Positions 1 to 26,735 of a stretch of 26,735 nucleotides of DNA are shown here, piece after piece. Each line of letters begins with the position of its first letter. The stretch's first letter is position 1. Made by a program: the position numbers and the translations under genes. This DNA is from an uncultured Thermococci archaeon (lineage in GTDB: Archaea > CAYQAE01 > CAYVLA01): the NCBI GenBank assembly GCA_964549615.1, contig CAZJVP010000041.1, positions 1 to 26,735 on the forward strand. The letters run 5' to 3'. The notes beneath the pieces were generated by a model that had not been told where the DNA came from, ran no database searches, and saw nothing but the letters and a program-made list of their open reading frames with translations.

Positions 1-1
1 C

Positions 2-940
2 TTCATGGATTCTCTCGCAGGGGTTGAGGATGGAAGTACCAAGAGGAAGAAGGTCGGCGAGCTCTTCGTCCGCACCTTCGAGGAGGTGGCGAACCGGTAT
101 GGCGTTACCGCCCTCATCCAGGGAACCATAGCGCCTGACGCGATCGAGAGCTCAAGGGGGATGGCATCCAGAGGGAGCGGAGCAGAACACGGTGGCATGA
201 TAAAGCTTCACCACAACGTCGGGGGCCTGCCGGAGCAGATGTGGATCAGGGTGGTCGAGCCCATCAGAGACCTTTTCAAGTACCAGGTGAGGCTTCTTGG
301 TAAGTCCTTGGGCATCCCGGCCGAGCTGCTTGAGAGACAGCCCTTCCCTGGGCCGGGGCTTTGTGTAAGGATCGGCGGAGCCATCGCGCCGGAAACGCTC
401 CGGGTGCTCAGGAGGGCGACGAGCATCGTCGAAAGATCACTCAGTCCATACAAGCCCGGCCAGTTCCTGGTTTATGCCATTCGCCGTCAGGGGAAGGCCC
501 ATGAGGGGGCTGAAAGGATCGCCCGGGATATGCTTGGTGCATCCTACCGCGTCTCCGCGGTCTTGCACCCGAATCTGGGGGTGGGCGTGAAGGGGGATGA
601 AAGGGTGCTCGGCGGGATCGTCTCGTTGCGCATCGAGAAAGATGGCAGGCTCTCATGCGACCGCGTCCCATGGCTGGACATCCTCAGACTGCAAAGCGCA
701 ATCACGGGAGGCCTGCGCGAGGTTTGCAGGGTCCTCTTGGCCCTCAGAGAGAGGCCAAGAGGGAGAATGGCGGCGGTGATCCGGTCGGTGGAAACCAGAG
801 ACTTCATGACCGCGATGCCCTCCCAGATCCCCTTCGATAGGCTCCTCGCCACCGCGGATGAGCTTCTCGGACTACCCTCCATCGGGGCCGTCTTCTATGA
901 GATCACGACAAAGCCATCCTCGACCATAGAATTGGAGTAG
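2..940 (+). CDS. guaA: GMP synthase, ATP-pyrophosphatase plus C-terminal domain (5'-truncated by window edge)
   Basis: LIQGTIAPDAIES, IKLHHNVGGLP, EPIRDLFKYQVR, RQPFPGPGL, VGVKGDER, ETRDFMTA and terminal YEITTKPSSTIELE. The frame is open to the left edge. Confidence 0.95.
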   Translation, partial: FMDSLAGVEDGSTKRKKVGELFVRTFEEVANRYGVTALIQGTIAPDAIESSRGMASRGSGAEHGGMIKLHHNVGGLPEQMWIRVVEPIRDLFKYQVRLLGKSLGIPAELLERQPFPGPGLCVRIGGAIAPETLRVLRRATSIVERSLSPYKPGQFLVYAIRRQGKAHEGAERIARDMLGASYRVSAVLHPNLGVGVKGDERVLGGIVSLRIEKDGRLSCDRVPWLDILRLQSAITGGLREVCRVLLALRERPRGRMAAVIRSVETRDFMTAMPSQIPFDRLLATADELLGLPSIGAVFYEITTKPSSTIELE

Positions 941-1107
941 GCCCTTTCGAGACCCGCACGTCCGGGTGGAAGAAGATGGCGTCAAAATCCAAGACGAACG
1001 GCCCGCATCAGAGTCTGAGGGGGTCAAGGACTCGCGCCGCCGAGATCCCGCCAGCCTGCCGGTGCGGAGCAGGCCGCGCGCCTCTTGCTCTCCAGCCCAC
1101 CGACGGC

Positions 1108-1278
1108 CTATCTCCTCCCCTTCGGCCGTTCCCAACCCTTGATCTCAGCATCCCGGATTTCCTTCTCCTTCTCGGCGCTGACGAACTTGAACCTCACTAC
1201 GGATCCACACTTGGGACAACGGTCCTTGAGCGGGTCCACCTTCACATGGCACTTAAAGCAGTACGGGATTGCCACCAT
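1108..1278 (-). CDS. Small zinc-ribbon (CxxC...CPxCG) protein, 56 aa, absent from the ORF track
   Basis: Manual translation: MVAIPYCFKCHVKVDPLKDRCPKCGSVVRFKFVSAEKEKEIRDAEIKGWERPKGRR*. ATG at 1278, TAG at 1110-1108, and a promoter-like element 40 nt upstream. Confidence 0.8.
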   Translation of the reverse strand: MVAIPYCFKCHVKVDPLKDRCPKCGSVVRFKFVSAEKEKEIRDAEIKGWERPKGRR

Positions 1279-1313
1279 AGGGAATCATCCCGCACCGCAT
1301 TACGGGGGAGAGA

Positions 1314-1326
1314 GATAATGCTTTCG
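1314..1326 (-). promoter_or_regulatory. Putative archaeal BRE/TATA promoter (CGAAAGCATTATC) of the zinc-ribbon gene
   Basis: Purine-rich BRE-like run followed by TTATC 40 nt before the ATG; the same geometry occurs before glnA and the disulfide reductase. Confidence 0.5.
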
Positions 1327-1870
1327 TTCGCTGGAGCCGCACACCAGGATAGGTTGATCTCAAGGCCTCTTGACCCGCCGCACTGTCGGTCGGGGCGTTG
1401 GGAATGTTGTCGCGGTAATCGGCTCACGCCCACCTACATGCCGCGACAAACGTCGGGATCCGAGGGGCTCGATGGGCCTCACCGGGTTGGGCTAGAAGAC
1501 TCTGGGCAAGCACGAGCGAAGAACAGGCAATATTTCTACCGACGCAGAATCTGGAAAACTGTAAGACGCGTGATTACCCCCGGTGGGCCCAGCTGGAGAT
1601 GATCCGAAAGGGAGGGGCGCACGGCTATATGCAGCTATGTGGTCCGAAGAACGCACCGAAATCGGACCTGTCGCCCGGGGGTCTCTGCCCCACGGCCCGG
1701 TTGTCTAACCAGTGCGACCCGTACCCCCCAGGATCGGGGAAAGGGCTCGACATATGCCTCCGGCCTTCCGCAACATCCGCCCATAGACGCAAAGGGCGCA
1801 GGCGAAAGTCCAATATCGAGGCCGCGCCACGAAGGTTTCCCCTCGAGGTTCAGGGGGAAGCCGAAGAAAG

Positions 1871-2824
1871 GTGACGGGCTTGGGTAACGCTGGTAGATGG
1901 CCAAGGCCGAGGGTTATCGTCAGCAGATGCCTAGGGTTTGCTAGCTGCAGGTATGACGCAACCACCGTTGACTGTCCGTCGGTCGCCCAGCTGAGGCCAT
2001 TCGCTGACCTGATCCCCGTCTGCCCCGAGGCCGGGGCGGGGCTTGGAGTTCCACGCGAGCCGATCAAGTTGCTGCTGTCCCACGATGGGATTCGAATGGT
2101 GGAGCCCCGGACCGGCAGGGATCGTACCCGTGAGGTCTACCGCTTCTCGGCCATGTTCATCGCCAGCCTGGACAACGTTGACGGTCTCATCCTCAAGAGC
2201 CGCTCACCGTCCTGCGCGGTCAAGGACGCCAGGCTGTACCGGGACTCGACTGATCGCGCGGAGGTGGGTCGCGGCCCTGGCCTTTTCGCCAGGATGGCTA
2301 TGGCGGCATTCCCGTGCGCTGCCGTAACGGACGAGGTCGGACTTGCCGACCCCTCGGTCCGTGAGGAATTCCTTACAAAGCTCTTCACCATCGCAAGGTT
2401 CAGGGCCGTCAAAATTGCAGGAGGCGCTGGTGATCTTCGGAGATTCCATGTCGAAAATCGGCTGCTGCTGATGGCCCGCAACCGGAGGCAGACTGAAGAT
2501 CTCGACAGGCTCTTGACTTGCGGCGAAGCCATGCCATCAGCAGATCTGATCTGCGAGTACGAGCACGGCCTACTCAGGGCGTTCCGCCGGCCTGCAAGAC
2601 CTGCATCAGCCTTGAAGGTCCTGATGCAGATCGTCGAGCAGCTGGGTCGAATTTTCCCCGGCGAAAGGCCGCGTTTGCTAGAGACTCTGGAAGACCCCGG
2701 CAAGGGAAAAGTCGGCCTGGCTATCCCGAGGGAGATTGTCAGGCGTTGGGCAGCCGGATTCGAGGATGACGACCAGGCTCGAAGAACCTATCTCGAACCA
2801 TATCCCCACGAGCTTGTGCAATAA
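1871..2824 (+). CDS. DUF523 (YbbK / thiouracil desulfidase-like) - DUF1722 (YbgA) fusion protein
   Basis: VSRCLGFASCRYD, PVCPEAGAGLGVPREP and LKSRSPSC Cys motifs; C-terminal FH..N.LLLMA and TYLEPYPHEL. Confidence 0.9.
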   Translation: MTGLGNAGRWPRPRVIVSRCLGFASCRYDATTVDCPSVAQLRPFADLIPVCPEAGAGLGVPREPIKLLLSHDGIRMVEPRTGRDRTREVYRFSAMFIASLDNVDGLILKSRSPSCAVKDARLYRDSTDRAEVGRGPGLFARMAMAAFPCAAVTDEVGLADPSVREEFLTKLFTIARFRAVKIAGGAGDLRRFHVENRLLLMARNRRQTEDLDRLLTCGEAMPSADLICEYEHGLLRAFRRPARPASALKVLMQIVEQLGRIFPGERPRLLETLEDPGKGKVGLAIPREIVRRWAAGFEDDDQARRTYLEPYPHELVQ

Positions 2825-2898
2825 GGTCTTGCGGGCGGCGTACCCGGCCTAGGAGCTTCCCGCGCACGGGCTATGGCAAGATCAAGCACCCTGTGCCG

Positions 2899-3714
2899 CT
2901 ATAGATAGGTTCGGCCTTCGAAGGACAGGGCGGCGGGGCCTCGGATCACGGTCTGCCTCCGGAGAACCACTTCGAGGGAGCCCCCGGGCATCTGAACCCG
3001 CCACTCAGCTTGGGACGGCTCCATCTGGCGGGCCGCCACGGCAGCGGCGATGGCCCCGGACCCACATGCCAAGGTCTCGCACGCGCCACGCTCGTGCACC
3101 CTCATCCTCAGGTTGCCGCTGGAGATCCTGTTGACGAACTCCGCATTGATCCCGCCGGGTTTGAAGTCGTCGTGGTGTTCGAGCGCATGCCCTATGCCCT
3201 CCACATCGATCGATGAGACATTCCGGTTCACGAAGGTCACGGCGTGTGGATTGCCGACGTTCACCAGATGGTAGACCAGCGCCCTCCCACCGGCCGTGAT
3301 GCGTCTTCGTCCCTCGTATCTTGGCCTGATGTCGGTCACTGCTTCGACGGTTGCCTCCAGCTCGTTTCTGGGTTCAATGATCTTGGTTCTCACGATCCCG
3401 GCAGGAGTCGCTATATCGATCTTGTCGGGCCGACCCGGGTCCAGCCTCAGATGCAGGGCAAGTGAGACGCATCGTATGCCGTTTATGCACATCTCGGCCT
3501 CTGAGCCGTCCGCGTTGAATATCCGCAAGGACACGCCCTTGTCACGGGGACCTACGAACAGGACGCCGTCAGCGCCGACCCCTGTGTGCCTGTCGCAGCA
3601 CCTCAACGCGAAGTCCGACTTTTCGGCTTCGTCCACTTGCTCCCCGGCCCTCTCGTCGATAAGGATGAAGTCGTTGCCCAAACCATGCACCTTCAAGAAG
3701 TCGACACCGACCAT
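2899..3714 (-). CDS. dapF: Diaminopimelate epimerase
   Basis: KVHGLGNDF, GVGADG, NADGSEAEMCINGIRC, VGNPHAV and ERGACETLACGSGA; both catalytic Cys are present. Confidence 0.95.
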   Translation of the reverse strand: MVGVDFLKVHGLGNDFILIDERAGEQVDEAEKSDFALRCCDRHTGVGADGVLFVGPRDKGVSLRIFNADGSEAEMCINGIRCVSLALHLRLDPGRPDKIDIATPAGIVRTKIIEPRNELEATVEAVTDIRPRYEGRRRITAGGRALVYHLVNVGNPHAVTFVNRNVSSIDVEGIGHALEHHDDFKPGGINAEFVNRISSGNLRMRVHERGACETLACGSGAIAAAVAARQMEPSQAEWRVQMPGGSLEVVLRRQTVIRGPAALSFEGRTYL

Positions 3715-3723
3715 AGTTGGCCC

Positions 3724-4890
3724 CTAGAACTCAAGATTTTCTATGCGGGAGCAGGCTTCCCTGGTCCGACGCAAGCTCGGCACCAGTGCGAAGCGGACGA
3801 ACAGGTCCCCTGCCGTTGTGGCCTGCGAGAGTGCCGTGCCGGGAACGGTGTTGATGTGGGCGTTGGACAACAGGTGCTGAGAGAAACGTACCGAGTCGTA
3901 GCCCTCCGGTGTCCGAGCCCAGACATAGAAGGTCGCTTCGGCATACACCGATTCAAGCCCGATCGACTTCAGGCTTCGAACTAGGGCATCGCGCTTCTCC
4001 CTGTACTGTTGCCTCAATCGCGTGACATGAGCCTCGTCCGACAACGCCGCAACGGCGGCATCCTGAATGAACGTAGGTACGCCTGAGTGAACCTGTGTCT
4101 GCACCTTCTTGAAGGGCGAAAGGAGATCCTTCCTTCCGGCTACGAACCCTATCCTGTAGCCCGTCATGCTGCTTCTCTTGGAGAGGGAGTTGAACACAAG
4201 GGATACCTCGTCAGCGCCCTGGACCGTCAAAACGGAGGTCGGCCTCTCGTCAAAGAAGATCTCGGAGTAGGCTTCGTCGGAGGCGAGGAGAATGTGGTGG
4301 TCGGCACAGAAGTCCACCGCTTCTTTTAGGAATTGCCGGGTGGCGATCTTCGTCGTCGGGTTGTTTGGGTAGTTAATCCATAGGAGTTTTGCCTTCTTCA
4401 GCTCGGACGATGGCACGGCCGATAGATCGGGAAGAAACGATCTCCCCTCCTCTAGCGCCAAGTACAAGCACCTGCCCTGCCTTGCCATTGTGCCAGCGGT
4501 GTAGGGAGGATAGCCAGGGTCGGGGACGAGCACGACGTCCCCGGGGTCAACGTAGGCGAGAGGCAGGGTGAAAATGGCCTCTTTGGAACCGAGGGTGGCA
4601 GTGAGCTCCTCGTTTGGATCTAGGGAAACGCCGAACCTTCGCTTGAACCACCGCGCCACCGCAGATCTGAATTCCCATGAACCCTGGTAGCTGGGGTAGC
4701 CCGAACACGCCCTCTTTTCGACGGCCTTCTTGCATGCCGATCTCACGATATTCGGCGTCGGTGAGGCAGGGTCGCCCACCCCGAAGTCGATGATATCAAT
4801 TCCCCTGCGCTCAAGTTCGTCTTTCGCTTTGTCGATCTCGGCGAATGCATACGGACGCATCTCTTTGATGAAGCTGCTCGGAGCTATCAA
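3724..4890 (-). CDS. dapL: PLP-dependent class I aminotransferase, probable LL-diaminopimelate aminotransferase
   Basis: DFGVGDP, GSKEAI, PDPGYPPY, NYPNNPT, DEAYSE and SLSKRSSMTGYRIG; adjacent to dapF. Start moved to TTG 4890 because the track start overlaps the upstream gene. Confidence 0.8.
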   Translation of the reverse strand: MIAPSSFIKEMRPYAFAEIDKAKDELERRGIDIIDFGVGDPASPTPNIVRSACKKAVEKRACSGYPSYQGSWEFRSAVARWFKRRFGVSLDPNEELTATLGSKEAIFTLPLAYVDPGDVVLVPDPGYPPYTAGTMARQGRCLYLALEEGRSFLPDLSAVPSSELKKAKLLWINYPNNPTTKIATRQFLKEAVDFCADHHILLASDEAYSEIFFDERPTSVLTVQGADEVSLVFNSLSKRSSMTGYRIGFVAGRKDLLSPFKKVQTQVHSGVPTFIQDAAVAALSDEAHVTRLRQQYREKRDALVRSLKSIGLESVYAEATFYVWARTPEGYDSVRFSQHLLSNAHINTVPGTALSQATTAGDLFVRFALVPSLRRTREACSRIENLEF

Positions 4891-4903
4891 CGCAACCCAC
4901 AAC

Positions 4904-5686
4904 CTATGCGTAGAGGCTTGAGTAAGGACGCCTCCCTTTGGGAACAACCTTGGTGAACTGGTTTGCCGCGATTTCCTCGGACAGCCCAAACATCTGCCCA
5001 AACTTCTCAATCTGAGCCTTCAGGTACGTCAGGTCCGGCGACTGGAGAGGTGCGACCTCTGCGCCCTCGCCCAGTTGCTCACGGGCAAAGGCGCCGCGTA
5101 TGTAGATGGTTCCGCCATGGATGCCGGTACCGATGAAGGACATCCTGTGTTTCCGATTGCCCAAACCCAACACAACCACCCTACCGCCAGCCATGTACTC
5201 GCCGAGGAAATCCCGGGCAGTCCCGCCTATCACGATTGAGGGAAAGGTCCGCCCGTATTCCTTCATGTGGAGGGCGGCCCTGTACCCGGCATCATCCCTG
5301 ACCAGGATGGAGCCTGCGACCATCGACATTCCCAGAACGTCCCCGACCCTTCCCTCAACGATTATCTCGCCTCCATGCATGGTGTTCCCCACTCCGTCCT
5401 GGGCATTCCCATGAACGAGAATAACATGCCCATCCATGAAGGCTCCGAGATCGTTGCCGGGGGTTCCAAATATCTCGATGCTGACCGGGGGAAGTCCGTT
5501 CAGCCTCGTTCCTATGTACCTCTGCCCGTATACGCGCCGGAGGACTATCCTCCTTACCCCTTTGTCGGCGGCAAGCTTGATTCTTTCGTTTAGCTCCTTG
5601 AAAGAGGATCCAAGGGCGTCGATCTCTGCATCGGGGAAGTCGTACGATGCCCTAATGTCTCCGAGGATGATCGAGTTTGCCATCAC
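4904..5686 (-). CDS. Glutamate synthase GXGXG beta-helix subunit (GltB domain 3)
   Basis: GQRYIG, GTPGNDLGAFMDG, GNAQDGVGNTMHGG and FLGEYMAGG; its start overlaps the upstream stop codon (GTGATG). Confidence 0.92.
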   Translation of the reverse strand: MMANSIILGDIRASYDFPDAEIDALGSSFKELNERIKLAADKGVRRIVLRRVYGQRYIGTRLNGLPPVSIEIFGTPGNDLGAFMDGHVILVHGNAQDGVGNTMHGGEIIVEGRVGDVLGMSMVAGSILVRDDAGYRAALHMKEYGRTFPSIVIGGTARDFLGEYMAGGRVVVLGLGNRKHRMSFIGTGIHGGTIYIRGAFAREQLGEGAEVAPLQSPDLTYLKAQIEKFGQMFGLSEEIAANQFTKVVPKGRRPYSSLYA

Positions 5687-7224
5687 TGTCCAGCTCCCTT
5701 CACCCCGAGGACCTCAAGCTCCCAGTCGGAGAGCCCCACGCCGCGGAGGTGTTCTCGATTGCCCCTGAGGCTCTCGATGGCGTTGATCCCCATCCCGCCG
5801 AGCATCTCTTTGATCTCCAAGGACCAAGCACACAGAAGGCCGATCAGGCGCCTGGACACTATGTCGGGGTTTATCCTCTTGGATAGGTAGGGATCGGTGG
5901 TGCAGATCCCCCAGTTGCAGATCCCCGTGTGGCATTTCTGGCACAGGGTGCACCCCATTGCAACCAGGGCCGCCGTCCCAATGTACACGGCATCGGCGCC
6001 GAGGGCTATCGCTTTGACGACATCCGCGCTGCACCTGAAGCCCCCAGCCACCACCAAGGAACACTGGTTCCTTATTCCTTCTGCCCTGAGCCTTGAGTCC
6101 ACCGAGGCGAGGGCCATCTCGATGGGCACGCCAACGTTGTCCCTTATGACCTTCGGCGCGGCGCCCGTGCCGCCACGGATGCCGTCTATGGCAACCACGT
6201 CTGCTCCCGCCCTGACTATCCCGCTGGCGATCGCAGCGGCGTTGTTCACCGCGGCAATCTTGACGGACACCGGCTTTTCGTAGTCGGTAGCCTCCTTGAG
6301 CGCATATATCAGCGTCCTGAGGTCCTCGATGGAGTAGATGTCGTGCTGCGGGGCGGGTGAGAGCGCGTCCGTCCCAACCGGGATTTTCCTAGCGGCCGAT
6401 ATGCTCTTGGATACCTTCTCGCCGGGAAGATGGCCCCCGATGCCGGGTTTGGCTCCTTGGCCTATCTTAATCTCCACCATGGCCGAGCAGCGGAGGTAGC
6501 CGGGGTCGACCCCGAACCTCCCGGATGCGCACTGCACTACGGCATTGTCGGCAAACTTCCTCAGGCCCCTGGGCAGACCGCCCTCTCCCGAGTTGAAGAG
6601 CGTTCCGACGGCCTTGGCCGCCCGGGCTAGGGACTCCTGTGCCTGAGCGCTGACGGCGCCATAGCTTAGCGCGGAGAACATGACGGGCAGCTCGATCCGG
6701 ACCTGCGGGTCGCCGTTGACGGGCTGCCCATCAACGATCTCCAGTCTCCTTGGCTTGCGCCCCAAGAACGTCCTCAGTTCCATCGGCTCCCTCAAGGGAT
6801 CGATGGACGGGTTCGTCACCTGCGAAGCATCCAGCACAAGGTGGTCCCAGTAAACTCTCATCGGCTTATCGTTTCCGCACCCCGTCAGCAGCACACCTCC
6901 CGACTCGGCCTGGCGTTTTAGGTCCGTGATCCTCTCTCGCGTCCAATAGAAGTTTGGTGCATACGAGTACGGATTGAGCCCGACCGTTATTGCGCCCGTG
7001 GGGCACAGAACGGCGCATCTCTGGCAACCGGCGCACTTGCTCTGATCGGAGATCATCCTATCGGCTACTTCGTCGTAGGTGTGAACCCCGAATCCGCACT
7101 GGCGGGCGCACACCTTGCACCTTATGCATCTGTCCTCGTCGCGTTGAACCTTAAACTCCGGCAGCAGCTGAGTCGCCAGCGTTCTCTCAGGCCCCCTCCT
7201 CCTCGTAGCATATGCCCTGTCCAA
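5683..7224 (-). CDS. gltB: Archaeal-type glutamate synthase FMN-binding subunit with N-terminal 2x[4Fe-4S] ferredoxin
   Basis: CIRCKVCARQC and CAGCQRCAVLCP, QVTNPSIDPLRE, SGEGG, EIKIGQGAKPGIGGHLPGEKV, HDIYSIEDL and CTLCQKCHTGIC. The true start may be CTG 7179. Confidence 0.95.
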   Translation of the reverse strand: MDRAYATRRRGPERTLATQLLPEFKVQRDEDRCIRCKVCARQCGFGVHTYDEVADRMISDQSKCAGCQRCAVLCPTGAITVGLNPYSYAPNFYWTRERITDLKRQAESGGVLLTGCGNDKPMRVYWDHLVLDASQVTNPSIDPLREPMELRTFLGRKPRRLEIVDGQPVNGDPQVRIELPVMFSALSYGAVSAQAQESLARAAKAVGTLFNSGEGGLPRGLRKFADNAVVQCASGRFGVDPGYLRCSAMVEIKIGQGAKPGIGGHLPGEKVSKSISAARKIPVGTDALSPAPQHDIYSIEDLRTLIYALKEATDYEKPVSVKIAAVNNAAAIASGIVRAGADVVAIDGIRGGTGAAPKVIRDNVGVPIEMALASVDSRLRAEGIRNQCSLVVAGGFRCSADVVKAIALGADAVYIGTAALVAMGCTLCQKCHTGICNWGICTTDPYLSKRINPDIVSRRLIGLLCAWSLEIKEMLGGMGINAIESLRGNREHLRGVGLSDWELEVLGVKGAGQ

Positions 7225-8305
7225 CCCGGCCGATCACCGGGACGCCGCCTAGAGGCGACCAGACGCGTTCAAGATCCCCGTCCACTAGCCTAATGGGGGC
7301 CTCTTCCGAGGCAAGATAGAGCCTGCCGTTGCCCGTCGCGGCTGTCAGAGGCCTCAGCTTGATCCTGTCCGTCAACCCGATCATCTCGCCTTCGCGGCCG
7401 ATTATCACGGAGAAGGGTCCGTTCAGGAGAAGTCCGGAGTAGCTGATCCTGAGGGAAGAGTAGAGCGCTTTCTTGGACTCGGGCATTCCGTCGATCTTCA
7501 CCCAAACGGGCGGAGCGAGCACCTTACACGCCATCTCGACGCCAAGGCCGTGGCGCCTGACAAGCAGATCGATGGCGTAGGCCACGACCTCGGTATCCGT
7601 GAAGAAGTTGCACCGGTATCCGTAGTCCTCCACGAACCTCTTGTTGGCGCCGTAGCTCGATAACTCCCCGTTGTGCACGACCGCCCAGTCAAGAAAGCTG
7701 AATGGATGAGCCCCTCCCCACCATGCCTGCGTATTTGTCGGGAAACGCCCATGGGCAAGCCATATGTACCCCCGGTACTCATCAAGCACGTAGAACTTGG
7801 CGATATCCTCGGGAAAGCCAACACCCTTGAAGACCCCCATGTTCTTGGCGCTCGAGAACACGTACGCGTCCTTCACCGTGGTGTTGATGCGGGTGACCTC
7901 CCTGGCCACCAGCTCCTGGAATCGCACTCCATCCTCCGAAGGAGGCCTGACGAAGTATCGCCAGAGCATCGGGCCGTTCGTCACGCCGTCCTGTGGGTTG
8001 GTGGGGATCTCCTCAGCGTGCACAACATCAAAGTTCCTGGCAAGCTCGGCCTCGGCGAGCTCCTTTCCGTGCGCGGACTCGTACATCACGTGGAAAGCAT
8101 AGTCCTTGGGACGGCTTGGATAAAGTCCATATATCGCAAAGCCAGCTCCCAGGCCATTTGACCTTTCCCTCATGTTGGACATGGCCTCAAACACGGGTTG
8201 CCCTTCGACGCAGCGCCCCCGCAAATCCATCATTCCGAATATGGAGCAGCTCCCGATGACCTTGTCATCGCGGTAGGGATTGCTGCGTTTCTCAAGGTCC
8301 AACAA
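7187..8305 (-). CDS. Glutamate synthase class II glutamine amidotransferase subunit (GltB domain 1)
   Basis: GSCSIFG (Ntn Cys), ERSNGLGAG, AHGRFPTNT, AHPF, VHNGELS and TDTEV; GGAGGGAGG lies 9 nt before TTG 8305. Confidence 0.92.
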   Translation of the reverse strand: MLDLEKRSNPYRDDKVIGSCSIFGMMDLRGRCVEGQPVFEAMSNMRERSNGLGAGFAIYGLYPSRPKDYAFHVMYESAHGKELAEAELARNFDVVHAEEIPTNPQDGVTNGPMLWRYFVRPPSEDGVRFQELVAREVTRINTTVKDAYVFSSAKNMGVFKGVGFPEDIAKFYVLDEYRGYIWLAHGRFPTNTQAWWGGAHPFSFLDWAVVHNGELSSYGANKRFVEDYGYRCNFFTDTEVVAYAIDLLVRRHGLGVEMACKVLAPPVWVKIDGMPESKKALYSSLRISYSGLLLNGPFSVIIGREGEMIGLTDRIKLRPLTAATGNGRLYLASEEAPIRLVDGDLERVWSPLGGVPVIGRVGQGICYEEEGA

Positions 8306-9572
8306 CCTTTCCAGCCTCCCTCCACAGCCGTTGCCTCTCCCTTCTGGAGAGATACGCAAGCCCGAAGCTGTCCGACAGCAGGACTCGGTTGAGCCTCTTG
8401 ACCGGGGTTCGATTTCTCATCATCTGTAGGTACAGTCCGGCCTTATCCGCCGCCCCGACGAGCACGAACCCCTTGATGACCCCATCTTTGGTGACTATCT
8501 TCCGATACGTGCCGTCCGCCTCGGACTTAAGCTCAGACCACCCGTCGCCATCGACCGGGTTCACGATGCCTGCGCAAAGAACGGATCGTCCGAAGATACT
8601 GATCGAGTTCATGGAAGTGAACCAGCGCGATGACGCCTCGTGCCCGGCCATGTTGCATCCGGCGATCATGCCACCAACGTAGGCAACGGGCCAGATCCCT
8701 AACACCCTGCTGCCCTGGTACACAAAGTCCTGCACCTGGGCACAGTCCCCAGCAGCGAATATTCCTGGGACATTTGTCCTCATCCCATCGTCCACAACCA
8801 CCCCCCTGTCCACCCGCATGCCCGCCTCCCGCGCCAGCTCGACGCGGGGTCTGACACCTATTGCGAGGATGAGCAAGTCGCTATCGATCATCTCTCCGTT
8901 GTCGAGCGTCGCCCTGGGCCTCCCGCGGCTTCCCTCAACCCTCGCTATGGTGTGCCCGGTCACCACTCTGACCTGTCGCTCGTCCAGATCCTTCCGAACG
9001 ATGGCAGAGGCCCTCTCATCAAGAACCGACGAAAGGATCCTCGGAGCCAGCTCCACGATCGTGACGTCCACGTTTCGCCGGATGAGTGCCGATGACGCTG
9101 CGACGCCTATCAGGCCACCGCCTAGGACGACCGCCGACGATATCTCGCTGCGGTCTAACCTCGCTTTGATGTCCAATGCATCAGCCAGCGTGGCGAATGT
9201 GTGGCTAAATTCGACCAGCCCCGGGATGGCTGGGACTATCGGGGATCCCCCGGTTGCCAGCAACAGGCTGCGGAACCCAATACGGGAGCCGTCATCTAGC
9301 TCGATCTCCTTGCCGCTGATGCGGATTGCCACGGCCTTTCTCCCGCCAAGAAACTCCACATTATTTTCTTCGTAAAACGATCGGGGTCGGTACCAAAGCT
9401 CGTCCAAGGTCATCTCACCGGATACGAGGTGTCCGATGAAGGGCCTAGAGTAAGGAGGGTTGTTCTCCTCCGCGACGAGACAGATGGATGCGTTGCTGGC
9501 CATCCTTGCCAGGGCCTCAACAGCCCCTACGCCCGCGGCGGAGTTGCCCACGATGACACTGTCGTATCTCAT
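8292..9572 (-). CDS. FAD-dependent NAD(P)H oxidoreductase (NirB/rubredoxin-reductase-like)
   Basis: IVGNSAAG, PPYSRP, LLLATGG, VLGGGLIG, TNVPGIFAAGD; ATGA overlap with the upstream ferredoxin gene. Confidence 0.9.
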   Translation of the reverse strand: MRYDSVIVGNSAAGVGAVEALARMASNASICLVAEENNPPYSRPFIGHLVSGEMTLDELWYRPRSFYEENNVEFLGGRKAVAIRISGKEIELDDGSRIGFRSLLLATGGSPIVPAIPGLVEFSHTFATLADALDIKARLDRSEISSAVVLGGGLIGVAASSALIRRNVDVTIVELAPRILSSVLDERASAIVRKDLDERQVRVVTGHTIARVEGSRGRPRATLDNGEMIDSDLLILAIGVRPRVELAREAGMRVDRGVVVDDGMRTNVPGIFAAGDCAQVQDFVYQGSRVLGIWPVAYVGGMIAGCNMAGHEASSRWFTSMNSISIFGRSVLCAGIVNPVDGDGWSELKSEADGTYRKIVTKDGVIKGFVLVGAADKAGLYLQMMRNRTPVKRLNRVLLSDSFGLAYLSRRERQRLWREAGKVVGP

Positions 9573-10000
9573 TGACCATCAATCTCCAGGCTTATCGCTT
9601 GGTTCGGGCAGTGTTCAACACAGGCCGGGATTTCTCTAGACGGGCACAGGTCGCACTTCACGGCAAAACCAGGGCCTCTCCACACCGCCCCGAAAGGACA
9701 GACCAGGATGCAGGTCCAGCAAGCGCGGCACCTCGACGTCTCAACCCTGATCACCCCATCTTCGTCCCTCCTCATCGCGCCGGATGGGCATGAGTAAACG
9801 CACGCGGGTTCCGCGCATTGTCTGCATTGAACCGGAAACGTCACCGGTCTCCTTTCCTCGACTCTGACTCGGGGCGGTGGTGGTTCGGTCTGGTTAAAGC
9901 AGCGGATGAGGTTCTTCGATTCGGAGTGCTCCACCGCGCACCATATCTCGCAGAGGTGGCACCCGATGCAAAGGTGCTCGCGAACCGTAAGCCTTGACAT
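9569..10000 (-). CDS. 4Fe-4S dicluster protein (CooF/HycB/DmsB-like)
   Basis: CIGCHLCEIWC, CRQCAEPACVYSCP, CRACWTCILVCP and KCDLC...PACVEHCP. Confidence 0.93.
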   Translation of the reverse strand: MSRLTVREHLCIGCHLCEIWCAVEHSESKNLIRCFNQTEPPPPRVRVEERRPVTFPVQCRQCAEPACVYSCPSGAMRRDEDGVIRVETSRCRACWTCILVCPFGAVWRGPGFAVKCDLCPSREIPACVEHCPNQAISLEIDGQ

Positions 10001-10024
10001 GCGAATTACCGGAGTGGGGACCTA

Positions 10025-10101
10025 GTTCATACGGTTGGACTAGAGGCCCGAAAACTATTTACGTATGAGACTACGTCGGCATACGGGATGAATGTATGAA
10101 C
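10025..10101. promoter_or_regulatory. Divergent promoter region with CATAC/GTATG operator-like repeats
   Basis: CATAC at 10028 and 10080, GTATG at 10063 and 10094. Perfect CATAC-N9-GTATG at 10080-10098; BRE/TATA-like CGAAAACTATTTA at 10049-10061. Confidence 0.6.
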
Positions 10102-10168
10102 CTCCTCGCGCGCCAGGCCCGAGGAGGATCTGCTCGGACATTGCTTTAGGGCAATCATCCCAGGCGAG

Positions 10169-11203
10169 ATGACCGTGCAAGATGTGCTAACGGAATATCG
10201 CAAGGTCCAGGTCCTGGGCAGGTCAAGCTACGCCGTCACCCTTCCCAAGTCGTGGGTCAAGGGGCTTGACCTGCACGCGGGATCGGTTGTTGTCGTGACC
10301 GTCGACGGCAAAGGCATGCTCCACATATTGCCGGAGAGCTTGCAGAAGCAGAGGGAAGTGCCCCTTGAGAAAGTCCTCGACACAGCGAGGCTGTCGACCC
10401 CGGGGGCTCTCGCCCAGGCAATAAGGGCTTGCTACAGGATCGGCTACGAGACGATACGCGTCAGCCATCAAGGGGGAGCATCTGCAGGTGTCGTCGCGCA
10501 GATCCACGACGCCGCGGAGTCACTATACGGAACGATCATAGTCAGCGAAACCACAAACGAGACCGTCCTACAAATCTCAATCAATGTGGGAACCTTCACC
10601 GTCAGGGCGCTCATATCAAGGATGAACTCCTTCTTTGTCTACCTGACCAATCAGGTGAGGCAGGCCCTTCAGAAAGGCAGCCTGGACGACCCGGCGGCCG
10701 TGGCCTACCGTGCAAGGGAGGTCGATAAGGTCTACTCCTTGCTGATCAGGCAGCTGGTCCAGGGAGTCCGAAGCCAGCAGGTGGCATCCAGGGTTGGCCT
10801 CCAGGACGTGATCCAGTCTCTTGGATCTAGGATGGTGGCCAAGGCTCTCAGGGATATGAACACGAGCATGATCATGATCTCCCGTGTCGTGGGCGACGCC
10901 GCAAGGGGAAAGAAGGAGCATATAGAACAGATGGTGAACCTGATCTCGGAGCTGCAAGACCTGTACAAGAAGGCCTATGAGGCGCTGCTGAAGGAGGACA
11001 TCAAGAAGGCCGCCGAGGTCCTCCAAGAGCAGGAGCTCTTCCGCTCCGAGGTCGCCCGATTCGAGAGATCCCTCTCGACGGCGCGGGACGAGGGCAGCGT
11101 CGTATCGGCCATGGTCTCCGTTGTGTGGGAGCTTCAGAACGTGACCAACTCGGTTGTGATCCTAGCGGAGATCGCGGTGAACCGATACGTGGAGAGGGAG
11201 TAG
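10169..11203 (+). CDS. Archaeal AbrB/SpoVT-PhoU transcriptional regulator
   Basis: N-terminal RKVQVLGRSSYAVTLPKSWV (AbrB fold), ACYRIGYETIRV, EVDKVYSLLIRQL and helical PhoU repeats. Confidence 0.9.
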   Translation: MTVQDVLTEYRKVQVLGRSSYAVTLPKSWVKGLDLHAGSVVVVTVDGKGMLHILPESLQKQREVPLEKVLDTARLSTPGALAQAIRACYRIGYETIRVSHQGGASAGVVAQIHDAAESLYGTIIVSETTNETVLQISINVGTFTVRALISRMNSFFVYLTNQVRQALQKGSLDDPAAVAYRAREVDKVYSLLIRQLVQGVRSQQVASRVGLQDVIQSLGSRMVAKALRDMNTSMIMISRVVGDAARGKKEHIEQMVNLISELQDLYKKAYEALLKEDIKKAAEVLQEQELFRSEVARFERSLSTARDEGSVVSAMVSVVWELQNVTNSVVILAEIAVNRYVERE

Positions 11204-11209
11204 GTCGGC

Positions 11210-12355
11210 TCACCGCGCTTCGATGATCGCCCGCAGGCACTCAAGAAGCCTTCGGTTCTCCTCCTTGGTCCCAACCGTAATCCGGATGCAGTGGTGGCAC
11301 AGCCCCGGGACTCCTCGTAGATCCCTCACAAGGATGCCGGCCCGGCAGAGCTTCTCGGGCAGATCAGGGATCTCGGGCGATATCCTTGCCATTATGAAGT
11401 TCGCCTCCGACGGATACGGGCTTATGCCATCCATCCGCGAAAACTCCTTCATCAACGCTGACCTTTCGCTAAGTACCTCGTCTCGCACCCTCTCGTAGTC
11501 TGGGAGGCAAGACAGGGCGGCGACGGCCGCGGCCTCGGCCACTGAGCTTATGCCGAAAGGGAGTCGGATCTTCTCTAGGTCATCGATGATCGACTCGCTC
11601 GCGACCGCGTATCCAACTCTCATGCCCGCCAGGGAAAAGAACTTGGACATTGAGCGAGCGACGATAAGGTTTGGATATTCGCGAACCTTTGGGATCGCTG
11701 AACGACCTGCGAACTCCGCGTAGGACTCGTCGAGCACGACAAGCCCCTCGGCCCCTTCCAGTATCCTTTCAAGGTCATCCCCACCCACGGTTCCGCCGGT
11801 AGGGTTGTTGGGAGAACAGAGGAATGTGACCCTTGCATCGGATGCCTGGGAGAGGACGGCCGTGGAGTCGACTCTGAAATCGGGCTCCTTCGTTTCGATG
11901 GCAACTATCCTTGCGTCTCGAAGCATGCCGAAAAGCGCGTACAGGGAGTAGGAAGGGGAGGTCACGGCGATCTTATCCAGGGGATCCAGGAAGACCTTGC
12001 AGACCATGTCTATTATCTCGGCGCAGCCGTTCCCGACGGCGATGTTGTCGACCGGCTGCCCCAGATACCGCGAGAGCGCCTCCTTCAAGTCCCGATACCC
12101 TGGGTCAGGGTACCTGTTCGCCGCGGCGGCAGCGCGTGCCATCGCCTCTACAACCGGCTTGGGCGGAGGATACGGGCTCTCGTTCGAGGCAAGGTCAACA
12201 ATGGCCTCCCCGGGGATGCCGTACTTCTCAGAGGCATCACGGGGGAACATGCCCGGGTCGTATGGCTCTATATAGTCCAACGCGGGCCGATGCGCCCGGA
12301 AAGACCTATCCCAGGGTCTCCTCCAAGGATTCAAGTTCGGATTCGATCTCCTCAA
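11210..12355 (-). CDS. hisC: Histidinol-phosphate aminotransferase-like (HisC/CobD family); start codon uncertain
   Basis: LASNESP, NRYPD, GNGCAEII, CSPNNPTG, DESYAEF, RSMSKFFSLAGMRVGY and SEANFI. Confidence 0.8.
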   Translation of the reverse strand: MRRSNPNLNPWRRPWDRSFRAHRPALDYIEPYDPGMFPRDASEKYGIPGEAIVDLASNESPYPPPKPVVEAMARAAAAANRYPDPGYRDLKEALSRYLGQPVDNIAVGNGCAEIIDMVCKVFLDPLDKIAVTSPSYSLYALFGMLRDARIVAIETKEPDFRVDSTAVLSQASDARVTFLCSPNNPTGGTVGGDDLERILEGAEGLVVLDESYAEFAGRSAIPKVREYPNLIVARSMSKFFSLAGMRVGYAVASESIIDDLEKIRLPFGISSVAEAAAVAALSCLPDYERVRDEVLSERSALMKEFSRMDGISPYPSEANFIMARISPEIPDLPEKLCRAGILVRDLRGVPGLCHHCIRITVGTKEENRRLLECLRAIIEAR

Positions 12356-12617
12356 GCGTTGCAGCCCTGCCTTCCTTCTCCTGGATCCCTGCGGCGGACC
12401 AGAACAGCCTGGCTACGACTAGCATCAACTTGCCGGCGTATCCCGGTGCGTGGACAAGCAGGTCCGATGCAAGGTCCCCGCATTTTTCAAGGGTTTTCGC
12501 GTCCAGATCCTTGATCATCGTGCTGGCCTTGCCCAAGATGGATATCCCGGTCCCAAGGGCCTTCTCCCTTCTGACATACGCCCTTGCCGCCTCGCTAGTT
12601 ATGCGGTGAACTCCCAT
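12306..12617 (-). CDS. Hypothetical 103-aa helical protein coupled to glnA
   Basis: Strong GAGGTGAT ribosome-binding site overlapping the glnA stop; fills the glnA-hisC gap; acidic coiled-coil-like C-terminus. Confidence 0.85.
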   Translation of the reverse strand: MGVHRITSEAARAYVRREKALGTGISILGKASTMIKDLDAKTLEKCGDLASDLLVHAPGYAGKLMLVVARLFWSAAGIQEKEGRAATLEEIESELESLEETLG

Positions 12618-12626
12618 CACATCACC

Positions 12627-14084
12627 TCAGTAGTCAAGGTACTTCATTATCTCCCACGGGGTCACGTACAAGCAGTATTGGTTCCATTCCTCGATCTTCA
12701 AGCCCACGAACTGTTCGAAGATGTGGTCCCCGAGCAGGTCGACAAGCAGCTGATCGGTGCTCAGATGGTCAAGGGCATCCCTCAGAGTTGTTGGTAGTTC
12801 GCCCACCCCGAACCTCCTCTTCTCCTCAGGGCTCAGCTCGTACATGTCCTGCCTCAACGGTTCCCCCGGCTCGATCTTCTTCTTTATGCCGTCCAGCCCT
12901 GCAGCGAGCATTGCCGCGAAGGCGATGTACGGATTGCAGCTGGGATCGACGGCCCTGTACTCGCATCTGATGGCCCCCGGGCTGCTGAAGTAGAGGGGAA
13001 CCCGGATGAGGGCGCTCCTGTTCCTCGGGCTCCAACTTATGTTGATGGGCGCCTCGAAGCCCGGGACCAGCCTCTTGTAACTGTTCACAGTTGGGCAGCA
13101 CAGCGCAGTTAGGGCCTTCGAATGTTCGATGAGCCCTCCGATGTAGTATCTTGCGGTCTGGCTCAGCCAGTACTCCCCGTCGGGGTCGTAGAAGACGTTC
13201 TTCCCCTTGAAGGGTTCTCCCTTCCACAGGCTCTGGTGGGTGTGCATGCCGCTGGCGTTGTCCAGATACACGGGCTTAGGCATGAAGACCGCGATGCAGC
13301 CCCGCCTGGCCGCCAGGTTCTTGGCGGCAAACTTGTAGACGTAGCACGCATCGCCAGCCTCGATCAGCGTCCTGGGCTTGAAGTCGAGCTCGACCTGTCC
13401 GGCTGTGGCCACCTCGTGGTGGTGGAACTCGATGATGACCTTCATCTTCTCCAGCTGCCCGGCAAGCTCGTTCCGGTAATCGTTCGTGGCGTCCTCAGGA
13501 GGGGCCCGGAAGTAGGCCTCCTTGGGCCTGAGCACGACAGCTCCCGGCCTTATCTCGGGGCTTTCCGGCACGACCCTAGGAGGTCCCCAGGAGTCCCCCT
13601 TCCCGCCGTTCGGGGACACCCAAAGGTCGTACGTAAGCTTCGTGGGATCGATGCTCTCGAAAAGGAAGAACTCGATCTCCGGGCCGAAAATTGCCGTGTA
13701 GCCCATCGACTCGGCCATCTTCATCGCCTTGCTCGCCACGTAGCCCCTGGGGTCCACGTTGGAGATCGTTCCGCCGCCCTTCTCGCCGAAGGCTTCGTAG
13801 ACATCGCCGAAGACGATCGCGGATCTCTGCATGGGGTCATCTATCCAAGGCACAACTCTGATGCTGGACTGGTCCGGAACCCACACCATATCGCTTTCCT
13901 CGATGGACTTGAACCCTCGTATCGATGAACCGTCGAAGCCGATTCCCTCGCAAGCATCTCCCTCTAGGAACTCCCTTGCAGGGATCGTGAAGCTCTGCAG
14001 GATTCCCCTCAAGTCGCTGAACATGCACATGATGTTCTTGACGTTTGAGTCCTCGATCAGCTTGACAAGTTCAGGGCTTCGCAT
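12627..14084 (-). CDS. glnA: Glutamine synthetase type I
   Basis: FDGSSIRGF, ESDM, GPEIEFFLF, HHEVATAGQVE, FMPKP, NASGMHTHQS, NSYKRLVPGFEAP and NRSALIRVP. Start is ATG 14084 or GTG 14090. Confidence 0.97.
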   Translation of the reverse strand: MRSPELVKLIEDSNVKNIMCMFSDLRGILQSFTIPAREFLEGDACEGIGFDGSSIRGFKSIEESDMVWVPDQSSIRVVPWIDDPMQRSAIVFGDVYEAFGEKGGGTISNVDPRGYVASKAMKMAESMGYTAIFGPEIEFFLFESIDPTKLTYDLWVSPNGGKGDSWGPPRVVPESPEIRPGAVVLRPKEAYFRAPPEDATNDYRNELAGQLEKMKVIIEFHHHEVATAGQVELDFKPRTLIEAGDACYVYKFAAKNLAARRGCIAVFMPKPVYLDNASGMHTHQSLWKGEPFKGKNVFYDPDGEYWLSQTARYYIGGLIEHSKALTALCCPTVNSYKRLVPGFEAPINISWSPRNRSALIRVPLYFSSPGAIRCEYRAVDPSCNPYIAFAAMLAAGLDGIKKKIEPGEPLRQDMYELSPEEKRRFGVGELPTTLRDALDHLSTDQLLVDLLGDHIFEQFVGLKIEEWNQYCLYVTPWEIMKYLDY

Positions 14085-14119
14085 CTGCACTCGCCGGGAG
14101 TTCAGTCCATGATCTGCAG

Positions 14120-14131
14120 GATAAGTGTTCG
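14120..14131 (-). promoter_or_regulatory. Putative glnA BRE/TATA promoter (CGAACACTTATC)
   Basis: TTATC begins 40 nt before ATG 14084. Confidence 0.5.
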
Positions 14132-14149
14132 CAAAGGAAAACATGGCGG

Positions 14150-14168
14150 GATACTGGCAGTACGTATG
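14150..14168. promoter_or_regulatory. Operator-like palindrome GATAC-N9-GTATG between the glnA and nitrilase promoters
   Basis: GATAC TGGCAGTAC GTATG; one mismatch to the site at 10080-10098. Confidence 0.5.
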
Positions 14169-14198
14169 GGCTCAGGAATGGCAGGGCCCGGAGTCCGT

Positions 14199-14210
14199 TA
14201 AGACTTAAGA
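14199..14210 (+). promoter_or_regulatory. Putative TATA (TAAGACTTAAGA) for the nitrilase-family gene
   Basis: TTAAG begins 40 nt before TTG 14245; a GGAGG ribosome-binding site lies in between. Confidence 0.45.
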
Positions 14211-14244
14211 GCGATCCTCGACGGAGGGAGGGAGGAGGCGGGCA

Positions 14245-15090
14245 TTGAGCAAGGGAAGGATACGGGTGGCAACGTGTCAGTTTGCCGTCTCCTCCGATAT
14301 CAGGCAGAACGCGGCCACGATACGCTCGCAGATTCTTTTGGCCAAACGACGCAGGGCCGACGTGGTCCACTTCCCCGAGGCAGCCCTGAGCGGGTATGCG
14401 GGGACCGACGTGAAGAGCTGGGATGGATATCCCTGGGATCTTCTGAGGGAGGAGACCCTGGACATCATGAAGCTGGCTGGGGAAAAGAAGATCTGGGTGA
14501 TCGTCGGCAGCGCCCACCCTCTCTCGCGCAGCAACCTTCCCCACAACAGCCTTTACGCAATAACGCCCAGAGGCACGATCCAAGATCGCTACGACAAGCG
14601 CTTCTGCACGGGCCGGGACCTCGAGTTCTACTCGCCCGGGGACCACTTCACCATCTTCAGGATAGGCGGCGTCGCCTGCGGAATGCTCATCTGCTACGAC
14701 GTGAGGTTCCCCGAGATGTACAGGGAGTACAAAAAGCTCGGGGCGCAGCTTCTCTTCCACTCGTTCTACAATGCGCGCGCCAAGCGGCCGGGCATACACA
14801 AGATCATCATGCGCCCGACGCTGCAGGCCAACGCCGCGTCAAACTACTTCTGGATCAGCGCATCAAACTCGAGCGCCTACTACAGCTGGCCCAGCGTCTT
14901 CATCCAACCCGACGGGGTGATAGCCGCGCAGCTGCCCTTCAACAGACCCGGCGTTATGGTGAACGTTGTTGACACGAAGAGGAAGTTCTACGACGCCTCG
15001 AGGGCTCACAGGGAACTGGCGATGAGGGGAATCCTAAATAGCGGAAGGCTCGTTGACGACCCGAGATCCAAGGACCGCTGGTCGCTCTAG
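14245..15090 (+). CDS. Carbon-nitrogen hydrolase (nitrilase/amidase superfamily)
   Basis: Glu-Lys-Cys triad motifs FPEAAL, YDKRF and LICYDVRFPE. Confidence 0.92.
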   Translation: MSKGRIRVATCQFAVSSDIRQNAATIRSQILLAKRRRADVVHFPEAALSGYAGTDVKSWDGYPWDLLREETLDIMKLAGEKKIWVIVGSAHPLSRSNLPHNSLYAITPRGTIQDRYDKRFCTGRDLEFYSPGDHFTIFRIGGVACGMLICYDVRFPEMYREYKKLGAQLLFHSFYNARAKRPGIHKIIMRPTLQANAASNYFWISASNSSAYYSWPSVFIQPDGVIAAQLPFNRPGVMVNVVDTKRKFYDASRAHRELAMRGILNSGRLVDDPRSKDRWSL

Positions 15091-16334
15091 GCCCGGGGCA
15101 GCTTGCAGGCACGGCGGACATAGGACACGGCCCTTTTCAGCAAGGCTGGATCGGCGCCGACGTAGGTCTCTCCGCCGATGGCAAGGGTGTAGCCGCCGCC
15201 CACCCCGGCCACTTGCACGCAGTGATCGATGCGCGACCTGACGTGTTCGAACGGCGTGCCCACGTAGAAGTCCTTGCAGTTCAGGCCACCGGAGAAACGA
15301 ACCTTTCCTTTGAGCGCTTCGGCCGCCTTCTCAAGGGAGGAGAACCCGCCTATGTCCATGTCGGTGATGCCCACCTCCTCGGCGAGTATCCTGAAAAGGT
15401 GATCGTTCGGACCGTCACCGTGAAGGCGCCTAGATACACGTCCGAACCGGCCATACAGCCTCTTGACATGGGGCATCTCGAACCTGCGATATAGCTCGGG
15501 AGTCAGCATGAGCATGTGGTCATCCGCCAGGCCCATGCTTTGGATTCGGCGTTTCGAGATCCTCTCATCGTACTCATGCATCCTGATCTTCTCGTCGGCA
15601 AGCTTTGAGAAGAACCTATGCATGAGGTCGGGCTCGGTGTAGATCAGCCTTATAACACGAGTCGGCTCCATCAGGGCGCACGCCGCCGACATGGGCGGGT
15701 GAATGCCGATGCCGGCTCCCGCTCGCAGGCTAGACCCGGCGGCCTCGGCCCTTTCCCTCGCCCTCTCCGAGAGTTCTCTGACGTATGCAAGTCCCGGGTG
15801 CTCCTCCGGATGGGGTATCTCGGTCCGGATGAACCTCTCAACGTCCTCCTTGGTCTCAAGCTGTCTCACGATCCAGGGTGAGGTGTCGTTGGGGTAGACT
15901 ATCTTGAAACCGAACAGCACCCCTTCGCCGACGGGTCCAAGCTCCGCACCGAGGCTGCAACCGGTTCGGTCATCCCTCAACTCCTCGAATGCCCATCTGT
16001 ACCCTTTGAGTTGGACCTCGAAGTCAAGATCCATGTTTGAGAAGTAGTCCCTCAGGTTGTAGTTGGTCCTGTGCCCTCCGTCGTTCAGCTTGCAGAAGAA
16101 GCTTCCCCCCACGCTGATGTGGATCGGTATCCCGTCGGGCTCCTCGAATCTATCGCTCGTCTGTAGCCTCCTGCGGGAAAGCTCGATCTGGTCCTTGTAT
16201 TTATCGAGGTCGAAGTCCTCCATGAGGCGGTTGAGCTCTGCCCTGGGAAGGCCGATCCGTCGTGCCTGCTGCTTCTCCTGGAAGGCTATCCATTCGCGGA
16301 TATGCTTGTCCGAAAACGGGATCTTTCTGGCCAA
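15087..16334 (-). CDS. Uroporphyrinogen decarboxylase (URO-D/MtaA)-fold protein of unknown function
   Basis: HPPMSAACALM, LIYTEPDLMHRFF, ADD...LTPELYRRFEMP, LHGDG and a TIM-barrel-like C-terminus (GGLN...GGGYTLA). Confidence 0.75.
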   Translation of the reverse strand: MARKIPFSDKHIREWIAFQEKQQARRIGLPRAELNRLMEDFDLDKYKDQIELSRRRLQTSDRFEEPDGIPIHISVGGSFFCKLNDGGHRTNYNLRDYFSNMDLDFEVQLKGYRWAFEELRDDRTGCSLGAELGPVGEGVLFGFKIVYPNDTSPWIVRQLETKEDVERFIRTEIPHPEEHPGLAYVRELSERARERAEAAGSSLRAGAGIGIHPPMSAACALMEPTRVIRLIYTEPDLMHRFFSKLADEKIRMHEYDERISKRRIQSMGLADDHMLMLTPELYRRFEMPHVKRLYGRFGRVSRRLHGDGPNDHLFRILAEEVGITDMDIGGFSSLEKAAEALKGKVRFSGGLNCKDFYVGTPFEHVRSRIDHCVQVAGVGGGYTLAIGGETYVGADPALLKRAVSYVRRACKLPRA

Positions 16335-16528
16335 GGCCCTCGGCCCCTCGCATCTGGGCCCGCAGATATGTGTTGCCTCGCCATCTTGCTGTCCGCATTA
16401 ACGCTTTGGGCGACAATTCGGGCGGGCGACATGAGAGCAGCCCGGGTCCGCCTACGTTTGTTCACGCATCATCATCCTGAAGTCTGGCGGGCAAGTCGGT
16501 GCGCATCCGACCGCGAAGTAGCCTCGCC

Positions 16529-17923
16529 TCAGCGTGCGCTGGCGAACGCGTTCACGACGACCTCGGTCAGCGATGGGTGGATGTGGACGGCGCTTAAGAT
16601 GTTCATCGCGGTCGCGTTGGGGCAGTTCATGACGTTGACGACCTCTTGGACAAGCTCCGGAGCGTAGCGCCCGACGATGTGGCAGCCAAGGATTCTTTGG
16701 GTCTTCCTCTCGACGATGACCTTCACGAATCCAGGGGGCTTGCCCATCGCAACCCCCTTGGCCGTATCGGCGTAGTCCCATCTGCCGACCATCACGTCGT
16801 ATCCCTTCGTCCTGGCCTCCTGCTCGGTCAGCCCGACCGATCCTATCTGGGGGTTGCCGTAGACGGCATGCGGAATGGTGGAGAAATCGACGGCCGTCTT
16901 GTGACCATGGCCATGGCCGGGCAGCTCCAAGTGGGCGTTGCTCCAGGCAATGCTGGACTCGTAGTTTGCAGCATGCCTGTACATGTAGACTCCCAACGCA
17001 TCCCCAAACGCCCATATCCTCGGCTTGGTCGTCTCCAGGTACTCGTTGACCTTGATGTAACCCCTCTCGTTGGTCTCAACGCCGGTCCTTTCGGGATGAA
17101 GGACGTCGGCGTTCGATACGCGCCCCGCTGCCACCAACAAAGCGTCGGCCTTAAGCTCGATCAGCTTGTCGCTGGAAAGGTCCCGGGCAGTCACCTTCTT
17201 GATCTCTCCCTCTTGGTCGACGTGCTCGACGCGATGCCTGACCAAGACCTGCATGCTCTTCATCATCTCCTGGTGTAGCAGCTGCGATATCTCGGGCTCC
17301 TCCTGGGCGAGGATCCTTGGTCCCATCTCAAGGACGGTGACCTCCGTCCCGAAGCTTGAGAAGAAGTGGGCGAACTCGACGCCGACGAAGCCGCCGCCTA
17401 TGATGATCATCGCGTCGGGCCTGTCGTCCAGGCCGAAGATCGTCTCGTTCGTGTAGTACTGCACCTTGTCTATCCCCGGGATGGGTGGGATCAGGGGCCT
17501 AGAGCCGGAGGCAATGAATATCATGTTTCCCTTGATCTTCTCCTTTCCGGTCTTCAGGGTGTAGTCGCCCACGAACTCACCGGTCTCCCTATACCATGTC
17601 AGCGCAGGGTGGTGCATCGCCGAGTGCTCCAACGGCTTCCTCTCCTCCCTCACATAGTCCCTGGTCCTCTGCATGATGGACTTGAAATTGGCGGATTCCA
17701 CCTTGGCGTGGACGCCCAGCTGGTGCGCCTCTTTGAGCAAGGCCAAAATGTCAGCCGGGTAGATGACCATCTTCGACGGTATGCATCCGTTGTTAAGACA
17801 GGTGCCGCCCCAGAGTCCGTGCTCCAGGACAGCAACCCTTAGGCCGTGGTTCACTGCCTGGGCTGCAACGTTCATGCCCGAGCCGGATCCGATTACCACC
17901 ACATCGAATTTCCTCTCAAACAT
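16529..17923 (-). CDS. Pyridine nucleotide-disulfide oxidoreductase (dihydrolipoamide dehydrogenase / mycothione reductase-like)
   Basis: VVVIGSGSG, redox disulfide GGTCLNNGCIPSK, IIGGGFVGVE and HPSLTE. Start moved to ATG 17923. Confidence 0.92.
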   Translation of the reverse strand: MFERKFDVVVIGSGSGMNVAAQAVNHGLRVAVLEHGLWGGTCLNNGCIPSKMVIYPADILALLKEAHQLGVHAKVESANFKSIMQRTRDYVREERKPLEHSAMHHPALTWYRETGEFVGDYTLKTGKEKIKGNMIFIASGSRPLIPPIPGIDKVQYYTNETIFGLDDRPDAMIIIGGGFVGVEFAHFFSSFGTEVTVLEMGPRILAQEEPEISQLLHQEMMKSMQVLVRHRVEHVDQEGEIKKVTARDLSSDKLIELKADALLVAAGRVSNADVLHPERTGVETNERGYIKVNEYLETTKPRIWAFGDALGVYMYRHAANYESSIAWSNAHLELPGHGHGHKTAVDFSTIPHAVYGNPQIGSVGLTEQEARTKGYDVMVGRWDYADTAKGVAMGKPPGFVKVIVERKTQRILGCHIVGRYAPELVQEVVNVMNCPNATAMNILSAVHIHPSLTEVVVNAFASAR

Positions 17924-17955
17924 TGTAACCCTCTGCATCGGCTTCGCTTGCGTCT

Positions 17956-17968
17956 GATAAGTCGTTTG
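17956..17968 (-). promoter_or_regulatory. Putative BRE/TATA promoter (CAAACGACTTATC)
   Basis: TTATC begins 37 nt before ATG 17923. Confidence 0.5.
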
Positions 17969-18462
17969 GTAGGTCCCGTTCGTTGCCTGACATGGGACGG
18001 GGCCTCTTTGGCCTAATGGGAACCAGGCAGAGTTTGAGTATGCCGACTTCCGGACGCCCCACATAGCTGCACCACGCGCCAGACCGCAAGCAACAAGAAC
18101 ACGGAAACCGCTGAGTCAGGACAAGACTCCCTTGGATCAGACAACGTTGAGACTGCCTGAATATGCGCATATCCAGTGATGGCCAGAGGTATCCAGTCCC
18201 TCACCTCGAATCGCAGGAATCAGCCCCCGTGTAGAAGCTATGATTGGATCGTATGTTTCTCGATCATGGACCTTGAGACAGGCTAGGCATAGAGCCCGCA
18301 TGCCAAGTTCGCCAGTCTCCAGATTTGTTTTGTCCGACCTGGCATCGTTTACCAGGAAGCTTTCGCTCGGCGCTCGGCACGCGGCAGTAAGCTATTTCTC
18401 TTGGATTGACGGTCATCAACCTCGACAACGGGGAGCGCAGGGATCCCGCGGAGGCTTAGTCC

Positions 18463-19530
18463 ATGAAAGGCAAAAGGTACAACCATGAAAGGATAGCGAG
18501 GCAAGATTCTGCAACCGGCGTTCGGGTGCTCCAGCTCACAAGCTTCCCGACGATGAGCATGACCATCGGCTACACCCAGAACATCTTCTCGCAGGACTCA
18601 AGCAAGCTCATCTTCCTTTCCCAGAGGACCCCACAGAGGGATTCTCCATGGGACCTCTTCATGGTCGGCTCAGATGGGTCGGGCCTGGTACAGCTCACCG
18701 ACGTCGATGACCTGAGGAGCCCTCAGCTCTCGCCCGACGGGAAGACCGCGTACTACATCCGGGGCCCATCGCTTTGGGCTGTCGACACCCAAACCTTCCA
18801 GGAGAGGGAGGTGGCAGTGCTCGAGGGCGCAAGTGCGGTGTATGGTAGCCACCTCAGCCCCGATGGCCGCTACTTCTTCATCCCGATGAGCCGGGCAAGA
18901 AAGAGCACCGACTGGCAGCAGATGCTCAAGGACAACCTGCTAGTCAGGTTCGACATAAGAAAGGGGGTGGCGGAGCCGATAGCCGAAAACTGGGTGGCGA
19001 CCGCCAACGACCCCGAGGGCAAGGGGCTCATGTGCATCAACTTCACGGGCAAGCAGAAGGTGTATGGCTTCCTGCGCTACGACGGCGCCCTGGAGGGGAT
19101 ATTCACGACCACCCATGACTTCGCCCATTCGACGCTGCTGGGCCCGACGGTCCGCGTTCAGGGCTGTGCTCTTTACCCGGAGCGGGCCATACTGACCGTG
19201 GGCTTGGGCGAGGAGGTACCCAAGCCGCTGGTGAAGGGCCCTTACTTCTGGCATTCCAGCTCCAACCTTGACGGGAGATGGATCGTGTCCGACACCAACT
19301 GGCCCAACGAGGGACTGAAGCTCATCTCGGTTGAGAGGAGGTCGTTCAAGACGCTGCTTTACCCGGGCAATTCGGCCGGGCATCCCCAGTGGACGCACCC
19401 GCATCCGAGCTTCTCGCCGGATGGGCGTAAGGTGCTGTATAACTCGGATGCTACCGGGATCTGCCAGCTCTACCTAGCCGAGATTCCGGAGGATCTTCTC
19501 CTGCCAGAAAACTACGGCACTGCTACCTAA
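18463..19530 (+). CDS. Oligogalacturonate lyase / TolB-like beta-propeller protein
   Basis: DSATGVRVLQLT, F.QDSSKLIFLS, SPDG repeats and C-terminal HPHPSFSPDGRKVLYNSD; GGAGG ribosome-binding site. Confidence 0.75.
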   Translation: MKGKRYNHERIARQDSATGVRVLQLTSFPTMSMTIGYTQNIFSQDSSKLIFLSQRTPQRDSPWDLFMVGSDGSGLVQLTDVDDLRSPQLSPDGKTAYYIRGPSLWAVDTQTFQEREVAVLEGASAVYGSHLSPDGRYFFIPMSRARKSTDWQQMLKDNLLVRFDIRKGVAEPIAENWVATANDPEGKGLMCINFTGKQKVYGFLRYDGALEGIFTTTHDFAHSTLLGPTVRVQGCALYPERAILTVGLGEEVPKPLVKGPYFWHSSSNLDGRWIVSDTNWPNEGLKLISVERRSFKTLLYPGNSAGHPQWTHPHPSFSPDGRKVLYNSDATGICQLYLAEIPEDLLLPENYGTAT

Positions 19531-19566
19531 AACGGACCCAGTAAAACCCGACACGGATGTGAGGAC

Positions 19567-21501
19567 TTGCCTAGAAACGCCTACCAACACATGGTTCACG
19601 ACTACTACGTCGAGAGGGTTCGGGCAATAGGCGCCCGAAGGAGCGAGGAGCTAGGCTCCATCCGCACCAGAAGGGATGTGGTGAGCTACCAGCGCAAGGT
19701 GCGGCGGGCAGCGAACCGTGCCTTCAGACCTCGCCCGCCCAGGACGCCCCTCAACCCCTCCACCACCGGGCGGATCGAGCTGGAGCACCTCGACATCGAG
19801 AAGGTTCTCTTCGAGAGCAGGCCGGGCTGTCTGGTCACGGGGAACCTCTATCTTCCAAAAGATCTCTCCGGCAGAGCGCCGGGCGTGCTGGCGCCCTGCG
19901 GCCATACGGACAACGGCAAGGCCGCGCCGCTGTACCAGCAGTTCTGCCAGAGGCTGGCCAGGGCCGGGTTCGTGGTGCTCATCTACGACCCCTTCAGCCA
20001 GGGGGAGAGGGACCAGTACTATGGAGTGCAGGACCCGCTGGTCAGCCAGAATACCTTCGCCCACAACATGATGGGCAAACAGCTGGAGCTGCTAGGCGAA
20101 TGGTTCGGCATGTGGCGGGCCTGGGACGGGGTCCGGGCCCTGGACTATCTGCTCACGAGGCCGGAGGTAGATCGCAGACGGATCGGCGTGACCGGCAACT
20201 CGGGCGGCGGGACCCTGAGCGAGTGGCTCTGGGCGATCGATGAGCGAATCAAGATCGCCGCTCCCGGCTGCTTCGTCACAACCTATTTGGCCAATCTCGA
20301 GAACGAGGAGCCCCAGGACAGCGAGCAGTATCCACCCGGTATCCTCGGCGCTGGCTTGGAGATGGTCGACCCGATGATGGTCCGGGCGCCCGAGCCCGTC
20401 CTGCTCATGGGGCAGGCCTATGACTATTTCGACAGGAGGGGACTCATCAGGGCCTACCGTGATCTCAGGCACATCTACGAGATCCTCGGAAAGCCCGAGA
20501 ACGTACAGCTGCAGATCGGCCCTCACGGGCACGGGTTCTTCAGGGAAAACCAAGAGGCCATGGTCAGGTTCTTCGCCAAGCATGCGGGCCTGCCCTCCCC
20601 CCCGCCGGTCGAGGATCCCGAGGCCCTGCCAGACCGGACTCTCTGGGCCACGCCGACCGGGAGCACGATCGCCGCGGGAGCCAAGCCCATCTACAAGTAC
20701 ATAGGGGAGAAGGCCTCAGAGCTTGCTGCGCGGAGGAAGGTCCACGGCCTGCGCTGGCTGAGAGCGCGCGTCCGGAGCGTGCTGGGCATCGAACCCAGAA
20801 GGAGTCTGCCGCACTACAGGATCCTGCGCCCAGACAACCTCGGCGGCCGGCGATTCGGGCGATACGCCATCGAGACCGAGCCCGGCATCAGGGTCATCCT
20901 CAGGAAGTTCGTGCTCCAACCAGAAAGGTCAAACGCGCTCGAGGCGGAGCAGGAGCTAGCACTGTACCTCCCCAACCTCTCTGCGGAGCAGGAGGTCGAG
21001 GAGTACGCCTCGGCGTCCGCGCCCCAGCCGTCGTACGCTCTCGACCCAAGGGGCATGGGCGAGTCGATGCCCGAGGGCGGCGTCGACGGCTACTTCCACC
21101 CCTACGGCCTTGACTACATGTTCCATGGCTTTGGCCTGATGCTGGGCCAGAGCTACCTTGGTAGGAGGGTTCACGATGTCCTTTCGACCATGGACCTGCT
21201 CGGGCATCTTGGTGCACGCAGAATCAACCTCTGTGGCAGAGGGCAGGGATCCATCATCGCGCTGTTCTCAGCTCTTCTCCACCCGCTCGTCAATCGGGTG
21301 ACGCTGAAGAATGGCCCCCGCTCCTTTGGAGAGTGGGCGCAGGTGCCGATCGTGTCCTGGCCCGCGGCCAACTTCCCTTGGGGAGTGCTAAGGGATTTTG
21401 ACATTCCGGATCTCATCCGGGCCTTGGGGGGCAGGGTTTCGGTTGTTGAACCGTGGGGGCCGGACATGAAGCCGATGGCCGCCGGAGCAACAGCAACCTA
21501 G
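19567..21501 (+). CDS. Two-domain alpha/beta hydrolase (acetyl xylan esterase / dienelactone hydrolase-like)
   Basis: FESRPG.LVTGNLYLP, CGH..NGK, GVTGNSGGG nucleophile elbow and HGHGF; the second domain has a degenerate GRGQGS. Confidence 0.85.
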   Translation: MPRNAYQHMVHDYYVERVRAIGARRSEELGSIRTRRDVVSYQRKVRRAANRAFRPRPPRTPLNPSTTGRIELEHLDIEKVLFESRPGCLVTGNLYLPKDLSGRAPGVLAPCGHTDNGKAAPLYQQFCQRLARAGFVVLIYDPFSQGERDQYYGVQDPLVSQNTFAHNMMGKQLELLGEWFGMWRAWDGVRALDYLLTRPEVDRRRIGVTGNSGGGTLSEWLWAIDERIKIAAPGCFVTTYLANLENEEPQDSEQYPPGILGAGLEMVDPMMVRAPEPVLLMGQAYDYFDRRGLIRAYRDLRHIYEILGKPENVQLQIGPHGHGFFRENQEAMVRFFAKHAGLPSPPPVEDPEALPDRTLWATPTGSTIAAGAKPIYKYIGEKASELAARRKVHGLRWLRARVRSVLGIEPRRSLPHYRILRPDNLGGRRFGRYAIETEPGIRVILRKFVLQPERSNALEAEQELALYLPNLSAEQEVEEYASASAPQPSYALDPRGMGESMPEGGVDGYFHPYGLDYMFHGFGLMLGQSYLGRRVHDVLSTMDLLGHLGARRINLCGRGQGSIIALFSALLHPLVNRVTLKNGPRSFGEWAQVPIVSWPAANFPWGVLRDFDIPDLIRALGGRVSVVEPWGPDMKPMAAGATAT

Positions 21502-21565
21502 CTCCGTGGAACGGTATGCTGGTAAATCCAATTGCATCGGTGATCGGGGGAGAAGGCTGATCACT

Positions 21566-23050
21566 TCAGAATGTGGGATGGCTTGGCAGTTGATCTTGGA
21601 GAACCCAATCCCGTCCCTTGCAGGCACTCAGAGAGCCTACGGCAATCACTACCAGGAGCGCCTCTAGTGCTAGGTTCTCTGGGATCCGGAACCAGAGGGA
21701 GTTCGAGTAGGCTGACTTTAGGCTTAGCCAGTCCTGGTTGTTCTGGTACTCGGCTGGATAGGCGGAGTGGTAGTACTCGGGCCAAGGGGACTTTGCCGGG
21801 TATCGGCCGTTCAAGGTTAGGCAGTAGACTTGAGTTCCTTTGAAGAAATCGCCGTGGTACCTGTCAGCGCTGAGTTCACAGATCCATTCAGACCTGCCAT
21901 CACCATCGATGTCGCCCCACCAGCCGCCGTTCTCCTGCCTTCCGCCAACACCGATGAACTCGTTGAGATAGAAGGCCTCCAGCTCAGCGGTCCCTGCATC
22001 CGTTACGATCGGAAATGGGCCAACCACAACACCTCCAACCTGTCGTCACCATCGATATCAGCTATCAGCTGGTAGGCCGATTCCTCATCGGCTGTCGCCC
22101 CCGGCGGGAGCACTCCTTCCTCGGCCAATCTAGTGACGTTCACCTCCCACTTCAGGCCCGGGGCCACGTCACTAATGTCGAGGCAGAACATACGCAAGCT
22201 GGACATGATCGCCATGTCCATGCCGCCATCGCCGTCCACATCGCCCATCGCCTGACACATCAGGATCTTCTCCTCCGGCTGCAGATTCCACCTCCAAAGC
22301 TCCCTTCCGTAGAAGGTGAGACAGAACACTCCGCCCGGACCCTGGGTGCAGAACACTGCCTCATACTCATGGTCTCCGTTCACATCTGCCACGATGACTG
22401 GCTGATAATTCAGACTGGGGACGTTCTCGAAGACCCACTCCTCCCTCCCGTCTCGGGCATCAACACAGTAGACCCTTCCCCCGTTGTTCGCCCAGACAAT
22501 CTCGAACGCACCGTCTTGGTCGATGTCGCATATCGTAGGGGGACCGTTGTTGGGTCCAGGTCCACCCACAAAGGTCCAGACCAGTTCCCCTTCATGGCTC
22601 ACCCGATGAATCTCGCCCAGATAGTCGTTCACGAAAAACTCCACGAATCTGTCCCCATCAACATCCAACGCCTGCGGAGGGCCGTGCATATCACATCTGT
22701 TGGGATTGTCCCAGAACCAGTAGATCGAACCATCCGGGTTGATCACGTGGAGTCTCCCACCCATCCCCGCCAGGCATATCTCGCATATGCCGTCATTGTT
22801 AACATCAACAAGGGACACCTTGCTGGTTGGCGGCCCGGGAAGTGGATCGGCTAGCGCAAAGAGTGACCATGCAAGCTCCAGCAAAGCACTACCTGAAATC
22901 GTTGTGCACACCCATCGCTCTAGATCTAGAGAAGCCGCTCAGGCCCAGCAAGCATTTCAGGAACATGTGGCCCCGCAGATGGGACTGGGACCTAGTCCAG
23001 CTAAGGGAAGCAATGAGAAGCGGGAGGATGGAAAGGATCGGTGAAGCCAA
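21566..23050 (-). pseudogene. FG-GAP/VCBS repeat surface protein, frameshifted (ORFs 22003-22911 and 21566-22027)
   Basis: DxDGD repeats occur in both ORFs. One extra C at 22017-22019 would join LWLA to PFPIVTD. A signal-peptide-like stretch at about 23050-22990 is in another frame, and the C-terminus is IPE plus a hydrophobic segment. Confidence 0.7.
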
Positions 23051-23673
23051 GTGCGAGATAGTCGTCGTTATGTTGCGTCAAGTACTTACTCGATGAACTT
23101 GAGGGCAAAACCCCCAGATCGCCAAGACCGAAGCGCGAACGGGCGCTGCGATGCGGGCGAGACGCGAGGGCTCCACACAATGCCATTGGGGAACCCACGA
23201 ATGGACCATGTTTTTCCTTAGTACGGTGGAGCTAGAGTGTATGTCGCCCCTCGAGGATCGTTCGGCCCGGGCCCAACGAAATTGTGTTTTCCTGGAAATA
23301 TTTCGCCCCTTCTTGACCGGGTCCGGGTGGTTCCTCGTTCCTTGGCCCATGTTTTCTGCTCGGATACACTGGCGAGGAGTTGGTCGGAATGGGCAGATGA
23401 GGAGGAAGATCCATAGTCGACCCAGAGCTACCATACCTGCAACCTCAACGTTCGGAGTTGATGGGTAGGCATCGCCGGGCCCAATCCCGGCCTTGAGCGA
23501 CAGGGTCTGCATTATTGACCCCTAGAGGCCCAACATGAAACCGACACCCGCCTAGGTGGCATCATCCCAACTGGGCGACGGAGCCGGGAGCGTACAGTCA
23601 AGCAGAAAAAGTGAAACCAGGGGATCAAGCAGGGCGACTCTCCGAGCTGCTCGCTGCTCGATGACGCAGTGCA

Positions 23674-24411
23674 CTATCTCGCCGACTCGACCCGGACTAT
23701 TCTGCCGTCAACCATGTTCGCCGTCCTGTCTGCCTGTCCTGCGAGCCGGGCATCATGGGTTGCGACTACGATGGCTATTCCCCGATCCTTCTGCCCAAGC
23801 AGCGTGTCGATGATCAGCTTGCCGGTGGCACTGTCAAGGTTGCCGGTTGGCTCATCAGCCAGTATGACGGACGGCTTGATGACCAAGGCTCGCGCTATGG
23901 CGACCCTTTGCTGTTCGCCCCCCGATAGCTCGGCCGGGAAATGATCACACCTCTCTGAAAGGCCAACCTCCTCCAGAGCCTGCAGAGCGGCATTCTTTGA
24001 ATCCTTGTCATTCTTACCCGCGAAGAACAGAGGCAGGGCTACGTTCTCAAGGGCGGTCCGGTTGGGGATCAGGTTGTAGAACTGGAACACGAAGCCTATC
24101 CTTCTTCTCCTCAGATCCGAAAGCTCCGGGTCCCTGAGGCTTGCAAGATTCTTCGACTCAAAGAGAACCTCTCCCTGGCTGGGGATGTCCAGACCACCCA
24201 ACAGGTTCAGAAGCGTCGTCTTCCCACAGCCGGAAGGACCCAGGATCGCCAAGCTCTCCCCCCTACGAATAGCTAGGCTCACATCCCTCAGAGCATGTAT
24301 CTTCTGCCTTCCCATATCGTAGGTCTTAGAGATATGGTTGGCAACGATCAGGTATTCAGAATGTTTGGGGCGTTCAGAATATTCAGGGCGTTCGAGATCC
24401 CTATTCCTCAT
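23674..24411 (-). CDS. ABC transporter ATP-binding protein (LolD/MacB family)
   Basis: GPSGCGKTT, IGFVFQFYNL, LSGGEQQRVAIARAL, DEPTGNLD and ATHD. Confidence 0.96.
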   Translation of the reverse strand: MRNRDLERPEYSERPKHSEYLIVANHISKTYDMGRQKIHALRDVSLAIRRGESLAILGPSGCGKTTLLNLLGGLDIPSQGEVLFESKNLASLRDPELSDLRRRRIGFVFQFYNLIPNRTALENVALPLFFAGKNDKDSKNAALQALEEVGLSERCDHFPAELSGGEQQRVAIARALVIKPSVILADEPTGNLDSATGKLIIDTLLGQKDRGIAIVVATHDARLAGQADRTANMVDGRIVRVESAR

Positions 24412-25612
24412 GTCGCAAAACCTCCACGGGGGCTATTCCAGAAGCCTTGATGCTGGGGATCATGGAGGCAACCAACCCTATGGCTAAGGCGATGAGAGCA
24501 GGGTAAGCCAACGTGCCCCAGGTTATCGGGAACATTGCGTACAGGCCACGGCTGTACCAGAATTGGGGTGCATACCTCCTAAATATCAGGGTGTTAGCTC
24601 CGCCGCCCAGAGCCATCCCGACCACGACCCCGATGATGAGGAAAACGATCACGGCTGAGAGGTGTTCGAAGAGGAAGAGGGCTAGGATCTGTCTCCTCGT
24701 TGCCCCCACGCTGCGCATGATCCCGATCTCGCGTCTGCGCACAAGGGACAGATACTGGAAACCATTGACCAGAGTGACCGACCCGATAGCAGTGGCCGCC
24801 CCCGAAACGAGTACAAGAAAGAAGGACCACCGGCGGCGCATCTCCACCGACTCCTCATGTCGCACAAGCTCAGAATCGAAAAAGACCGGCATGCCGTCGT
24901 ACCTGGCGGCAAGCTCACGGTAGGCCGCCACCAGATCCTCCGGGTTTGAGAACGCTACCAGGATGCTGCTGATTGGGATGTGGGGGTTGCGCCGTCCGAA
25001 AGCGATGGCATACTTGAAGACTTGGGACACAGGTGGCCTGAAGAGCCCTGTCACCGTGAACTCCTCCCCATCGATCGGCCTGCCCTCGACAGACTCGCCC
25101 CAGCGGTTTGTCGCTTGGAAACAAACCACATCCCCCACTTTGATTCCTGCCAGGTAGGGCGCAAACGAGCTGATCGATGTGGAGACAACGATCTCGTTCG
25201 CTGTAATAGGCAGCCTCCCCGAAACCACCTCCAGATCCCGGAAGGAATCCGTCAAGATAAACCGGGGTATTGGCGTAGCAGGACTGGTCTGGTTCCAGAC
25301 GAAGAAGGCTGGAAGTTCCGTGAAAGGAGTGATCCACCGCACGCCTCTCATCCGTCCGACCTTCTCCAGTTCGTCTTGGCTGAAGATCTGTTGAAACAGG
25401 ACTGGGTAGGGCGCTGGGCGCAAGACCAGCTCGACTCCAGATGCGTTGGGGGCGCCAGTTAGTTCTGCAAGTCCAAACCCGGTGCCTCCCGCAGCAACGA
25501 TCAGAAGAGCTGTCATCAGGGCAATGCCTAGGATAAACGCTGTTGCGGACACCAGCAGTCTTCTGAGGTTTCGCCTCATGTCTCTTAGCGCAAAGCCAAC
25601 CCACCGCTCCAT
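24401..25612 (-). CDS. ABC permease, FtsX/MacB family
   Basis: N-terminal transmembrane helix, large soluble loop, RRREIGIMRSVGA motif, three C-terminal helices and the PVEVLR end. Confidence 0.92.
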   Translation of the reverse strand: MERWVGFALRDMRRNLRRLLVSATAFILGIALMTALLIVAAGGTGFGLAELTGAPNASGVELVLRPAPYPVLFQQIFSQDELEKVGRMRGVRWITPFTELPAFFVWNQTSPATPIPRFILTDSFRDLEVVSGRLPITANEIVVSTSISSFAPYLAGIKVGDVVCFQATNRWGESVEGRPIDGEEFTVTGLFRPPVSQVFKYAIAFGRRNPHIPISSILVAFSNPEDLVAAYRELAARYDGMPVFFDSELVRHEESVEMRRRWSFFLVLVSGAATAIGSVTLVNGFQYLSLVRRREIGIMRSVGATRRQILALFLFEHLSAVIVFLIIGVVVGMALGGGANTLIFRRYAPQFWYSRGLYAMFPITWGTLAYPALIALAIGLVASMIPSIKASGIAPVEVLRHEE

Positions 25613-26735
25613 CTGAGCACCTCGGCAGGTCGTTTCCTTGCCACCCTTAGCAGCGAGACATGTGACGAGAAAAGGGCCACGGCAAGACAGACGAGAAAGG
25701 CGATGGCGGATTGGGAGATCAGTATCGCCAAGTTGGTTGACATCCCCAACGATCCCAGAATGGGCAGGGAGATCAAGGCGCCGACAACCGTTCCGGGCAT
25801 ACCGCCAAGAATGACAAGCAGGGCCACCTCCCCCGAGAGCAATCCGCTGATCTGTTTGACATCGGCTCCTACAGCCCTCATCAGAGCTATCTCCCTTGAC
25901 CTAAGCAGAGCTATCGAGTTAGCACAGGAGAAGACAGCTGCTGCGCCGCTGACAACCGCTATGCTGGAGAGGCTGTAGGCTATGATCCTGAAGAGGTTGG
26001 CATTGCTGGGCTCAGGTACGTACCATCGCCAAATGTCGGCTTGCCGGGGCGGGCTCTGCAGGCCCGCCAATGTTGAGTACAGCTGGTTTCTCTCCGGCTG
26101 GAAAATGGGCATATTAGTCTCGTTCTCTCCGTCGCGGATGACGACTTGGACAAGGCCGGCTTCGCCGAACAGGGAGACCCAACGCTCCATATCCATAGCC
26201 AGATACGAATCCCAAGCCTCCAGACTATAGCTCAAGACGCCCTCATCGACCCTTGGGCGGAAGAGTGGCACAGGCTCTCGAACTATGCCCGCGACCTCAA
26301 ACTCGGTGCCCCTCGCAGGCAGCTGCATGTCCATCCCCATCTCTATCTTGACGACCGCCCTCGCGGGGACTGTGCAGGCCAATTCCTCCGTCACCAGGAG
26401 CCGCTGCCCCTGAAGGTTCTCCCAACCCTTCCCTAGAGGCAGGGAGCCTCGCGCCCCCACAATTGGAATCAGGAGGGTATCGCCTCCTACGGAGACCTCT
26501 TGGTAGGCTATCCTGCGAACCATGTATTGGAATCCGCAGGCTTCTGCCGATGACTCGATCTGCTCCAGCACGCCCTCCATGCGTTCAGGGGAGGAACCCG
26601 GGATGAGGTCTACTACGAGCGTTCCCCGTGTTGCACGTTGTAGTTTCCGCATGTCCAGCGCATACTTGGAGGCGGCCGTTTCTCCTACCACGCAGAAAGC
26701 AACCAGAACGAGCGTGACGAAAAAGGAGGTGCCTG
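25585..26735 (-). CDS. ABC permease, FtsX/MacB family (5'-truncated by window edge)
   Basis: RSREIALMRAVGA and PAEVLR; the frame is open to the edge through a hydrophobic first helix (GTSFFVTLVLVAFCVVG). Confidence 0.9.
   Translation of the reverse strand, partial: GTSFFVTLVLVAFCVVGETAASKYALDMRKLQRATRGTLVVDLIPGSSPERMEGVLEQIESSAEACGFQYMVRRIAYQEVSVGGDTLLIPIVGARGSLPLGKGWENLQGQRLLVTEELACTVPARAVVKIEMGMDMQLPARGTEFEVAGIVREPVPLFRPRVDEGVLSYSLEAWDSYLAMDMERWVSLFGEAGLVQVVIRDGENETNMPIFQPERNQLYSTLAGLQSPPRQADIWRWYVPEPSNANLFRIIAYSLSSIAVVSGAAAVFSCANSIALLRSREIALMRAVGADVKQISGLLSGEVALLVILGGMPGTVVGALISLPILGSLGMSTNLAILISQSAIAFLVCLAVALFSSHVSLLRVARKRPAEVLRWSGGLALR

Follow-up and report, generated by a model that had tools for sequence, protein, structure and literature searches.

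In the 26,735-nt stretch of archaeal DNA analyzed here (the window), the promoters of glnA and of a split GOGAT operon share a conserved sequence element which, throughout the genome, is specific for nitrogen genes. Judging from sequence comparison, we give an even chance to the reading that this element is an operator marking ammonium-assimilation promoters, and that the AbrB-PhoU protein encoded between the two transcription units is its most likely binder and activator.

Gene organization of the nitrogen locus

The genome of the window (G000) is 99.5% complete, and relatives of this archaeal family are labelled Candidatus Hadarchaeota. The features of the locus are as follows:

2899..10000, minus strand: split GOGAT operon (Pfam; gene order maintained in relatives)
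10050..10067, both strands: shared BRE/TATA-like core (tRNA promoter comparison; putative role)
10065..10097, minus strand: GOGAT-side operator block (gap-free alignment of 14 sites), enclosing the dyad at 10080-10098
10169..11203, plus strand: AbrB-PhoU regulator, 344 aa (Pfam, model, fold comparison, tree)
11210..12355, minus strand: class I/II aminotransferase (AT2), convergent with the regulator gene (Pfam, sequence)
12306..12617, minus strand: conserved helical protein of 103 aa, without a known family
12627..14084, minus strand: glnA, glutamine synthetase type I, 485 aa (Pfam; start corrected against six relatives)
14119..14134, minus strand: putative glnA BRE/TATA-like element, GCGAAC-ACTTATCC (resemblance to tRNA promoters)
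14135..14167, minus strand: glnA operator block, with ATACGTAC at 14167-14160, GTAT at 14154-14151 and TGTTTTCCT at 14143-14135

The GOGAT operon encodes a 4Fe-4S protein, an FAD/NAD oxidoreductase, GATase_2, Glu_synthase and GXGXG, followed by an aminotransferase and dapF; a CN-hydrolase gene in the window was also confirmed by Pfam. The start of AT2 is uncertain, the listed TTG overlapping the 103-aa gene, and AT2 adjoins the regulator gene in every locus long enough to show it, as well as in the distant archaeon G028. The 103-aa gene itself is highly conserved, follows glnA in many archaea and is preceded by a GGTGAT resembling a ribosome-binding site immediately after the glnA stop codon. 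A longer glnA ORF starting at 14144 was considered and rejected; it would leave the motif described below 6 nt from the start codon, and relatives carry TTG or stop codons in the extension. On the aligned sequences, the true glnA start is the ATG at 14084, which makes the motif at 14150-14168 truly intergenic.

The shared element and its genome-wide specificity

A preliminary description of this DNA had reported two copies of CATAC-N9-GTATG, a perfect one at 10080-10098 (CATACGGGATGAATGTATG) and one with a single mismatch at 14150-14168 (GATACTGGCAGTACGTATG), and both proved to be correctly placed. The two extra half-sites that it placed between GOGAT and the regulator gene are also there, as a CATAC (10028-10032) and a GTATG (10064-10068), but the CATAC is not conserved in relatives. 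The GTATG belongs to TTTACGTATGA, the ACGTAT of which is retained in 8 of 10 distinct related promoters, G003 and L029 having AAACGTAAT instead. Read in the direction of the genes, the glnA and GOGAT promoters have in common a block that aligns without gaps over about 33 nt, ATAC[G/T]T..Y....CGTAT-N7-T[A/G]nTCTCAT. On the GOGAT side, it runs towards GOGAT through ATAC (10097-10094), GTAT (10084-10081), a degenerate ACGTAG (approximately 10075-10070) and TCTCAT (10070-10065). The same block is kept in orthologous promoters, and the claim that glnA and GOGAT share an operator stands; by these alignments, CATAC-N9-GTATG is the core of a real, longer conserved element.

The block was aligned from 14 sites of relatives with 56-85% regulator identity, excluding the GOGAT promoters of G003/L029 and L028, in which GTAT repeats are arranged differently. 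Information content is 1.4-2.3 bits in the ATAC and GTAT columns, versus 0-0.8 bits in the flanks and spacer. In 7/7 related sequences, ATACGTA begins 81-83 nt upstream of the glnA start codon (ATG), and the block is present in 7/10 distinct GOGAT promoters (L028, G003 and L029 deviate), although the sites derive from approximately three to four independent lineages within one family and the counts overstate their independence. This combination of a fixed position in orthologous promoters with varying flanks is that of an operator, and the conservation on which the earlier proposal depended was thereby found. The distance from block to TATA is not the same in the GOGAT and glnA promoters, the difference being about 3-6 nt. 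In addition, an ATAC...GTA box lies between the proximal TATA-like element of the regulator gene and its start codon in G001, G002, G003, L030 and L031.

The ten specified bases of the literal motif do not suffice by themselves, and the significance of the element rests on its conservation and on the extended matrix. Within the window, two matches with at most one mismatch were found versus 0.33 expected, and 4 of 100 shuffles yielded at least two. The genome scan that had been suggested as a check returned only background frequency, with 36 such matches in G000 versus about 57 expected (1 perfect versus 1.7; 35 one-mismatch versus 56). When a matrix built from the sites of other genomes was scored over 6.42 million G000 positions, the glnA site ranked first and the GOGAT site second; the two scored 31.4 and 30.0 bits, the third site (C44:5647) 20.0 bits and the next 15.3 bits. 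Matrices made from a single promoter class recovered the other class at ranks 3-5 of the same positions, a glnA-only matrix placing the GOGAT site fourth and GOGAT-only matrices placing the glnA site third (17 columns) or fifth (33 columns). Among the other top matches, 10 of 13 checked fall within ORFs of more than 400 aa. The element is thus specific for nitrogen genes across the genome.

The third-ranked site precedes a glutamate-synthase-family (GltB-like) gene (PF01645, E 2.9e-15); its orthologues in G001 and G002 have tandem dyads offset by 19 nt, the same as in G000, and a sequence-only model gave extra matches in G000 and G002 solely at GltB-like genes. The amt-glnK promoter of G002 contains two ATACGTAT boxes 19 nt apart. 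In that genome, 5 of the 34 copies of this 8-mer are located in its three nitrogen promoters, with the 8-mer as a whole at control frequency (34 versus 33). No clear box was seen upstream of the GltB-like gene or amt in G003. The expectation that the operator would recur at amt, glnK and other nitrogen genes was therefore borne out at GltB-like genes of three genomes and at amt-glnK of G002, but G000 has neither amt nor glnK: P-II (glnK/glnB, PF00543) and Amt (PF00909) were not found in G000 or G001 and are present in G002, G003 and G028. Signaling through P-II and Amt was accordingly discarded as a candidate for G000.

The upstream regions of 26 G000 tRNAs served as reference for the core promoter elements. 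The plus-strand GAAAAC-TATTTAC fits the tRNA promoter pattern and faces the regulator gene. On the minus strand, CATACGTAA (10067-10059) occupies the position expected for the GOGAT BRE and repeats the operator half-site; GAAAtAT(a/t)TTTACGTATGA is kept in most related promoters. The putative glnA element follows the dyad at a distance of about 22 nt, lies 35 nt ahead of the ATG and resembles tRNA promoters with CGAAACACTTAAGAG, GGAAACACTTTATAG and GAGAACACATTTTACAG. Measured against these promoters, the arrangement of motifs and BRE/TATA-like elements described earlier holds.

The AbrB-PhoU protein and the proposed circuit

Three domains were delineated in the 344-aa protein: (i) a swapped-hairpin AbrB/SpoVT domain at about residues 10-55, matching PF04014 (E 1.6e-9, 38 bits versus a cut-off of 24.7) and with beta-strands over the same residues in the model, (ii) a small alpha/beta domain at 67-138, and (iii) a six-helix PhoU-fold domain at 145-343. 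The model has a pLDDT of 79.9, and its C-terminal domain aligned with the PhoU structures 1t72, 1t8b and 4q25 at TM 0.80-0.84 over approximately 205 columns, 1t72 and 4q25 giving 0.81-0.84, whereas the PF01895 match of 21.5 bits is below the 23.5 cut-off. By this modeled fold, the protein belongs to the archaeal AbrB-PhoU family, its PhoU domain falling under the curated sequence threshold.

The regulator gene lies between GOGAT and glnA in 11/11 related loci (3/3 family genomes and 8/8 metagenome loci), and a 31%-identical relative is found beside amt-glnK-glnA-AT2 in G028, the nitrogen cluster of which has no such motif. In a quick IQ-TREE analysis of 69 rows, the 10 nitrogen-linked rows group into a single clade (SH-aLRT 99) and the 5 pst-linked rows fall elsewhere. 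Linkage and phylogeny both agree with the earlier proposal. Its premise that AbrB-PhoU proteins usually accompany pst genes did not survive: just one of five G000 paralogues is beside pstS, namely G000:C84:40072-40920 next to the sole pstS of the genome, and pstS or phoU occurs within 8 kb in only 5 of 47 related loci. By Pfam and gene content, the window is free of pst genes, as had been stated. We rejected a pst-associated phosphate regulator on this ground and on the position of the protein outside the pst-linked groups. Close relatives are named 'phosphate uptake regulator' in their sources, an annotation that is probably wrong for this clade.

In the circuit that we propose, the operator would be an array of ATAC|GTAT-type boxes 9-10 bp apart directly upstream of BRE/TATA, in the order of a full palindrome ATACGTAY, a GTAT half-box (together ATAC-N9-GTAT) and, 19 bp away from the palindrome, a weaker box. 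Its predicted targets are glnA, the split GOGAT operon and the second glutamate-synthase-family gene in G000, with amt-glnK in relatives having them. The candidate binder, linked by guilt by association, is the AbrB-PhoU protein, whose AbrB domains, with their two-fold symmetry, may allow it to bind as a multimer. Since the array is upstream of BRE/TATA, its position suggests that the protein helps to recruit basal transcription factors and hence activates. Between GOGAT and the regulator gene, a single TATA element appears to be used in both directions, with a good BRE towards the regulator and an operator box replacing the BRE towards GOGAT. The dyad overlies the predicted start of the regulator transcript, and occupancy would therefore lower regulator transcription and favor GOGAT. 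The PhoU-fold and middle domains may receive the nitrogen signal from a metabolite or a protein partner. We regard as less likely than not the fuller picture in which a lineage-specific branch of the large, uncharacterized AbrB-PhoU family is the master nitrogen regulator in archaea, among them a genus from which P-II, Amt and NrpR have been lost. This branch would sense through these domains, flip the shared TATA between its own gene and GOGAT, and act beside the 103-aa protein, which had not been noticed before, follows glnA across many archaeal families and is a possible partner of glutamine synthetase.

Alternatively, a real operator could be bound by a transcription factor encoded elsewhere, with AbrB-PhoU linked for another reason; the latter may then bind the TCTCAT box or other sequence, or control AT2 and the small gene. 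It is position alone that ties AbrB-PhoU to the boxes, the regulator is kept in G028 where the motif is missing, and T[A/G]nTCTCAT, the second conserved part of the block, could be a separate site. Moreover, glnA-small gene-AT2 clusters of other lineages have TTCATAA repeats and no linked AbrB-PhoU. Against this, no regulator gene besides AbrB-PhoU was found in the window, and the boxes occupy the regulator's own promoter region in every lineage. The dyad was seen only where an orthologue is linked (7/7 versus 0/12 glnA promoters, a phyletic correlation of single origin), the 12 promoters being from other archaeal lineages in which no AbrB-PhoU gene was present within 8 kb at any of 13 loci. 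The swapped-hairpin AbrB fold forms a two-fold symmetric dimer, and a short palindrome such as ATACGTAT suits it. On this evidence, a factor encoded elsewhere is doubtful, yet to be taken seriously.

It is unlikely, in our analysis, that AbrB-PhoU acts mainly as a repressor of nitrogen genes, spreading as an oligomer from the strong palindrome across BRE/TATA under nitrogen-rich conditions, in the manner of NrpR in methanogens. AbrB-type proteins are mostly repressors, a box sits on the BRE position of the GOGAT promoter, the proximal dyad of the GltB-like promoter abuts its TATA-like element, and the glnA BRE/TATA looks strong alone; in the glnA and G002 amt promoters, however, about 20 nt or more separate the end of the array from TATA, with no overlap, and the poor GOGAT-side BRE would be typical of activator-dependent archaeal promoters. 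That the similarity is chance, or the functionless relic of a duplicated promoter, fits the background frequency of the literal motif and the shuffled windows but is strongly disfavored and very improbable, as sequence and position are kept across the range of regulator identity while adjacent columns vary, the two sites lead the genome by the other-genome matrix and the GltB-like and amt promoters have the element as well; the divergence of the regulators, on sequence, rules out very recent common ancestry.

Comparison with known regulatory systems

What is understood of nitrogen control in archaea comes mainly from NrpR, P-II proteins and a few Lrp-type factors, and for most archaeal phyla no nitrogen regulator is known. 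Few predicted archaeal transcription factors are as numerous as AbrB-PhoU proteins. For P. furiosus, PMC6316755 gives seven PhoU-family factors. Our literature search found no characterized AbrB-PhoU member with a defined operator, regulon or nitrogen role. The family is not known to have been tied to nitrogen before, and the locus points to a new nitrogen control circuit, for which it supplies an exactly defined operator, four promoters as targets and a protein as candidate regulator; a synthetic gene and short pieces of DNA would be enough to test the idea.

NrpR, the nitrogen repressor of methanogens, has winged helix and NRD domains and binds GGAA-N6-TTCC at or downstream of TATA. The system described here resembles it in that an archaeal factor would act at inverted repeats in the promoters of glnA and other nitrogen genes, with a small ammonium-assimilation regulon. 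It differs in protein family and in its blocks, which read ATAC-N9-GTAT in an array upstream of BRE/TATA. PF01995 had no match in G000, with the control search positive in two methanogens, and an NrpR regulon was rejected on this result and on the block sequence. The pst-linked paralogue shares with the window protein the three-part architecture, length, PF04014 and PhoU fold, but is about 22% identical, falls in a separate clade and lies near pst genes; compared with AbrB-PhoU proteins annotated 'phosphate uptake regulator', the window protein has its PhoU domain below the Pfam cut-off.

Among bacteria, nitrogen metabolism likewise has regulators of its own in TnrA/GlnR of Bacillus (MerR family, TGTNA-N7-TNACA) and cyanobacterial NtcA (CRP family, GTA-N8-TAC), with dyads of 17 or 14 bp in the promoters of glnA, gltAB or amt. 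One such factor can be an activator at some promoters and a repressor at others, such as that of its own operon. Their families, half-sites and promoter logic are bacterial, and their signal inputs (glutamine synthetase for TnrA/GlnR; 2-oxoglutarate and PipX for NtcA) serve as analogy only. Finally, AbrB of Bacillus subtilis and archaeal Sso7c4 also use an N-terminal looped-hinge/swapped-hairpin dimer as DNA-binding surface and bind extended sites as multimers. B. subtilis AbrB has a loose sequence preference and no PhoU domain, whereas the boxes described here are sharply defined and the window protein has two further domains.

Gene layout and start codons of the nitrogen cluster

The genome to which the window belongs (G000) is a 3.2-Mb assembly of 60% GC in 104 contigs, 99.5% complete, and its relatives are MAGs labelled Candidatus Hadarchaeota. 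The window is one entire 26.7-kb contig, for which Pfam searches gave the following layout:

9569-10000, - strand: 4Fe-4S protein of the split glutamate synthase (GOGAT) operon; the further genes of this operon are FAD/NAD oxidoreductase, GATase_2, Glu_synthase and GXGXG
On the - strand, after the split glutamate synthase genes: aminotransferase, then dapF
10169-11203, + strand: AbrB-PhoU regulator, 344 aa
Convergent with the AbrB-PhoU gene: class I/II aminotransferase (AT2) and glnA, encoding glutamine synthetase (GS)
Divergent from glnA: CN-hydrolase

The longest glnA ORF begins at 14144, just 6 nt from the candidate operator dyad, and is 20 codons too long (14085-14144, - strand). Its initial codon is TTG in close relatives and is replaced by stop codons in more distant ones, and all compared relatives share an N-terminus reading MRSPE or MERQE; the true start is therefore the ATG at 14084. 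Automatic annotation adopting the long ORF would bury the operator in "coding" sequence.

An operator block shared by the ammonium-assimilation promoters

The dyad CATAC-N9-GTATG was found where the preliminary description had placed it, as a perfect copy at 10080-10098 and a one-mismatch copy at 14150-14168. The genome scan suggested there did not single out further targets: G000 contains one perfect copy (1.7 expected) and 35 one-mismatch copies (56 expected), and since this frequency equals background the literal scan is uninformative. Two matches occurred in 4 of 100 shuffled versions of the window, and scans of G000 with ATACGTAT and TACGTATG returned 8 and 24 matches, respectively, mostly unconnected to nitrogen genes. 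Judged by sequence comparison, the element is no more than chance if the motif is taken literally but exceeds chance if taken comparatively.

Orthologous loci for comparison came from three genomes belonging to its family (G001, G002 and G003; regulator 56–61% identical) and eight metagenome contigs (59–85% identical). The proposal of a shared operator held in the orthologous glnA and GOGAT promoters, which align without gaps over ~33 nt as ATAC[G/T]T..Y....CGTAT-N7-T[A/G]nTCTCAT in the direction of the gene. The ATAC and GTAT columns show little or no variation (1.4–2.3 bits), and spacer and flanking columns are near random. In all seven glnA sequences the block starts 81–83 nt upstream of the ATG. 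Of the ten distinct GOGAT promoters, three (those of G003 and of two related loci, L028 and L029) have GTAT repeats arranged otherwise and were excluded from the 14-site alignment; site counts overstate independence, because perhaps three or four independent lineages are represented. Its sequence is best summarised as ATAC/GTAT boxes arrayed in 9–10-bp steps: a full palindrome, a GTAT half-box that completes the N9 dyad of the preliminary description and, 19 bp from the first, a third box. An Rfam search of 9800-14400 (E up to 1) gave no match, and the conservation is thus unexplained by any known RNA element.

To evaluate specificity, a weight matrix built from 12 sites of genomes other than G000 was run over the 6.42 million positions of G000, counting both strands. 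The glnA and GOGAT sites scored 31.4 and 30.0 bits, followed by a third match at C44:5647 (20.0 bits) and a next one at 15.3 bits. With glnA-only matrices the GOGAT site of G000 ranked 4th, and with GOGAT-only matrices the glnA site ranked 5th (33 columns) or 3rd (17 columns). Among the other top matches inspected, 10 of 13 could be placed within ORFs of >400 aa, the remaining three being C95:303, C67:23139 and C99:103395.

The C44 site precedes a gene of the glutamate synthase family that encodes 543 aa (GltB-like; PF01645, E 2.9e-15). In G001 and G002 the orthologues of this gene have two ATAC-N9-GTAY dyads with a 19-nt offset, the same arrangement as in G000; tandem dyads were not seen upstream of the G003 gene. 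Apart from its training sites, a sequence-only covariance model built on the 14 sites matched only the GltB-like promoters of G000 and G002. Sites at amt and glnK had also been anticipated. This was borne out in G002 but not in G000 or G001, where GS and GOGAT are present but searches for P-II (PF00543) and ammonium transporter (PF00909) genes found none; NrpR (PF01995) was likewise not found in G000. Within the family, G002 and G003 both possess amt-glnK. In G002 these genes follow the GOGAT cluster, and their promoter has two ATACGTAT palindromes, both perfect and spaced 19 nt apart. The 8-mer ATACGTAT occurs in G002 at control frequency (34 copies vs 33), yet five of the 34 belong to the promoters of amt, GOGAT and glnA; the same contig has a sixth copy (G002:C7:59421) within an ORF. 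No site was found upstream of amt in G003. Overall, we consider it highly probable that a conserved operator is common to the ammonium-assimilation promoters.

The AbrB-PhoU protein and its proposed mode of action

The regulator has a clear PF04014 match, and PF01895 is slightly under the cut-off. Its AlphaFold model (pLDDT 79.9) displays an AbrB-type beta domain, a small alpha/beta domain and a six-helix domain; the last superposes on PhoU structures with TM 0.81–0.84, and a profile search against the sequences of solved structures gave no match at E up to 1. Five AbrB-PhoU paralogues occur in G000, the one on contig C84 being divergent from the sole pstS and near a canonical phoU.

The association of the regulator with nitrogen genes proved general among close relatives, its orthologues lying between GOGAT and AT2-glnA in 11 of 11 related loci. 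Its expected separation from pst-linked proteins was also recovered: a quick maximum-likelihood tree built from 69 proteins groups the 10 nitrogen-linked rows in a single clade (SH-aLRT 99), separate as well from the four G000 paralogues. Outside the family the best match is in a distant archaeon, G028 (31% identity, E 2e-50; all others 2.7e-31 or weaker), where the gene is convergent to amt-glnK-amidohydrolase-glnA-small ORF-AT2. Among 47 related loci (species representatives), four are glnA-linked and five pst-linked. The clade comprises only 16 clusters at ≥56% identity in a collection of 5.8 billion proteins, and some of these bear the name "phosphate uptake regulator". We favor, with some reserve, the syntenic AbrB-PhoU protein as the operator binder.

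A local promoter pattern was taken from the sequences preceding 26 tRNA genes in G000: an A-rich BRE such as GAAA, then ACTTAAGA, ATATTTAA or ACATTTTA. As previously described, the glnA dyad lies upstream of a TATA-like element; GCGAAC-ACTTATCC (14119-14134), ~22 nt downstream of the dyad, matches the pattern. In the GOGAT/regulator spacer, GAAAAC-TATTTAC (10050-10062, + strand) matches it facing the regulator gene, which predicts a regulator transcript start at ~10080-10085, within the dyad. No other TATA-like element for GOGAT was seen between 10000 and 10055; this TATA, read in reverse, probably serves GOGAT too, with the conserved box CATACGTAA (10067-10059) at the BRE position. In more distant relatives the regulator gene has a second, proximal promoter-like element, AAATACATAAATAC, then an ATAC..GTA box before the start codon. 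By their positions, these elements would be consistent with a regulator that activates the nitrogen promoters and represses transcription of its own gene. Such an activator-plus-autorepressor mode, with a directional switch at the shared TATA, is put forward tentatively and is somewhat doubtful.

Other elements were observed in these spacers. A GC-rich hairpin, CCTCCTCG-N11-CGAGGAGG (10101-10127, + strand), is situated between the dyad and the start of the regulator gene. Differing GC-rich hairpins occur at a similar place in relatives; only those of G000 (~2.5 sd) and G001 (~4.5 sd) are clearly below shuffled controls, most others being unremarkable. A C-rich element (CCCCACTCC, CCCACCCC; 10010-10022, - strand), conserved in most relatives, lies ~12–20 nt upstream of the start codon of the first GOGAT gene and is unlike a Shine-Dalgarno sequence. 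The CN-hydrolase gene has a good BRE/TATA-like element of its own, TTAAGACTTAAGAG (14197-14212, + strand), ~30 nt from the glnA dyad. The distance between glnA and the CN-hydrolase gene in relatives is 450–730 nt, and co-regulation of the two is therefore unlikely to be general.

A small protein after glnA, and comparison with other archaea

The 271-nt "gap" between glnA and AT2 is in fact an unannotated gene for a highly conserved 103-aa helical protein (12306-12617, - strand; signature MGVHR...PGYAGKL...RLFW), with a ribosome-binding-like GGTGAT immediately past the glnA stop codon. The listed TTG start of AT2 overlaps its 3' end by 50 nt (12306-12355, - strand); the real start is probably further downstream, at TTG 12280 or ATG 12250. 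Between G000 and G028 the small protein is 64% identical and glnA just 44%. It occurs in 21 of 401 sampled archaeal genomes (the search in the phylum of G028 reached G028 only), and its gene is directly 3' of glnA in 18 of 22 loci, in at least eight families. We found no Pfam family, ESM Atlas match or fold match (E ≤ 0.001), and complex prediction with glutamine synthetase scored 0.00, under the 0.32 mark, which speaks neither for nor against an interaction. The protein is a candidate glutamine synthetase partner or nitrogen-signalling protein and deserves separate study.

The nitrogen cluster of G028 contains neither ATAC-N9-GTAT nor TACGTA, implying that specificity has diverged or that the link is looser than proposed. 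In other archaeal lineages the dyad was found in none of 12 glnA promoters and an AbrB-PhoU gene within 8 kb in none of 13 loci fetched, and the correlation between dyad and linked regulator represents a single origin. Three direct TCTTATATAGTTT repeats with a period of ~15 nt (locus L023, 8771-9019) stand just upstream of the AbrB-PhoU gene of G028 and are possibly that regulator's own operator. The glnA promoters of four loci from other archaeal families (L115, L116, L117 and L124) have repeated TTCATAA or TTTCATAAA words and no ATAC-N9-GTAT dyad; these repeats may be the operator of a different, putative nitrogen regulator.

Taken together, the original observation is confirmed and extended, and its interpretation is supported in part only. 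In full-text literature searches, no AbrB or PhoU-type factor was found tied to archaeal nitrogen control. PhoU is counted as one of the largest families of transcription factors in P. furiosus (PMC6316755). The system proposed here would be a dedicated nitrogen regulon under a transcription-factor family without a characterised member.
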